In this document: piece by piece, positions 1 through 64,000 of the stretch
Numbering within the stretch: the first letter of the stretch is position 1
How the letters are laid out: every line of letters starts with the position of its first letter
Assembly (NCBI GenBank): GCA_029838215.1
Contig: JALGVI010000006.1
Coordinates: forward strand, 27,698 to 91,697
DNA: 64,000 nt
Origin: Candidatus Helarchaeota archaeon
Lineage (GTDB): Archaea > Asgardarchaeota > Lokiarchaeia > Helarchaeales > RDOG01
Direction: 5' to 3'
Made by a program: the position numbers and the translations under genes
Notes under the pieces: generated by a model
Database searches by the model: none
Seen by the model: the letters and a program-made list of their open reading frames with translations, nothing else
Told to the model about the DNA's origin: nothing

Positions 1-138
1 AGGATTAGGGAGGAAAAGGCACAGAAAGACATGAAACTTTCTGAATTAATTGACAGGATCAAAAAAGAGTTAGCCGACAAACCAAATAGACCTCTTCCGC
101 ATCCAAGACTTCTATCAACGCGCCCAAAGTTTTCATGA
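1..138 (+). CDS. 3' end of an unidentified gene (partial, runs off the window start)
   Basis: Frame open from base 1 to TGA at 136-138 (...KELADKPNRPLPHPRLLSTRPKFS*); no motif recognised. Confidence 0.3.
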   Translation, partial: RIREEKAQKDMKLSELIDRIKKELADKPNRPLPHPRLLSTRPKFS

Positions 139-257
139 TTTTTTCAAATTCATTTTTTTATATTAGTAAAATTCAAAAATCGTCAGATAGAAAACGATTA
201 ATGATAACTTACTTGTTTGTGATTTTTTATTACTAAATAAGAAGGCGAAGTTGAGCA

Positions 258-1880
258 ATGCCAGAAATTGATGAGTTGGAAAAAAAGATAAAAGAAAAAG
301 ACCGCCAAATTGAAGAGCTTCAAAAGATCAATTTCGATTCTCAAAACCTGCTAAAGAAATTATTAATGAGTGATGATCCGGAAATAAAACGGAAAACCCG
401 TCTTGAACTGGAGAAAGAGAAAGAGATCAAGAAGATAAAAGCCACGCTTGAAAAGAAAGAAAAAGTAATCGAAGATTTAAAGCAGGAATTTGAAAAATTT
501 AAAAAAGAGAAATTGGTCGAAGCAACGAAAGATGCGCAAGCCAAGATCATGAAGTCAGCCGTATCAAAGATTAAAGCTCTTCAAAAAGTGCTTGAAGAAA
601 AAAACGAAGAACTCATCGACTTGAGAAAAACAGTCAAGGACTGGAATAGAAAGTATTCGGATTTAGTAGTCAGGAATGAAGAAGAACTTTTCGAGAAAGA
701 ACGGGAAATTGAGAAGCTGGAAAAAGAATTCATATCATTTAAAGAAGAATTTGTATCAGAATTAAAAAATATTGAACGTGATGAAGAAATCATCAAGAAT
801 GCACAATTACAAGCAGAAATCACGAAACTTCAGAAGGAAAATGAAAAGTTAAATAAGAAATTAACAACCTTGCAGGAAAAAATTAATACTCTTGAATCGA
901 CCATTAAATCAAAAGATGAGGGAATCAAGGCTTTAGAAGCAAAACTAGATGCAAAAGAGCAGACATTGAATGCACTTCTTCTCGCAAAAGATTCGAATGA
1001 GGACCTACAGCAAGGTCTACAAGAAATGAGAAAAGAATTAGAAAGGGATTTGGAAATTCGAATGCAAGAATTGGAAGGAACGAGACAAGACATCATCTAT
1101 TGCTGCACGGAACTTGCACGCATTCCAAATCTTTCGGACGACGAAATAGAAGATTACCTTGATGATCTATTATTGATAAGCACGAAAGAAGAGCGACTCG
1201 CCGAAATAGAAAAAATAAGACGTTTGAGGACGGGAGAGCCAATGGAAACTGAGATCGAAACGATACCGAACGAGACATCCCAACCCTTAAAAAATGAATT
1301 GTTGGCTCAGAAAGAACAATTAACGCACGTTGCCACTCAATCAAGTCATGATGATGGAACGGTCTTATCAGGAAATGCTGAGGTCGATGCAGAATTAAAA
1401 CAATTAGATAATGAGCTAGATCAATTATTGGAAACAACGGAATCAAAAGAGAAAGTGACGATTGAAAACGAACCACTATTAAAACCTTCTGAGATCTTGG
1501 CACAAATCCAAGGAGTTCGAGATCTCCCTCAACATAAGTCCGAGAAAAAAGATGAAGAAGAACCCGAATTGCTTACAAATGCACCTTATCCGAGTCCAGC
1601 AGTGAAAAAAGAAGATCACCGGGAACTCTTGAAACCAGTTGAATCCGAAGAACCCGAAGAAGAATTGCTAACGAATAAACCCTTATTTGAGATTGCAAAA
1701 GAAGAAGAATCATCAAATACTAAAGAAGCAGAATTATTGGCACAAATCAAGGAAAGAATTCCCGAGATTGGGGATGATGAGGCAGAAACACTAATGAGAG
1801 ATCTCATTGATGAAATTCCTTCAATCCAAAAGGAAAAAATTGAGTTTTATCGAATGACAAAACAAATAGAATCAAATTAA
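258..1880 (+). CDS. Long coiled-coil protein, E/K-rich, with an acidic C-terminal region
   Basis: 540-aa ORF with heptad-like E/K/L composition over ~280 aa. C-terminal half has repeated EEPE(E)LLTN and AELLAQIKE/SEILAQIQ motifs. No catalytic motif seen. Confidence 0.6.
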   Translation: MPEIDELEKKIKEKDRQIEELQKINFDSQNLLKKLLMSDDPEIKRKTRLELEKEKEIKKIKATLEKKEKVIEDLKQEFEKFKKEKLVEATKDAQAKIMKSAVSKIKALQKVLEEKNEELIDLRKTVKDWNRKYSDLVVRNEEELFEKEREIEKLEKEFISFKEEFVSELKNIERDEEIIKNAQLQAEITKLQKENEKLNKKLTTLQEKINTLESTIKSKDEGIKALEAKLDAKEQTLNALLLAKDSNEDLQQGLQEMRKELERDLEIRMQELEGTRQDIIYCCTELARIPNLSDDEIEDYLDDLLLISTKEERLAEIEKIRRLRTGEPMETEIETIPNETSQPLKNELLAQKEQLTHVATQSSHDDGTVLSGNAEVDAELKQLDNELDQLLETTESKEKVTIENEPLLKPSEILAQIQGVRDLPQHKSEKKDEEEPELLTNAPYPSPAVKKEDHRELLKPVESEEPEEELLTNKPLFEIAKEEESSNTKEAELLAQIKERIPEIGDDEAETLMRDLIDEIPSIQKEKIEFYRMTKQIESN

Positions 1881-1923
1881 ATTAATCATTGAAGAACGAG
1901 CTTCAATACAAGCCCGAATTCAA

Positions 1924-3168
1924 TCATTCAAGAGGAGGAAGGGTCTCTTTAAAAATCGTGAGTCCCAAAACGAACGCCGTGATGGCAAATACAATTACTA
2001 TAATTAAAACGAAGAGAAGGGGCACTCCAAAAATTAAGAAAGGAATGATGATGAATGGTGTCGCGAAAGACCCAATTTCATTTAAGAAACGAAAAATGCC
2101 GTACGTGAAACCGCGCTTATTCTTAGGTGTGAGATCGGTCCAAACGCTCTCCACGCTGCTTCTCATAAATGAACTGGAACCTGCAGTTGCAAACACCAAT
2201 AGAAAAATGGCGAGCGGAGCTGAAATCGCAAATGTCATCAAAGTTCCAAACGTGAAAAGCATCATGAACGCAAAAATAGTCACCAAAAAACTTCCGATAA
2301 GAGCAGAAACTTTACGACCTTTCTTATCGGAAATGTATCCAGCAACGATAAAAAATAACATCAACCCGAGGATTGAAGCGATGGTAACGAAAATATCTTC
2401 AGAATCAGCAGGAATTAACAATAAAGGGAGCATTAGAGGAAGCGTGGTTGCAATAAAGCCCGTTTCAATGCTTTCCACGCTATAAGCAAATCCAAGAGTG
2501 GGGATTAAATTTCGTTGCAAGATTAGGTCCTTGTAGGAGACATCTGCCTTATATGATTCATCGGTGGGAAGAGTTTCAGGTATTTTAAAATGTGCAATTA
2601 GAGTTCCGACGATACCAAGAACAAAACTGATGAGAAAAATGATGGTTTCAACCATGATTGGAATGATATTTTTTAAGACGAGTGAAATGACACCACCAAT
2701 TAATATTCCAACGATGTAAAGAGCATCACAATAGCTTTCTGCTTGACCGACTTTGTGATATTTTTCTGCAATATCACCTGCTAAGATGTTGAAACTTGTC
2801 ATCATGAAACCACGATGCAATCCAAACACCAAAAACCCAGCGATTGCAAGGGCGATTCCAGCAAAATTAGTAAGAAAAAAACAGAATGCCGCCAAAATGC
2901 TCAGGCTGCAACCGAGTACTAAAGTAAGTTTACGTCCTTTCAGATCGGCTAAATATCCAGTTGCAGGAGAAGCCACGCCCTTCATTAGCACGTGAAAACC
3001 CGTGATCAAAAAAACGAAAATCCAACCGTCGTAATTTATATTTCCACCGAAACTTGATACGAAAAGAGATGCCAAATATGGGCTTATCATGGCAAGCATG
3101 AGACCCATTGGTAGTCCAAAAATGATATTACAATAAAAAGAACTTGCGATTTCTCGATAATAAGTCAT
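1924..3168 (-). CDS. MFS-type transporter
   Basis: 414 aa with ~12 hydrophobic spans. MFS motif-A-like loops GYLADLKGRKLTL and GYISDKKGRKVSAL, one in each half. Confidence 0.7.
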   Translation of the reverse strand: MTYYREIASSFYCNIIFGLPMGLMLAMISPYLASLFVSSFGGNINYDGWIFVFLITGFHVLMKGVASPATGYLADLKGRKLTLVLGCSLSILAAFCFFLTNFAGIALAIAGFLVFGLHRGFMMTSFNILAGDIAEKYHKVGQAESYCDALYIVGILIGGVISLVLKNIIPIMVETIIFLISFVLGIVGTLIAHFKIPETLPTDESYKADVSYKDLILQRNLIPTLGFAYSVESIETGFIATTLPLMLPLLLIPADSEDIFVTIASILGLMLFFIVAGYISDKKGRKVSALIGSFLVTIFAFMMLFTFGTLMTFAISAPLAIFLLVFATAGSSSFMRSSVESVWTDLTPKNKRGFTYGIFRFLNEIGSFATPFIIIPFLIFGVPLLFVLIIVIVFAITAFVLGLTIFKETLPPLE

Positions 3169-3280
3169 TTAAGCCCAATCCTCAAGATTTTACTGTAAAA
3201 CAGAATAAAAAATTAAACCAGGCTGCTTGAAAGCTAATAACAATGTCTTTATTAATGAGACTGTTTTAAATTTTTTTATC

Positions 3281-4225
3281 ATGCATCTAATTATCAACCC
3301 AAAATCTGGTAATGGACGAACCGAGAAACGATGGTCTAAAGAGATCCAACCGTTATTAGACGAAGCAGGACTCAAGTATTCTTTTGAGATGACAGAATAT
3401 CAAAATCATGCGACCGAATTGACGAGAATTGCAATAAAAAATGGTGAAAAATACATCATAGCCGTGGGTGGAGATGGGACTTTTAGTGAAGTTGTCAATG
3501 GTTTTTTTGAACATAACGAATTAATCAATCAGGACTGTGTCTTGGGACTCATTTCTAGTGGAACAGGTTCAGATAGCATAAGAACACTCGGGCATGAACG
3601 CGATTTTCCATCCCAAATTGAGATTCTAAAAAGCGGAATCGTGAAGAAAATAGACTTGGTAAAGGCAAAATACAAAGATTTTGATGGGAACGATACCACG
3701 CGAATTGGTTTTAACGTATTGGATGTAGGATTGGGAGGAGATGTCGTTGATAGAGTCAATCGGACCACAAAAGTCTTTGGTGGAAAATTTTCATTTTTAA
3801 TTGGTTCTATTAGAGGCATCCTACACCACAAACCCACGCGGGTACGTCTTATTTTCGATGACAATGAAGAAAACGCTTATGAATGCAATGCAAACCTTGT
3901 TGTCATTGGAAACGGCAAGTATTTTGGAGGAGGAATGATGGCCTGTCCACACGCAATTAATGATGATGGGTTATTAGATATCCTCACAGCCGAAGGACTT
4001 TCACGCATGCAATTATTAAAAAACATTGGGAAGTTATATTCAGGAGAACATTTGGGAGTACCGGGTATTAGAGAACATCCAAGATGTAAAAAAGTCCGAA
4101 TTGAAGCGGAAACACCCATATTTTTGGATATAGACGGAGAGCAAGTTGGAACAACCGACTGTGAATTTCAGATACTCCCAAAAATTCTAAACTTAAAAAC
4201 GATCAATTCATCGAATCAGTCATAA
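3281..4225 (+). CDS. Diacylglycerol/lipid kinase family protein (YegS/BmrU-like)
   Basis: N-terminus MHLIINPKSGNGR and the AVGGDGTFSEVVNG (GGDGT) DAGK catalytic motif. ORF opens at 3227, but ATG 3281 gives the canonical N-terminus. Confidence 0.75.
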   Translation: MHLIINPKSGNGRTEKRWSKEIQPLLDEAGLKYSFEMTEYQNHATELTRIAIKNGEKYIIAVGGDGTFSEVVNGFFEHNELINQDCVLGLISSGTGSDSIRTLGHERDFPSQIEILKSGIVKKIDLVKAKYKDFDGNDTTRIGFNVLDVGLGGDVVDRVNRTTKVFGGKFSFLIGSIRGILHHKPTRVRLIFDDNEENAYECNANLVVIGNGKYFGGGMMACPHAINDDGLLDILTAEGLSRMQLLKNIGKLYSGEHLGVPGIREHPRCKKVRIEAETPIFLDIDGEQVGTTDCEFQILPKILNLKTINSSNQS

Positions 4226-4248
4226 GATAGATCCGTTCTAAAAACAAA

Positions 4249-4256
4249 TTTTTTTT
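4249..4256 (+). terminator. Oligo-T tract (T8) downstream of the lipid kinase gene
   Basis: tttttttt lies 24 nt after the stop codon. Archaeal RNA polymerase terminates at oligo-T tracts (established). Confidence 0.35.
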
Positions 4257-4408
4257 CTATTTCGATGAGCAAATAATTTATATCTGAAATTGATAGTCAA
4301 AAGAGTAATACATGATGATCAAAAAACCGTGACATGATGATCAAATCACGTGAATATGATTCTAACCATAACTAAACGTATTTTGTAAGAATTCAAGGAG
4401 TTTATCAA

Positions 4409-6184
4409 ATGAAAACAAAAAATATTGGACTACACATTCATGAAGTTGCATTGAAACATCCAAAACAAAAAGCCATAATTCAAGGGGATAGAGTTTTAAC
4501 ATATAAGGAATTTGATGATAGAGTGAATGCCTTGGCTCATTTATTGACGAGTATTGGCGTAAAAAAAGGTGATCACGTGGCAGTTCTTCTATACAACTGC
4601 CCTGAATATCTTGAAATCTATAATGCTTGTTATAGAATTGGTGCAGCCGTTGCAGGAATTAATTATCGGTACAAACCTCCTGAGATTCTCTACATCATTA
4701 ATGATGCAAAACCCAAAGTTTTCATTCATGGAGAAGAATTCACGAGTTCCGTTAGACAAATAAAAAAAGATTGCAAGAGCGTTGAACATTTTCTAATCGT
4801 TGGATATGATACACCAGATGGCTACTTGAACTACGACAATGAATTGATAAAACACGTGGGAAAAGAGCTGCTAGCAATAGATTTAACAGAGGATGACAAG
4901 GCATTTCTGATTTATACGGGAGGAACGACAGGGACTCCAAAAGGAGCAGTTTGGACGCACAAGGCAGTAAATGCACTCATTAATACAGGGGGATTCATGC
5001 AATGGATGATTCCGATGTTCCGCCGTATCAAGGAAATGCCGCGCCAGATGCAAAAAAAATGTCTTAGAATGTTGCCATTTCCGTGGTTCTTGGGTGCATA
5101 TCCAATATTATCAATCCTCCAAACAGAAAAGAGAGTAAAGGAACTTAATGATAAGCTTTATGAAGGAGCCACTCAAAATTATCCGAAAGGCACGTTAGCA
5201 GGAAAAGCCATCATTAAAAATGTCATGCTCTGGCCACCGCCACTATTTCACATCTATGGTTGGCTCTCACACTTGGTAATTTTCGCGGGTTCGACCTTGG
5301 TCCTAACAAAAAGTAGGAGATATGATCCGCAAGAAGTATTCGAACTCGTCAGAAAACATAAGGTCACGTTCATGATGACTATTGGGGATAAAACAGCTCG
5401 AGCATTATTAAATGATCCAACATTAGACAAGAATAAAAAGTGGATCAACAAAAATGTCGTTGGAATCGTTTCAGGAGCAGCGATTTTCTCGGCTCAAACA
5501 AAGAAAAAATTATGGGAAGTTTTTCCAACATTAGGATTCTTGGATACAGTTGCTGCGACAGAGAGCATGCAACTCGTTCCTAAAGTTTACATTCCCGGAG
5601 ATCGTGTATCGTCAAATGAATTCACGCGGTTACCTCCCGACCAGATGCGGATTGTGAATGAGAAGGGTGAAGATGTTAAGCCCGGTGAAATGGGCGAAGG
5701 CTATTTCAAGGCAGGACCGACAATGAAAGAATATCTAGGAGCAAAAGAAAAAACGGCTAAAACAATAGTGGATGGCTGGATCCATAGCGGTGATTTGTAC
5801 AAGCTTAACGAAAACGGAAAGACAATCACCTTAATAGGGAGAATAAAGGAGACCATAAATACCGGGGGCGAAAAAATCCATCCGCCCGAAGTGGAAGACG
5901 TTCTTGAGAAGCATCCAAAAGTTCTCGAAGCTGTTGTCATTGGAATTCCCGACCCGGAGTGGGGACAATCTGCTTTAGCCCTGATAATTCTGAAGAAAAA
6001 ATATGAAAATGAAAAAAATGAGGAAACCAAAAAAGAACTCATAGAATTCGTGAAAAGCAAGTTGGCACGCTATAAAGCACCGCGATTCATTGAATTTGTT
6101 GATGCCTTTCCCACGAGTCCTGCAGGAAAGACCCTTCGGGGAAAACTGAAAAAGAAATATGAAAAATACGTAGAATTTGAGTAG
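4409..6184 (+). CDS. AMP-forming acyl-CoA synthetase/ligase (ANL superfamily)
   Basis: YTGGTTGTPKGA AMP-binding motif, GRIKETINTGGEKI, C-terminal PAGKTLRGKL. About 75 extra residues follow the P-loop compared with typical family members. Confidence 0.85.
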   Translation: MKTKNIGLHIHEVALKHPKQKAIIQGDRVLTYKEFDDRVNALAHLLTSIGVKKGDHVAVLLYNCPEYLEIYNACYRIGAAVAGINYRYKPPEILYIINDAKPKVFIHGEEFTSSVRQIKKDCKSVEHFLIVGYDTPDGYLNYDNELIKHVGKELLAIDLTEDDKAFLIYTGGTTGTPKGAVWTHKAVNALINTGGFMQWMIPMFRRIKEMPRQMQKKCLRMLPFPWFLGAYPILSILQTEKRVKELNDKLYEGATQNYPKGTLAGKAIIKNVMLWPPPLFHIYGWLSHLVIFAGSTLVLTKSRRYDPQEVFELVRKHKVTFMMTIGDKTARALLNDPTLDKNKKWINKNVVGIVSGAAIFSAQTKKKLWEVFPTLGFLDTVAATESMQLVPKVYIPGDRVSSNEFTRLPPDQMRIVNEKGEDVKPGEMGEGYFKAGPTMKEYLGAKEKTAKTIVDGWIHSGDLYKLNENGKTITLIGRIKETINTGGEKIHPPEVEDVLEKHPKVLEAVVIGIPDPEWGQSALALIILKKKYENEKNEETKKELIEFVKSKLARYKAPRFIEFVDAFPTSPAGKTLRGKLKKKYEKYVEFE

Positions 6185-6194
6185 TTGGTAAAAG

Positions 6195-7292
6195 ATGACT
6201 GTAAAATTGTGGAAAAAAGTCGCATCAAACGTCGTTAGGGGTGGAGCCATTCCGTTTCCGATAACAGACACGATCATTGAATTTCTACAAACGATAATGA
6301 CGGAAGAACAAGCAAGATTCCTCCTGATCTTCAAACGGGCTTCCTTGAATTTAGAACAAATAAAATCAAAGGTGGACATGAGCGAAAGCGACATTCTCAA
6401 GATGCTCGATTCTCTAATGAAGAATGGGATAATTTCGGGAACGAAAAGCCGTAGCAAAGGAATCATGGTTTATACGTTGATGCCGCCATTTCCAGGATTG
6501 ATCGAGTTTTCCTTGATGAAAGGAGAGATGGGCGAGAAACAAAAGAAATTGGCAAGAATCTTTGAGAAGTTGGTGGGAGAACTACGGGATGGAACACAAA
6601 AAGTTTATGATGAAGTAATGGAACAGATGAAGAACTTTCCACCATTTTCTCGTGTAGTTCCTGTTGAGGAATGCGTGCAACCGGGTCAAGAAATAGTTTT
6701 ACTCGCGGAAGACGTGTCCAAGCTCATAGATCATTACGAAACGATTGGTGTCGCTCATTGCTATTGCAAGCAGGAACGAACCTTGAATGGAGAACCATGT
6801 AAAGTTACTGATTCACGAGAACATTGCTTGTTATTTGGCAAGGCAGCCGAGTTTGCAACAGAACAGGGATTTGCCAGGAAGATCTCTCAAGAAGAAGCAA
6901 AGAAGATAATGAAAGAAAACGAAGATCTCGGATTGGTTCACAAGGTATTCCACGCTCAATTAAACATGAAAAAAGATATAGATGGGATTTGCAGCTGCTG
7001 TAAGTGTTGTTGCGGATTATTCCGTTTATATTATACGGGCGTCGCGCCATTTCATACGATGACGTCCTACATGGCAAGAATAAATGCCGATGAATGCGTT
7101 GGTTGCGGAACCTGCGTCGAAAAGTGCCCGATGGAAACTATCACCATAGAGGATAATTTAGCAGTCATTGGTCAAGAAAAGTGCATAGGATGCGGCGTGT
7201 GTGCACATCTTTGCCCACAAGGAGCCATAACCATAGACCGCACGGGTCCAAGAGAAGTGTTTCTCCTTCCTCCTAAAATCAATGCTGCCTAA
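6195..7292 (+). CDS. Winged-HTH-like N-terminus, Cys-rich core and 2x[4Fe-4S] ferredoxin domain protein
   Basis: CVGCGTCVEKCP and CIGCGVCAHLCP ferredoxin motifs, HCYCKQ...C...C, and the cluster CSCCKCCCGLF. Paralog of 25880..26971. Confidence 0.7.
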   Translation: MTVKLWKKVASNVVRGGAIPFPITDTIIEFLQTIMTEEQARFLLIFKRASLNLEQIKSKVDMSESDILKMLDSLMKNGIISGTKSRSKGIMVYTLMPPFPGLIEFSLMKGEMGEKQKKLARIFEKLVGELRDGTQKVYDEVMEQMKNFPPFSRVVPVEECVQPGQEIVLLAEDVSKLIDHYETIGVAHCYCKQERTLNGEPCKVTDSREHCLLFGKAAEFATEQGFARKISQEEAKKIMKENEDLGLVHKVFHAQLNMKKDIDGICSCCKCCCGLFRLYYTGVAPFHTMTSYMARINADECVGCGTCVEKCPMETITIEDNLAVIGQEKCIGCGVCAHLCPQGAITIDRTGPREVFLLPPKINAA

Positions 7293-7298
7293 CTTTTT

Positions 7299-8612
7299 TT
7301 AATCCTTTATCATTTCAATAAAGGCACCGATTCTGGTTTCGATTTGACCAAGATTTTCGTTCATGTTGTGAAATGAAATATCAACAATTGGCACGCCTAA
7401 CTCGATCAAGCGATCTTTAAAGAGCTTGTAAGCAGGCGTGAAGCTCTTGCACCCATACACGCTATTAAATATCACGCCATCAAGTTTCAAATCCTCGACG
7501 ATTTTCACCCAATGTTTTATCACGGTATTATTGTCAAGCCAATGCTCTGCAACGTTTATCAGGTATTTTGAATAATTTTCAATTGGATCGCCTGTTTCCT
7601 TTATGGGATCTAAAACACCCAGTGAAACCCAATCCGCAAATAGGAGTCTACCGCCCAGATTACTTGTAATGGTCATTATTTCGGGTTCGAAGCCCCCAAA
7701 CATTGGGGCATGGAGGATTTTTGGCACGTCTGAAAGGTCTTTTTTACTATCACGTTTTAATTCCTTGGCCAGGTTCATCATTAATCGATCAAAATACTTG
7801 GAGCCTCTTCCCAGACGGTCTGGATAACCGAAATGTATCATTGAAAGAACGTAGATGAAAGCACGCGGATCAAGTGCTGTTATATCCTGAGCCCATATTT
7901 TAAGGATTTCAAGATAATTCCGTGATATTGAGTTATGAAGCTTGATTTCATCTCGAAGTGCTTCTTCAGAAAAAGGACGTTTTGTAAATTGTTCGATCTC
8001 TTTAATAACGCGTCGGACTTCGCTAATTTGATAAGGCAGGCTTTCTTCATTAATCTCTTGGGGAATATCAAGAAAAGTTAATGGCGTTGCACCAGCACAA
8101 TCTTGAAAGAATTTAGTGAACCATCCGCATCTAGTACCATATCCAATGGAAAAATCAATATTTTTATAATGCTTCATCAAAGCACCATAATACACGCGCG
8201 TTCCAAAGCAGGCATCCATTGGAAAATTATTGTCATCGGATGATTTTATGTATTCACGGTAATTTTTCCAAAGTCCTCCAAGAATGCCTTCTTCAGCCAT
8301 TTTATCAAGGTATGGCTTGGCTATTGTCATATTAAGCAAACCTAAACCTCGAACTAGCGAGCGCCCCCCTAGGAGTGATCTTGCTAACCGCATCAATCGA
8401 AGTTCATTATCTGCAACGAAACTTCCCAATCGATACATCGATATAGATGTACAACCAGCAGCTTCTAGTAATTCTGTTCCTGGTGGAAGGATGATTGAGC
8501 AGGTGGTTTTGCCTCGGGTTTTTGCCATTCGAACCTGTTTTTCACCAGAATAATAATCCAACATTAATGTTAACGTGTGTTCCCGGAGAAAATTATCTAT
8601 AAGATCAGTCAT
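7299..8612 (-). CDS. 2-hydroxyacyl-CoA dehydratase / benzoyl-CoA reductase B/C-like subunit (HGD-D family)
   Basis: 437 aa. N-terminal ...LPPGTELLEAAGCTSI... and C-terminal ...VYGCKSFTP... resemble HgdA/B-type subunits. 4-nt ATGA overlap with the upstream partner gene. Confidence 0.65.
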   Translation of the reverse strand: MTDLIDNFLREHTLTLMLDYYSGEKQVRMAKTRGKTTCSIILPPGTELLEAAGCTSISMYRLGSFVADNELRLMRLARSLLGGRSLVRGLGLLNMTIAKPYLDKMAEEGILGGLWKNYREYIKSSDDNNFPMDACFGTRVYYGALMKHYKNIDFSIGYGTRCGWFTKFFQDCAGATPLTFLDIPQEINEESLPYQISEVRRVIKEIEQFTKRPFSEEALRDEIKLHNSISRNYLEILKIWAQDITALDPRAFIYVLSMIHFGYPDRLGRGSKYFDRLMMNLAKELKRDSKKDLSDVPKILHAPMFGGFEPEIMTITSNLGGRLLFADWVSLGVLDPIKETGDPIENYSKYLINVAEHWLDNNTVIKHWVKIVEDLKLDGVIFNSVYGCKSFTPAYKLFKDRLIELGVPIVDISFHNMNENLGQIETRIGAFIEMIKD

Positions 8613-9673
8613 TCAAGCATCTCCCTGAAAGCTTCTAAACGGGTCGTTATCTGCCCCGTACTTTGAGTATAGTCGCGTTCTAATTCTAGAACGGCAAAAT
8701 CTTCATTCTTTAATTGATTTTTGACCGAATGTTTTGTTCCAACATAAGGATCACAAAACTTCAGCACGTGTAAGATAATACCTTTTATTTGCAGGCTTTT
8801 TGCCTGCGAGATGAGTTTTTGAACTCTTTGCGTTGTATCGAACATTCTAGACGAATAATGTTCGCTCAAATAGAAGTTGGCTAACGATTCAAGCGAGTCT
8901 CCACCAGGGACTGCGTTTTCGTGATAAAAAATTGATTCGGAATCGTTGTATTTGATGAAAAATCCACATTCTTCTATGACATTTAAAATGGGATCACCAA
9001 AACCAACATATGAACCAGTAAAAGCGATCTCAGGATCGCCCGAGGATTGCTTTTCAGCATCTCGTTCGTAATCATTAAGGCGTTGAAGAAGTCTTTCGGG
9101 ACCTAGTAAATAAAACTCGTTTAAAATATCCTGAAAATCAGCACCCATTCCAAATTCTAAAGCATGTTTGTGAAGTTTTTCCCGAATCTGATTGTAAAGA
9201 TTCATGGACTGATGAATTTGTTCTTGCGAAATTTGCACGTTCAACGTTTTTTCGAGATTCTTTTTTAAATTTTGGAGAGACGTGCGATAAAATTGAATGG
9301 CTTTGGGATTGTTCACCCAAGGAATCGGCAAACGGATTAGCGGTATGTTAAAATATTTCGTAATGTACTCGGATCCACAAAGATCACCGTTGCAATAATT
9401 GCCACCAATAAATGCATCAATAAGTGAGAGAAATTCGTGTCCTTCTTCTAAAAAACCAAGGATAGATCTTGTAAGTGGGCAAGTAATTGCCGTTAAATAT
9501 TCCATTCCTTTCATGCAGATTTCTTCGGATCCAGAAAAACTGATGCGCATGGGTAGTGCCCCACTGGCGTGAATGATTTCTTCAGGAACCATTTGATGAG
9601 CCATGATGCCCACGATCTTGGTGCCATTTTCTTTTTTCTGCTTTAATTCTTCCAAAATTTCTAATTTATCCAA
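8609..9673 (-). CDS. 2-hydroxyacyl-CoA dehydratase subunit (HGD-D family)
   Basis: KIVGIMAHQMVPEEIIHASGALPMRI, LTAITCPLTRS, GGNYCNGDLCG, LKFCDPYVG: typical HgdA/B-like Cys-bearing blocks. Confidence 0.7.
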   Translation of the reverse strand: MDKLEILEELKQKKENGTKIVGIMAHQMVPEEIIHASGALPMRISFSGSEEICMKGMEYLTAITCPLTRSILGFLEEGHEFLSLIDAFIGGNYCNGDLCGSEYITKYFNIPLIRLPIPWVNNPKAIQFYRTSLQNLKKNLEKTLNVQISQEQIHQSMNLYNQIREKLHKHALEFGMGADFQDILNEFYLLGPERLLQRLNDYERDAEKQSSGDPEIAFTGSYVGFGDPILNVIEECGFFIKYNDSESIFYHENAVPGGDSLESLANFYLSEHYSSRMFDTTQRVQKLISQAKSLQIKGIILHVLKFCDPYVGTKHSVKNQLKNEDFAVLELERDYTQSTGQITTRLEAFREMLE

Positions 9674-9860
9674 GCAATCACTTCAAGAACTGATTTTGAG
9701 CAATAATTCAATCGAGTTAGACAAAATTTTGTCTAGCACTAAAATAAATTGGACCTTAAAATACTTTTTACTTAGAATGTTTCATGACAATTACAAGAGA
9801 TTCTAATAAAATCTTGCATTTGTTTGAATTATAACAAAATCTAGCCTTGAAGATGATAAA

Positions 9861-10436
9861 GTGCCTGATTCGAATTTAGAAAAAGAACATGATCAAGAAT
9901 TTCCTCGCCCGGGGTCTGCGATTTATAACATGATCAAGAGCAATCCCGAGGAAAGGAAAAAAACGTTAAAAAAATGGAAACGCATGAACAAATATCTCAC
10001 GATTCCATTTTATCGAATTAGATTATTGCCATTATTTGGTTTTGGAAGGGTCTTTCTTTTATTGACAACGATTGGGCGAAAATCGGGGAAAATCCGCCGC
10101 ACGCCATTGGAGTATCACCGGATCGATGGAAAGATTCACATATTTTCGGGCAGGGGAGAGGAAGCAGACTGGCTTAAAAACTTAAGGGCAAATCCAGATA
10201 AAGTCCATGTTCGATACGGATTCCATTCATTTAAACCAAAAATAGAAATAATTGAAGACAACAAAGAAAAAGAAAAAGTCCTTCATTGGTATGTTACCAA
10301 GCATCCAAAAGCAGCAAAAATGCTTTTCGGATGGGATCCTAAACGTGATGATCCCGGTCAAGTTGATTTGTCTTCTCTAGAAGATATCATAACGATAATC
10401 AAGTTGCAGGAACCATCAACAGAACAGGAATCGTAA
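9861..10436 (+). CDS. Deazaflavin-dependent nitroreductase-like (DUF385/PNPOx-fold) protein
   Basis: LLLTTIGRKSGKIRRTPLEYHRIDGKIHIFSGRGEEADWLKNLRANP matches the DDN/DUF385 core. GTG start at 9861; the internal ATG (MIKSNPEE) is an alternative. Confidence 0.6.
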   Translation: MPDSNLEKEHDQEFPRPGSAIYNMIKSNPEERKKTLKKWKRMNKYLTIPFYRIRLLPLFGFGRVFLLLTTIGRKSGKIRRTPLEYHRIDGKIHIFSGRGEEADWLKNLRANPDKVHVRYGFHSFKPKIEIIEDNKEKEKVLHWYVTKHPKAAKMLFGWDPKRDDPGQVDLSSLEDIITIIKLQEPSTEQES

Positions 10437-10439
10437 AAA

Positions 10440-12359
10440 TTAAGAAATATCTGCAGACGTCGGTGATAAGTCCTTAGCAATCCCGAGAAGGGCAATCAAC
10501 TTACCATTTTTATCATGGATTGGCTTTACAACAAGACTTGCCATGAATTTCTCACCATTTTTGCGAACAAGATTAAGAATTTCTTCAAATTTTCCTTTTT
10601 CTTTTATGTTTTTAAGAACCCGTGGAATGATTCCATTACGATCTTCTTGAGGGTGAAACATGGCAACTTCTTTACCAATAACTTCCTCGGATTTCCACCC
10701 GAAAATCTTTTCGCTCCCTTTATTGTATGTTAAAATCCTTCCTTTCATGTCGGCTGTATTTATAGATAAATCAACGGTCTCAAGGATTAATTCGTTAAGT
10801 TCGTGAATCCTTCGGAGTTCATCTTCAGCATTTTTCTGATCGGTAATATCTCTGACAAAGACGCCAGCAAGATCCTTCCCAAAATGAAAGCCCCTTGCTT
10901 CATAATGGCGTTTTTCTTTTTTGACATCAAGCGCGAAGGTGAAAACTTGCGGTTCTTTTGTTTCAAAAAGCGTCTTGATCTTTGAAATAGCGGTTTTTTT
11001 CAGATCTCCGGTCAAAAAGTCATCGATTTTACTACCGCGTAAATTTTCAGGTAGCGAGAATAATTGTTCAGGATCGCCTTCAAAATTAACAATTCTAAAA
11101 TCAGAAGAAATCAAGAAAAATAAATCGGGAGTTATTTCGAAAATTCTTCTAAACTTTTCTTCAGATTCAATTATTTTTTCTTCAGACCGTTTTCGTTCTG
11201 AAATGTCACGAATGATGGCTAAATTGGCAACATCACCATCCCATTCTATAAGCCCACCGCTGATTTCCACGTCAATTATTGTCCCATCCTTCCGGCGAAT
11301 TTTTGCCTCAATAAGATCAGGTATGTTTTTTCCTTTTATTCGATCCTCGTAGCGCTTCTTTAACTTATTTATATCTTCCTCAGTGGCGATGAAATCGGTA
11401 AATAGCCTTCCTTCAATATCCTCTTTTTGATAACCGAAGACTTCGTTTGTTTTCTTGTTAAAAAAAACGATTTTACCATTTTTTATGATTACAATCGTGT
11501 CATTCGAACGCTCTATTAATTTTCTATACTTCTCTTCGGATTTATATCGTTCATTCTCCAGCTTTTTACGAACTGATATGTCACGTATTATTGCCAAGTC
11601 AGCTGGACGCCCATTCCAATCCACGATCCCCGCGCTCACTTCAGCGTCCAAAAAACTTCCATCTTTTCGTTTGATTTTTATTTCGTAAAGCGATGGAACA
11701 CCCTTACTAGTAATGCGATCTTCATATATTTTCATGATTTTTTTAATTAGAGCATCACCTGCAAGGAATTCTTGAAAAGGCCTCCCTTGCATCTCTTCGC
11801 TTGAGTAGCCGAACATTTCAACTGCTTTTTTATTATTAAAAACGATGAAACCGTCTTGAATGATTATGATTGAATCATTTGAACGCTCGATTAAATTATT
11901 GAATTTTCGTTCAGATGTTTCTCTCTCTTTCCGAATGGCTTCTTCTAGCCTTTTCTTATCCGTGATATCTCTTGCAAAATGTGCAACAGCGATTACTTCA
12001 TTCTGGTTAAAAATGGGATATACTAAATAATTATACCAACGGTTATTCTTTGCATCGAGGTGTTCAACAGATACATGTCTTTTCTTCTCTAATGCGTCCT
12101 TAATTGGACACTCAGCACAAATAACGTCATTTCCGTGAAAGATAAGATGACAGGGCTTGCCAACAATGTCTTCATTTTCTCTCACGTTATGATACAAGCG
12201 AGCAAGACGATAGGTGGCTTTATTAGCCTTAATTATGTTTAAATTTACATCTTGAATGATGACAATATCGTTTATTGACTCAAAAAACATGTTTAACAGA
12301 AAGTTGATGTATTCGACTTTCAAAAGAAAGTCTGATTTATCGCGAAGCTCGTTAGGCAT
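10440..12359 (-). CDS. Multi-PAS domain protein without a recognisable output domain
   Basis: 639 aa. ~5 PAS-like units, each ending in I(I/V)RDI(S/T)xRK. The N-terminal unit has the insert CHLIFHGNDVICAECP. Confidence 0.8.
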   Translation of the reverse strand: MPNELRDKSDFLLKVEYINFLLNMFFESINDIVIIQDVNLNIIKANKATYRLARLYHNVRENEDIVGKPCHLIFHGNDVICAECPIKDALEKKRHVSVEHLDAKNNRWYNYLVYPIFNQNEVIAVAHFARDITDKKRLEEAIRKERETSERKFNNLIERSNDSIIIIQDGFIVFNNKKAVEMFGYSSEEMQGRPFQEFLAGDALIKKIMKIYEDRITSKGVPSLYEIKIKRKDGSFLDAEVSAGIVDWNGRPADLAIIRDISVRKKLENERYKSEEKYRKLIERSNDTIVIIKNGKIVFFNKKTNEVFGYQKEDIEGRLFTDFIATEEDINKLKKRYEDRIKGKNIPDLIEAKIRRKDGTIIDVEISGGLIEWDGDVANLAIIRDISERKRSEEKIIESEEKFRRIFEITPDLFFLISSDFRIVNFEGDPEQLFSLPENLRGSKIDDFLTGDLKKTAISKIKTLFETKEPQVFTFALDVKKEKRHYEARGFHFGKDLAGVFVRDITDQKNAEDELRRIHELNELILETVDLSINTADMKGRILTYNKGSEKIFGWKSEEVIGKEVAMFHPQEDRNGIIPRVLKNIKEKGKFEEILNLVRKNGEKFMASLVVKPIHDKNGKLIALLGIAKDLSPTSADIS

Positions 12360-12478
12360 TTTCCCCAGCCATCTATTTTAATATTTTTAATAAGGAAATC
12401 CGATCAAAAGCCCTTCCGCTTGAGACGAAATTATCCCGATTACTTCGTTTCTGACATATATCAGTAATTAGACTTATT

Positions 12479-14749
12479 TTAAATTCTTTTGGCAATACCG
12501 AGCAGAGCAATTAGTTTCTTATTCTTATCATGAATTGGCGTAACAACTAAATTCGCAAGTAAGGTTTCGCCATTTTTGCGCACGAGTCTAACGGCTTTTT
12601 CGAATTTACCTTTTTCTAAGGCATCTTTTATGATTTGAGGAACAAGGGTCTGGTGGTCTTCTTTAGGATGAAAAATTTTTATTGATTTACCGATTACTTC
12701 TTCGGATTTCCACCCGAATAACTTTTCGCTTCCCTTGTTATAAGCCAATAATTCTCCGTTTAAGTCGGAAATGTTTATGGGAAGATCGACGTTATCAAGA
12801 ATGAGCTGATTAAGTTCACTCGTTTTAGTTAACTCCTCTTCGATCTTGCGTTGTATTGTCAGATCCCGTATAAAAATACCGACTCTATCTTCAGAAAAGT
12901 AGAGGTATTGTGCTTTAAAATATCGCTGAATGCCTTCAATTGTGAGAAAATATTCCAGACTTTGGGGTTCTTTCGTGTTTAATGTTTTCCGAATACTCTC
13001 CAGACAGGTTGCTTTAAGATCATTTGGAAGAAGATCGATCATTTTCATGCTGAGAAATTCTTCGGGAGGAGCATAAGTTTTCTCAGTTGCACCCCAAAAA
13101 TCAAGAATTCTTGAATCACCAGAGACCAAGAAAAATAAGTCAGGTATTGCTTCGAGAATTGTTCGAAACCTTTCCTCGAAGTCCTTAATAGTTTTTTCTG
13201 CAAATTTACGTTCGGAAATGTCTCGAACGACTACGAGAGCAGCATATTTACCGTTCCACTCAAATAAACTTGTATTATATTCAACATCGATAATGGACCC
13301 GTCTTTTCGACGGATTTTTAACTCGGTAAGAGAAGGAATTTCCTTTCCCGCAATGAGATCATTGTACTGCTTGATAAGAGCGGGAATTCCTTTTTTTTCG
13401 GGAAAGAAAGATTTTAAATGAGTTCGCCTTAATTCTTCGTCAGCATAACCAAACATTTCATTTGTTTTACTATTGTTAAAGACCGTATAACCGTCTTGAA
13501 CTATGATGATTGCATCATTTGATCTATTAATTATGGAGCGATATTTTTCTTCAGACTCTTTCAGTTTTCGCTCTGTCAGCTTGCGTTCGGAAATGTCACG
13601 AATTATTACCAAGTCTGCTGGTTTTCCATCCCATTCGATCATTCCCCCACTAATTTCCACGTCGATAATCTGGTCTTTTTTCCCACGAATTTTTGCTTCA
13701 ACTACGGAAGGAAGGACCTTTCCGGACATTCGATCCAAGTAGCGCTGATAGAAAGACTTCGCTTCATTTGGATCAGGAATGAAATCCGTGAATGGACGTC
13801 CTTGAACGTCTTCTAATGAATAACCGAATGTATCTTGAGCCATTTTGTTATTATAGACAACGTTTCCATCTTGAATGACAATAATTGCGTCATTAGATCT
13901 CTCGATCAATGTCTGAAATTTCTCCATTGACTTGTGTCGTATTTCTTCCATCTTTTTCCGTTCTGAAATATCTCGAACAATAGCCAATCCTGCTGGTCTT
14001 CCATCCCATTCAATCATGGCAGCATTCATCTCAACATCCACGGTGGTGGCATCTTTTCGCTTAATCCTTACATTAAATAGGGATGGAAATGCTCCTTTTT
14101 CCAGTCGATCTTTGTATTGCTTGAAGATTGCCTTTGTTTCTTCTTTTCCATCGATAAAATCCTTAATTTGAAGATTCTTTATTTCATCAGAAGAGTATCC
14201 GAGGATTTTTGTTGCAACCTTATTGTGAAAAACAGCCCGTCCATCTTGAATGATCATTATCCCATCATTTGACCATTCAATGAGATTTCTATATTTCATC
14301 TCCAAGTGCCGCCTTTCTCGTTCAATTGATTCTTCATATTGCTTTTGTGCCGTGAGGTCTCTTACCACGCAGGCCATGGCAACGACTTTGTTACCATCAA
14401 AGATAGGGTAAACGAGATAATTGTACCAACGCTTGTACCTGGGATTATAAAATTCAACGGACGTATTTGTCTTTTTTTGGATGGAATTCGAAATCGGACA
14501 GTTTTCACATTCAGTTTTACGTCCATAAAAGACGAAATGACATTTTTTTCCTACAATATCTTCTGATACGTGTATGTGATTGTTTAATCGAGCCAATCTA
14601 TATGCCGCACGATTTCCTCGCATGATTCGAAAATTTAGGTCCATTAAAACCATTAAATCGCTTGCTGATTCAAAAAATAAATCTAAAAGGCTTTTAGAAT
14701 AATCTAAATGCTTTCGGAGTAACTCTCTATCGAGACCATCCTTACTCAT
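12479..14749 (-). CDS. Multi-PAS domain protein, tandem paralog of 10440..12359
   Basis: 756 aa. ~6 PAS-like units with VRDISERK/IRDISERK ends. N-terminal insert CHFVFYGRKTECENCP. Same N- and C-terminal architecture as its neighbour. Confidence 0.8.
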   Translation of the reverse strand: MSKDGLDRELLRKHLDYSKSLLDLFFESASDLMVLMDLNFRIMRGNRAAYRLARLNNHIHVSEDIVGKKCHFVFYGRKTECENCPISNSIQKKTNTSVEFYNPRYKRWYNYLVYPIFDGNKVVAMACVVRDLTAQKQYEESIERERRHLEMKYRNLIEWSNDGIMIIQDGRAVFHNKVATKILGYSSDEIKNLQIKDFIDGKEETKAIFKQYKDRLEKGAFPSLFNVRIKRKDATTVDVEMNAAMIEWDGRPAGLAIVRDISERKKMEEIRHKSMEKFQTLIERSNDAIIVIQDGNVVYNNKMAQDTFGYSLEDVQGRPFTDFIPDPNEAKSFYQRYLDRMSGKVLPSVVEAKIRGKKDQIIDVEISGGMIEWDGKPADLVIIRDISERKLTERKLKESEEKYRSIINRSNDAIIIVQDGYTVFNNSKTNEMFGYADEELRRTHLKSFFPEKKGIPALIKQYNDLIAGKEIPSLTELKIRRKDGSIIDVEYNTSLFEWNGKYAALVVVRDISERKFAEKTIKDFEERFRTILEAIPDLFFLVSGDSRILDFWGATEKTYAPPEEFLSMKMIDLLPNDLKATCLESIRKTLNTKEPQSLEYFLTIEGIQRYFKAQYLYFSEDRVGIFIRDLTIQRKIEEELTKTSELNQLILDNVDLPINISDLNGELLAYNKGSEKLFGWKSEEVIGKSIKIFHPKEDHQTLVPQIIKDALEKGKFEKAVRLVRKNGETLLANLVVTPIHDKNKKLIALLGIAKRI

Positions 14750-15019
14750 TTACCCCAACCATTCTTTATATCGAATTTATTTACTGCACGCCTTAAGTCA
14801 GACGAAAATATCCCCAAAATTCATCGTTTCCTGAAATCCATTTGCGTGCGCTCGAGAATTTATTACTAAAACTTATTCATTTCGCATCATATTAAAATTT
14901 TTTTAGCTCAAAGAAGTGAAATCGAAAAATGAAGTTTTTTCGAGTTTGGCTTATCAATTTCATTACATGTATAACCATCTGTCTAGTAAATTAATAGGGA
15001 ATTTAAGGAAATGAGTAAT

Positions 15020-15817
15020 TCATTCCATGAAATCAAAAATCCTTTTTGGAGGAGAATAATTCAGGATGATCATTTCTTCTCGCATGTTATCTCCTTTTTT
15101 ACAGGTCACGCTGTAATTGACTTCGGTAGGAATCACGTGGAAACCCGAGAATTTGTTGACTAAGTCTCGGTTTAAAGTGAGAATGAATTTTCCTTTTATA
15201 CCCCGTAATACTTTAACCAACTCATCATAATTGAACTTGATCCCATAGGAATAATCGGTGTCATAGGGTGGATCAAGAAAAAAGAGCGTGGTAGGACGAT
15301 CAAATCTCTTCATTAGGTCCTTATAGTCAAGATTCTCAATAATGGCGTTCTGAAGCCGCTTGTGAGCTTTTTTTACCAAATCGAGTCCCGTGAACAAGCT
15401 ACTTTTTGCTTTTTTATCGGGTGTGGATGCAAATGGAGAATTACACCTTCCTTCTTTATTAAATCGGAACAAACCACCATAACTGCATTTGATTATGTAA
15501 TAAAGCCGAAATGCTTTTTCAATGTCATCCAATTCGTTCCAATTGCTCTCCCGATATTCCATGAAAAGATCTCGACTCACCAGAGCATATTCAAACTTTT
15601 TCAGGAAGATGCCGAGGTCATCCTTTATGACACGGAAGAAGGTGATAAGCAATTGATTGTTATCGTTAATGACTTCGATTCGTGAAGGTTTTTTATGGAA
15701 GAAAACGCTTCCGCCACCAAAAAAAGCCTCAACATAACACTGATGGGATGGAAAGAGCGAAACAATTTTCTGTCGTAAAAGACGCTTGGAACCGACCCAT
15801 TTAATTGGACTGTTCAT
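15020..15817 (-). CDS. Dam-like N6-adenine DNA methyltransferase (D12 class)
   Basis: IKWVGSKRLL, EAFFGGGSVFF (motif I), INDNNQLLITFF, FFLDPPYD (motif IV). Confidence 0.85.
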   Translation of the reverse strand: MNSPIKWVGSKRLLRQKIVSLFPSHQCYVEAFFGGGSVFFHKKPSRIEVINDNNQLLITFFRVIKDDLGIFLKKFEYALVSRDLFMEYRESNWNELDDIEKAFRLYYIIKCSYGGLFRFNKEGRCNSPFASTPDKKAKSSLFTGLDLVKKAHKRLQNAIIENLDYKDLMKRFDRPTTLFFLDPPYDTDYSYGIKFNYDELVKVLRGIKGKFILTLNRDLVNKFSGFHVIPTEVNYSVTCKKGDNMREEMIILNYSPPKRIFDFME

Positions 15818-16713
15818 TGTTTCGAACCCTTCTCCATGAATGAAATGATATCCCTTTGCCTGTTTTTCTCTCGGGATTCATCACGCAAGTCACGTATCAT
15901 CACCCTTGCTTCGGCAATGTTTTGGTCTATCGTGGGCTTGCACGCGGGATTGATTTCAAAACCGATGAAATTACGGCGATTTTTAACGCAAGCAACAGCC
16001 GTCGTTCCGTTGCCCATAAATGGATCCAAAACCACTGCTTTTTTTCCATTTTCCATCGGTCTTGAAGAATATTTGATGAATTTTTCAACGAGTTCTTCTG
16101 GAAGTTTTGTTGAGTTCTTTATTTTTCCGCGATTATATGGTCGTTTGATTTCCCAAACATTCTCCATGTAATTCAACCAATATTCATCCATGGCTGATAC
16201 AGGAGACCCGACATTCTGAGAAGAGAGATTCATCACGTCTTCGGGATAATGATCTATTTTATTGAAATAATACTTTTTCGGGTTTTTCACGAGAAATAAC
16301 ACGTGATAATGACTGGATACGAACTTTCGTTTAGTAAAAACACCAAACTGGTACTTCCAAATGATATGATTCACCGTAATGAAACCCGCTTTCGCTATAG
16401 CATTCAAAATTTCCCGTAATTTGGTCCAGCCAGAAATGAGATAAAATGAACCTGTATTCTTTAAAACTCGATAAACCTCCTTTATCCATCCATGAGAAAA
16501 CTCTTCATAATCTTGCTTTATTTCAGAATAACCGGGAATGACAAGACTCGCCTTTCTATTATATTGAGACCCCATTTTATCAAAATTAATTCCAAAAGGA
16601 GGATCGGCGATCACGAGATCTATTGATTCATCGGGAATGCGCTCTGCCATGCCTTGAATGCAGTCTTCATAATAAATTTTGTCGAGTTCTAACAAATTAT
16701 TCGAAAACTCCAC
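15814..16713 (-). CDS. Beta-class N4/N6 DNA methyltransferase
   Basis: Motif IV IADPPFG is N-terminal and motif I VLDPFMGNGTTAVAC is C-terminal (beta order). GTG start. ATGA overlap with the downstream Dam-like gene. Confidence 0.85.
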   Translation of the reverse strand: MEFSNNLLELDKIYYEDCIQGMAERIPDESIDLVIADPPFGINFDKMGSQYNRKASLVIPGYSEIKQDYEEFSHGWIKEVYRVLKNTGSFYLISGWTKLREILNAIAKAGFITVNHIIWKYQFGVFTKRKFVSSHYHVLFLVKNPKKYYFNKIDHYPEDVMNLSSQNVGSPVSAMDEYWLNYMENVWEIKRPYNRGKIKNSTKLPEELVEKFIKYSSRPMENGKKAVVLDPFMGNGTTAVACVKNRRNFIGFEINPACKPTIDQNIAEARVMIRDLRDESREKNRQRDIISFMEKGSKQ

Positions 16714-16799
16714 GTCTAACTTTTGAACTAACGTTAATTATAAGAATTATTTGAATAATTGGAATATTAAAGGATTTTTTCAAATTCATTTGAATTAAA

Positions 16800-18311
16800 G
16801 TGGTTGAAATGGGTTCTAAAGTTGAACGCGTGATTCAGTTAATATTGGATGACGTGCGAGCTGACCAATTTTTCCAATTACTTGATGATGGAAAGTTGCC
16901 AAAAATTCGAAAATATCTTGGAGACGGCATCCGTGGTAATTGCACGAGCATTTATCCTGCCATTACCGTTCCAGCGCGCTTGACATTATTAACAGGGGCA
17001 TATCCTGATGCCTATTCTGTCCCGGGAATGCACTGGTATGAACGTCGCACGAATAAAATTCACAATCATGCTTCCCTGCACAGCTGGGACATCCCGGAAA
17101 TGTTAGGAGATCGTGTGAAAACGCTTTACGAACAGGTAAGCGGAAATACGGCAGATTTATTTACTTTAATGCACCGCGGCGTAGATTATAACTTCCCTAC
17201 GAAGGCACAAACCGTGGGGATATATATTTGGCATTTTTACATCTTGAGAACCAGTGTCGTGAAAGCAAATGAATTCACGGTCAATAAAATTCTTGACATG
17301 TTCACGAAACCGAGAAAATATTTTGGAAATTCAGACCCACCCAGATTTATTTCGGCATGGTTTTTTTCTTCAGACGACCTGATGCATGATCACGGATATG
17401 ATTCCCGAGAGTACATTTCCAATCTGATCGATATTGACAGACAAATAGGGGTTCTAATCGAAGGAAACAATAAGCATGACGGATTAAAACAACAGGGATA
17501 TTTAGATGATACGGTTTTCATTCTTTCCTCTGATCACGGTAACTATAAAGCCAAGCGTCAGGTTATACTTGAGCCATACTTTCAACAACACGGCTTGATC
17601 CCAATAAAGTCGGGTAAGAAAAATAGAGGCAACTTCGATGTTGCAATGGGAGCGGTTGGTCAGTTTTATTTTAAGGGAAAAGATCCGAACAGTCGTCCGA
17701 CTCAAGCAGAGCTGGAAAAATATGGACCAAATGAACTAAACCTATTGAAAATCCTGCGCGGTATTGATGGAATGAAACTACTCTATTATCGAGATGATGA
17801 GAATACTCCAAAAAAAGGAATGGTCCACGTAGAATATTTGGAAGATGACACGATCATTGAAGGAACAATTGAATATGAAGGAGAGAAAACACGTTTAACG
17901 TTACCCGGAAAAGATTTCTTCGGGTATTCCGATGACAACATGGGTGCAAAAATGCTGGATGGAAAGTTTCACACGCTTGATGAGTGGATTCAACACACGC
18001 ACCACTTGGATTTCCCAGCAGTTGCAGATTATGTCGTTCGACTTTTCAAGAATCCAAATTCGTGTGATGTATTATGTTCTACATTAGGGGAAACCATTTT
18101 TAACTACGAACATGGAAAAACACAAAATTCGCACGTGTATGGACATGATATTGCAACACATACAGGGATGACAACACCTCTCCTCATTTCAGGCTCTAAC
18201 ATCACCACGAGAACCCTTGACCATGCAAAGAGTTCAGATTTGGTTCCGACCATTGTAAAATTATTGAATGGAAACCTGGCACCTTCCGTGGTTGGTAGAA
18301 GCCTTGTCTGA
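16800..18311 (+). CDS. Alkaline-phosphatase-superfamily phosphoesterase (type I phosphodiesterase/NPP-like; same clan as PglZ)
   Basis: LILDDVRADQF, YPAITVPARLTLLTGAYP (Thr nucleophile context), MHDHGYDS, ILSSDHGN, VYGHDIATHTG. GTG at 16800 or ATG at 16809. Confidence 0.75.
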   Translation: MVEMGSKVERVIQLILDDVRADQFFQLLDDGKLPKIRKYLGDGIRGNCTSIYPAITVPARLTLLTGAYPDAYSVPGMHWYERRTNKIHNHASLHSWDIPEMLGDRVKTLYEQVSGNTADLFTLMHRGVDYNFPTKAQTVGIYIWHFYILRTSVVKANEFTVNKILDMFTKPRKYFGNSDPPRFISAWFFSSDDLMHDHGYDSREYISNLIDIDRQIGVLIEGNNKHDGLKQQGYLDDTVFILSSDHGNYKAKRQVILEPYFQQHGLIPIKSGKKNRGNFDVAMGAVGQFYFKGKDPNSRPTQAELEKYGPNELNLLKILRGIDGMKLLYYRDDENTPKKGMVHVEYLEDDTIIEGTIEYEGEKTRLTLPGKDFFGYSDDNMGAKMLDGKFHTLDEWIQHTHHLDFPAVADYVVRLFKNPNSCDVLCSTLGETIFNYEHGKTQNSHVYGHDIATHTGMTTPLLISGSNITTRTLDHAKSSDLVPTIVKLLNGNLAPSVVGRSLV

Positions 18312-20598
18312 TCTAGAGAGGGATCTTGAGCAATTATCCGAAATCATATCAATGATTGCACGCGAGAACATCAACAATCCAGCAATAGACAGAAAACAAC
18401 GACACTTCGTAACTTGGAAGAACTGTTATTTCACGGTTCATTCTTCAAACATACCTGATATCGAATTAATTGATTTTTTTTCAGCAGAATCAGCACGAGT
18501 ATTGTTAGCATACCTATTATTCATTAAAAAAAATGCAGAATTATTTCACGTCGAGTGGAGTGCATTCAAGTTTAACACGAATTCCTTTCGAGCTATGGCA
18601 GATAGAGTTAAAAAACAATTACTTCCCAATTTTATCGAGTTGACCTTTTATTTTTGGTCATGGCTCAACCCCCATGAGGAAAACTCGATTCTAGATGATT
18701 GTGAACGGCAACTTTCTTCAGTTCTCTTGCGAATTTTTTCATCATATTCTGATGAGGAGATAAATAAAATCTTCGAAACTCCAGTAGGGCGTTTACCCAG
18801 TCAAAAACAAAAGGACAAAGGAGAATTTTACACGGAAATGGGTATCGTGGATTTCATACTTGATGAAATTGGGTACACGACACGACTGCACGATAAAAGA
18901 ATTTTAGACCCTGCTTGTGGTACCGGAAATTTCATTGTAAAAGCACTACAAAGATATATTAACGACTCGTTGCAAGTAGTTCAAGCGAGATCTTATCTGC
19001 AAATCTTGGAGAATCTCTTGAATGTTCCACACGTGGTTGGAATGGACATTGATCTTTTTGCATGTTGCATGAGTAAATTACGTTTTCTTCACGTGATAAA
19101 CGATTTAGTCCTTGAGGCAAAAAAACGAAACGATTCTTTTGTTATCAAAAGCATTCCAATCTACTTTACCGATTCATTAATTCCTGATGATTTTGAAGAA
19201 GATGGTTTAAAAAAAACAGAAGATTATTTGATTTTGGAATCCTTGAAATCCACGCAAGCATGGGATTTTGTCGTGGGAAATCCCCCTTACATTCGTGCCA
19301 CGCGTTTTAGAAGCTCGAAAAGAAGCAAATATCGAAAAATTTTTCCTAACATCGCAAGTGGGGCATTCGACATCTCCATTTTATTTCTTTTTAAAGGAGT
19401 GGAGTGGTTGAAAGAAAAAGGTAAACTCGGATTCATCATCACGAATAAATTCTTCATCAATAAATACGCAGAACCATTACGGGCTCACTTATTACGCGAA
19501 ACAAACATCCTTACAATTGTTGATTTAACAAGTTCAGATGTTTTCGAGAACAGGTATGTATCCACGACAATTTTTATCGCAGAAAAAACTCGGCGTCCAA
19601 TGAACGAAGTGCGAATAATACGTGTTAAAAATAAATCCCCAGAAGCAATTCACGAGTTGATGATGCTCAGGACGAAAAAATTTCCATTTTCATCGAATGA
19701 GTTACAATGTCACGTTAAGGAACAAAGTGAATGGGAACGAATCCCCGGCAATGTCTTTCAAATTTTTAATGATTATAATTTGAAAAACATCATTAGAAAA
19801 ATACAGGGAGATGGAACTTTAAAATTGAAACAAATCGGTAAAATTCACGGAGGAATAATGGGGTTTAATTATCATTCATTACGTCCTTTAGTAACAGATG
19901 AGAAATTGGGAAAAAATCAGTTAAAACTCCTAACACCGGGTCTCATCCGACATTTTCGCGTGCTCTGGGGAAAAAAATCCATGAAATTATTTAGACGAAA
20001 AGAAACGGGCGATGAACCTGTTAAGTATAAAACTCCTTTTCTTAGAATCGATTCAAGCTTGATTTCAGATAATACGGCTAGCGTGTTTAGAAAGAGAAAG
20101 ATTCTCATTAGAAGTGTTGCCCGAGAGTTGACGAGCTTTCTCGATGAAAAAGGTGAATATGCTTATGCCGTGGCAATATTTGCCTTGCATGACCTGAAAA
20201 TCCCGGTTCAAACACGAGATTTATTAACAGAAAAAAACGATGACGACAACATAAATGGTTTCCAACATTACTGCGTTGCATTATTAAATTCAAGCCTTCT
20301 AGATTTTTATCATAAGTTTAATCATGCCCTGGGGCGCATTCCCAAAGGCTCTTATAGGTATACAAAAGAGATGCTCCAAGATTTGCCGATAAAAATTCCC
20401 GCAAACCAATCAGAGCTTGAGATCTACAACAAGATCAGGAAACTTTGTCAGGAAATTCACGAATCAAATCAAGATTTAGAAAAAGTTGAAGGAGACATTA
20501 ATTTTAACAAAAAAGAATTAGACAATCTAATTAAAATGATGTACGGAATAACAGCAGACGAATGGAATGGTATCGAATCGTTTCTAAAGATGAAATAA
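18268..20598 (+). CDS. Gamma-class N6-adenine DNA methyltransferase, Eco57I/PglX-like, with a C-terminal target-recognition region
   Basis: GEFYTEMGIVDFILDEIGY, ILDPACGTGNFIV (motif I), VVGMDIDLFA, FVVGNPPYIRA (motif IV), KGKLGFIITNKFF. ATG 18268 overlaps the upstream gene by 44 nt; the alternative ATG 18352 leaves a 40-nt gap. No nuclease motif seen in the first ~190 aa. Confidence 0.85.
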   Translation: METWHLPWLVEALSDLERDLEQLSEIISMIARENINNPAIDRKQRHFVTWKNCYFTVHSSNIPDIELIDFFSAESARVLLAYLLFIKKNAELFHVEWSAFKFNTNSFRAMADRVKKQLLPNFIELTFYFWSWLNPHEENSILDDCERQLSSVLLRIFSSYSDEEINKIFETPVGRLPSQKQKDKGEFYTEMGIVDFILDEIGYTTRLHDKRILDPACGTGNFIVKALQRYINDSLQVVQARSYLQILENLLNVPHVVGMDIDLFACCMSKLRFLHVINDLVLEAKKRNDSFVIKSIPIYFTDSLIPDDFEEDGLKKTEDYLILESLKSTQAWDFVVGNPPYIRATRFRSSKRSKYRKIFPNIASGAFDISILFLFKGVEWLKEKGKLGFIITNKFFINKYAEPLRAHLLRETNILTIVDLTSSDVFENRYVSTTIFIAEKTRRPMNEVRIIRVKNKSPEAIHELMMLRTKKFPFSSNELQCHVKEQSEWERIPGNVFQIFNDYNLKNIIRKIQGDGTLKLKQIGKIHGGIMGFNYHSLRPLVTDEKLGKNQLKLLTPGLIRHFRVLWGKKSMKLFRRKETGDEPVKYKTPFLRIDSSLISDNTASVFRKRKILIRSVARELTSFLDEKGEYAYAVAIFALHDLKIPVQTRDLLTEKNDDDNINGFQHYCVALLNSSLLDFYHKFNHALGRIPKGSYRYTKEMLQDLPIKIPANQSELEIYNKIRKLCQEIHESNQDLEKVEGDINFNKKELDNLIKMMYGITADEWNGIESFLKMK

Positions 20599-20629
20599 AA
20601 AGACCGTTCCTTTTTCAATTAAAAATGAA

Positions 20630-20926
20630 CTAATCATATTTAATTTGATCATAAAATTCCTTGCAAAATTCCAAGACCTCTGGAATCGGTGCAATCCTGC
20701 CGGACTTTAAACGGCGAATGATCCAGCGAAAACTCGGATGTTCCATTATCTTCAGGTCCTGTCCGAGCTTGGCTAATTTATCGATGCTAATTCGGTTCAA
20801 GTCTTTCACGGTCTCTTTTGGAGTTGCTGGCAATATTTTTTTCCTTTGTTCTCTTTCCTTTCTTTTTCGAGCTTGTTCGATCCTTTTTCTTTCCCGTTCT
20901 TCAAGGATTTTTTTAAAATTTTCCAT
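20630..20926 (-). CDS. Hypothetical 98-aa protein with a basic K/R/E-rich N-terminus
   Basis: ORF preceded by GGAGG 7 nt upstream. Its ATG shares one base with the TGA of the upstream ORF (TGATG). Confidence 0.5.
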   Translation of the reverse strand: MENFKKILEERERKRIEQARKRKEREQRKKILPATPKETVKDLNRISIDKLAKLGQDLKIMEHPSFRWIIRRLKSGRIAPIPEVLEFCKEFYDQIKYD

Positions 20927-21387
20927 CAGGAAGCCTCCAGAACTTTTGTTGCTATTGCATGAGCATTATTAATTAAGTCTTCCAGAATTTCGTTCTTCAA
21001 GATCTCTTCGATTTTCTTGTTAAAAGTTGAAATTCGTTGAGTTTTAAATAACTCGAGATACATGTCATAAAACAAGAGAAAAGCCTGTGAAATCGTCTTG
21101 ATATCCCCCATGAATGTTTTCTTTTCTTGTTTTTCCAAGATATCCTGAGCTTTATTAGCCAAAATTCTTTTTACCGTGGAAGGAAGCTCGGGATACTGCG
21201 TTATTTCTAAGTCGATTTGGAATTTTTTTGCCAATTGCTTGAGAGGTTCCAAATAATCTTCTCTATCTAAAATATATTGCCGGTTCTTTATCTTAATCAC
21301 GTCGAATTTCTTCTGTTGTCCCAAAAAATTGGAGCGATCCTTGACAGACATGCCTTCTGGATAATTTATTTTTATCAAGTAATCCAA
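20926..21387 (-). CDS. Hypothetical 153-aa protein
   Basis: TTG start with GGAGGA 7 nt upstream; translationally coupled to the 98-aa ORF. No motif recognised. Confidence 0.55.
   Translation of the reverse strand: MDYLIKINYPEGMSVKDRSNFLGQQKKFDVIKIKNRQYILDREDYLEPLKQLAKKFQIDLEITQYPELPSTVKRILANKAQDILEKQEKKTFMGDIKTISQAFLLFYDMYLELFKTQRISTFNKKIEEILKNEILEDLINNAHAIATKVLEAS
20934..20938 (-). promoter_or_regulatory. Shine-Dalgarno-like GGAGG for the 98-aa ORF
   Basis: Plus-strand cctcc at 20934-20938, 7 nt upstream of ATG (20926-20924). Confidence 0.5.
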
Positions 21388-21394
21388 ACGGATT

Positions 21395-21399
21395 CCTCC
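21395..21399 (-). promoter_or_regulatory. Shine-Dalgarno-like GGAGG for the 153-aa ORF
   Basis: Plus-strand cctcc at 21395-21399, 7 nt upstream of TTG (21387-21385). Confidence 0.5.
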
Positions 21400-21658
21400 A
21401 TTTACTTCCCATTTAAATCTTGTTTATGAGCCATTTATATTTATAATTAGCGGTTTATGTTCTATTTACTTTTCCTTTATTTTTCATTTATCTTATTTAA
21501 AAGGAGGAAATCCTGCAATTGATCCAAAAACAACAGCATTTTCAAGGAATTACATGTAATGATCTTGAACCAAATTAAGACTTATTATTGAATGATACCG
21601 AGCCATCACCAAGATATTACGTGCCTGATCCGACTGAAACTAAAAAGAAGATATTTTG

Positions 21659-22468
21659 TTAAAGAAATTGAGTTAGGGATTTTGCATCATTCGACTTCTC
21701 TTTAGGGAGGAAGGGAAATATTTCGGAATTAAAACGAGCCTTTTTCTTGATTATTGATTCGTATTCCTTGTTTATTTCGAATCCTATTACATTTCTACCC
21801 AATCGTCGGCATGCAAGGATGGTACCACCACTCCCACTAAAAATGTCCCCTACCCAATCACAAGGATCAGATGAGATCTTTATGATTTTTTCGAGCATGA
21901 CAATGGGTAATTGACAGGGATGCCCCTTAATTCTGTCGGGGTCATTTCCACGATTGTATTTTGGCCAATACCACACGTCATTTTCATATTTTTCACCCTT
22001 TCGTTTTGTATTTGGGTTCGAGTATTGTGGATAAAATTTGTAATTCTTCTTGTCCTTCACGAGAAAGAGAATGTGATAATGACTCGTGACATATTTTTTC
22101 TTGGTAAACACGCCCCAGCTGAAATGCCAAATGATATGATTGAGCAGCGTAAAATTTGTTTTTTTTACGGCGTTTAGGATTTCCCCAATTCTTGTCCAAC
22201 CGCTAATCACGTATAAAGAACCGTCAGGAGTCAAGGCATCAAAACACCGTGAAATCCACTTATAGGAAAAAATCTCATATTCGTCGGCGGTGAATTTATC
22301 ATCGTATAAGATATAATCAGAAGCACCATATTCATGACTGCTCTTGTCAAACTCCAGACCAAAAGGAGGGTCTGCAATCATGAGATGGAATTTTTCCTTG
22401 TACTTCGGCAACAAATCCATGATGTCGCCAATGATGAGTTCATAATGGGGTTTTTTTGGTTCACTCAT
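21659..22468 (-). CDS. Beta-class N4/N6 DNA methyltransferase (paralog of 15814..16713)
   Basis: MIADPPFG (motif IV), ISGWT, NHIIW, GVFTKKKYVTSHYHILFLVK, DIFSGSGGTILAC (motif I), IGFEIN. The same blocks occur in the other beta-class MTase. Confidence 0.85.
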   Translation of the reverse strand: MSEPKKPHYELIIGDIMDLLPKYKEKFHLMIADPPFGLEFDKSSHEYGASDYILYDDKFTADEYEIFSYKWISRCFDALTPDGSLYVISGWTRIGEILNAVKKTNFTLLNHIIWHFSWGVFTKKKYVTSHYHILFLVKDKKNYKFYPQYSNPNTKRKGEKYENDVWYWPKYNRGNDPDRIKGHPCQLPIVMLEKIIKISSDPCDWVGDIFSGSGGTILACRRLGRNVIGFEINKEYESIIKKKARFNSEIFPFLPKEKSNDAKSLTQFL

Positions 22469-22474
22469 TTAAAA

Positions 22475-22949
22475 TCAGGTTTTTTTCTTTTTGGACTTTT
22501 TCTTTTTCTTTGTTTTTTTTGCAGTCTTTGATTTTTTGGCTTTTTTAGTTTTTTTCGCTTTTTTGGCCTTCTTCTTCTTTTTTGGTTTTACCACTTTTTC
22601 TTCCTTTTCGGGCTCTTCCGGCGTTTCTTCTTCCGCGGGCAATTCTTCTTTGGCGGGTTTTTTCGCCTTTTTCACTTTTTTCTTTTTCTTCTTGGCTTTT
22701 TTCGTTCGGGCTCTTCCGGCGTTTCTTCTTCCGCGGGCAATTCTTCTTTGGCGGGTTTTTTCGCTTTTTTCACTTTTTTCTTTTTCTTCTTGGCCTTTTT
22801 CGCCTTTTTGGCTTTCTTCTTCTTTTTTGGTTTTGCCACTTTTTCTTCCTTTTCGGGCTCTTCCGGCGTTTCTTCTTCCGCGGGCAATTCTTCTTTGGCG
22901 GGTTTTTTCGCCTTTTTCACTTTTTTCTTTTTCTTCTTGGCTTTTTTCG
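22475..22949 (-). CDS. Lysine-rich repeat tail; can join ORF 22917..23813 only through two -1 frame changes (otherwise a separate ORF or non-coding)
   Basis: In the appropriate frames it reads KKAKKKKKKVKKAKKPAKEELPAEEETPEEPE three times, then a KKAKK-type tail. The frame ends at 22475, 6 nt before the ATG of the MTase gene. Confidence 0.35.
22696..22702 (-). other. Second A_AAA_AAG heptamer, in phase with the -1 frame entered at site 1 (candidate slippery site 2)
   Basis: The identical 36-nt junction recurs 245 nt downstream. The stop in that frame is at 22672-74. Confidence 0.4.
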
Positions 22950-23813
22950 TTCAACAGGTGATAATTCTTGTATTTTAACTTCGGTGGCGTCTTCGAGCGT
23001 GATTTCAACGGGTTTTCGTTCAGATGGAGGTGCTTTCGTTTCATCCACGACTGCTTTTGATCCTGCTTGCCGCTCTTCGATCATCGGGCGTTCCACGAGA
23101 GGCATCACGATTTGTGGTTCTAAAGAAGGTTGTTCTTCAGAGCTTGCTTCCAATTCTGCGATGCGTTCTTTAAATTCTTTATCAATTCGTTCACTCAAGT
23201 ACTCATTTACTTCCAAAAGAGTTGACTCGTCCACGTTTTCAATTTCAAATAAAAAGTCCCGCTCCACCTCGAGTTTCACTTCAAACAAGGTCTTGGTTTT
23301 TAATAAATCAGAATAAAGCAATTGGATGACGTGATCGATGACGTATTGAGCCCTGTTTTCTTTCGTTAATTTATATCGATTTAATATGAGATGCATTACC
23401 TTTCCCTGCTTCAAGAATACCCAATTATTCTTAACGCCAATCTCGGGTGGCTCTACACCAATCAAGCGGCATTTTTGCCGAATATCTTCCAATAGTTCTT
23501 TAGAAATAAAATCAAACCACTTATTCTCTTCAGGAAGAAATAGCTTGCTATCACGTTTAAAGAAGGGCTTTCGGATTATTTTTTTAGGGAAAAGTAAATC
23601 AATCAGTTCCATGCCAAAATAGTGAACCTGCAATTCTTCGCTTAATTTCGTGGATACGGCATTAAATTTATCAAGTAATTCTTTTTTTCGCAATTCGTAT
23701 CGGTGAAGTATCTCTAATTCTTTTCTAAAAACACTCTCTTGAATATCGGTTAATCCGCGTGCTTGCATTTCCCTTAAACTATTGATAAATTCGTGATATT
23801 TATCCTCGATCAT
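22917..23813 (-). CDS. Hypothetical 298-aa protein (N-terminal domain of unknown function, acidic linker, ends ...VERKKPRRKRKK)
   Basis: ATG preceded by GGTGGA 4 nt upstream; 36-nt gap to the upstream Toprim-like gene. No catalytic motif recognised. Confidence 0.6.
   Translation of the reverse strand: MIEDKYHEFINSLREMQARGLTDIQESVFRKELEILHRYELRKKELLDKFNAVSTKLSEELQVHYFGMELIDLLFPKKIIRKPFFKRDSKLFLPEENKWFDFISKELLEDIRQKCRLIGVEPPEIGVKNNWVFLKQGKVMHLILNRYKLTKENRAQYVIDHVIQLLYSDLLKTKTLFEVKLEVERDFLFEIENVDESTLLEVNEYLSERIDKEFKERIAELEASSEEQPSLEPQIVMPLVERPMIEERQAGSKAVVDETKAPPSERKPVEITLEDATEVKIQELSPVERKKPRRKRKK
22941..22947 (-). other. A_AAA_AAG heptamer in phase with ORF 22917..23813 (candidate -1 slippery site 1)
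   Basis: Minus strand GAA CGA AAA AAG CCA AGA AGA AAA AGA AAA AAG TGA. Codons occupy 22947-49, 22944-46 and 22941-43. The 0-frame stop is at 22917-19. Confidence 0.4.
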
Positions 23814-23849
23814 CTTTCCACCAGAAGGATTTTAGGGATAAGGACATAA

Positions 23850-24320
23850 TTAAGAATGAAAATTGATAAAGATTTTCTTCAATCTTTTCAATTGCATGCT
23901 ATTTTTCAATGTTTTAAGGAGTTTTTCGATTTTATTTGGATGAACGTTTATGATAGAATGCAATCTCATTGGATCATTTGGTAACTTATATTCATTTAAG
24001 TTAATTCTTGATTTATAACATGCATCTATAATCCATTCTTCTAATCTGGGACAAATTTGAACGATGAGGTTATTTTTCTTGGGTTCTTGGAATAATTTTA
24101 AATTGAACTCGTTATATTCTTTAAATAACTGAAATTTTTCATTAAAACTTTTTGGAATGGGTTTACCGGGATCTTCATCAATCATTCCTACGTTATTTTC
24201 ATCTTTGATTAATCGCTTTATCACGCCAGATTTGTTACCTGAATGCCTAATTTTTATCGGATATCCCCTAATCAAGATTTTAACTAATTTTTCGTCGGCT
24301 TTACATTCTACGAAAATCAA
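23850..24320 (-). CDS. Small Toprim-like protein (OLD/DUF4435/RloB-like)
   Basis: 156 aa. N-terminal MIFVECKADEKLV (hhhEGxxD/E-type Toprim glutamate strand) and VGMIDEDPG (DxD-like). ATGA overlap with the upstream ATPase gene. Confidence 0.45.
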   Translation of the reverse strand: MIFVECKADEKLVKILIRGYPIKIRHSGNKSGVIKRLIKDENNVGMIDEDPGKPIPKSFNEKFQLFKEYNEFNLKLFQEPKKNNLIVQICPRLEEWIIDACYKSRINLNEYKLPNDPMRLHSIINVHPNKIEKLLKTLKNSMQLKRLKKIFINFHS

Positions 24321-25303
24321 TGGTCAGGCTCCAAAAAACGATCTATTTCAAAGAAAATATCTGCTCCTGCATCCAACAATTCTCCCAGTTCAGATTTCTT
24401 CAGGATTTTAACCTTTGTTTGATAGTCTTCATAATACGTTAGCAGGATATTAAAATCTTTAATGTTCGATTTCTCAATAATGGAAAGTAGAAAATAAGGA
24501 TTATGCGTGGTGATGAAATATTGATTATTTCTTTCTTGTAAAGCAATTTTTTCGGCTAAAAACTTGCAATAATAAGGAAATGAATTAGAAGCGGGTTCTT
24601 CAAAGACGATGGTAGAGATTTGATTCGACAAAATAGCCACTAAATAAAAAATGATTCTTTGAAGAGTGTCTGAAAGTAAATTATAAGGATATGAATACAA
24701 TTTATTGTCTTGCATTTTCACGATTTCATAAATTTGATCGGGTAGTTTTAACATTAATTTTAGACCAAATTTTTCAAAAATCGGATATATTTCATCTTGT
24801 AGTGCTTTTCTTGAAGACAAAACTTTAAACAAATTCTCCCCAAATGGGGGATATAAAAAATCTAATTGTTTTCCAGCATATTTTATGGTAGGCTTGAATC
24901 TATAGAATCTTACCTTAAAGACATCATTGAAACTTTTATTTTTAGGGGGAATTTCATCAATGTTACAAACAAAATCATGTTTTTTTTGCCCATGAATTGA
25001 ATAGAAACCCCGATATTGATCGTCCTTAAAAAATAAGGAAAAGAAACCACGATTTGTACGTATTTCTATTGGATAATCTATCAGTTGATCGAAAAAAATT
25101 TGGCTTAAACTACTCATTCTGACGAATGAATTCATTGAGCCATATTTTGGAAATGATAACAAGCTTATCGCTTCTAATATATTAGATTTTCCTGTATTGG
25201 GTTCTCCTATCAATACATTAATCTTTTTACAATTAAACTTGATATTTTTTATTGACTTAAATTTTGAAATTTCTACACGATCTATCAAATCTACTCTGCT
25301 CAC
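24317..25303 (-). CDS. ABC/SMC-like ATPase of the AAA_15/AAA_21 type (OLD, AriA, PtuA-like)
   Basis: VLIGEPNTGKSNILEAI (Walker A), LLSDTLQRIIFYL (signature-like), TIVFEEPASNSFP (Walker B), FITTHNPYFL (H-loop). GTG start. Confidence 0.8.
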   Translation of the reverse strand: MSRVDLIDRVEISKFKSIKNIKFNCKKINVLIGEPNTGKSNILEAISLLSFPKYGSMNSFVRMSSLSQIFFDQLIDYPIEIRTNRGFFSLFFKDDQYRGFYSIHGQKKHDFVCNIDEIPPKNKSFNDVFKVRFYRFKPTIKYAGKQLDFLYPPFGENLFKVLSSRKALQDEIYPIFEKFGLKLMLKLPDQIYEIVKMQDNKLYSYPYNLLSDTLQRIIFYLVAILSNQISTIVFEEPASNSFPYYCKFLAEKIALQERNNQYFITTHNPYFLLSIIEKSNIKDFNILLTYYEDYQTKVKILKKSELGELLDAGADIFFEIDRFLEPDH

Positions 25304-25879
25304 AAATATTCATGAGATTTTGTTTCTCAATATTGCTTTTATAAATCATTCATAAAAAAATTTGGTTTTCCTTTTAGTAAATTTGAGAAGATTTAAAAAG
25401 CGAAGGGTAAATAGAAAGCAGATTGAAAAATTTTTAAGACATATAGCTTCGCGTTTCGCTACTTGAAAGCATTTTGCCAGAGTATTAGGCTCTTTCTTTT
25501 TATAATCTTTTCAGCCCGCAATCTTGTCCATCGTTCATACAGTAATCTTCGATCAACTTTGCTTTGGTCAGTCCATTCTCAAAATATCGCTTCATTGGAC
25601 ATATTTAATAACAAAAACATTCTTTTTTTGGTTGTCATCAAGATCACAGAAATGAGCTCATTCAATGAAGAAAGAAAATATCTAAATTTAAAGATGAGGA
25701 AATCGGTCAAGTAAGAATCAAGCCACAGGACTAAGTTTCCAAGAAAAAACAACATGATAGATCTTCCAAAAGGATTTTAATAGGTTCTTAACATCTTTAG
25801 ATTCAGCGATTCACAAAGCAAGTAATTTCGAGTTCACGATTACTTGTAATTGATTTTATCACGGATGAAGGAAATTAAC

Positions 25880-26971
25880 ATGTCAGATCCTTATCAAAAA
25901 ATTGTTGAAAAATTGAATAAGATGGCACTTGGAGCACCAAAATCTCAGAAGTTCATCGAATATTTAAAGTTATATTTTAATGAAGGCGAAGCCGAGATTA
26001 TTTCGCATTTGGACAATCTCACGACGAGAACGTTAACGGCGAAAAAGGTTGCTAAATTGGCGGGAAAAGATCCCGAAGAAGTAAAGGAAATTTTAGAGAA
26101 TCTCGTGAAAAAAGGTGCTATTTTAAAGCAAGGAAATCGGTACTCTCTTCATGCCATTGTTGATTATTTTGACCTCCCACTTACGGTTCCTCCCGAGCAT
26201 GTTACAGAGCGCACGAAAAAAATGGCTCAACTCTCAGAGGATTTTTATAAAGAAGAATGGCACGATGAAGTTTTTTCATCTCAAAGACCGTTTCTACGGG
26301 TGATTCCAGTTGAAGAAAAGATACAAGCAGGACAAAAAGTAACGAATGCAGATGAGATCTCAGAACGATTGAAAAAAGCCACGCACATAACAAAGGTTCG
26401 TTGTCCTTGTCGTTCTCGCATGGAGTTGCTCGGTGAGAGGAAATGTAATTATCCACTCGAATCGTGTTTAATGCTCGATTTTCATGGCGAGAACTATACG
26501 GAATTGGGGCTCGGCACGCAATTATCCTATGATGAAGCAATGAAATGGCTTCGAGAAGCCACGGAAATGGGACTCGTTCATCTTGTCGAAAATTGTGATG
26601 AAGGACCATATTTTTTCATATGCTCTTGCTGTGAATGTTGTTGCATGGGTCTTCGCGGTTTGATGGAATTAAACCACCCTCGAGCAGTAGCCGCCGCTAA
26701 TTATCATGCCATCGTAAACCAAGAAACCTGCGCTCACTGCGATCCTGCATCATCTAAATCCTGCGTTTCGGTCTGTAAATTCGGTGCGGCAACTCAAGTG
26801 GATGGAAATATCGTGATCGATAAAGATAAATGCATGGGTTGTGGAGTATGTGCAGCCATTTGTCCTACAGAGTCAATCACGTTAAAAAGAATCGAACGAG
26901 AGAAGATTCCACCGAATCTAGCTTCACTATATGGGGAAATTTCACGAGAAAAAGGACGTCCCCTTATCTGA
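25880..26971 (+). CDS. Winged-HTH-like, Cys-rich core and ferredoxin-domain protein (paralog of 6195..7292)
   Basis: VRCPCRSR...C...C, CSCCECCCMGL, CMGCGVCAAICP, plus a non-canonical first motif CAHCDPASSKSCVSVC. ORF opens at 25850 (TTG); ATG 25865 or 25880 is more likely. Confidence 0.7.
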   Translation: MSDPYQKIVEKLNKMALGAPKSQKFIEYLKLYFNEGEAEIISHLDNLTTRTLTAKKVAKLAGKDPEEVKEILENLVKKGAILKQGNRYSLHAIVDYFDLPLTVPPEHVTERTKKMAQLSEDFYKEEWHDEVFSSQRPFLRVIPVEEKIQAGQKVTNADEISERLKKATHITKVRCPCRSRMELLGERKCNYPLESCLMLDFHGENYTELGLGTQLSYDEAMKWLREATEMGLVHLVENCDEGPYFFICSCCECCCMGLRGLMELNHPRAVAAANYHAIVNQETCAHCDPASSKSCVSVCKFGAATQVDGNIVIDKDKCMGCGVCAAICPTESITLKRIEREKIPPNLASLYGEISREKGRPLI

Positions 26972-27112
26972 TTTTTCATTAAAAGTAATTCTTTTCTCTT
27001 TTTCTTTACAAACAAAGAAAAATAAGATAATTTTAAATAAACGTAACCATTTTATTGACATGCTGACAATAATAGAATATAAATTGAAGGCAAGATTTTT
27101 GAGGTGAAAGTA

Positions 27113-27481
27113 ATGGATGATCAAGCAGAACAAAAAGACATTTTAACGAAAATCATTGATGGTACAACAAAAGCCATAGAAAGTGTCGTGAAGGGAACTC
27201 AAGAAGTGGTTGACAGCATCCTTGGAAAGGAAGGAGAGGAGCCTAGTGAAATAGGTAAATTCATTAAAGATACTCGGCAAAAAATTCGTGAATCTTTGGG
27301 ACTGGAAGGAGATGAACAGGGTGGTCTTAAAAAAATCATTGAAGACACCCGAAAGCGAATTCGAGAATCACTGGGTTTGGAAACAGAAGGAGAAGAATTG
27401 GATTTAACCAAGGTCTTCACGAAAATGAGAAATCGCGTTCGAGAACTTTTAGGAATGGAGCCACTTCCCGAAAGTGAATAA
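27113..27481 (+). CDS. Small acidic protein with three internal repeats
   Basis: TRQKIRESLGLE / TRKRIRESLGLE / MRNRVRELLGME repeats. ORF opens at GTG 27104. Confidence 0.45.
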   Translation: MDDQAEQKDILTKIIDGTTKAIESVVKGTQEVVDSILGKEGEEPSEIGKFIKDTRQKIRESLGLEGDEQGGLKKIIEDTRKRIRESLGLETEGEELDLTKVFTKMRNRVRELLGMEPLPESE

Positions 27482-27508
27482 AAAATCTTTATTTCTTTAT
27501 TTTTTTAA

Positions 27509-28810
27509 TCATACTCTTTGATAATTGACTCCTTTTTGTATTCCTTCAATTTTAAATAAGTCATCATCTTTGATTAAATCCTTGATGTATTCTAAATCAA
27601 ATTGAGCAAAGAAAATCGGTTCAAGCAAGTTCTCATCCTGTTTCCATTCCCGTGATAAGGAATTTCTCAAATCAGGACTGTTTAGGATTTGTTGACCAAT
27701 TTTAGTATTTTTGTAGAGCCTAAAATTAAAGTTAACGCCAACAGAATCTGGACGATGCGTCTTCAGGAAGTTGATCATGCGCTCTACTGACGACTTTGGC
27801 TCGTTTGGAAAACCAACTAATAAATCCAAAGCCAGCTTGATGCCTTGCTCCCTGCAACATTTAATGAAGAACTCTAGATCAGAATAATCGTATCCCGACA
27901 TCTTCTGTTCAGGTTCGTAGCTATCGACAGAACAGGTGATCAGGGACACCTTGGACATTTTTAACAGGCGGAATAGCTCTTCTGAGATGGGTGTTGGCTT
28001 CATGTATAGTGCCCACGTCATGTTGAAATCCCGCTTGACGAGTTCCTTGCAGAAATTAATTGAATAATCCAAATCAATGTTGAATTCACTATCGCAAGTA
28101 TGAAAACGATTATATCCTTGGCCGATTAAATGCTCGATCTCCTTTATGACCAAAGCTATCTCCTTGGGAAAATGCCCGGTTCCTGCTTCGACACAGTAAC
28201 TGCATTCGTGCGGACATCCTTTCTGAATTTCGATTCCTACGATTCCATCCTTGCCGATGTATCGGGCATAATCGAAATCCGTGCCTCTCAGGTGCACCAA
28301 TGCTTGTTTTGGAACACTTTGCCATCCAGAAATAATCTTAGGGATTGATTTTCCGTCTTGAAGGTCATCAAGCAATTTTAAGAGCGCAAATTCTCCGGGA
28401 CCCTTGATGCCAAAGTCTGCCCCCAAAAAAGATAGAATTTCATCAGGCATCGCGGTGAACCCCGATCCTCCTAAGACAATTGGAGCACCATTATTCTTCA
28501 AAACTTTAATGAGGTCTTTGATTTCGTCTAAAAAGAATTGATTATCATAACGAATGGCTGAATCAATATTTCTGATCGTGACTCCGATCAGGTCAAACTG
28601 GTGATTTTCCAGAGTTTTTTGAATGTCTTCTATTGGATCGTTGCTAAAACAGAGGTCCAACACTTTAACAATATGTCCAGCATCACGCAAGTACGTTAAT
28701 AAATACTCCAACCCTATGGGAATCACGGGGGGATTTTGGAACCGATTTGGATTGATAAGAAGTACGTTCATGGAATGCCCTTCGCCATCTTTTTTTCTTA
28801 AAATAACCAT
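27509..28810 (-). CDS. B12-binding-domain radical SAM enzyme
   Basis: GCPHECSYCVEAG (CxxxCxxC). The N-terminal MNVLLINPN...VLGGSGFT region is typical of a cobalamin-binding domain. The likely true start is ATG at 28771. Confidence 0.8.
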   Translation of the reverse strand: MVILRKKDGEGHSMNVLLINPNRFQNPPVIPIGLEYLLTYLRDAGHIVKVLDLCFSNDPIEDIQKTLENHQFDLIGVTIRNIDSAIRYDNQFFLDEIKDLIKVLKNNGAPIVLGGSGFTAMPDEILSFLGADFGIKGPGEFALLKLLDDLQDGKSIPKIISGWQSVPKQALVHLRGTDFDYARYIGKDGIVGIEIQKGCPHECSYCVEAGTGHFPKEIALVIKEIEHLIGQGYNRFHTCDSEFNIDLDYSINFCKELVKRDFNMTWALYMKPTPISEELFRLLKMSKVSLITCSVDSYEPEQKMSGYDYSDLEFFIKCCREQGIKLALDLLVGFPNEPKSSVERMINFLKTHRPDSVGVNFNFRLYKNTKIGQQILNSPDLRNSLSREWKQDENLLEPIFFAQFDLEYIKDLIKDDDLFKIEGIQKGVNYQRV

Positions 28811-29165
28811 CTTTCGATATATTTATCTTATCGAATGAAATAAATACTACTTATTTCTGTTCATCAATTTGAAATAAAAATAAGGAATAACTCCATGGTT
28901 ATGTAAATGAAGGATTTATAAAGATTTATAAATTTGAACCAAAGTCTTAATTGCATCAACTTCAGTTCCCCGATGAATACGGTACCAAAAGATCTCGTGG
29001 TTTCGTATCTTGAGAAGAATGCTGTAATGAAAGCCGCATGGGAACAGAACAAAGACAAACCATCATAAATCTAATATCAATCTCTAACCCATCTATTTCA
29101 TTTTTAAACAAGTTTTTTATATGAATGAATTCTTGTTTGAGTGAATAAAATCACGGTCAACGGAC

Positions 29166-29651
29166 TTGATAGAAATGAGATGTAACGAACTCTACAGCAA
29201 GGAAATGATTCGAAATGTGCCGGGTTGGAGTACAGCTCCCGTTCCTCTTTGTTTTGGTGGTGATTATAGGGCTTTGACATTTTGCTGTCATCCTGCGTAT
29301 CCGCTTACGTTTTCCTCACATTGCAAGAGAAAGAATGTATTGAGTTCACTTGGAATTACGGAAGAGGAATTTGTCAAGATAAAGGATGAATTTGCGGATG
29401 AATACGATTTATGGGATGATTCCGTTTGTTTTAAATCCTTGAGTTATTGTTGTATGCGCCGTGGCGGATGTCCTGGAAACCGTGATAGAGTCTTGATTCG
29501 AAAGTATGGAAATGGAACAGAACGGGGATTGACCGATGAGATACTTGAAAAGTATTTCAAGATGAAAAAAGAATTGGCAATTCGAATCTTGAAGAAGGCA
29601 CGCAGGCAAGATCTCGTGGAAGAATACATTAAAGAAATGGAAGGACCTTGA
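29166..29651 (+). CDS. Cys-rich hypothetical protein
   Basis: 161-aa ORF (TTG; ATG at 29175) with 10 Cys, including FCCHP and YCCMRRGGCPG. Family not recognised. Confidence 0.45.
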   Translation: MIEMRCNELYSKEMIRNVPGWSTAPVPLCFGGDYRALTFCCHPAYPLTFSSHCKRKNVLSSLGITEEEFVKIKDEFADEYDLWDDSVCFKSLSYCCMRRGGCPGNRDRVLIRKYGNGTERGLTDEILEKYFKMKKELAIRILKKARRQDLVEEYIKEMEGP

Positions 29652-29675
29652 TTTCACGATTTTATAATAAAAGAA

Positions 29676-30665
29676 TTAAAACTTGAACTTTGTCCCCACG
29701 CATGCATTGGTCGTGATTTCGGGCAAAGCATTATAGATCTTGATGAATTCATTTTCTCCGGTGCAGTGCATTGGAGCAATCACGGCAGGGTTTTCCTTTC
29801 GGAAGTACTCAATTGTTTTATTCATTCTTTCTTCACGCGCTTTGAACAAGTGAAAACCACCAATTGCAGCCAAAATTCGTGAAATTCCCGTGACTTTCTT
29901 GGCGTGGTCGAGGATGTTCAAGATTCCAACGTGTGCACAACCCGTCATGACAACGAGCCCTTCATCCCGGATGTTGACCATGAGTTGGACTTCCTCTTGA
30001 AAATCTGCAATGTCCCACTTTCCCGTTCTATTTGAGAGAAATTTATTCGCAATCTCAAAGTCATTTTTTCGCTCGACACCTGCCGTTGCATGGACACCAG
30101 GGAAGATTTCTGTCAAATTTGAAACGTGTTGAATAGTACAATTTCGGGCTTTGATTTTTTCAAGAACAGTAGCCATTGGAGGCATCTGTCTAATTTCTAC
30201 CAACGAAAACTCCCGTCGCATTTTCCGAAGAACTTTTTTATCAATCTCGCCTTCAGGCAAGTGAATCGTTTGGTCCTTGCTTGCATAATATGACGTGTCG
30301 ACTTGTTCATGAAGATAAATTGGGATGTCCGATACGTGATCGAGAACTTCTAGGATCGAACCCCAGTGGTCGAAATGCCCGTGTGAAATAACCAAAGCAT
30401 CAATGGAAGCAGGATCTATCATCAATTTATTCCAATTATGTAAGATGGAATGGTTAACGCTACCAGTATCAAATAAAACGTTGAATTCCTTACTAGCTTT
30501 TTTTATTTTAAGATATAAAGCAAGACCGTGTTCTCCCAAGCAATTTATGCCTGGTGGTAATTGTTCGACATGTTTCTCGGGTATTGAATATGAGAACATC
30601 GCATCCGCTTTATTATCCACGAGAACGAAAATCTCCAAGCCATCACAAGATTTAATAACCGCCAT
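29676..30665 (-). CDS. Metallo-beta-lactamase-fold protein
   Basis: VISHGHFDHWG (HxHxDH) and downstream His/Asp ligands (TGCAHVG, MHCTG). Confidence 0.75.
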   Translation of the reverse strand: MAVIKSCDGLEIFVLVDNKADAMFSYSIPEKHVEQLPPGINCLGEHGLALYLKIKKASKEFNVLFDTGSVNHSILHNWNKLMIDPASIDALVISHGHFDHWGSILEVLDHVSDIPIYLHEQVDTSYYASKDQTIHLPEGEIDKKVLRKMRREFSLVEIRQMPPMATVLEKIKARNCTIQHVSNLTEIFPGVHATAGVERKNDFEIANKFLSNRTGKWDIADFQEEVQLMVNIRDEGLVVMTGCAHVGILNILDHAKKVTGISRILAAIGGFHLFKAREERMNKTIEYFRKENPAVIAPMHCTGENEFIKIYNALPEITTNACVGTKFKF

Positions 30666-30830
30666 GAAATCCCTCTTGAAAAAGAGTATTTTGAATACAG
30701 GAAGTGAAACGGGCTTAAAAAGCTGTCTATTTCATGGTGGAAAGTGGAACATAACCTTGTAATACTCAGACGGGGAAATATTCGATTAAAACAATGGTAT
30801 TGAGAGATATTTTTTGGCTAAAAAAATCCT

Positions 30831-30842
30831 ATATTTATATTA
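30831..30842 (+). promoter_or_regulatory. TATA-box-like element upstream of the DtxR-family gene
   Basis: atatttatatta centred ~33 nt upstream of ATG 30869, implying a very short leader. Position only, no experimental support. Confidence 0.3.
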
Positions 30843-30868
30843 AGATGGTATAGCTATTGTGATTTAAG

Positions 30869-31417
30869 ATGTCAAAAAAGCTAAGTGAAGCATACGAGAA
30901 CTACTTGCAAGCAATTTACAGATTTTGTGCTGATCGTGAGGATTGCATAGTCAAAACTTCGGAATTAGCGGAGCATCTTAGAGTTAAGCCTCCGAGCGTT
31001 ACCGAAATGCTTGACAAACTGAAAAATGAAGGATATATTGTCTATAAAAAAAGAAAAGGTGTAAAATTAACAAAAAAAGGGAAAACTGTTGCCGAGAGAA
31101 TTTTACAAAGCCATCGCATTATAGAGTTATTTTTGCGTGATGTCTTGAGAATGGAAAACGTGCACGAACTCGCAGGTGAGTTGGAGCACCATATCACGCC
31201 TGAAATGTATAATGCAATTTGTGAGTTATTGGAACATCCGCGCATTAATGGCTCAACAGTATTGTATTTTAATTTAGACAGAGTTGAAGAATTAATTAAT
31301 GAGTTCACAGATGAAATCGTGAAGGAAGTGACTGACTCAGAAAATCAGCAAGTCATCTTTAAAATAAAAGAAAAATTCATTGAGAATTTAAGAAAGAAAG
31401 AAGAAAAGCTTCTTTAG
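30869..31417 (+). CDS. DtxR/MntR-family metal-dependent transcriptional regulator
   Basis: YENYLQAIY..., LAEHLRVKPPSVTEMLDKLKNEGYIVYKK (wHTH), AERILQSHRIIELFL, HHITPE. Confidence 0.8.
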   Translation: MSKKLSEAYENYLQAIYRFCADREDCIVKTSELAEHLRVKPPSVTEMLDKLKNEGYIVYKKRKGVKLTKKGKTVAERILQSHRIIELFLRDVLRMENVHELAGELEHHITPEMYNAICELLEHPRINGSTVLYFNLDRVEELINEFTDEIVKEVTDSENQQVIFKIKEKFIENLRKKEEKLL

Positions 31418-31458
31418 TGTTGGTATTTGCTTTTACACGAAATACTGGGTGAAAAAAG

Positions 31459-33264
31459 TTGCCGAAATTAACTGGTGGAGAGATTATTGCAGAATATTTG
31501 ATAAAGGAGAATATTCCTTACGTTTTTGCGATTCCAGGACATGGAAATTTAGGAATCATAGATGCTTTCAAGAGACATGAAGATAAAATCAAGGTCCTGC
31601 AGGTAAGACAAGAAATGAGCGGTGTTCACATGGCAGAAGGCTTTTACAGGGTAACAGGAATTCCTTTAGCCATGATAACATCGATTGGTCCGGGAGCAAT
31701 TAACACGGCAATCGGACTTGCCAATGCATTCGTTGACTCGATGCCAGTCCTTGTCATTACTGGAGACACTCACGTGCACATGCGTGGTGTTGGCGTGTTA
31801 CAGGAGATCGAGCGGAATTTAGATTCAAATTTACCGAGAGTTCTTGAGCCACTCGTAAAGCGATCCTGGCAAGTAGCAAAAGTGGAACAATTACCTAAAA
31901 TCATGCAAAGGGCATTCAACCAAATGCTCACGGGAAGAAGAGGACCAGTTCATGTTGACATGCCAATGGACGTGCAATGTGATGCGATAGACGTGGAAAT
32001 CCCCGAACCTCAAGCCCGTAAACCCAAAGGGCGTATGCGAGGGGATCCGAAAGAAATCGCAGAAGCCATTAAATTGTTGAAAAATTCTCAACGACCTGTT
32101 ATACTCGTAGGGGGAGGACTCGTTACATCGGGTGCTTTCGAAGAACTAAAAACGTTAGCAGAATTAATTGGTGCTCCGGTATTAAATACGATGATGGGAA
32201 TAGGTGCTTTTCCAGCAGATCATCCACTATATGGATGGGCTACGGGATCAAAAGGGACGACTGTTGGATTAAAACTTTCGGCTACGGCAGATGTTCTGTT
32301 AGCAATTGGTTGTAGATTTGCAGATGAAACGAGTTCTTCGTATAAACATGGCGTGAGTTTTGCAATTCCGCCTACAAAGTTAATTCAAATTGACATTGAT
32401 CCCACGGAGATGGGGAAGAATTATCCGGTTTCGATAGGTATTGTTGGCGACGCAAGGGCGATCTTGGAAGACATCATTGCGGGCCTTAGAAATCAAAATT
32501 ATAAAAAGGATTACGAAAGCACGGCATATTTTAGAGAGATCCAGCGGCTCAAAAAAGAGTGGAATGAATTTTTAAAAAATTGGGCAGATGATTCTAAGGT
32601 TCCTGTCATGATATCGGTCGTCTTGCGGGAGTTACGTGATTTTCTAAACCGTGATGCCGTAGTCATTACTTCATCAGGTAATACTCAAGCGCAAATTTTG
32701 CAGGAGTTTCCTTTTTATGAGCCAAATACTTGCATTACCACGGGAGGTTTCTCAACGATGGGTTACACGGTTCCTGCATCACTCGGTGTTAAGCTCGCCT
32801 TACCCGAAAAACAAGTTGTTGGCTTGTTAGGAGACGGTGATTTCATGATGACAATGCAAGAGCTAGCAACGGCTGTTCAATATGGGTTAAATGTCGTGTT
32901 TGTCGTTTGCAATAACTTTGGCTGGATCGCCATTACGGACTTGCAAAGAGCTGCCTATGGTGAAGACCACGATCACGCAACAGAGTTTAAAGATACGAGC
33001 GGAAAACCATATTCTCCAAATCTTGCACTCGCTGCAGAAGCATTTGGATGTCATGCAGAACGGATTTCAACGAAACAAGAGATTCAACCAGCTCTTAAAC
33101 GAGCTTTCGATTCAAACAAACCTGCCGTTATCGAAATTTTAACAAATCGGGAATTTCCGTTCACGGGAAGTCCTGCTCACGGATGGTGGGATGTACCGAG
33201 ACCAGCTTATCTCAAAAAACGGCGAGAAGAATATTTAATAGACAGAAAAGAAGAAAAACTATAA
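31459..33264 (+). CDS. Thiamine-pyrophosphate enzyme (acetolactate synthase large subunit / sulfoacetaldehyde acetyltransferase-like)
   Basis: 601 aa with a three-domain layout. TPP motif LLGDGDFMM...VVCNNFGW. TTG start. Confidence 0.85.
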   Translation: MPKLTGGEIIAEYLIKENIPYVFAIPGHGNLGIIDAFKRHEDKIKVLQVRQEMSGVHMAEGFYRVTGIPLAMITSIGPGAINTAIGLANAFVDSMPVLVITGDTHVHMRGVGVLQEIERNLDSNLPRVLEPLVKRSWQVAKVEQLPKIMQRAFNQMLTGRRGPVHVDMPMDVQCDAIDVEIPEPQARKPKGRMRGDPKEIAEAIKLLKNSQRPVILVGGGLVTSGAFEELKTLAELIGAPVLNTMMGIGAFPADHPLYGWATGSKGTTVGLKLSATADVLLAIGCRFADETSSSYKHGVSFAIPPTKLIQIDIDPTEMGKNYPVSIGIVGDARAILEDIIAGLRNQNYKKDYESTAYFREIQRLKKEWNEFLKNWADDSKVPVMISVVLRELRDFLNRDAVVITSSGNTQAQILQEFPFYEPNTCITTGGFSTMGYTVPASLGVKLALPEKQVVGLLGDGDFMMTMQELATAVQYGLNVVFVVCNNFGWIAITDLQRAAYGEDHDHATEFKDTSGKPYSPNLALAAEAFGCHAERISTKQEIQPALKRAFDSNKPAVIEILTNREFPFTGSPAHGWWDVPRPAYLKKRREEYLIDRKEEKL

Positions 33265-33268
33265 AATT

Positions 33269-33949
33269 CTACAACAAATCCTCGAGATCTTTTTTCAAGG
33301 ATTCAATGTCAGTTTTTAAATCCGTTTCAGTAGTTTCAGATTTCTCATCATCCACGTCGAGGTTATCTCGAAGTTCCGTCAGTTCTTTTTTCCATTCTTG
33401 GCGGCGTATTTTATCGGGTTTCTCCTTTTCTGCTTCGATCTCTTTCTTCAAGGCAAGAATACGTCGTTTTTCATCGTCTAATTTGGAAAGGATCTTTTTC
33501 TTTCTCTCTTCAAGTTCTTCCTTTTTTAATTGATGGATTGTTTCGTGTATTTGCTTTACACGAGATGTCAGTTTTTGTATGTTGTCATCACATAATTTAA
33601 TTAGGGCAGAATTTGTGGTTGATTCTCTAAAATTCTGATAGATTCCTATCGCATCTTGGTGTTTCTTGGCCGCCGCCGCAAAATCACCATTATCTTCTAA
33701 ATCGAAAGCATTTAATGTGACGGTTTTAGCAAGTTCTAAAAGTTTCTTCTTCAATGAAGTTATGTTCTTCTCACAAAAATCATACAAAGACGGTTTTTTA
33801 CGCGCATCTAGATGTTCCTGAAACTCTAGAAACAAGTTCATTGCTCGAGCATAATTAAAAGCCGCTTCAATGTAATTTTTTGTATTTTTAACGTGTTCAT
33901 CGCCATCCTTTACCAGTTGGGCAGCAATCTTAAGTACTTCAGCAGTCAA
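33269..33949 (-). CDS. Two MIT/TPR-like helical units followed by a charged coiled coil; hypothetical
   Basis: KDGDEHVKNTKNYIEAAFNYARAMNLFLEF and EDNGDFAAAAKKHQDAIGIYQNF units, then an E/K-rich heptad region. TTG start. Confidence 0.5.
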   Translation of the reverse strand: MTAEVLKIAAQLVKDGDEHVKNTKNYIEAAFNYARAMNLFLEFQEHLDARKKPSLYDFCEKNITSLKKKLLELAKTVTLNAFDLEDNGDFAAAAKKHQDAIGIYQNFRESTTNSALIKLCDDNIQKLTSRVKQIHETIHQLKKEELEERKKKILSKLDDEKRRILALKKEIEAEKEKPDKIRRQEWKKELTELRDNLDVDDEKSETTETDLKTDIESLKKDLEDLL

Positions 33950-34129
33950 TTTAGCTCACGACCATTTTCTCATTAAATTGTTTAGAAATTTTTGTTTTTG
34001 AGTTTTTGCTCAGAATTACAGATCATTAGGGATTCGATTCAACCAATAATGTTAAAAATGAAATTCTACCATTCAAAATTACTATCTTTAAAGAATTTTT
34101 AAAAAAATCATAAATGAGATCGATTTTTT

Positions 34130-34624
34130 ATGTCAGATATCTCAAGTACTCCAAAATTTTACCTACCGATTATTGGTGCTGGAATTGCACTCGGTTTCGG
34201 TTTTGGCTTGTTGATATGCGCCATTCTTATAAACGTATTAGGGGGATTTAGTTTCTCCGATATGAATACCATTATTGGAATTGTTTTCATTGTCCTGCTC
34301 GCAGGAGCTGGTCCGGTCTGGATAATCATTCTGTCAGTTGCTGGTTGGATCTTGCATGCCATTCTCGTGAAAAACACGGATTTTGAGAAGATACCCATGA
34401 TTTTTGGCATCGCTCTATTGGTGATCATTGCGGCACTAATGACAACCGGTTTCATCTTAAGTGCAAAGCCAATCTTAGATTATGTCACGATGATTACAAA
34501 TCCAGTGAATTCGGGAAAAGAGTGGTTGTTCGTTTTCTATATTGCAAATGTCGTCTTGGGACTTATTGCATCCAGTGCTCAGGCACTCGGCTTGATTGGG
34601 AGCATTCTTCTAATCAAATATTAA
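34130..34624 (+). CDS. Integral membrane protein (4-5 TM)
   Basis: 164 aa, almost entirely hydrophobic segments. Confidence 0.55.
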   Translation: MSDISSTPKFYLPIIGAGIALGFGFGLLICAILINVLGGFSFSDMNTIIGIVFIVLLAGAGPVWIIILSVAGWILHAILVKNTDFEKIPMIFGIALLVIIAALMTTGFILSAKPILDYVTMITNPVNSGKEWLFVFYIANVVLGLIASSAQALGLIGSILLIKY

Positions 34625-34633
34625 TTTTTTTTT
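34625..34633. terminator. Oligo-T tract (T9) between convergent genes
   Basis: ttttttttt immediately after the stop of 34130..34624. Confidence 0.35.
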
Positions 34634-34682
34634 GTATGTGTTTGTTTAAAAATCAGAGCTACAAAGGGAATTTGTTTGATTC

Positions 34683-36041
34683 TCAAGAAATTTCAAATTT
34701 CGGTAAAGATAGGCTTTCGCTTTTCAGCACGTTTTCTAAAATATTTTTTAATTTTTCGATACCTTCTCGGGATCGAGCTTCCACGCGTCCAATAATTTTC
34801 GGTTCTGTATTTGATGCACGTAGCAAAGCCCAACCATCTTCTGTTTCGAATCGGACACCGTCTACATCAATTATCTTATAATCTTGCTTGAGTTTTTCTT
34901 TTATCCGGTTGATTTTTTGAAATTTTTCTTGATCGGTTGTAGCAATTTCAATTGCGGGAGAAGATAGAAATTTTGGTAGCGTGAGAAATAAATCGTGTAA
35001 TGTTTTAGGAGAACGTGAGAGCATGCTACTAAATACTACGGAGGCATATACTGCATCGTCATAATTGTAATAATTTTCGGTAATGTAATAATGACCGCTC
35101 AGCTCGCCTGCGAGAGCAACACCAGTTTCTTGAATGGTTCGTTTTATAAAGCTATGCCCTGTTCGATGAATGATCGGCACGCCTCCTGCTGCACGAACTT
35201 CATCGCCAACGGCTTTTGAGCACTTGACATCGTAAAGAACTTTAGCACCTTTATTTCTTTCAAGTAAATCCCGTGCCAACAGTATTAGGCTTTGATCTCC
35301 AAACAGCACGTGTCCTGTTTCATCAATGAAATAAACACGATCACCATCGCCATCATATGCCACGCCTAAATCGGCTTTCTCTTTTACCACCAGTTCACGT
35401 GCAGACTTGAGGTATTGGAACTTTTCAGGGTTAGGATCGCGATTTGGAAATCGTCCGTCAACTTCACAGAAAAGCGTGATCACGTCACATCCTAACTTTT
35501 TAAAGATTTCAGGGGCCGTCAGGCAGCACACGCCGTTTCCAGCATCGATGACAATTTTGATCTCTTTCTCCAGTGTGACCTTGGAAGTGACGTAATCAAC
35601 ATATTTGGGAATGATATCAAGTTTTTTGACCGAGCCTTGCCCAGTCTTGAATTCGTCCTTTTTTATAATTTCTAGAATCTTTTGAATTTCTTCGGGAAAG
35701 AAAGGCAAGTTTGACTTACATAGTTTAAAACCATTATATTGAGGCGGATTATGAGACCCCGTAATTTGAATTCCGCCTTCTCCTTTTTCATGAAAAATTG
35801 AAAAGTAAAGAACAGGGGTGGGAACCGTTCCCACGTCAATGACATTCGCACCCGTAGAGGTCAGACCTTTTATCAAGTTCTTCTTTAAAGCATTGGAACT
35901 CAATCGTCCGTCCATTCCAACAAAAACGGTTTCATAATTCGTGAATGTTCCGTATGCTTTTCCGATTTTTTCAGCCAAGTCGTCCGTAAGGTTTTCTTCA
36001 TAGACGCCTCGAATGTCATAAGCGCGAAAAATTGATTCCAT
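34683..36041 (-). CDS. Phosphohexomutase (phosphoglucosamine/phosphomannomutase family)
   Basis: TGSHNPPQYNGFK (active-site Ser loop), AYDGDGDRVYF (metal loop), GELSGHY. Confidence 0.85.
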   Translation of the reverse strand: MESIFRAYDIRGVYEENLTDDLAEKIGKAYGTFTNYETVFVGMDGRLSSNALKKNLIKGLTSTGANVIDVGTVPTPVLYFSIFHEKGEGGIQITGSHNPPQYNGFKLCKSNLPFFPEEIQKILEIIKKDEFKTGQGSVKKLDIIPKYVDYVTSKVTLEKEIKIVIDAGNGVCCLTAPEIFKKLGCDVITLFCEVDGRFPNRDPNPEKFQYLKSARELVVKEKADLGVAYDGDGDRVYFIDETGHVLFGDQSLILLARDLLERNKGAKVLYDVKCSKAVGDEVRAAGGVPIIHRTGHSFIKRTIQETGVALAGELSGHYYITENYYNYDDAVYASVVFSSMLSRSPKTLHDLFLTLPKFLSSPAIEIATTDQEKFQKINRIKEKLKQDYKIIDVDGVRFETEDGWALLRASNTEPKIIGRVEARSREGIEKLKNILENVLKSESLSLPKFEIS

Positions 36042-36080
36042 CTAATTTCCTTCCTTTTTTCCAATTTATTGATCCATTAA

Positions 36081-37517
36081 TTATTGGATAATTCCTTCAA
36101 TTAATTCTTTTCCAATTTTAGTTAATTTTTTTGCTTTCTCTTTCGAGCTTGCCTCTGCAGAAATTCGTAATAGTGGTTCCGTTCCAGATGGACGTATCAA
36201 TAACCAACTTTTGTCTTCACAGATGAGTTTCAAGCCGTCAATATCCAAGACCTGAACGATTTTTTCGTTATCTAATTTATCAGGAAGAGATGAAGTAATT
36301 TTAAGCATGACTTCAGGTTTTTTTTCGTCGGAACATTCAACGCCCAACTGATCAAAATTAATTGATCCGAATTCTCGCGTGATATCGTTAATAATTTCAC
36401 TCACGGGTTTGTCAAAATATGCAATTGCTTCAAGAATTTTCAAGTTCGTGTAGATTCCATCTTTTTCAGCGATGTGTCCCCGGAACATGAGACCCCCTGA
36501 TTGTTCCCCTCCTATCAATCCGTTTCTTGTCCGCATTACTTCGCCAATGTATTTTGAACCGATTGGGACTTCAACCAGTTCCAATCCAAACGCCTCAACC
36601 ATTTTATCGAGAACAGAAGTCGTGTCGATTGTTTTTACTATCACACCGCTTTGATTTCGTTCAATCAAGTATTTTAGAAGAATGCAAAATGTTTCGTGGG
36701 AACGAACGAACTCACCTTTTTCGGTCACGACACCAGATCTATCACCATCTCCATCACAAGCAAAACCAACGTCAGCATTCGCTTCAATAACGGTTCGTTC
36801 CAACATCGCCAAGTTCTTTTTCGATGGATTCGGACTCAATCCGCCAAAATCGGGATCTAATTGATCGTGAAGCGTGGTCACGTCCTGTCCCAGTTGTTTC
36901 AAGATTTGTGGAAGATAATTTCGGGCAGTTCCAAAAAGAGGATCGAAAATGATCGTGAATTTTTTCTTTTTTATTAGTGTTTTATCGAGTAAATTAATGA
37001 CGTGTTCAATGTATGCTTGTTTTGGATCAATTTCGGAGAAAAGAAAAGTTTTTTTTGCTTCTTCTAGGGAAATTTTCGAGATTGCTTGATTTTTCATGAC
37101 TCGATTAATTTCGACCATGATGGCATCCGTCACGTCAGGCATGGCTGGAGACGCGTATTCAGGTATGAATTTTAAACCATTATATTCGGGAGGATTATGG
37201 CTTGCCGTGAGCATTATTGCGCCGTCTAGCTTCCATTTTTGAATGGCGTAAGTTAAAACGGGAGTTGGAATATCTTCACGATCTAACAGGCACCTGATAT
37301 TGTTACCAGTAAGAACACGGGCAATTTCTTCAGCATACATGTTTGAATTACGTCGAGTGTCAAAACCAATGGCAATCCCATTCTGTGTTTGCTTCTTTCT
37401 TTTCAAATAATTGGCGATGGCCTGAGCTACTAGTGATACATTTGGAATTGTAAAGGATTCATCCATGCGTGCACGCCAACCATCCGTTCCAAAATTAATG
37501 GAGTTCATTTCGCTCAC
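36081..37517 (-). CDS. Phosphohexomutase (phosphoglucomutase/phosphomannomutase family), second copy
   Basis: TASHNPPEYNGLKF, ACDGDGDRSGV, GGEQSGG. Confidence 0.85.
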   Translation of the reverse strand: MSEMNSINFGTDGWRARMDESFTIPNVSLVAQAIANYLKRKKQTQNGIAIGFDTRRNSNMYAEEIARVLTGNNIRCLLDREDIPTPVLTYAIQKWKLDGAIMLTASHNPPEYNGLKFIPEYASPAMPDVTDAIMVEINRVMKNQAISKISLEEAKKTFLFSEIDPKQAYIEHVINLLDKTLIKKKKFTIIFDPLFGTARNYLPQILKQLGQDVTTLHDQLDPDFGGLSPNPSKKNLAMLERTVIEANADVGFACDGDGDRSGVVTEKGEFVRSHETFCILLKYLIERNQSGVIVKTIDTTSVLDKMVEAFGLELVEVPIGSKYIGEVMRTRNGLIGGEQSGGLMFRGHIAEKDGIYTNLKILEAIAYFDKPVSEIINDITREFGSINFDQLGVECSDEKKPEVMLKITSSLPDKLDNEKIVQVLDIDGLKLICEDKSWLLIRPSGTEPLLRISAEASSKEKAKKLTKIGKELIEGIIQ

Positions 37518-37535
37518 GTGAGAAAATTGAATTTT

Positions 37536-39377
37536 TTATAGAACTGTTACAACCTTGGCAAGATTACGAGGTTGATCGGGATTGTAACCACGACGAATTG
37601 CAGAATAATACGAAAAAAGCTGCAGGGGAACAACATAAGTCATCGGACTGAAGAGAGAATTACATCCTGAAGGAATTCTAAAAACTACATCGGAAAGCTT
37701 AATGATTTCATGATCATTTTCTTCACAAACAGCAAGGATTAGAGCTTCCCGAGCTTTCATTTCCATCACGTTACTGATAATGCGGTCCTGCGTTTCATCA
37801 GGAGGGGCAACAAAAACAACGGGAAAACCAGATTCGATCAAGGCGATCGGACCATGCTTACTCTCTCCTGCAGGATATGCTTCAGCATGATTGTATGATA
37901 TTTCTTTTAATTTTAGCGCGCCTTCGGCAGCCGTAGCAAAATTAAGCCCTCGACCCAAATAGAAAAAATCTTCTTTCTGAGCATATTGATCAGCTGCGAT
38001 CTTGATGTTATCCTCTTCCAATTTGATGATTTTTTCTACGAAGTCAGGAACCAAATCAAGATTACTTCGTAGCTCCTTGATTTTCGCAGGTGGTAAAGAA
38101 TTTTTCATTTCTGCTAGAGTAAGAGCGAGCATCGATAAAGTGGCGATTTGTACGATAAATGTTTTTGTTGCAGCAACACCAATTTCAGGTCCTGCTTGGG
38201 TATAAAGCACGGCCTCCGCATGTCTCGTAATCGAACTTCCAAGCACGTTCGTGATGGCTAGAATTTTCGCACCTTGACTCTTTGCATGCACCACGGCATT
38301 TAACGTATCGGCAGTCTCTCCAGATTGCGTGATGGCAATGACTACGGAACCGGGTCCAATAGTTTCACCAATTCTATCCTTAAATTCCGATGAAATGAAA
38401 GGAAAGGAAATCGTCTTCGCAATTCGTGCAAGTAAAAATTGACCCGCCATGGTAGCATGAAAAGAGGTGCCTGCAGCTGTAAAATATATTGTAGGGGCAT
38501 CTTTCAAGTATTTTGCAAACTTTTCAACAATGACAGGGTCCATTCGCAATGTATTGCGAAGAGCATTTGGTTGTTCATGAATTTCCTTCAACATGAAATG
38601 AGACATGCCGCCCTTTTTCGCCATCTCTGTTGTCCACTGAATTTCGGTTGTTTCCCGCTCAATAATTGTATTGAAATCACGAATAGATCTAATTTGAACA
38701 GAATTAAGCGTCAAGATTGCCATTTCTTCATCCAAAAGGAATTTCACCTTGTTGGTCATTGGCAAGAAAGCAGGGATATCGCTTGCCGCATAGAGAGCAT
38801 TTTCACCAAGTCCTATTATCAAGGGACTTTCTTTACGCGCAACTATGATCTTTTCAGGCTCATCTATATTTAATACGGCAATTGCGTAAGAACCTTGGAG
38901 CTGGGTAAGAGCACCGTGTACGGCTTCTTCATAATTAATTCCTTTTTTAAGTTCTTCCTCAATGAGATGAGGAATGATTTCAGTATCACATTCTGATTTA
39001 AATTCATGTCCCAATTCAATTAATTGATTCCGCAAAGAAATAAAATTTTCGATTATCCCATTGTGAATGACGGAAATCTTGCCGGATCCATCAAGATGAG
39101 GGTGGGAATTCACTTTCGATGGCTTGCCGTGAGTTGCCCATCGTGTATGACCAATTCCGACTCTTCCCGGTAGCGTATCGAGATTTAGGCGGGCATGAAC
39201 TTCATCAATCTTGCCTTTATCCTTTTTTATCTGGAAACGTTTATTTTCGGAGTCAATGGTGGCAATTCCCACGGAATCATATCCTCGATACTCCAGTCGT
39301 TTCAGTGCTTCCCTAATTTGAACCGAAACCTGAAATCCTTCTTGAACTTTTGAAAGAATGGCAATTATACCGCACAA
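37536..39377 (-). CDS. glmS: Glutamine--fructose-6-phosphate aminotransferase
   Basis: CGIIAI Ntn-amidotransferase N-terminus, two SIS domains, C-terminal NLAKVVTV. The ORF extends to ATG 39392, but the TTG at 39377-39375 directly precedes the catalytic Cys codon. Confidence 0.9.
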   Translation of the reverse strand: MCGIIAILSKVQEGFQVSVQIREALKRLEYRGYDSVGIATIDSENKRFQIKKDKGKIDEVHARLNLDTLPGRVGIGHTRWATHGKPSKVNSHPHLDGSGKISVIHNGIIENFISLRNQLIELGHEFKSECDTEIIPHLIEEELKKGINYEEAVHGALTQLQGSYAIAVLNIDEPEKIIVARKESPLIIGLGENALYAASDIPAFLPMTNKVKFLLDEEMAILTLNSVQIRSIRDFNTIIERETTEIQWTTEMAKKGGMSHFMLKEIHEQPNALRNTLRMDPVIVEKFAKYLKDAPTIYFTAAGTSFHATMAGQFLLARIAKTISFPFISSEFKDRIGETIGPGSVVIAITQSGETADTLNAVVHAKSQGAKILAITNVLGSSITRHAEAVLYTQAGPEIGVAATKTFIVQIATLSMLALTLAEMKNSLPPAKIKELRSNLDLVPDFVEKIIKLEEDNIKIAADQYAQKEDFFYLGRGLNFATAAEGALKLKEISYNHAEAYPAGESKHGPIALIESGFPVVFVAPPDETQDRIISNVMEMKAREALILAVCEENDHEIIKLSDVVFRIPSGCNSLFSPMTYVVPLQLFSYYSAIRRGYNPDQPRNLAKVVTVL

Positions 39378-39742
39378 ATTACAACTTTCCATTAAAGCTC
39401 GTCAAACGAGGACATTCCAAGCCATAAAAATCCTCTTTATTTCTAAAGTCAAATTCAGATTCTTTCAAGAACACCGGTGAAAACACGAGTCTTCATCCTT
39501 GAGTTACTAAATTCAATTTCCATTTTATAAGATTTGGTATTTTTATTAATGAAAGAAAATGATCGCATCCTGATAAAAATAATTATCAAGCAAAAAAGAA
39601 AGATTAAAACGGAAAAAAGCCAAAAACGATTCATTAAAGGAATAATGCATGATTTAAAAATCTTAACATCGGAAATAATCGGCTAAATAGAATTACCAAC
39701 GATGAAAAATAGAAGAAATGAATTGTCGAAGGTGTTTGCTTC

Positions 39743-40378
39743 TTGTTTTATGAAGAAATTGAAAAACTTTGGTTGGCAGGACAACGAGTTCCCGAATTAA
39801 AAATCGGTAAAAATGTTAAAATCGCAAAGAATGTGAATTTTTTACTCAAGAAAGAATATCCCATTGAGATAGGAGATGACGTTGAAATTCATAATGGTTG
39901 CATCATATACTGGGGGACAAAGATTGGAAATGGCACGCGAATCTTCCATAACGCAGGATTACGAGAGTTTACCGAGATAGGAGAAAAGACAATTTTTGGC
40001 TCTCTTAGTTTCTGCGAAGGTAGAACGAAAATAGGGAGCCATGTCAGCATTACATCACAATGTCACATCACAGCGAAAGCAACGATTGAAGATCATGTCT
40101 TCATGGGACCGGGAACGGTAACTACGAATACGCGAAGAATCGTCCACGGAAGAAACTATGAGCTAATTGAAATAGGGCCAACCTTAAAAAAAGCCTGTAG
40201 GGTTGGTGGGGGAGTCACGATCATCCCTGAAGTCACCATAGGAGAAGATGCATTAGTAGCAGCAGGTGCGGTTGTTACAAAAGACGTCCCGCCCAGAAAA
40301 ATAGTCATGGGTGTACCTGCTAGAATAGTTCGCGATGTCCCGAAAGACGAGTGGCATCCTGCTGTAAATATTGAGTGA
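39743..40378 (+). CDS. Left-handed beta-helix (hexapeptide-repeat) acyl/acetyltransferase
   Basis: Repeated [LIV]Gxxxx hexapeptides (IGDDVEIHNGCII, IGNGTRIF, IGSHVSI, VGGGVTIIPEVTIGEDALVAAGAVV). TTG start. Confidence 0.7.
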   Translation: MFYEEIEKLWLAGQRVPELKIGKNVKIAKNVNFLLKKEYPIEIGDDVEIHNGCIIYWGTKIGNGTRIFHNAGLREFTEIGEKTIFGSLSFCEGRTKIGSHVSITSQCHITAKATIEDHVFMGPGTVTTNTRRIVHGRNYELIEIGPTLKKACRVGGGVTIIPEVTIGEDALVAAGAVVTKDVPPRKIVMGVPARIVRDVPKDEWHPAVNIE

Positions 40379-40387
40379 TATTCTTCT

Positions 40388-41035
40388 CTAAATAAAGCGA
40401 ACACCTATATTTAATCCAATTTTTATGTCTTCGGGTTTCGAGTTATTTAATTCTACCAATTTCAGAATGAATTCGTGTATTTTATATTTGTCAAAATATT
40501 TTTCAACGTTACCGTAAGTGGGTTCAATCTCAACGTGCTTGCTGTCATGATAGAGAAGGTTGTAATCATATTCTCGAATGAAATCACGCAATCTCAGCAT
40601 ATTTTCTTCAACAATTCCTCGATTAAATTCAATAATGATGAGTTCCCCAATAAAGGACACGGGATCCTCTAACATCTCAATAAATGTTTGATATGAAAAA
40701 AGAGGAAAATCCCAAAATTCTATTTCACGAAGCTGTTTGAGCTCATGAAGATGAAATAGAAAGTCCCCGAGAATTTCTTTACTGGCAGCATAAACCTTCA
40801 TTTCGCATTCGTTACAAAACTCAACCCCCAGAATTTCGAAACACGATTCATGAAGATTTTGTTTCTTCTGGATCTGTGATTGGAGACTCCCAAACCACTC
40901 AAGTATGTGGTTATCAAGCACCGGATCAATGACTTTATCATCTTTAAAATCATAGATCTTTCGTTCAAAGAGAATAGATACTTGATTATCAAAATACCTG
41001 TCCTTATATTTATTCCAAAATTTAGGAAAGTCCAT
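40388..41035 (-). CDS. Hypothetical protein
   Basis: 215-aa ORF, no motif recognised. Confidence 0.45.
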   Translation of the reverse strand: MDFPKFWNKYKDRYFDNQVSILFERKIYDFKDDKVIDPVLDNHILEWFGSLQSQIQKKQNLHESCFEILGVEFCNECEMKVYAASKEILGDFLFHLHELKQLREIEFWDFPLFSYQTFIEMLEDPVSFIGELIIIEFNRGIVEENMLRLRDFIREYDYNLLYHDSKHVEIEPTYGNVEKYFDKYKIHEFILKLVELNNSKPEDIKIGLNIGVRFI

Positions 41036-41562
41036 TTATTGTTCCCCTTTTTACTTTGAAAGATGTGTGTAGATACATTTCCCCTTAAATCGTTGTAGTA
41101 AATCTGGTGAAACTCTAATGCGGCTTTTTGCACTGCATTTTAAAAAATGGGTATCTTTTAGACTTAAAATAATATATCTATAAAAAAGATATCCAAGCAT
41201 AAAAAGGCTAGCAAACCAACACGTAATTCTTTTTTAATTCATTCAACCGCAAAAACACGTGATTCTTGAATAATGAAATAAATATAGAATGGTCCAGTTT
41301 CTTTTTTTTCAATTAGTTAAATAAAATATCAATACCCTGAACCAGAGTTCTTGAATGGTTTACATCGATTCAAAATGGCAAGACACGATAGTCCACATCA
41401 TTCCAAATTTTTACGAATTTAATTTTTTTTGTCGGATTCACTCCTAAGTAATCAATTAATAATTTATAGGAAATATCGTATCATAAATTGAAATTACGAA
41501 TTTATGTAAATGGCTCAAAAATGGAAGGTTTGAGACTGAAATTCAAAGGAGGTCATGCTGAG

Positions 41563-41703
41563 ATGAGTACTCATGCGCAAATAGGAGTGTTTTTGACGAA
41601 GGCAAGACCATTCTTAATCGTGGCAGGAATAATTGTTTTGGGCATAATTCTTGGTTATTTATTTGGATATGTTTTAGGTGGAACTCGCATCCTTGTAGGA
41701 TGA
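41563..41703 (+). CDS. Small single-TM protein upstream of the ABC transporter genes
   Basis: ATG at 41563 has GGAGG 10 nt upstream and encodes 46 aa with one hydrophobic span (FLIVAGIIVLGIILGYLFGYVLGG). The listed ORF opens at 41488. Confidence 0.35.
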   Translation: MSTHAQIGVFLTKARPFLIVAGIIVLGIILGYLFGYVLGGTRILVG

Positions 41704-41737
41704 CAGCAATTAGAATTTCAAGCGAGAGGATTTTTAA

Positions 41738-42880
41738 TTGGAACAAATTAAAAGAAAACCAAAGAAACGAATCTTCACGTATTTTCTCATCTTTATCACG
41801 TGTTTCGCCGTAGCCGCATGTATCGGATTTCAAATTGGGGGATCAGTTCATACCGATTATACTATTGTCATAACCTATAGCTCGGAGAAAGACTCGTGGA
41901 TGAATAAAATAATACCGCTCTTTAAACAATGGTTCGAAGAACAAACGGGAAAAACAATTACGGTCAATTTTAGACCAATGGGATCACGTTCAATAATATT
42001 ATCAATCATCACGGGCGAGATAAAACCGACAATTATAAGTCCTGCATCAGGAATCTGGTTGCCATACTTAAATTCCCTTTGGAAGAATAATCCTGTTAAT
42101 ACTAAAGATATTGTTCACCTCTCGAATCCCAACTTGACAACTAGTTGCATTTATTCTCCAATTGTAATTGGAACGTGGGATTGGTATAATGCCTCGGTTG
42201 GTGGAATATCGAATTTTCAAGATATTCACGATTTGACACTCGATCAGTTTCGTTGGGCTCATACAGATCCTCAGCTTTCAAATTCCGGTTTCATGACCAT
42301 AATAATGATGGTTGCAGCCTATTTATCAAAAAATACGACCGAGTTGGTTACGACGGACTTGCAAAACCCGAATTTACAGCAGTGGATGAGGCAAATAGAA
42401 TCAGATATCGCTTTTTACGGAAAAAGCACGGGATTTTTGGCAAAGAAGTCCGTGCAATTAGGGCTAAATGCTTTTATGGTCTATGAGAACATAATTATTG
42501 ACTTCAATCGAAAAGCTTCAGGCGATAGCAGTAAAGCAATAGCCGTTTATCCATCAGACGGAACACTCCTTTCAGACCATCCTTTTGCAATTTTAGATAC
42601 GGAATGGGTATCGGATGATGATAGATATGCTGCAACAAGATTTTTGGAGTTCATTCAAATGGATGAAATTGTTGCTAAAGCATTCCAATACGGTTTTCGC
42701 CCCTTAAACGAAACGATCCTTCAAAATCCAGCGTATAATTCCACGTTCAATACTTATTTTACGGAGAATTATGGCGTTCAACATGATATTTCAGTTCCCA
42801 TTTATGGTACGACTATTGATTCATTAGTATTAGATCAAATTACCGATTTATGGATAGTCACACGAAATTTAGGATTGTGA
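41738..42880 (+). CDS. Membrane-anchored substrate-binding protein of an ABC importer
   Basis: N-terminal TM anchor followed by a periplasmic-binding-protein-like region. It sits directly upstream of the permease and ATPase genes. Substrate unknown. Confidence 0.55.
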   Translation: MEQIKRKPKKRIFTYFLIFITCFAVAACIGFQIGGSVHTDYTIVITYSSEKDSWMNKIIPLFKQWFEEQTGKTITVNFRPMGSRSIILSIITGEIKPTIISPASGIWLPYLNSLWKNNPVNTKDIVHLSNPNLTTSCIYSPIVIGTWDWYNASVGGISNFQDIHDLTLDQFRWAHTDPQLSNSGFMTIIMMVAAYLSKNTTELVTTDLQNPNLQQWMRQIESDIAFYGKSTGFLAKKSVQLGLNAFMVYENIIIDFNRKASGDSSKAIAVYPSDGTLLSDHPFAILDTEWVSDDDRYAATRFLEFIQMDEIVAKAFQYGFRPLNETILQNPAYNSTFNTYFTENYGVQHDISVPIYGTTIDSLVLDQITDLWIVTRNLGL

Positions 42881-42883
42881 ATC

Positions 42884-44614
42884 ATGCAAGAGCAACTTGA
42901 ATCTCTAAAATTGCAGATTGGTAGATTGTTTAGAGCAATTGAGAAGAAGCTCTCATCAAGAAGGGTTAGTCGAGTAGCAGATGTAGTGGCAATTATTGCG
43001 TTTTTCGTTATCATTTTAGTTCCGATTCTCTACATTTTTGGATATGTATTTTTTAGCGGTTCAGAAATATTAAATAACATATTTTTCCATCCGATATCCG
43101 GCGACACGCGATTTCGGGACATGTTAATTGCTCTTAGTAGATCTTTTTCCATTGCAGGTATCGTCGTGATTTTTGACATCCTGATTGGATTACCGATGGC
43201 TTTGATTCTTGCCCGCGGGAACTTTCGAGGGAAAAAAATACTTGATACTCTCGTGGATTTGCCGTTGGCGGTCCCAACTGCGGCTTTAGGTTTTTCTGTT
43301 TTTCTATTTTGGGGAACAGGAGATGGAATAGGATGGTTTTTTGGTGGTCATGGGTTGTTTACCGAGGGATTCTGGATGATCCTTTTGGTGCATGTCATTT
43401 TCACATATCCTTATATCGTGAGGAACTTGAAAGTCGTCATCATCAACATTGATAAAAATCTTGAAGATGCGGCCCAATCCTTAGGAGCTCAGAAATTCAC
43501 CATATTTCGCACGATCACCGGACCTCTCATGAAAGAAGGATTGATCGCGGGTTCCATACTTGCATTTACACGAAGTCTGGGAGAGACGGGTGCAACTTTA
43601 ATCGTGTATGGCGTTTTTGAAACTGCGCCGATTCAAATAGTAAAAGCAAAAAGCTTGGGGTTATTTGGATCTGCTGCCTTTCTAACAATGTTATTGGTTT
43701 TAATATCCATCGGTCTCTTAATTTTAGTCAAAGTCATAACAAGAAGAGTTGGACTCCCGATTCAAAAAGTCTGGGTAGGTCCCGAGAAGATATTATCAAA
43801 TAAATACTTGAAATACATTCGAAATTTTATTATTTTTCTATTTTTCGCAGTATTGATATTAATCCCTGCTCTTTTCATCATTCCTTATTTGTTTCAAAAC
43901 CTATTAGGTCCGGATGGTGCCATCATGCAGGTTTTCAATTTAGAAACGAATAAATGGGCAGGTCTTTTCGTAAGTCTCTCGAATTCAATTATTATTGCTT
44001 CTATAACAGTAGGCGTGACGATACTTATTGGAATTCCAATGGCATATATTATCGTTCGTAGAAAATGGGGTAAATTCAACGCCATCCTTGATACCCTAGT
44101 CGATATTCCGCTAATCATACCTTCAGCAGCTTTGGGTTTCTCAGTATTTTTATTCTGGGGAACACTAGGTCCATTTGGAATTTTTGCCCAATCGGAATAT
44201 TGGCCTTTAAATCCCGGTTTTTTCCTAATCACGTTAGTTCACATAATTTTTTGTTTCCCGTACATGGTTCGTGTACTCATTGCAGTTATTGGCGGGATGC
44301 CTCAAGGATTTGAAGAAGCGTCTCGGACTCTTGGTGCACCTGCTTTCACGTCATTTCGTAAGGTTACGATTCCCTTGATAAAAAACGGAATTTTAGCCGG
44401 TTCGATCATGGTCTTTACTAGAAGCCTCGGAGAGACGGGTGCAACTTTTGTCGTGATGGGACTTGAACGCACGATTCCTGTAATGATAGTTGATTGGGTT
44501 GAATCATTGGATTTTGCTGCCGCAGCATTTGCGAGTGTAGTCTTAATAATTCTATCATTTATTTTAATTCTAACGTTAAGATACATAACTGGAAAAGAAA
44601 GTAGCATTAATTAG
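42884..44614 (+). CDS. ABC transporter permease with two fused MetI-like domains
   Basis: 576 aa. Duplicated blocks LVDLPLAVPTAALGFSVFLFWG / LVDIPLIIPSAALGFSVFLFWG and EAA-loop-like FTRSLGETGATLIV / FTRSLGETGATFVV. Confidence 0.85.
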   Translation: MQEQLESLKLQIGRLFRAIEKKLSSRRVSRVADVVAIIAFFVIILVPILYIFGYVFFSGSEILNNIFFHPISGDTRFRDMLIALSRSFSIAGIVVIFDILIGLPMALILARGNFRGKKILDTLVDLPLAVPTAALGFSVFLFWGTGDGIGWFFGGHGLFTEGFWMILLVHVIFTYPYIVRNLKVVIINIDKNLEDAAQSLGAQKFTIFRTITGPLMKEGLIAGSILAFTRSLGETGATLIVYGVFETAPIQIVKAKSLGLFGSAAFLTMLLVLISIGLLILVKVITRRVGLPIQKVWVGPEKILSNKYLKYIRNFIIFLFFAVLILIPALFIIPYLFQNLLGPDGAIMQVFNLETNKWAGLFVSLSNSIIIASITVGVTILIGIPMAYIIVRRKWGKFNAILDTLVDIPLIIPSAALGFSVFLFWGTLGPFGIFAQSEYWPLNPGFFLITLVHIIFCFPYMVRVLIAVIGGMPQGFEEASRTLGAPAFTSFRKVTIPLIKNGILAGSIMVFTRSLGETGATFVVMGLERTIPVMIVDWVESLDFAAAAFASVVLIILSFILILTLRYITGKESSIN

Positions 44615-44626
44615 AAGGAAACAGCC

Positions 44627-45733
44627 ATGCCCAACGTAAAACTAGTAAACATAAAAAAAGTTTTTGGAAAAGACGTGGTTGCGGTTGATGGTGTAAATTT
44701 AGAGGTTCAGGATGGTGAGTATCTTACGTTACTCGGTCCTTCAGGATGCGGTAAAACGACGACGTTTCGCGTTATTGCGGGTTTGGAAAAACAAACGGAA
44801 GGTCAGGTTTTTCTGGACGGCGTGGAAATCAGCGATGTGCCCCCAGAGGATCGTGGAATTGGGATGGTCTTTCAACATTTTGAGATCTTTCCTCATTTGG
44901 ATGTATGGGATAACGTGGCATATTCTTTGAAGATTCGAATATTTCCGAAACGTCAAATCGAAGAACAGGTTCTCAAGGCATTGAAAATGGTAAACATGAT
45001 AGATAGGGCGGGAGCATTCCCCAGGGATTTAAGTGCTCCAGAACTTCAACGGGTCGGAATTGCCCGGGCCATTGCCACGATGTCAAAATTATTATTATTT
45101 GATGAACCTTTGGGATCCCTGGATCAAAGATATAGAGACGAATTTCGAATAGAACTCCGCAGGATCATAAAAGAATTGGGATACACGGCAATACACGTCA
45201 CGCATGATCAAGACGAGGCAATGATGATCAGTGATAGAATCGCCGTAATGCGGCAAGGTAAAATATTGCAAGTAGGAACGCCTACAGAGTTGTACACGCG
45301 TCCGAATAGCATATTTGTTGCCAACTTTATTGGTGAATCTAATTTCTTCAATGGAATGATCATTAAAAAAAATGAAACCGGAGTTAAAATTCGAATGCGA
45401 GCAGGAGGACCCGTCATACAAACTTCAGATAATTCAAGAAATATTGGGGAATCAGTTGTTTTTTCCATTCGTAAAGAATTTGTAAAACTACATCCGCTCG
45501 GTTCCAATGATCCTTATACGATCGAAGGAGAAATTCAGGAAATTTCTTTCTTAGGCTCGTATTTACGCGTCTACATCACCTTGAAAAATTTGGACTCTGT
45601 CGAAGCAAAGATTACATATCCACCAAGATTTCCCATTCAAGTAGGAGATCGAGTGCGCATTAAGTTTCATCCCAAGAATATCATGGTATATGATTATCCG
45701 AAGAATTTAGAGTATGAATTAGCTCTTGAATAA
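44627..45733 (+). CDS. ABC transporter ATP-binding protein with a TOBE-like C-terminal domain
   Basis: GPSGCGKTT (Walker A), LSAPELQRVGIARA (signature variant), LLLFDEPLGSLD (Walker B). Confidence 0.9.
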   Translation: MPNVKLVNIKKVFGKDVVAVDGVNLEVQDGEYLTLLGPSGCGKTTTFRVIAGLEKQTEGQVFLDGVEISDVPPEDRGIGMVFQHFEIFPHLDVWDNVAYSLKIRIFPKRQIEEQVLKALKMVNMIDRAGAFPRDLSAPELQRVGIARAIATMSKLLLFDEPLGSLDQRYRDEFRIELRRIIKELGYTAIHVTHDQDEAMMISDRIAVMRQGKILQVGTPTELYTRPNSIFVANFIGESNFFNGMIIKKNETGVKIRMRAGGPVIQTSDNSRNIGESVVFSIRKEFVKLHPLGSNDPYTIEGEIQEISFLGSYLRVYITLKNLDSVEAKITYPPRFPIQVGDRVRIKFHPKNIMVYDYPKNLEYELALE

Positions 45734-45745
45734 AGAGGCAAGAAG

Positions 45746-46861
45746 ATGCCAGAAGTTAGGTTGGATAACATCAATAAGTCATTTCGTGGACAACAGATCC
45801 TGAAAAACATATCTTTCGATGTCAAGCAGGGAGAATATTTTACCGTATGTGGACAGACAGGAGCGGGAAAGAGTACCCTACTCAAAATAATTGCAGGGTT
45901 GGTGGAACCAGATTCTGGCGAGATTTACTTAGATGATAAATGCATCAATAAAGTTCCGCCTGAGGATCGCGGCATTGGGATGGTTTTTGAGCATAAAACT
46001 TATGCCCTATTTCCGCATCTAACAATTCTCGAAAACGTGGGATATGGATTGCGCGTGAAGGGCGAAAATTTGGATGAAGTTCGAGAGATTGCCAGGCAAA
46101 TGCTTGAATTGGTTCTCTTAGAAAAACGTGCAAATGCGTATCCAAGCGAGTGTAGCGGGGGAATGAAACAACGTGTCGCCTTAGCACGGGCATTAGTTAT
46201 TTCCAATTTGAAAACGGGATTGATCCTGCTCGATGAACCGCTTTCGGCTTTGGATGCAAAGATCAGGATGGATTTACGTCATCAACTCACGCGGTTAGTC
46301 AGAGAATTGAAAGTAACATGCATCCACGTTACACAAGATACTGAAGAAGCATTAATGATATCAGATCGGATTGCAATAATCAATAAGGGAGAAATCATTC
46401 AAATTGGAACGCCATTGGAGCTCTATGAACGACCAATCAATCTATTTGTTTGTCGATTTCTAAGCCTTTCGAATTTCTTTGAAGGAAAAATCAAAAAACA
46501 TGGTGAAAAATTGACAGAGATTGAATTGAAAAACGGCAAAGTAATAAAAATACGTCGATCCTCTTACCCCAAAGGTTCAATAGTTGTCGTTGCCGTTCGT
46601 GCAGAAAACATCATGGTTCATCATGAACGCGATCCTTCAATCATGAATTTGTTAGAGGGCACGGTTCGAACGTCTAAATTCGTTAGCGGGAACAATATTG
46701 AAGAAATAGAAATAGCTGAAAATCAAATAATATTCTCGAAAAGGCACGCCACGCAAATCTGGTCAGAACCCGGCGATAAAGTCTGTATTTCTTTCAAGCC
46801 AGAAAGAACATTGATTTTTCCGTATCCGGAAGAAGGACTTGAAAAAGCACTAATGCTATAA
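45746..46861 (+). CDS. Second ABC transporter ATP-binding protein with a TOBE-like C-terminal domain
   Basis: GQTGAGKST (Walker A), CSGGMKQRVALARA (signature), LILLDEPLSALD (Walker B). Confidence 0.9.
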   Translation: MPEVRLDNINKSFRGQQILKNISFDVKQGEYFTVCGQTGAGKSTLLKIIAGLVEPDSGEIYLDDKCINKVPPEDRGIGMVFEHKTYALFPHLTILENVGYGLRVKGENLDEVREIARQMLELVLLEKRANAYPSECSGGMKQRVALARALVISNLKTGLILLDEPLSALDAKIRMDLRHQLTRLVRELKVTCIHVTQDTEEALMISDRIAIINKGEIIQIGTPLELYERPINLFVCRFLSLSNFFEGKIKKHGEKLTEIELKNGKVIKIRRSSYPKGSIVVVAVRAENIMVHHERDPSIMNLLEGTVRTSKFVSGNNIEEIEIAENQIIFSKRHATQIWSEPGDKVCISFKPERTLIFPYPEEGLEKALML

Positions 46862-46907
46862 ATGTATTGTTAAAAAATAAAGATTTAATTAAAAAAAATG
46901 GAAAAAT

Positions 46908-47468
46908 TTAATCTCCGCTAAAACCTAATTCTTCAATCTCTTCTAGAAGTAGTTGGACGGCTTGTTGCACGTCTTCCTCGCTCTTGGCACCAACGCATAC
47001 GATTTTCCCAGAGGCAAAAATTAAAAATACAACCTTTGGATTCTGCATGCGGTAAATTAATCCGGGAAAAACTTCAGGCTCGTATAATGCTCTTTCTAAA
47101 CTAATTGACATTAAATCAAGATTTAACTTCAGGTTTAAATCTCCACTTGCTACGATATTTTGGATTTTTATTTCGGGTTCACTTTTGATTTTAGCACCGT
47201 ATTTACTGATGACCTTCAACACTTTTTGCGTGATCGGTCCGACATCTTTTTCCTTTTTGAGTCCTGTCAAGACCAACTTGCCCGTACTAAAAACTAAGAT
47301 GGTGCTCTTGGGTGCTTGAATTCGATAAATCAATCCGGGAAAAGTATCAGGATTATATTCCGTATGCTTGTTCTTCATTGCGATATTATTCAAATCTATT
47401 AAATTTTCTATATCAAATCGAACGCTTGCTACGATATTGACGATTTTATACGTTGGTTTTGGGGTCAT
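46908..47468 (-). CDS. tbp: TATA-box-binding protein
   Basis: Two TBP repeats: NIVASV...FPGLIYRIQAPKSTILVFSTGKLVLTG and NIVASG...FPGLIYRMQNPKVVFLIFASGKIVCVGAK. Confidence 0.92.
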   Translation of the reverse strand: MTPKPTYKIVNIVASVRFDIENLIDLNNIAMKNKHTEYNPDTFPGLIYRIQAPKSTILVFSTGKLVLTGLKKEKDVGPITQKVLKVISKYGAKIKSEPEIKIQNIVASGDLNLKLNLDLMSISLERALYEPEVFPGLIYRMQNPKVVFLIFASGKIVCVGAKSEEDVQQAVQLLLEEIEELGFSGD

Positions 47469-47690
47469 TCATGCATTCCTCTCATTTAACTAACTTTAAA
47501 TCCACAAAATTCAAAAAACGAAATTTTATTTATAAACTTTATATACTTTAAAAATAGAAAAGAATTTCATTTATAAATCTTCTATCTCGATATCTTAAAA
47601 AAGAGATGAAATTGGTATTTATTTTATTTTTTCATCTCATGAATTCAGGGTTAAAATGCGAGAATTTCAAGTTTTCAAGGCGATAATTGC

Positions 47691-48835
47691 ATGACAGATG
47701 AAAATCGGTATGAATCAAGAGGTGTTTCTGCGACAAAAGATGATGTAAAGAATGCCATTAAAGAAATCGATAAAGGATTATTCCCGAAAGCGTTTTGCAA
47801 GATCGTTCCCGATCAAATTGGCGGAGATCCTGCATATTGTAATGTTTTTCATGCTGATGGTGCAGGAACTAAAACATCTCTGGCGTATATATATTATAAA
47901 GAGACAGGCGAATTGTCATGAACCTCGATGATGTTCTTTGTGTTGGCGCAACCAATAATTTTCTAATATCAAATGTAATAGATCGTAATAAAAACTTGAT
48001 TCCGGGAGAAGTTATTTCAGCCATAATAAAGGGTTATGAAACGTTTTGCTCGCGTTTACGGGAAATGGACGTGCAAATTTTCTTAACAGGCGGAGAAACT
48101 GCTGACGTTGGTGATTTAGTAAGAACCATTGCTTGTAATTCCACGATTATTACTCGGATGAAGAGAGAAAATGTAATAACAGGAGAAAATATACGGGGAA
48201 ATGAAGTGATCGTTGGTTTTTCGAGCACGGGACAAGCAAGTTACGAAAGTGAAATCAATAGTGGAATGGGAAGTAATGGTTTAACAATGGCACGTCATGA
48301 AATGCTATCGCGAATTTATGCCGAAAAATATCCTGAAAGTTATGATAACGTCCATTTAACGGATTTGGCATATACCGGACCTCACGAATTATTGGAAACC
48401 ATTCCAGAATTAAAGATGAACGTTGGAAAAGCATTGCTCTCGCCAACACGAACATATGCACCCATAGTTCGTAAGATCTTGGATAGATTTCGAACAAGTA
48501 TTTCTGCCATCGTCCACAATACAGGCGGTGGCCAAACGAAATGCCTGCACTTCGGAGAAGGTATCCATTACATTAAAAACGATCTATTTCCAACGCCTGT
48601 TTTGTTTCGAATGATTCAGGAAGCATCAAATGCAAGTTGGAAAGAAATGTATCAGGTTTTTAACATGGGTCACCGACTTGAAATCTTGTGTGATGAATCT
48701 CTAGCAAAGGAAATCATTCAAATCGCAAAAGAATATAAGGTTGAGGCAAGAATTATAGGACATTGTGAGCAAGCACGAATGAAAAACAAACTAACCATTC
48801 AAAGTGAATACGGTGAATACACGTACATGGTTTGA
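47691..48835 (+). pseudogene. AIR-synthase-related (PurM-like) gene interrupted into two ORFs (47691..47921 and 47918..48835)
   Basis: The N-terminal piece ends ...HADGAGTKTSLAYIYYKETGELS*. The second ORF starts MNLDDVLCVGA...TGGETADVGD... The pieces are in different frames and overlap by ATGA. The family call is firm; pseudogene status is uncertain. Confidence 0.55.
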
Positions 48836-48852
48836 AGTTTGGAAGTGAGAAA

Positions 48853-49272
48853 ATGGAAGAAGAACGAAAAAAATCTGAAAAAGAAGAATTTAGAGAACCG
48901 GAGCTTTCAGACTTTGAAAAAAAGGAAATATCCAAATTTCAAGGAATGAGAACCAAAGTTCAAATCTCCGAAGATGAAAAAAAACGCCTAGAAGAACTTG
49001 CCAGGGCTGCTGAAGAAATCAAATTAACAAATGATGAAGCCACAGTATTGGACATGCTGACACGCCGCAAATTTCTTGATCAAATCGTTCGAGAGTTTAA
49101 TCTCGCCTTGAGACCACTGGGAAAGCCTCTTTATAGTCCTGAAAAAATCAAGGAAATTTTAAATTCATTAGAAGATAAAAAGCAAGTTAAAAAAATAACC
49201 GTAAATGAAAAAGAAGTTTGGATAAGCACGGAGCATTATAGTGAGAAATTATTTGGAACCGATCGCTTATAA
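48853..49272 (+). CDS. Hypothetical protein (charged N-terminus, possible winged-helix C-terminus)
   Basis: ORF opens at TTG 48832; the first ATG is at 48853 (MEEERKK...). No motif recognised. Confidence 0.45.
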   Translation: MEEERKKSEKEEFREPELSDFEKKEISKFQGMRTKVQISEDEKKRLEELARAAEEIKLTNDEATVLDMLTRRKFLDQIVREFNLALRPLGKPLYSPEKIKEILNSLEDKKQVKKITVNEKEVWISTEHYSEKLFGTDRL

Positions 49273-49278
49273 AGAACG

Positions 49279-49806
49279 TCATTTATTGACAGACGCAGCA
49301 CATTGCTTTGCAATTTCTTCAAACGCTTCAGCTACGTTAAGCCCATCTTTTGCAGAGGTCAGAAAATAAGGAATGCCTAATTCTCTCGCTTTTTTTGCCA
49401 CGTCTGACTCGGGCACCAGCTCAACATCCGTCAAGTCAGATTTATTTGCCATTATCACGCTTGGAACGGGACCTCGTGCACCTTTCTCCAAGTCATCTTT
49501 CCATTTATTAACCGAGTCAAAAGTCTCACGCCTACTTCGATCGAAGACCAAAACACCAGCATGTGCTCCCTGGTAATAAAAAGTGCGGATGGCACCAAAC
49601 CGATCATGACCACCAATATCCCAAACCGTTAAAACAACTTCCATGTCCTGTAATTCAACGATCTTGAGATTAAAATCTGCACCAATTGTAGGGAGATAAC
49701 TGCTGTCGAATTTGTCATCAGAATAACGGCGAATCAATGATGTCTTTCCTACAGACGGATCTCCAATAACTATAACCTTGAAGGCCAATTTTTTCTGTTC
49801 TGTCAT
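49279..49806 (-). CDS. Ras/Rab-like small GTPase
   Basis: G1 GDPSVGKTS, G3 WDIGGHDRF, G4 NKSDL, G5 TSAK; 175 aa. Confidence 0.85.
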   Translation of the reverse strand: MTEQKKLAFKVIVIGDPSVGKTSLIRRYSDDKFDSSYLPTIGADFNLKIVELQDMEVVLTVWDIGGHDRFGAIRTFYYQGAHAGVLVFDRSRRETFDSVNKWKDDLEKGARGPVPSVIMANKSDLTDVELVPESDVAKKARELGIPYFLTSAKDGLNVAEAFEEIAKQCAASVNK

Positions 49807-49900
49807 CGCATAGCTCCCCTAAAATTCATGATAACATCAAATCTTGCTGGAAAATCCCAAGAAAGAATTTCCTTTCTTGATGAAGAATTTTATTTTTTTG

Positions 49901-49931
49901 AATCTATTAATAATTTAAATCTATTAATAAT
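49901..49931. repeat. 14-nt direct repeat, two copies (aatctattaataat), period 17 nt
   Basis: Read directly at 49901-49914 and 49918-49931, in the divergent intergenic region between the GTPase gene and the zinc-ribbon gene. Confidence 0.8.
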
Positions 49932-50059
49932 ATAGAGATCTTTCATAATTTTTATACTTAATGTTTCGCCCTTCCTCGCTAAAATAACATGGGACATCAA
50001 GAAACAAAAAAGATTACTTAAAATTAATGAAATGAGCAAAACTTCAGCCCATTTATGGA

Positions 50060-50323
50060 GTGTTTGAGTTGAAAAAAACGTGGAGATGGATCATTTTTTT
50101 AGCCTGCGTGGTGCTTTCCATCCTTTCACTCGTGCTCTTCTTTGTAGGATTTCCGCTTCTATTGTTTTTCTTGATTTTTCCACCGATCATATTTTTTGGA
50201 GATTCAAATAAATCAACAAAAAAGCAAGTCTCGAGTTATTGCATGATTTGTGGTTCGAGAATTCAAGAACGTGATAACTTTTGTTCAAATTGCGGCGAGA
50301 AAATTGAACGAGAGGAACGATAG
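50060..50323 (+). CDS. Membrane-anchored zinc-ribbon protein
   Basis: Two hydrophobic spans, then CMICGSRIQERDNFCSNCG (CxxC...CxxC). GTG start. Its stop abuts the next gene. Confidence 0.5.
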   Translation: MFELKKTWRWIIFLACVVLSILSLVLFFVGFPLLLFFLIFPPIIFFGDSNKSTKKQVSSYCMICGSRIQERDNFCSNCGEKIEREER

Positions 50324-51082
50324 ATGTATTTTGACGTTCACAATCACTTATGTCAGTATAAAAATCCAGAAGAAATCATCATGCAAAGCAAGTCCATAGG
50401 AGTGACTATTTTTGCGGTTTCGATGTCGTTAAAAGACTGCTTAAGAACGCTTCAATTGGCGGGTGCGCACGCGAATGTCAGGGCATTTTTAGGTTTTCAT
50501 CCGATGCACGTTGCAGGGAAGAAGTTTCGGATGGAATTTCTTGAAAAAGTGGACGCGCTTCTCGAAAAACAAATCCATCAAGTTGCCGGAATTGGTGAAA
50601 TCGGCTTGGACAAGTACTTCTTCAAGGAGAAAAATTTTGACAGGCAATTGAAGGTTTTTGATTTTTTTCTCAATAAAGCAGAAGAGCTTCGGCTTGGAGT
50701 GACGATTCACGGAAAAGATGCAGAAAGAGAAGTTTTTCAAGCATTATCAACGCACGATATTCACCCGATTGCAATACACTGGTATTCTGGACCTGAAGAC
50801 CTGTTGAAAGTCGGTGTTGATAGGGGATATTTCTTCTCCCTCACGCCAGCCATTAAAACTTCACCAAAACATCGACACGTGGCAGAATTCGTCCCACTTG
50901 ATTTATTATTGACCGAAACAGATGGACCATACAAATTCAGGGATGAACACGGAAGAAAAACCATAGAAGGCGTTCCAATGATGATTCCCGATATCGTTAA
51001 TGAGATTGGTGAGATTAAGGGGAAAGATTTCGAAGAGGTTCGCACGCAATTAGCCGAAAATGCCAAAAAATTTTTAAAATGA
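50324..51082 (+). CDS. TatD-family metal-dependent hydrolase
   Basis: MYFDVHNHL (HxH), GEIGLD, VTIHG, IHWYSG, LTETDGP. Confidence 0.8.
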   Translation: MYFDVHNHLCQYKNPEEIIMQSKSIGVTIFAVSMSLKDCLRTLQLAGAHANVRAFLGFHPMHVAGKKFRMEFLEKVDALLEKQIHQVAGIGEIGLDKYFFKEKNFDRQLKVFDFFLNKAEELRLGVTIHGKDAEREVFQALSTHDIHPIAIHWYSGPEDLLKVGVDRGYFFSLTPAIKTSPKHRHVAEFVPLDLLLTETDGPYKFRDEHGRKTIEGVPMMIPDIVNEIGEIKGKDFEEVRTQLAENAKKFLK

Positions 51083-51179
51083 TTTATTAAATGACGGATC
51101 TCACCGAGACTTTTATACAAAATTTTATATTCTTAACAAGCAAACAAATAATCCAAGAGATAATTTTCTATTTGGTGGT

Positions 51180-52181
51180 TTGATGTCTGAAAATGAAACA
51201 CGTTTATCAAACACGTTTCTCATTCTCGTCTTGATCACGTGGTCTGCAATACTTGCAATAGGGCTAATTCTCATCTTCCTGAACATGAATATTGCGATTG
51301 GTGCTTTAGGTCAGAGTAATATTGTAGTTGTTCTTCTTTTCAATGTCATCACGATCATGGGAGATACATTCGTGATGATAATACTCTTAGCACTTTTATT
51401 TTACCTTTACGATAAGAAATTTGCCATAAAGATGGGAGTTCTTCTCATCACATCAGCGTATTTGAACGATTTCTTAAAAGATTGCCTGAGAGATCCAAGA
51501 CCACCCACGAACGCGTCTGCACTTGTTCCTGGATCGGGGTACGGTGCACCTTCAGGTCATACTCAAGGTGCCGTCGTAACCTATGGATTGATTGCACATG
51601 AATTCAAGGATGTCGGCAAGAAATACATCGTTCCCATTCTTCTCACGATCTTGATCAGTCTAATTGCAATTTCAAGAGTCCTCATAGGAGTTCATGACGT
51701 TCAAGACGTGATGCTTGGGGCCTTGATAGGAATTCCATTCTTGGTGACATTCATTTTAGTGGAACCTTACGTGTCGGAGAAAATTTCGGAATTAAGTCTT
51801 AACATGAAATGTCTCCTGTGCATAATCCCGCCCGTATTGATGTTCATCATTGCGCTCATCATCTTTGAAGGAGTGTTTCAGGTCTTGCCTTCTTATGGTG
51901 ATTTTGGAATGCTGTGCGGTGCCTTGCTTGGAATCACGCTCGGTTATGTTTTGGAAAAAGAATACGTGGACCTTGAAAAAGATGTTTCTTTATTACGGAA
52001 AATAATACGTCTCATCATTGCAGGTTTTCCTGCCGCCCTGGCTTATGTCGTCCTTAAAGTGCTTGATTTGGCAGCGATAAGCAGTCTTCTCGATCAACTG
52101 ATTTCATTTGCAGTCTTTGTTGGCATCGGTTTCTTTGTAATTTTCCTCGCAGGATATATCTTCAAAAAAATAAATCTTTAA
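51180..52181 (+). CDS. PAP2-family membrane phosphatase
   Basis: KDCLRDPRPP, PSGHT, SRVLIGVHDVQDV (the three PAP2 motifs). TTG 51180 / ATG 51183. Confidence 0.75.
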   Translation: MMSENETRLSNTFLILVLITWSAILAIGLILIFLNMNIAIGALGQSNIVVVLLFNVITIMGDTFVMIILLALLFYLYDKKFAIKMGVLLITSAYLNDFLKDCLRDPRPPTNASALVPGSGYGAPSGHTQGAVVTYGLIAHEFKDVGKKYIVPILLTILISLIAISRVLIGVHDVQDVMLGALIGIPFLVTFILVEPYVSEKISELSLNMKCLLCIIPPVLMFIIALIIFEGVFQVLPSYGDFGMLCGALLGITLGYVLEKEYVDLEKDVSLLRKIIRLIIAGFPAALAYVVLKVLDLAAISSLLDQLISFAVFVGIGFFVIFLAGYIFKKINL

Positions 52182-52236
52182 ATTCTTTTTTTCTATTGAT
52201 CAACTAACACGGCTTGAAGAGGAGCATGAGAAAAGA

Positions 52237-53208
52237 ATGCAAGAAAATAGCGACGATCCTAACAACGAGCAAGATAAGGTTCAAAACTCTTCGAGCTGGT
52301 CTCATTTAATTGAAATAAGCAAAAAGTATTACGTTCAAGCCTTAATAGGTATTGGAATGACCATTTTTGCAATAATTTTCAACTACGTGGTCGACATTTC
52401 ATCGTTCATGGATTTTGACATTTATTACAATAATTGTCAGTTGGTCCTGCAAACGGGTAACCTAAATTTTCTATATTTTGATTTTTCACAACTGCGATTC
52501 CCGTATCTTCCCATATCTTTCCTCTTTCTATTTCCCTTTGCTTTGTTACCGTATTTTGTTTCCATTCATCTTTTTATTTGGATGGAAATTATCTTCTATA
52601 ACTTGGCAATATTCATTCTTCACAAGATCGACCCAAGGATTTCTTTTTTCTCATCTTTTCTAGTCGTTGGATTGCTGGTAGATATCGGGACCGCTAACTT
52701 GGATTGTTTAATTTTCTTGCTGGTGGCTCTCGCTTGTTACATGATTAATCGAAATACGGAGAAGAAGGCAATTAAAAGCGTAGAATATGCTACAAGCACG
52801 TTTTTCTTCAGCGGCTCTTTAATGAAAACGACCACGTTATTGTTATATCCTTATTTATTAATCAAGTCGGATGAAAAATTAAGATATTTTCTTGAATCCA
52901 TTATAGTTTTATTCGTGACGATCATCCTACCTTTCCTATTCGTTCCGGGACTCCTCTTCAGTTACGTGGAGGACCTGAGATTCATGTCAAAAACATATGG
53001 AACGTTTTTTATTCGCGGCCCTCACTTCACCTTCCTTGTCCCGATCGGCTTCTTTTATGCGACTTTGCTCCGCAAGTACAAGAGACTTGCAAGATATGAA
53101 ATTTTGGTGATTTTGGGCTTGAGTATTCTCCATTTAGTATTCTTATTCTTGCAAATGGGATACTATATTTTAGTTCGGCCGAATATTTTTGGAATTACTT
53201 TTCTTTAA
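52237..53208 (+). CDS. Polytopic membrane protein (possible GT-C-type glycosyltransferase; not established)
   Basis: 323 aa with ~9 hydrophobic spans. No diagnostic motif identified. Confidence 0.45.
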   Translation: MQENSDDPNNEQDKVQNSSSWSHLIEISKKYYVQALIGIGMTIFAIIFNYVVDISSFMDFDIYYNNCQLVLQTGNLNFLYFDFSQLRFPYLPISFLFLFPFALLPYFVSIHLFIWMEIIFYNLAIFILHKIDPRISFFSSFLVVGLLVDIGTANLDCLIFLLVALACYMINRNTEKKAIKSVEYATSTFFFSGSLMKTTTLLLYPYLLIKSDEKLRYFLESIIVLFVTIILPFLFVPGLLFSYVEDLRFMSKTYGTFFIRGPHFTFLVPIGFFYATLLRKYKRLARYEILVILGLSILHLVFLFLQMGYYILVRPNIFGITFL

Positions 53209-53616
53209 TTATCAAATTCATTGAAAAAATGAGAAAAATAAAGTTAAATAATGAGTTTAATTCTTAATACTATTGAAAACATATTCACTTCGAATGGAAG
53301 CGATCGTGAAAGCTAATTGAACGTGAATATTTGCAGAACTTAAAGTTGGATCGCTCAAACTATCATCATACATGTCGCGTAGTCCATTTAATGCATTTCT
53401 TACCAAAACCGGGGATACAGGACAAGACATAAACATCACTTCTTTTGTTCTTCTGTGTTACAATAACACACCCACACTATTTAAACCTTTCTCAAAAATT
53501 TTGAATTCTCAAGTTTTCAAGGTTTTGTTTAAAATTTGAAATCATCTTCTTTATTCAAGCCATCAACTTGAAGAAAATTATTAATACGAGACGGCATTAA
53601 TAAAAGATTGATATCA

Positions 53617-54339
53617 ATGACTTCCACCATCAAAGAAATGGCTAAGAATTGGAAAAATTCCGTTTTGGACTTCTCAAAATTTCTCTTGGAACGTTTAAAA
53701 GAGGATATTTTCAGCATTATTTTATTTGGGAGTTTGATTGAAAATCAAGTTACTAGAAATAGCGATATTGACATTTTAGTAATTCATTTTGGAGATAAAA
53801 ACGTGGAAAATAAAATCCACGAGCTTACATTTCAATTCATTTCTGAGAAACAAGTTCCGATTGAAGTTGTATTATATAACGTGTTTGATTACTTGTTTAA
53901 TCCATCCTATTTTCTTATCAACATCCGGAAAAAAGGAGATGTCTTATTCATGGTAGATGATCAAGTTGCGAAAAAGAAGATAATAAAAGCCTTATTTAAT
54001 CTTTCAAGATCCTTTCAAGAAGATGCCACCGAATGTTTCAAAATGAAAAGATATCGAGCAACCATCGATTTGGGATATAACTCCATTGAATTAGCAGTAA
54101 AGGGTCTTTTACTAAAAGAAAAGGATGATTTGCCAGGTTCTCACGGTGGTTTGATAGCAAAGTTTGGTGAATTATTCGTTCTAACAAACAAAATTCCAAA
54201 CGAAATTGGAAAAAAGATCAACCAGGCTCTTGCAAGTAGAAATAAGGCAAGATATGACCCTGAAGTCGTAATCACGGAAAACGATAGCAAATTCATCTTG
54301 GATTTAAGGGACGAACTTGAACAATATCTTTCTACATGA
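53617..54339 (+). CDS. Fused minimal-nucleotidyltransferase and HEPN-like protein
   Basis: LFGSLIENQVTRNSDIDILVI (GSx10-12DxD NTase motif). Helical C-terminal half with ...LASRNKARYD... ORF opens at TTG 53608. Confidence 0.65.
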   Translation: MTSTIKEMAKNWKNSVLDFSKFLLERLKEDIFSIILFGSLIENQVTRNSDIDILVIHFGDKNVENKIHELTFQFISEKQVPIEVVLYNVFDYLFNPSYFLINIRKKGDVLFMVDDQVAKKKIIKALFNLSRSFQEDATECFKMKRYRATIDLGYNSIELAVKGLLLKEKDDLPGSHGGLIAKFGELFVLTNKIPNEIGKKINQALASRNKARYDPEVVITENDSKFILDLRDELEQYLST

Positions 54340-54443
54340 GTGTTTTTGTCAATTTCCGATCTCCTGCAGGAAAAAAATCTTTTTATCTGAAGCAATCATC
54401 TGGAATAATTTTAAAGATGAGGATGATTATTCTTGTAATTGAG

Positions 54444-55301
54444 ATGATTTCCGTGCCGACGTACAGAACTCCCGATGGTGCAAGATTATTTTATGATATT
54501 AAAGGGGATGGCGAAAAACCCATATTCTTCTTGCATGGATGGGGTATATCTTCAGCTTTTTTTTCGGAGCAAGTTGAGCCTTTAATGAGTAACGGATACA
54601 AGATTATTCTTTTGGACTCGAGAATGCACGGAAAAAGCGAAAAAAACCAGAGTGTCATTCCTGAAATTTATAAGGACAACCTACTGGAATTAATGCTTGA
54701 CGATTTCTTTAACTTCAAGAAGGAATTGGGTATTGATGGCGACTACATGCTTTTCGGACATTCTGCGGGAGGTGCCGTTAGCGCATGTATTGCGAACAAG
54801 GATCCCAAGCACGTAAAAGCTCTTGCCATCATAAATAGTTCATATACCATTTCAGAAAACCCTGCAATAATACTTCTCTGGGAATTAGTTCCACTCTTTG
54901 TAAGGGCACTTTACAATCCCTACATTCGTAATGGATATAAAATGGTTCTACGTAGCAAGAGCATTCAATATTCCCTTTCACTTGCACTAGACATACCCCT
55001 GGCAAATCTTCAAGCGTGGATAAATGACATTTTAACGATTCCACGGCAAGCACTCGTGCTCGAATACATGAATTTAAAAAGAGTGAACATAAAAGACATC
55101 ATGAAGAGCATCACGTGTCCCACGTTAATCGTAGCGTCAGACTTGGACTTGATCACACCTGCGATAATGTCTAAGACCATACACGAGTTAATTCACGATT
55201 CAGAATTACATGTCATCAAGAATGCGGGACATTTAGCAATGATCGAACAAAAAGAGGAATTCAATTCGATCCTTCTGGATTTCCTAAAAAGGCATTATTG
55301 A
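54444..55301 (+). CDS. Alpha/beta-fold hydrolase
   Basis: FFLHGWG, nucleophile elbow FGHSAGG, C-terminal NAGHLAM. ORF opens at 54336, but ATG 54444 gives the usual N-terminus. Confidence 0.75.
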   Translation: MISVPTYRTPDGARLFYDIKGDGEKPIFFLHGWGISSAFFSEQVEPLMSNGYKIILLDSRMHGKSEKNQSVIPEIYKDNLLELMLDDFFNFKKELGIDGDYMLFGHSAGGAVSACIANKDPKHVKALAIINSSYTISENPAIILLWELVPLFVRALYNPYIRNGYKMVLRSKSIQYSLSLALDIPLANLQAWINDILTIPRQALVLEYMNLKRVNIKDIMKSITCPTLIVASDLDLITPAIMSKTIHELIHDSELHVIKNAGHLAMIEQKEEFNSILLDFLKRHY

Positions 55302-55316
55302 AAAATAGAAAAAAAA

Positions 55317-56009
55317 TCAGATCTGCCGTTCAAGATTTATGATCTTGATGAGATCACCAACACTTTCTGCGGCATCAGAGATGCTTTCAATGCACTCGAT
55401 CAAATCAGAAATGGCGATGGCAGTAAAGGGAGGAATGGTAACATCATTTCGTCTCTCGATTTCGAGGATCTTTTTTAAGATATTCATGCGGTCGTTATCG
55501 ACGACGTGTTCAACCTTTTTTATTTTAGAAACCATCTCCAAGATAGAATCCGATTCGCTCTCTAATTGCTGTTCGACGGCTTCATGCAGTATTTCGCAAC
55601 CTTCGAGCGTGTCTTTCATGATTAGCAAGAGTTCATCTTCAAATAGTTTCACGAAATCCATGGTTTGTTCTCTTAATAAGAGAGCCATTCGACGTCCGGC
55701 AGCATTTGCTCCATTTGCAACATCATCGAGACGTTTCACGAGATGGGCAAGATCTTCTCGCACCTGAGGCACCATTTCACCCTTTGATAAATCGAGTAAT
55801 ATTTCTCGGCGGATCTCATCGGCTTCATTCTCGATCTGGTTGATTTTTTTTATGGTGTTTTCGACTTTCTTCACGTCTTTATTTAAATATTCTTTAATGG
55901 CACGATTAAGTTCGAAGACACATTCAAAGACTTTCTTCGAATGTTCTTTCGTCCGTTTTATGACTTTTACTTCCCGCTTTGTTTTAAACCACTCTAAAAG
56001 GCTTCCCAT
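55317..56009 (-). CDS. DUF47/PhoU-like helical protein
   Basis: All-helical ~230 aa; the N-terminus MGSLLEWFK...KEHSKKV and the repeated four-helix pattern resemble the DUF47 (TIGR00153) family. ORF opens at 56024. Confidence 0.5.
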   Translation of the reverse strand: MGSLLEWFKTKREVKVIKRTKEHSKKVFECVFELNRAIKEYLNKDVKKVENTIKKINQIENEADEIRREILLDLSKGEMVPQVREDLAHLVKRLDDVANGANAAGRRMALLLREQTMDFVKLFEDELLLIMKDTLEGCEILHEAVEQQLESESDSILEMVSKIKKVEHVVDNDRMNILKKILEIERRNDVTIPPFTAIAISDLIECIESISDAAESVGDLIKIINLERQI

Positions 56010-56181
56010 TGTTTGATCACGCATGTAATTCTAATATAACTGAAGAACTTAAACTAATTTAATTGTATCTATTTTCTTTACTTGAAAATTGAGTATTTTA
56101 GGCTGAAATGCATTAAAAAACCTAAAATTAAAATAAGATTTTAAGGAACAGGAATGATAAAAATAGAAGCAGTGTAAAATC

Positions 56182-56673
56182 ATGCAACCTATCGTTTTAA
56201 AGTCAGGGTTAAGGGTAAAAATTCGTCAATATGAGCACCCAAGAGATTTTGAAGGGGTAGCTGAAATTAACAGGTTATCCCTGCGCGTTTCATTTAATTA
56301 TTTATATGAACCCTTCTCACGAAAGTCCCCTGATTTGTTTTTAGTAGCGGAAGATACGACCAAGTTTAAAAAAATTGGGTTTGTCTTAGTGGACATTAAC
56401 GGTCTTCGAGGGGTAAAACATTCCAGCTTGATTTATGCAATTGCCGTCCATCCTGATTATAGGCGACTTGGAATTGGAAAACTTTTAATTAATGAATTGG
56501 TGCAGCGTCTTCGGACAAACCACGTCAAGATCAAAACAATCTATCTACACGTCCAAGAAACTAATGAAGGAGCAATTACTTTTTACAAGAATTACGGATT
56601 TAAAGAAAAAACTTTTTTAAAGAAGTTCTATTCTTGGGGAGAAGGGGCTTACCGGCTTTATTATGAATTGTAA
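56182..56673 (+). CDS. GNAT-family N-acetyltransferase
   Basis: IAVHPDYRRLGIGKLLI (acetyl-CoA binding R/QxxGxG), NEGAITFYKNYGF. Confidence 0.8.
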   Translation: MQPIVLKSGLRVKIRQYEHPRDFEGVAEINRLSLRVSFNYLYEPFSRKSPDLFLVAEDTTKFKKIGFVLVDINGLRGVKHSSLIYAIAVHPDYRRLGIGKLLINELVQRLRTNHVKIKTIYLHVQETNEGAITFYKNYGFKEKTFLKKFYSWGEGAYRLYYEL

Positions 56674-56720
56674 ACGAGAAAAATATCATTTAATCTAAAA
56701 ATAAAGGAAATGAAGTAAAA

Positions 56721-57941
56721 ATGAGAGCAATACAATTTAAAGCATCTATTCCGCGATTTATTTTTTCAAAAATCACGGGGAAATATGTGGGAAAAGGCAC
56801 GATGTGTCAATTTACAACCAATGCCCCGGAACCACAATTACCCACACCCGAGTGGGTGAAGATCAAGACGAAATTAGGGGGAATTTGTTCTGATGTCAAC
56901 GTGATTTTTTTAAAAGATTCGATCAATTTAGAGCCAATAACATCGTTTAATCCAGCCATAATGGGACATGAAAATCTCGGGACAATTCACGAACTCGGGG
57001 AATCGGTTAGAGGCTTTGAAATAGGCGATCGAGTAATTGCAGATCCCATGTTACCGTGCCCAACTCGGGGTTTTAAATCCGAAAATTATTGCCATTCTTG
57101 CAAACGCGGTGATTTTTCCACCTGTGAGAATTTTACGGAAGGAACAATCGCACCGGGTTTCAACCTTGGTTTTTGTGAATCTGTTGGTGGATCATGGGGC
57201 GATTATTTTTGTGCACATCCCTTCCAGCTTTTTAAAGTTCCGGATAAAATTTCGGATGAAAATGCAATTTTAGTGGATTCTTTCACGGGTGCACTTCACG
57301 CCGTAATGCGGCACCCTCCTAAAGACACGGATGATGTCCTTGTCGTTGGTTGTGGAATTATCGGTCTTCATACCATCCGAGCCTTGAGGATTCTCGGATC
57401 AAAAGCGAGAATAATCGCTTTGGCACGTTATGAATTTCAAGGAATGGAAGCCAAGAATGCCGGAGCAGATGAAGTGATAATTTCTCGAAACAAAAAGGAA
57501 ATATACCGAAAAGTGGCGACACTCACGGATGCAAAAATCAAAAAACCATTTATAGGGAATGAGATAATGATTGGAGGTGCCGATGTTGTTTACGAATGTG
57601 CAGGAACGAATCAGAGCATTGATGATGCAATTCGTTTTACCCGCAACGGAGGAATATTAGTAGCAATTGGCATTCCTGCAGATATCACGATTGATTGGGG
57701 AATGATCGTTTCGTTTGAAATTAACATTGCACCATCTTTCTGCTCTGCTGAAGAAGATTACGAGGAAAAACGCATTCGATGTTATCAGATGGTTTTAGAG
57801 TGGATGGCCGCTGGTAAGTTGGACCTATCGCACATGTTGACACACAAGTTTAGGATTGAAGAATTTAAAAAAGCATTAAAATCAGTTACTCATAAAGGAA
57901 AAAATAAAGTAATCAAAGCAGTTTTTAGCTTTGAAGAATAG
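56721..57941 (+). CDS. Zinc-dependent medium-chain dehydrogenase/reductase
   Basis: GHENLGTIHELGESV...GDRV, structural-Zn Cys cluster CHSCKRGDFSTC, Rossmann VVGCGIIGL. Confidence 0.8.
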   Translation: MRAIQFKASIPRFIFSKITGKYVGKGTMCQFTTNAPEPQLPTPEWVKIKTKLGGICSDVNVIFLKDSINLEPITSFNPAIMGHENLGTIHELGESVRGFEIGDRVIADPMLPCPTRGFKSENYCHSCKRGDFSTCENFTEGTIAPGFNLGFCESVGGSWGDYFCAHPFQLFKVPDKISDENAILVDSFTGALHAVMRHPPKDTDDVLVVGCGIIGLHTIRALRILGSKARIIALARYEFQGMEAKNAGADEVIISRNKKEIYRKVATLTDAKIKKPFIGNEIMIGGADVVYECAGTNQSIDDAIRFTRNGGILVAIGIPADITIDWGMIVSFEINIAPSFCSAEEDYEEKRIRCYQMVLEWMAAGKLDLSHMLTHKFRIEEFKKALKSVTHKGKNKVIKAVFSFEE

Positions 57942-57953
57942 AGGAGTTTGAAA

Positions 57954-58697
57954 ATGGTAACATGGCAGGATAACATCGATCTTAAACGAATCATTGTCTT
58001 GGGCACGGTCATTTTACTAACAATTGCCTATTACTTTCTTGCACTTGCATACATCCCCATTTCCCCCACTCAGAAAAATCTAATTTTTTTCCAGGCTTTA
58101 TTCGGCTGGCTTCCGCTTGCGGATTTTTGGCAATACATCTTTCAATTCGTTCTTGCTTTTTTATTCTTTTTTATAATTCCTGTTCTATTGATCAGGTTTT
58201 ATTTCAAGGAGGATTTGAAGGATTATGGTTTTTCCTTAAAGGAGCGAAAGCTCATCCTCATCTTCTCGGTATTGGCGGTAGCGATCATGGTTCCACTTGC
58301 AATATACCAGTCAATGGACGTTACCTTTCAATTGGCTTATCCGATGTCAAAACTCGTCGTGAATAACATTTTCCTACTTATCATATATGAAACATGTTAT
58401 GTTGTCTTCTATTATTTGTCATATGAAACGATTTTTAGAGGATTTTTGCAATTTGGGTTGAAACGCGAAGACACGACTAATAAGGGACTTTGGTTGATCA
58501 TTGCAATCCAGACTGTAATCACCGTCCTGTTCCATATTGGAAAACCCATCATGGAGATCATGGGTGCACTGATTGCAGGAATAATCTTTGGTTATATTGC
58601 TTTAAAAGCAAAATCCATTTATCCCGTCTTGCTAGGACACGCTTTATTGGGAGTTGTTTTAGATGTTTGTAGCGTTTTTTGGAGCGTGATCCCGTGA
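57954..58697 (+). CDS. CPBP-family (CAAX-type) intramembrane protease-like protein
   Basis: Polytopic. SYETIFRGFL (EExxxR-like), FHIGK, LLGHALLGVV. ORF opens at TTG 57948. Confidence 0.6.
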   Translation: MVTWQDNIDLKRIIVLGTVILLTIAYYFLALAYIPISPTQKNLIFFQALFGWLPLADFWQYIFQFVLAFLFFFIIPVLLIRFYFKEDLKDYGFSLKERKLILIFSVLAVAIMVPLAIYQSMDVTFQLAYPMSKLVVNNIFLLIIYETCYVVFYYLSYETIFRGFLQFGLKREDTTNKGLWLIIAIQTVITVLFHIGKPIMEIMGALIAGIIFGYIALKAKSIYPVLLGHALLGVVLDVCSVFWSVIP

Positions 58698-59692
58698 AAT
58701 TTCTCGTGACGGGAGTGAATGGGTTCATTGGCTCGAATTTGACAAGACATCTCCTAAACAAAGGACACCAAGTGCGGGGATTGATCTTGCCTGGAACCGA
58801 TGAAACTTTTTTAGAAGGCCTTGAAGTCGAAAAAGTCTATGGTGATTTGACCAAACCCGAAACATTAACCGGTATTGTAGAAGGAGTGGATGTCGTGATC
58901 CACTTGGCTGCTAAGGTAGCGGAATGGGGACCTGAAGAATCGTTTAAGATTCTAAATTTTGAAGCCACTCAAACAATGTTGGATCTTGCCATCACGAATG
59001 GCGTGAAGCGATTCGTGTACATGTCATCACTAACAGTCCATGGGTTGAAAAATTTTGACAATGCGACTGAGGACACGCCTTATGAGCCGTGCAATTATTA
59101 CGCATTGTACAAGAAGAAATCGGAAGACTTACTTAATGAGTACCATTCTAAAAAGAAAATTGAAGTGGTCATAATTCGACCGGGATTTGTCATCTTTGGC
59201 CCAAATGATCGCATGTTCAGTCTCGAAGTCTATCAAAGATATGCCAAAAAGAATGGAATGCCGGTTATAAATAAGGGTAAGGCACTCACCTGTTATTCTT
59301 ATGTTGAGAATTTAGTCGATGGACTTATCTTGGTGAGTGAACATCCTAAAGCCGCAGGAAACACGTATATTTTAAGCGACGGTCCAAATATTTCATGGAA
59401 GGAATTTAATAATGAAATGTTTCGCCCGCTAGGAAAGGAAATAAAATTATCAAGCGTGCCCTATTGGTTGGCTTATCTCGGAGCAGGTTTGATGGAAGGA
59501 ATCTACAAGTTATTCAGGCGCAAGAGCCCTCCGTTGATTACACTATACATGATCAAGGTTCAATCACGTGATCTTTCTTTCAGTAATCAGAAAATCATGC
59601 AAGAATTAGGTTATGAGCCAAAAATTTCAATTCAAGAAGGTTTTTTACGGACTTATGAATGGTTTTTACAAGTCGCCAAGGACGGAGAATAA
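58694..59692 (+). CDS. NAD-dependent epimerase/dehydratase (extended SDR)
   Basis: VTGVNGFIGSNL (GxxGxxG), YYALYKKKSE (YxxxK). GTG 58694 gives the canonical N-terminus; the ORF opens at 58679. Confidence 0.8.
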   Translation: MKFLVTGVNGFIGSNLTRHLLNKGHQVRGLILPGTDETFLEGLEVEKVYGDLTKPETLTGIVEGVDVVIHLAAKVAEWGPEESFKILNFEATQTMLDLAITNGVKRFVYMSSLTVHGLKNFDNATEDTPYEPCNYYALYKKKSEDLLNEYHSKKKIEVVIIRPGFVIFGPNDRMFSLEVYQRYAKKNGMPVINKGKALTCYSYVENLVDGLILVSEHPKAAGNTYILSDGPNISWKEFNNEMFRPLGKEIKLSSVPYWLAYLGAGLMEGIYKLFRRKSPPLITLYMIKVQSRDLSFSNQKIMQELGYEPKISIQEGFLRTYEWFLQVAKDGE

Positions 59693-60571
59693 ATGAAAAG
59701 ACCAAAAATTTACTTAAATTTGGGATTTCCAAACTCGATAATGAAGCACAAGAATAAACCAATTGATGGCGTTGGACTTTTTCGAATTGAATTCATGATC
59801 GCCACGTATGTGGGACAGCACCCTGCTTGGTTGTTAGACAAGGGAAAAGGTGAGTTTTATCTCAACAAGATCATTGATGGCATTGAAACGGTTGCTCGAG
59901 AAATTTATCCCAAGCCCGTCGTAATGCGATTTTCAGATTTCAAAACAAATGAATACAGAGACTTGCTCGGTGGAACTGAATACGAAATACACGAAGAAAA
60001 TCCAATGATGGGATGGCGAGGGGCTTCCAGATTTATCTCAGAAAAATTTAATGCCATATTTCGAACGGAATGTCAAGCAGTTACTTGGATTCGAGAAAAT
60101 TTTGATAATTTATGGGTCATGATACCCTTCTTAAGGAGCGTAGAAGAGGCACAAAAATGCCTTGACATCATGAAATCAGAAGGGCTAAAAAGGAGTGACA
60201 CATTCAAGATATGGTTGATGGCAGAAACTCCCGCATTCGCTTTACAAATTCAAGAATTCAATAAACTGAATATCGATGGATATAGCATTGGTTCTAATGA
60301 CTTGTGTCAATTCATTCTTGCGGTAGATCGGGATAACGCAGACTTGCAAAGAATGGGCTACTTTAATGAAGAACATCCCGCAGTAATTAAAGCGATTGAA
60401 ATGATCGTTAAAGGAGCGCACGAAGCAAACAAGACGTGCTCAATATGCGGTGAACGCATTTCAAATTCGTTTTCGTTATTAGATAAATTAATGGAATGGG
60501 AAATCGATAGCATCTCTTTAAATGCAGACGCAGTCCAAAAAGTACACGATTACATCAATTCAAAATTTTAA
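59693..60571 (+). CDS. Stand-alone PEP-utilising enzyme TIM-barrel domain (C-terminal domain of PEP synthase/PPDK)
   Basis: GVGLFRIEFMI, NPMMGWRGASR, MIPFLRSVEEA, IGSNDLCQF, SICGE. ATG directly follows the stop of the SDR gene. Confidence 0.8.
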   Translation: MKRPKIYLNLGFPNSIMKHKNKPIDGVGLFRIEFMIATYVGQHPAWLLDKGKGEFYLNKIIDGIETVAREIYPKPVVMRFSDFKTNEYRDLLGGTEYEIHEENPMMGWRGASRFISEKFNAIFRTECQAVTWIRENFDNLWVMIPFLRSVEEAQKCLDIMKSEGLKRSDTFKIWLMAETPAFALQIQEFNKLNIDGYSIGSNDLCQFILAVDRDNADLQRMGYFNEEHPAVIKAIEMIVKGAHEANKTCSICGERISNSFSLLDKLMEWEIDSISLNADAVQKVHDYINSKF

Positions 60572-60573
60572 AC

Positions 60574-60873
60574 TCATAAGTAATGATAAAAACGCATTAA
60601 AAAAAACGAAGTAATGGCATTTATTCTTCGATTCCAAGATTTTCGGTCAATTTCCACTTCATTTTCATTAAATTTTTTTAATGTTTCTTGTAGCAACAGG
60701 ATTTCGCGGTAAATATTCTCCGTGATTAGACCATTTTTGAAAAATAGATCTAATACTTTAGGGAAATTAGTTCCGATGTCGTCTAATCGCTCATCTCTCA
60801 GGTTTAATCCTTGGTTCAATTCAAAAAGAAGAGATTTTAGTTTTTCAAATCCAGCTTGAAAATCACGTGCCAT
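60574..60873 (-). CDS. Hypothetical 99-aa helical protein
   Basis: ORF 12 nt downstream of the swivel-domain gene on the same strand. No motif recognised. Confidence 0.4.
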   Translation of the reverse strand: MARDFQAGFEKLKSLLFELNQGLNLRDERLDDIGTNFPKVLDLFFKNGLITENIYREILLLQETLKKFNENEVEIDRKSWNRRINAITSFFLMRFYHYL

Positions 60874-60885
60874 TTTTCATTCCAT

Positions 60886-61254
60886 TCAGTCGTTCCAGAC
60901 TAATACTATACCCGTCTCATCATCAGCTTCCGTGCGCATCTTGATCTTCTTTCCATCCATTTCCTTGAACGTCATTTTGAGATTGCACGCCATGAAAGCA
61001 GGAATTTCAAATTCACGAGATACGATAGCCAAGTGAGATCCTGTCGATCCGCTTGAACATATCACGCCAGTAATTCTGCTCAGAATGGGACCTAGCGTGG
61101 TTGTTCCAGCCTGCTCCACTAAACATATCTTCCCTTCGGCTTCACCTTGTATCAATTCAATGACATCATTAACATCTTTTATGTATTTTGCCTGTCCAGT
61201 TACTTCATTTTTGGTGGAACAGGACAAACCAGATCCAATTTCTTCGAACGCCAT
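60886..61254 (-). CDS. Stand-alone PEP-utilising enzyme mobile (phosphohistidine swivel) domain
   Basis: GVICSSGSTGSHLAIVSREFEIPA matches the G-G-x-T-S-H-A-A-I-x-A-R-E-x-G-I-P swivel motif, including the His. Confidence 0.75.
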   Translation of the reverse strand: MAFEEIGSGLSCSTKNEVTGQAKYIKDVNDVIELIQGEAEGKICLVEQAGTTTLGPILSRITGVICSSGSTGSHLAIVSREFEIPAFMACNLKMTFKEMDGKKIKMRTEADDETGIVLVWND

Positions 61255-61361
61255 TCAAATTCAACTCTTTATCCTTCAAGTTTTCCAAGATATTACTCAA
61301 AGACAAAATTCATAATTATCAATCCTTAAAAAATCTTATGACTGACGTAAATCGAGTTATT

Positions 61362-62006
61362 TTATGCCTTAAATGAATCCACGTGATATCCTAAAATGCG
61401 CTCCTTGTCAGAACCAAGAATTTGAAAATCAAAATGCTCTGGTTCGCTAGGAAAATATTCATTTATGATGAAACAGGGCTTCTTAAGATGGTAAATGACG
61501 TATGCCCTATGCAAGATGAATTGGTTTGCAGAAGGAAAGATCTTGCGAAAAAACGGAAATTTTTTAACTTCAAATTTATTAAAAAACAGGATTTCACGAA
61601 ATGTTTCAAGCTTCTCAGCAGAAATGATCATTCCAATTCCAAAATCAGTATGATCTAGTTTATGCAGTACGGCGGGCGTTAAATTATCCACGTAAATAAT
61701 GCTCAGGGCATAGACCAGATTGGTGCCTGTCTTCGCACTTTGAAGAATTACCTCTCGATACTTGAAATTCTCGGGTGACCGCCCATCATTTACGTTTTTA
61801 ACATATAATTCGTGCTTCTCAAGGTCATCCCATAAAAAACAAGAGTTAAGGGCGGGCTTGATGATGTTAATAATAGAACCCGTCCATTGTCGAAGAACCT
61901 GCGTGACAGTTCCATCAGTATGTAACAGGATCCGGTGCAAAGGACTCAATTCTTCTTCTTTGATCGGAAGTACAGCCATCACCACGTTTTTTTTGAAATG
62001 AGTCAT
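61362..62006 (-). CDS. Chorismate-lyase/UTRA-fold-like protein (DUF98-like)
   Basis: LSPLHRILLHTDGTVTQVLRQWTG resembles the N-terminal block of the chorismate pyruvate-lyase/DUF98 family. Weak, motif-only call. Confidence 0.4.
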   Translation of the reverse strand: MTHFKKNVVMAVLPIKEEELSPLHRILLHTDGTVTQVLRQWTGSIINIIKPALNSCFLWDDLEKHELYVKNVNDGRSPENFKYREVILQSAKTGTNLVYALSIIYVDNLTPAVLHKLDHTDFGIGMIISAEKLETFREILFFNKFEVKKFPFFRKIFPSANQFILHRAYVIYHLKKPCFIINEYFPSEPEHFDFQILGSDKERILGYHVDSFKA

Positions 62007-62128
62007 AATAAAACTTACAAAAAAATCTTGTAAAATTTGAATTTAAATCTTTAAAACGATAAAATCCAACTTTTTACAAAAATAAAACGACTAAATTTTC
62101 CAAAATCGTCAAGAAATAGAAATAAATC

Positions 62129-62293
62129 TTAAACTTGAACCATCAAGGATCTTTTTAATACTAAAATATCGTCTTCTAACCGGAATATTTCTGCCTTTAG
62201 TTGCTGTATTTCGCTAGAAAGTCCTAAAACGATTCTAACTAAATCATTTTTACTAAAAGTTTCATAAATTGATTCTAGAAATTGTTCATCCAT
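62129..62293 (-). CDS. Possible 54-aa coiled-coil micro-protein (below the ORF-track cutoff)
   Basis: ATG at 62293 to TAA at 62131-62129: MDEQFLESIYETFSKNDLVRIVLGLSSEIQQLKAEIFRLEDDILVLKRSLMVQV. No other ORF in a 400-nt gap. Confidence 0.3.
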   Translation of the reverse strand: MDEQFLESIYETFSKNDLVRIVLGLSSEIQQLKAEIFRLEDDILVLKRSLMVQV

Positions 62294-62404
62294 TTATAAT
62301 CATCTTTCGTGCATACATATAAGAATTAAGCAGTGAATCGAGAGTTTTGTTATAATTTTTGTGTAAACATCTGTGCACTCGTGCATGATATTCGTGAAAA
62401 AAAG

Positions 62405-63175
62405 CTACAACATGATTCGCATCAAGTCATGACCAATGATTACATTGCCGGAAAATTCTTGCTTGATTATTTTTTCCATGGAGATCAGTTCGGCTTCGCA
62501 GACAGGATAAAAATGCGTCAGCACGAGGTTTTTCACGTTCGTATCATTTGCAATCTGGATTAAATCTTTAGGAGTGACATGACTTCCAGTTTCGATTCCA
62601 TCGGGAAAGGAACATTCATGAATGAGATAATCGCAACCAGTCGCGAGATCAATCAACGCAGGTGCTGGGGCAGTATCACCACTACACGTGATGGAATGTT
62701 CAGGAGAATCAAAACGAAAAGCAATCGATGGAATGCCGTGCACGGTTGGAGCAACACTGACTCGTATATCTTCCTGTTGAAAAATCACGCCGTGCTCGCA
62801 ATCCTGACTTTTAAGGAAATTAAAAACGACATTTAAATAATTAAAAACGTCTGAAAACAGCACGTTAAGAAAAGATGTCGTTCCAGAGGGACCGTAAACG
62901 TGGAATTCTCGAACTCGCTTCAACATTAATAATTCTTTTAGGATTATGGAAATATCGGAAACATGGTCAACGTGTAAATGCGTAAGGAATATGTGATCAA
63001 GGTTCGTGATCTCCATTTCCGGAATCTTTGCGAGTTGTCGTTGAGTCCCGGGACCACAATCTATCAAAAATGGCTTTCCCTTTAACATTATTAGAATCCC
63101 CGGAGACAGTCTTTTAGCAGATGAAAGTGCAGTACCCGTTCCCAACAAGATGATTTGATCGCGAATTTCAATCAA
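62405..63175 (-). CDS. Metallo-beta-lactamase-fold hydrolase (RNase Z/ElaC-like size and motifs)
   Basis: LGTGTA, FLIDCGPGT, LTHLHVDHVSD (HxHxDH), HECSF, LTHF. Confidence 0.75.
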   Translation of the reverse strand: MIEIRDQIILLGTGTALSSAKRLSPGILIMLKGKPFLIDCGPGTQRQLAKIPEMEITNLDHIFLTHLHVDHVSDISIILKELLMLKRVREFHVYGPSGTTSFLNVLFSDVFNYLNVVFNFLKSQDCEHGVIFQQEDIRVSVAPTVHGIPSIAFRFDSPEHSITCSGDTAPAPALIDLATGCDYLIHECSFPDGIETGSHVTPKDLIQIANDTNVKNLVLTHFYPVCEAELISMEKIIKQEFSGNVIIGHDLMRIML

Positions 63176-63465
63176 TCCTCCAATTTCAAATACAGAATTT
63201 TATATAAAAAAGTGTTTAATTAAAAAAAGAATTTGTTCGATATCCCTTAAAAAAAATACCATTATAATTCCAACTTTCCTCATTTTCAATAAGTTCGATA
63301 AAATATCATTATATTTTTATTGAAAAAACAACTTTATAATCGTGTGGCAAGTAGTCACAAGAGTTAAAAATATGAAAATAGACCCGAAAAAAAAGGTTAT
63401 TATCCGACAGAAATACGTGCAATAACTTAAAATTAAAAAAAAAGAATGAAAGGAATTGTATTGAC

Positions 63466-63885
63466 ATGTCCACCCAAGAATTGAATTTTAAGCTTCTCGG
63501 AGGACTTCCCAAACAAACAATCCTGAATCGAACTTCTGCAGAAACGGGTATTGTTCACGGAATTCTCCTGCGAAACAAGAAAAAAGGACTTGCAGTTTTT
63601 ATTTCAATGATATCATTAAAACCCGGTGCTCGGAGCAAAGCAGATGCTGATGACAAACCAACGATCATTGGAGGATTCACGAGTGAAGACATAAAGGAAG
63701 AACTTCGCAAGCTTAAAAAACAGAAATGGGTACCGATCGGTCACTTGCAGATAGATATTGGGCGGAAAGCCGTAAAACGGTATCTTGAGGGTGGTACAGA
63801 ATTTGCACTTGTAGATTTGGAAACACTGCTTGAGAACCAACAAGACGAAACGAAATCTAAAGAATATCTTTCTTATTTCACCTAA
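63466..63885 (+). CDS. Hypothetical protein
   Basis: 139-aa ORF, no motif recognised. Confidence 0.4.
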   Translation: MSTQELNFKLLGGLPKQTILNRTSAETGIVHGILLRNKKKGLAVFISMISLKPGARSKADADDKPTIIGGFTSEDIKEELRKLKKQKWVPIGHLQIDIGRKAVKRYLEGGTEFALVDLETLLENQQDETKSKEYLSYFT

Positions 63886-64000
63886 TTTTTTGATTTTCTT
63901 CCGAAAAAAAACACCGAATTCGAGATTTTCGTTTGGTCTTCCACAGATTTGTGTAGATCCTTGCTCAATGGAAAAAATTTAAGTAAATTTTAAGAATTAA

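Follow-up and report, generated by a model that had tools for sequence, protein, structure and literature searches.

Assembly-dependent frame breaks in the Lys-rich repeat tail of a Helarchaeota gene, a probable misassembly that resembles a double -1 frameshift

Transcriptional slippage, as in Thermus dnaX and IS elements, makes use of runs of about nine or more A or T residues, a threshold that comes from outside the organism considered here. Programmed -1 ribosomal frameshifting (-1 PRF) is defined by a slippery heptamer with a structure 5-9 nt downstream and, usually, by phylogenetic conservation (PMC8211752). The high shiftiness of the heptamer A_AAA_AAG in E. coli is attributed to the sole tRNA-Lys (UUU anticodon), which reads both AAA and AAG; in organisms with a separate AAG-reading tRNA-Lys, the pairing with AAG is tight (PMC5009743). 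In Archaea, -1 PRF exists in fucA1, close strains carrying full-length genes (PMC1616953, PMC8211752), and it follows from this precedent that full-length relatives alone do not exclude PRF. If true, the double frameshift proposed in a sequence-only reading of a Candidatus Helarchaeota contig would be the second cellular case of -1 PRF in Archaea and the first in an Asgard lineage. The frameshift signal vanishes in an independent assembly of the same genome, and comparison of the assembled sequences suggests that the apparent double frameshift is most likely not a real feature.

The gene lies in the window, as we call the whole 64-kb stretch of DNA that was analysed, and all its parts are on the minus strand. 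Its N-terminal domain (22950..23813) comprises codons 1-288, up to ...SPVE, and has the same sequence in every sister assembly. As had been claimed, the ORF as assembled (23813..22917) is 298 aa long and ends in ERKKPRRKRKK-stop; its last codons are ...GTT GAA CGA AAA AAG CCA AGA AGA AAA AGA AAA AAG TGA, which gives the C-terminal text ...SPVERKKPRRKRKK-TGA. The domain meets the tail at junction 1 (22941..22950; GAA|CGAAAAAAG, broken between 22950 and 22949), inside which the heptamer AAAAAAG (22947-22941) is in frame 0. Copy 1 of the core module Ea (98 nt, 22852..22949) follows, an exact match in all four assemblies, whose Lys frame encodes (A/T)KKAKKKKKKVKKAKKPAKEELPAEEETPEEPE. The TGA terminating the ORF as assembled (22917..22919) overlaps a GTG of this Lys frame (GTGA). 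Next come the 49-nt linker L (KEEKVAKPKKKKKAKKAKK; 22803..22851), complete in every assembly, and the core module Eb (98 nt, 22705..22802), which is present in a single copy and matches Ea except at 2 positions; all assemblies retain its upstream junction, AAAAAGG|CGAAAAAGGCC, undamaged and in frame. At junction 2 (22696..22705; GAA|CGAAAAAAG, broken between 22705 and 22704), the heptamer (22702-22696) is in the -1 frame. Copy 2 of Ea (98 nt, 22607..22704), identical to copy 1, holds a TGA at 22674-22672. The terminal Lys-rich module T (22475..22606; 129 nt, KEEKVVKPKKKKKAKKAKKTKKAKKSKTAKKTKKKKKSKKKKT, plus the TGA at 22477-22475) is the same in all assemblies and forms the C-terminus of a 380-aa sister protein, P0001.

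The remaining descriptive claims also agree with our reanalysis. The junction GAA|CGAAAAAAGCC recurs 245 nt downstream of its first copy, the repeat spacings are 98 and 147 nt, and each heptamer is followed by a stop (TGA at 22919-22917 and 22674-22672), directly preceded in each case by a second in-phase A_AAA_AAG. In a three-frame translation of 23100-22400, the -1 frame past the heptamer at 22947-22941 reads KKAKKKKKKVKKAKKPAKEELPAEEETPEEPE... as far as the TGA at 22674-22672, and past the heptamer at 22702-22696 the next -1 frame is open until the TGA at 22477-22475. Two -1 shifts thus give the proposed 446 codons (291+82+73), ending 6 nt before the ATG of the next gene at 22468.

Three qualifications reduce the evidential weight of this arrangement of in-phase heptamers and stops, which is low. 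Stops are rare in all forward frames of the tail (1-3 per frame) because just 17 of its 475 nt are T. The second site repeats the first module exactly and therefore provides no independent evidence. Moreover, any 3n+1 deletion that ends at the C of GCG AAA AAA GCC brings A_AAA_AAG into phase automatically: an incoming frame that is off by one base is read as CGA AAA AAG CCA, which necessarily puts the heptamer in phase and turns the GTG-A eight codons further on into a TGA.

This tail is the only sizeable tandem repeat within the 64-kb window. Being A-rich and T-poor, it yields long spurious ORFs on both strands of 22475-23316, namely one of 189 aa in the third forward frame (22475..23044) and antisense ones of 156, 244 and 76 aa that consist of F/L/S runs; the 439-aa sister protein P0004 follows the third forward frame for about 130 residues. 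A sub-threshold Rfam match to the C/D-box sRNA sR43 at 22990-23048 on the minus strand (16.2 bits, where the gathering score is 45; E = 0.29) falls inside the coding region and is most likely due to chance.

A protein search with the 298-aa product against 5.8 billion proteins returned one cluster (90%) of four members, comprising P0001 (380 aa), the window's own product (298 aa), P0003 (310 aa) and P0004 (439 aa); the named members come from sister JGI samples, their annotation being that of Candidatus Helarchaeota MAG proteins. The comparison was made between assembled contigs, of which L001 measures 2.2 kb, L002/L007 is a 75.8-kb contig and L003/L006/L008 a 98.5-kb contig. Around the tail, the window and L002 show 0 mismatches over 6.9 kb, and the window and L008 have no SNP over about 21 kb outside the two junctions. 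These 21 kb are the extent of the sister comparison, and exact-product look-ups with four window ORFs gave no record. For three of the four, the misses are probably explained by other start-codon calls. One gene is called as 776 aa in the window (18268-20598) and as 764 aa in L008 (14757-17051), in different records.

The tails can be split exactly into five modules, P1 (49 nt), Ea (98), L (49), Eb (98) and T (129). The L001 tail is P1+Ea+T (276 nt) and is in frame; that of L003 is P1[1-44]+Ea+L+Eb+L[1-7]+Ea+T (523 nt), that of L002 is P1[1-36]+Ea+L+Eb+L[1-16]+Ea+T (524 nt), and that of the window is Ea+L+Eb+Ea+T (472 nt). All differences are losses inside the 49-nt linker directly before Ea, the sole module present twice. 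At junctions 1 and 2, respectively, the linker lacks 49 and 49 nt in the window, 13 and 33 nt in L002, and 5 and 42 nt in L003, with 0 missing in L001. In other words, the P1 linker is kept at junction 1 to 49/49 in L001, 44/49 in L003, 36/49 in L002 and 0/49 in the window, and at junction 2 L002 keeps 16 nt and L003 7 nt, both in frame, and the window none. The right breakpoint is constant in 6/6 lesions, falling at the C of CGAAAAAAGCC, and the left breakpoints lie at P1 positions 0, 36 and 44 and at L positions 0, 7 and 16. Microhomology at the six joins amounts to 0-3 nt; as assembled, the window's own joins are CCTGTTGAA|CGAAAAAAGCC and GAGCCCGAA|CGAAAAAAGCC.

Among five assemblies there are thus three distinct multi-core structures, every pair of which differs at both junctions, and one in-frame structure. 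The window needs two -1 shifts. L001 needs none, P0001 being encoded in a single frame (...SPVEEEPEKIEKPKKKKAKKAKKAKKKKKKVKKAKKPAKEELPAEEETPEEPEKEEKVVKPKKKKK...KKKKT). L002 requires one -1 shift at the same in-phase heptamer, its second junction being in frame, and in L003, where the heptamer is out of phase, a +1/-2 shift would be required and the gene is annotated as 439 aa in the third frame (EKSQEEKEK...). The 310-aa variant, which corresponds to junction 1 of L002, is found on two contigs, of 75,771 and 92,934 nt; this recurrence was seen for junction 1. An exact-pattern scan of metagenome_contigs for the core gave no match, the sister samples lying outside that collection. The four GenBank/IMG gene models of 298, 310, 380 and 439 aa cannot all be correct.

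When the N-terminal 291 aa were searched exhaustively with HMMER against 1.84 billion representative proteins, the only matches were P0001 and one distant relative, P0005 (373 aa; E = 2e-5; 28% identity over residues 2-290), from GCA_016840985.1 (L005 226-1347). The C-terminus of P0005, ...GKPKKIKKKTKSKKKKTKKKKKATKTESKDEESKPELVIEEKELEETEPKAKKTKKKTKSKKKKTKKKKK, is a tail of Lys block, acidic spacer and Lys block encoded in one frame. Since P0001 and P0005 share a domain fused in frame to a Lys tail, the conserved architecture of the family is an N-terminal domain plus an in-frame basic tail, and the family does not rely on frameshifting to express it. The proposal that the Lys-rich frame is a meaningful coding frame of the upstream gene is therefore upheld, both P0001 (380 aa) and P0005 (373 aa) having it in frame. 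The ortholog comparison did not show the heptamer and stop arrangement to be kept, P0005 being a single ORF. No match to the N-terminal domain was found in Pfam, PHROGs, PADLOC or PDB (profile search), which leaves it as an orphan family, and scans of genome_contigs (GTDB species representatives) and viral_contigs gave no relatives. A tail-peptide search for read-level (Logan) fragments produced 8000 low-complexity candidates and 0 significant ones.

The AF2 single-sequence model of P0001, at a pLDDT of 47.6, is of low confidence and too poor for a fold search; it shows no secondary structure past about residue 225, and the tail is predicted to be disordered. Lys/Ala/Pro-rich basic tails occur in nucleoid and chromatin proteins such as histone H1 and HupB/Hlp. 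Judged by composition alone, a tail in which polycationic and acidic stretches alternate may serve to bind or condense nucleic acid. With two members among 1.84 billion representatives, the combination of an orphan domain and a Lys-block/acidic-spacer tail is a minor curiosity. We also considered the gene as a restriction partner of the adjacent methyltransferase, which is unsupported, P0005 having no methyltransferase neighbour. The neighbour of P0005 is a 692-aa protein with weak Adap_comp_sub and CLIPPER matches.

The tail gene belongs to a DNA-modification and defence island that spans about 15.0-25.3 kb of the window (15020-25303). The island includes a D12-class N6-adenine methyltransferase (15020-15817), an N4/N6 methyltransferase (15814-16713), a phosphodiesterase-family protein (16800-18311) and a 776-aa Eco57I/MmeI-type (PglX-like) methyltransferase with a TaqI_C specificity domain (18268-20598), the phosphodiesterase gene lying directly upstream of and overlapping the latter. 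It also includes two small orphan proteins, a 269-aa type II methyltransferase (21659-22468) and the tail gene. The 269-aa enzyme, encoded on the minus strand directly downstream of the tail, is a type II N4/N6 DNA methyltransferase (Pfam PF01555, E = 4.6e-44; PADLOC MTase_II). An ATPase pair occupies 23850-25303 on the minus strand and consists of a 328-aa AAA_21 ATPase and a 156-aa orphan protein overlapping by 4 nt. PADLOC matches of the ATPase are to HEC-01A, AriA, AbiLi, GajA and Old (E = 1e-10 to 1e-17), and its 156-aa partner had no match in any library searched; together they could be an uncharacterised ATPase-plus-effector defence pair. Given that relatives of the tail gene are absent from the GTDB species representatives, the island may be strain-specific. 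Elsewhere in the window, at 10440-14749, two adjacent multi-PAS-domain paralogues of 639 and 756 aa share a 161-nt direct repeat of 71% identity (10642-10802 and 12657-12817).

The assemblies disagree at these junctions only, and one assembly (L001) and one distant homologue have the tail in frame. We consider it probable, with a probability of roughly 0.6, that the two frame breaks are an assembly-specific misreconstruction of one ORF that carries an in-frame 147-nt repeat. An assembly error in a repeat had been listed in the sequence-only reading as an alternative and is now favoured, the lesions being assembly-specific and L001 being in frame. That reading had also named as contrary evidence a different repeat structure giving one continuous frame, and L001 has such a structure, at the level of an independent assembly. 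We infer that the cause was assembly instead of mutation and that the true core copy number is three. The true gene would be a single ORF with an orphan N-terminal domain of about 288 aa and, in the same frame, a disordered polycationic tail of 147-nt (49-codon) repeats, each a Lys block plus an acidic Pro-rich spacer, that probably binds nucleic acid.

Errors would then have arisen at both entries into Ea, the only module that occurs twice. In the reconstructed in-frame three-core tail, the longest exact repeat is 133 nt and is centred on Ea, a length that exceeds the k-mer sizes commonly used by assemblers; with three cores and full linkers, Ea would thus lie inside a repeat that short-read k-mers cannot resolve. 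Each sister assembly would have lost a different amount of linker before Ea. In the window, 49 nt would have been lost at both entries, displacing the frame by one nucleotide each time, and the phase of A_AAA_AAG and the stop at the 8th codon would be automatic by-products of this displacement. Assembly error is favoured because the lesions occur only where the duplicated module is entered, single-copy Eb always having an intact entry, and because the three multi-core structures differ pairwise at both junctions in genomes that are otherwise indistinguishable. It is favoured as well because the joins lack the homology expected of slippage or recombination among long in-register repeats, and because the three-core reconstruction demands resolution of a 133-nt repeat exactly at Ea. 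As expected of an artefact, the discrepancies are confined to the multi-copy segment and are different in each independent assembly.

The main weakness of this explanation is that no specific assembler mechanism was derived for homology-free joins at a fixed right-hand base. By reasoning, unitig boundaries in a de Bruijn graph of the three-core model were rejected as the cause of the fixed breakpoint, as they miss that C, and neither short-overlap nor local-alignment gap closing reproduces all six joins. A pure de Bruijn path, moreover, needs read-supported k-mers across each junction. At 2.2 kb, L001 is itself a short contig, whose single core could be a collapsed repeat.

These points bear on a serious rival explanation, which we regard as possible although less likely, that the junctions are real and belong to an unstable tract in which different in-frame and out-of-frame indel alleles dominate different samples. 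Taken as a whole with the same doubt, this explanation would make the window gene a truncated one (298 aa), its tail remnant being non-coding or separately translated, and would imply either that the gene is becoming a pseudogene or that its Lys-rich tail is switched on and off as at a contingency locus. Homology-free joins would be hard for a de Bruijn assembler to produce unless present in the reads, and the 310-aa form, recorded as it is on two contigs, is more readily reconciled with a real allele than with a random artefact. Four structures are found in an otherwise identical background; such differences among genomes that are clonal elsewhere (0 SNPs over 7-21 kb beyond the junctions) are a mark of phase variation, and the location in a DNA-modification and defence island is one where variable genes are common. 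Against real alleles, two independent lesions would be needed in each of three lineages without a SNP in 7-21 kb, and the six lesions would all have to end at one base on the right, although they start at arbitrary positions on the left and have microhomology of 0-3 nt. In addition, slipped-strand variation alters whole repeat units, whereas the losses here are of 5, 13, 33, 42 and 49 nt; these differences of 5-49 nt fall in a 49-nt linker and are set against a 147-nt unit. No reverse transcriptase or recombinase is encoded nearby to supply a directed mechanism.

Frameshifting itself, whether -1 ribosomal (programmed, or adventitious but functional) or by transcriptional slippage, would have to be used twice and would give a 446-aa protein beside products of 298 and 373 aa; we consider it very improbable. 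The X_XXY_YYZ pattern is present, A_AAA_AAG being in phase at both junctions with a second in-phase copy directly before each stop, and the -1 frame after each site encodes a tail like that of the homologue. Junction 1 of L002 carries the same in-phase heptamer, and the archaeal precedent of fucA1, with full-length genes in close strains, speaks for such a reading too (PMC1616953, PMC8211752). It predicts the trans-frame peptides ...VERKKAKKKKKKV... and ...SPVERKKAKKKKKKVKK.... The proposal of programmed double -1 frameshifting or transcriptional slippage nevertheless did not survive the comparison, in which assemblies without a SNP over 21 kb need 0, 1, 2 or +1/-2 shifts; clonal assemblies disagree on the arrangement itself, L001 having no shift, L002 one, and L003 a +1/-2 shift at an out-of-phase heptamer. 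A 3n+1 deletion ending at that C would account automatically for both phase and stop.

An RNA fold of 128 nt (22947-22820; MFE -18.8 kcal/mol, z = -2.76) shows no stimulatory stem 5-9 nt past the heptamer. The local helix closest to the heptamer, a 4-bp GGCG/CGCC hairpin, starts 29 nt downstream of it, other pairs being scattered in groups of 2-4 bp, and the Rfam search found no frameshift element; both absences count against frameshifting. Among the sister assemblies and P0005, neither the shift site nor the two-frame arrangement is conserved, and the distant homologue P0005, in one frame, argues in the same direction. The shiftiness of this heptamer in E. coli depends, furthermore, on a sole tRNA-Lys (PMC5009743). 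No tRNA genes occur within the 64-kb window. As for transcriptional slippage, both junctions have only an A6 run (CGAAAAAAG), which falls short of the A9 type and is no long homopolymer.

The pieces might alternatively be made separately, by termination-reinitiation at the GTGA overlaps (22920-22917 and 22675-22672), with the frame breaks real. ORFs of the Lys frame with GTG starts begin exactly at the stops, among them an 82-aa ORF in the window (22672..22920), and a gene caller annotated a 153-aa ORF at the equivalent position in L002. In the in-frame protein, however, this GTG is a plain Val codon of KKKKKKVKK, exact look-ups of the separately called tail ORFs gave no recorded protein, and such a scheme inherits every argument against real junctions, so that we rate it as extremely improbable. 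Improbable as well, if less so than either frameshifting or reinitiation, is a combination in which the junctions are real and form a Helarchaeota defence-island contingency locus, with non-homologous losses at a fixed base and a compensatory low-level -1 slippage that partly restores the full-length protein.

A misassembled in-frame repeat is thus the reading that we prefer, and its lesson is that an apparent slippery-site frameshift in a Lys-rich, A-rich tandem repeat of a MAG calls for a comparison of assemblies or reads before any interpretation.

With E. coli dnaX, the locus shares an identical A_AAA_AAG heptamer in phase and a zero-frame stop soon after it. The dnaX site is conserved and is flanked by an SD-like stimulator upstream and a stem-loop at a set spacing downstream; the present site is not conserved and lacks a structure at 5-9 nt. 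The dnaX shift leads to a shorter product, whereas here it must lengthen the protein, and do so twice; the shiftiness in dnaX also rests on a single tRNA-Lys (PMC5009743). Sulfolobus solfataricus fucA1 (A-AAA-AAT) is likewise a split archaeal gene with full-length relatives and an A-rich heptamer in the ORF overlap (PMC1616953, PMC8211752). The fucA1 alleles, however, differ by one A in the same run, and a stem-loop and rare codons are conserved (PMC8211752), while the variants described here differ by losses of 5-49 nt with arbitrary left breakpoints, and two shifts are needed. Frameshifting in fucA1 has, besides, been demonstrated experimentally.

In composition, the encoded tail seems similar to the C-terminal domain of histone H1 and the tails of mycobacterial HupB/Hlp, with KKAKK/PAKK-type blocks and predicted disorder. 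It differs from them in lacking sequence homology and in the strongly acidic EEETPEEPE spacers that alternate with the blocks, and the N-terminal domain, unlike those proteins, lies outside known families. Phase-variable contingency loci resemble the locus in that an ORF containing repeats differs in frame from one otherwise identical genome to the next and is surrounded by restriction-modification and defence genes; they vary, however, by whole units of usually 1-7 nt, whereas the unit here is 147 nt and the differences are not multiples of it. Misassembly or collapse of intragenic tandem repeats in short-read metagenome assemblies differs from what is seen here, at the level of contigs, in that the joins share no homology of k-mer length and all start at the same base. 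It is resembled in that the discrepancies fall in the module present twice and vary between assemblies of the same clonal population, with identical flanks and one collapsed, single-core version that is in frame.
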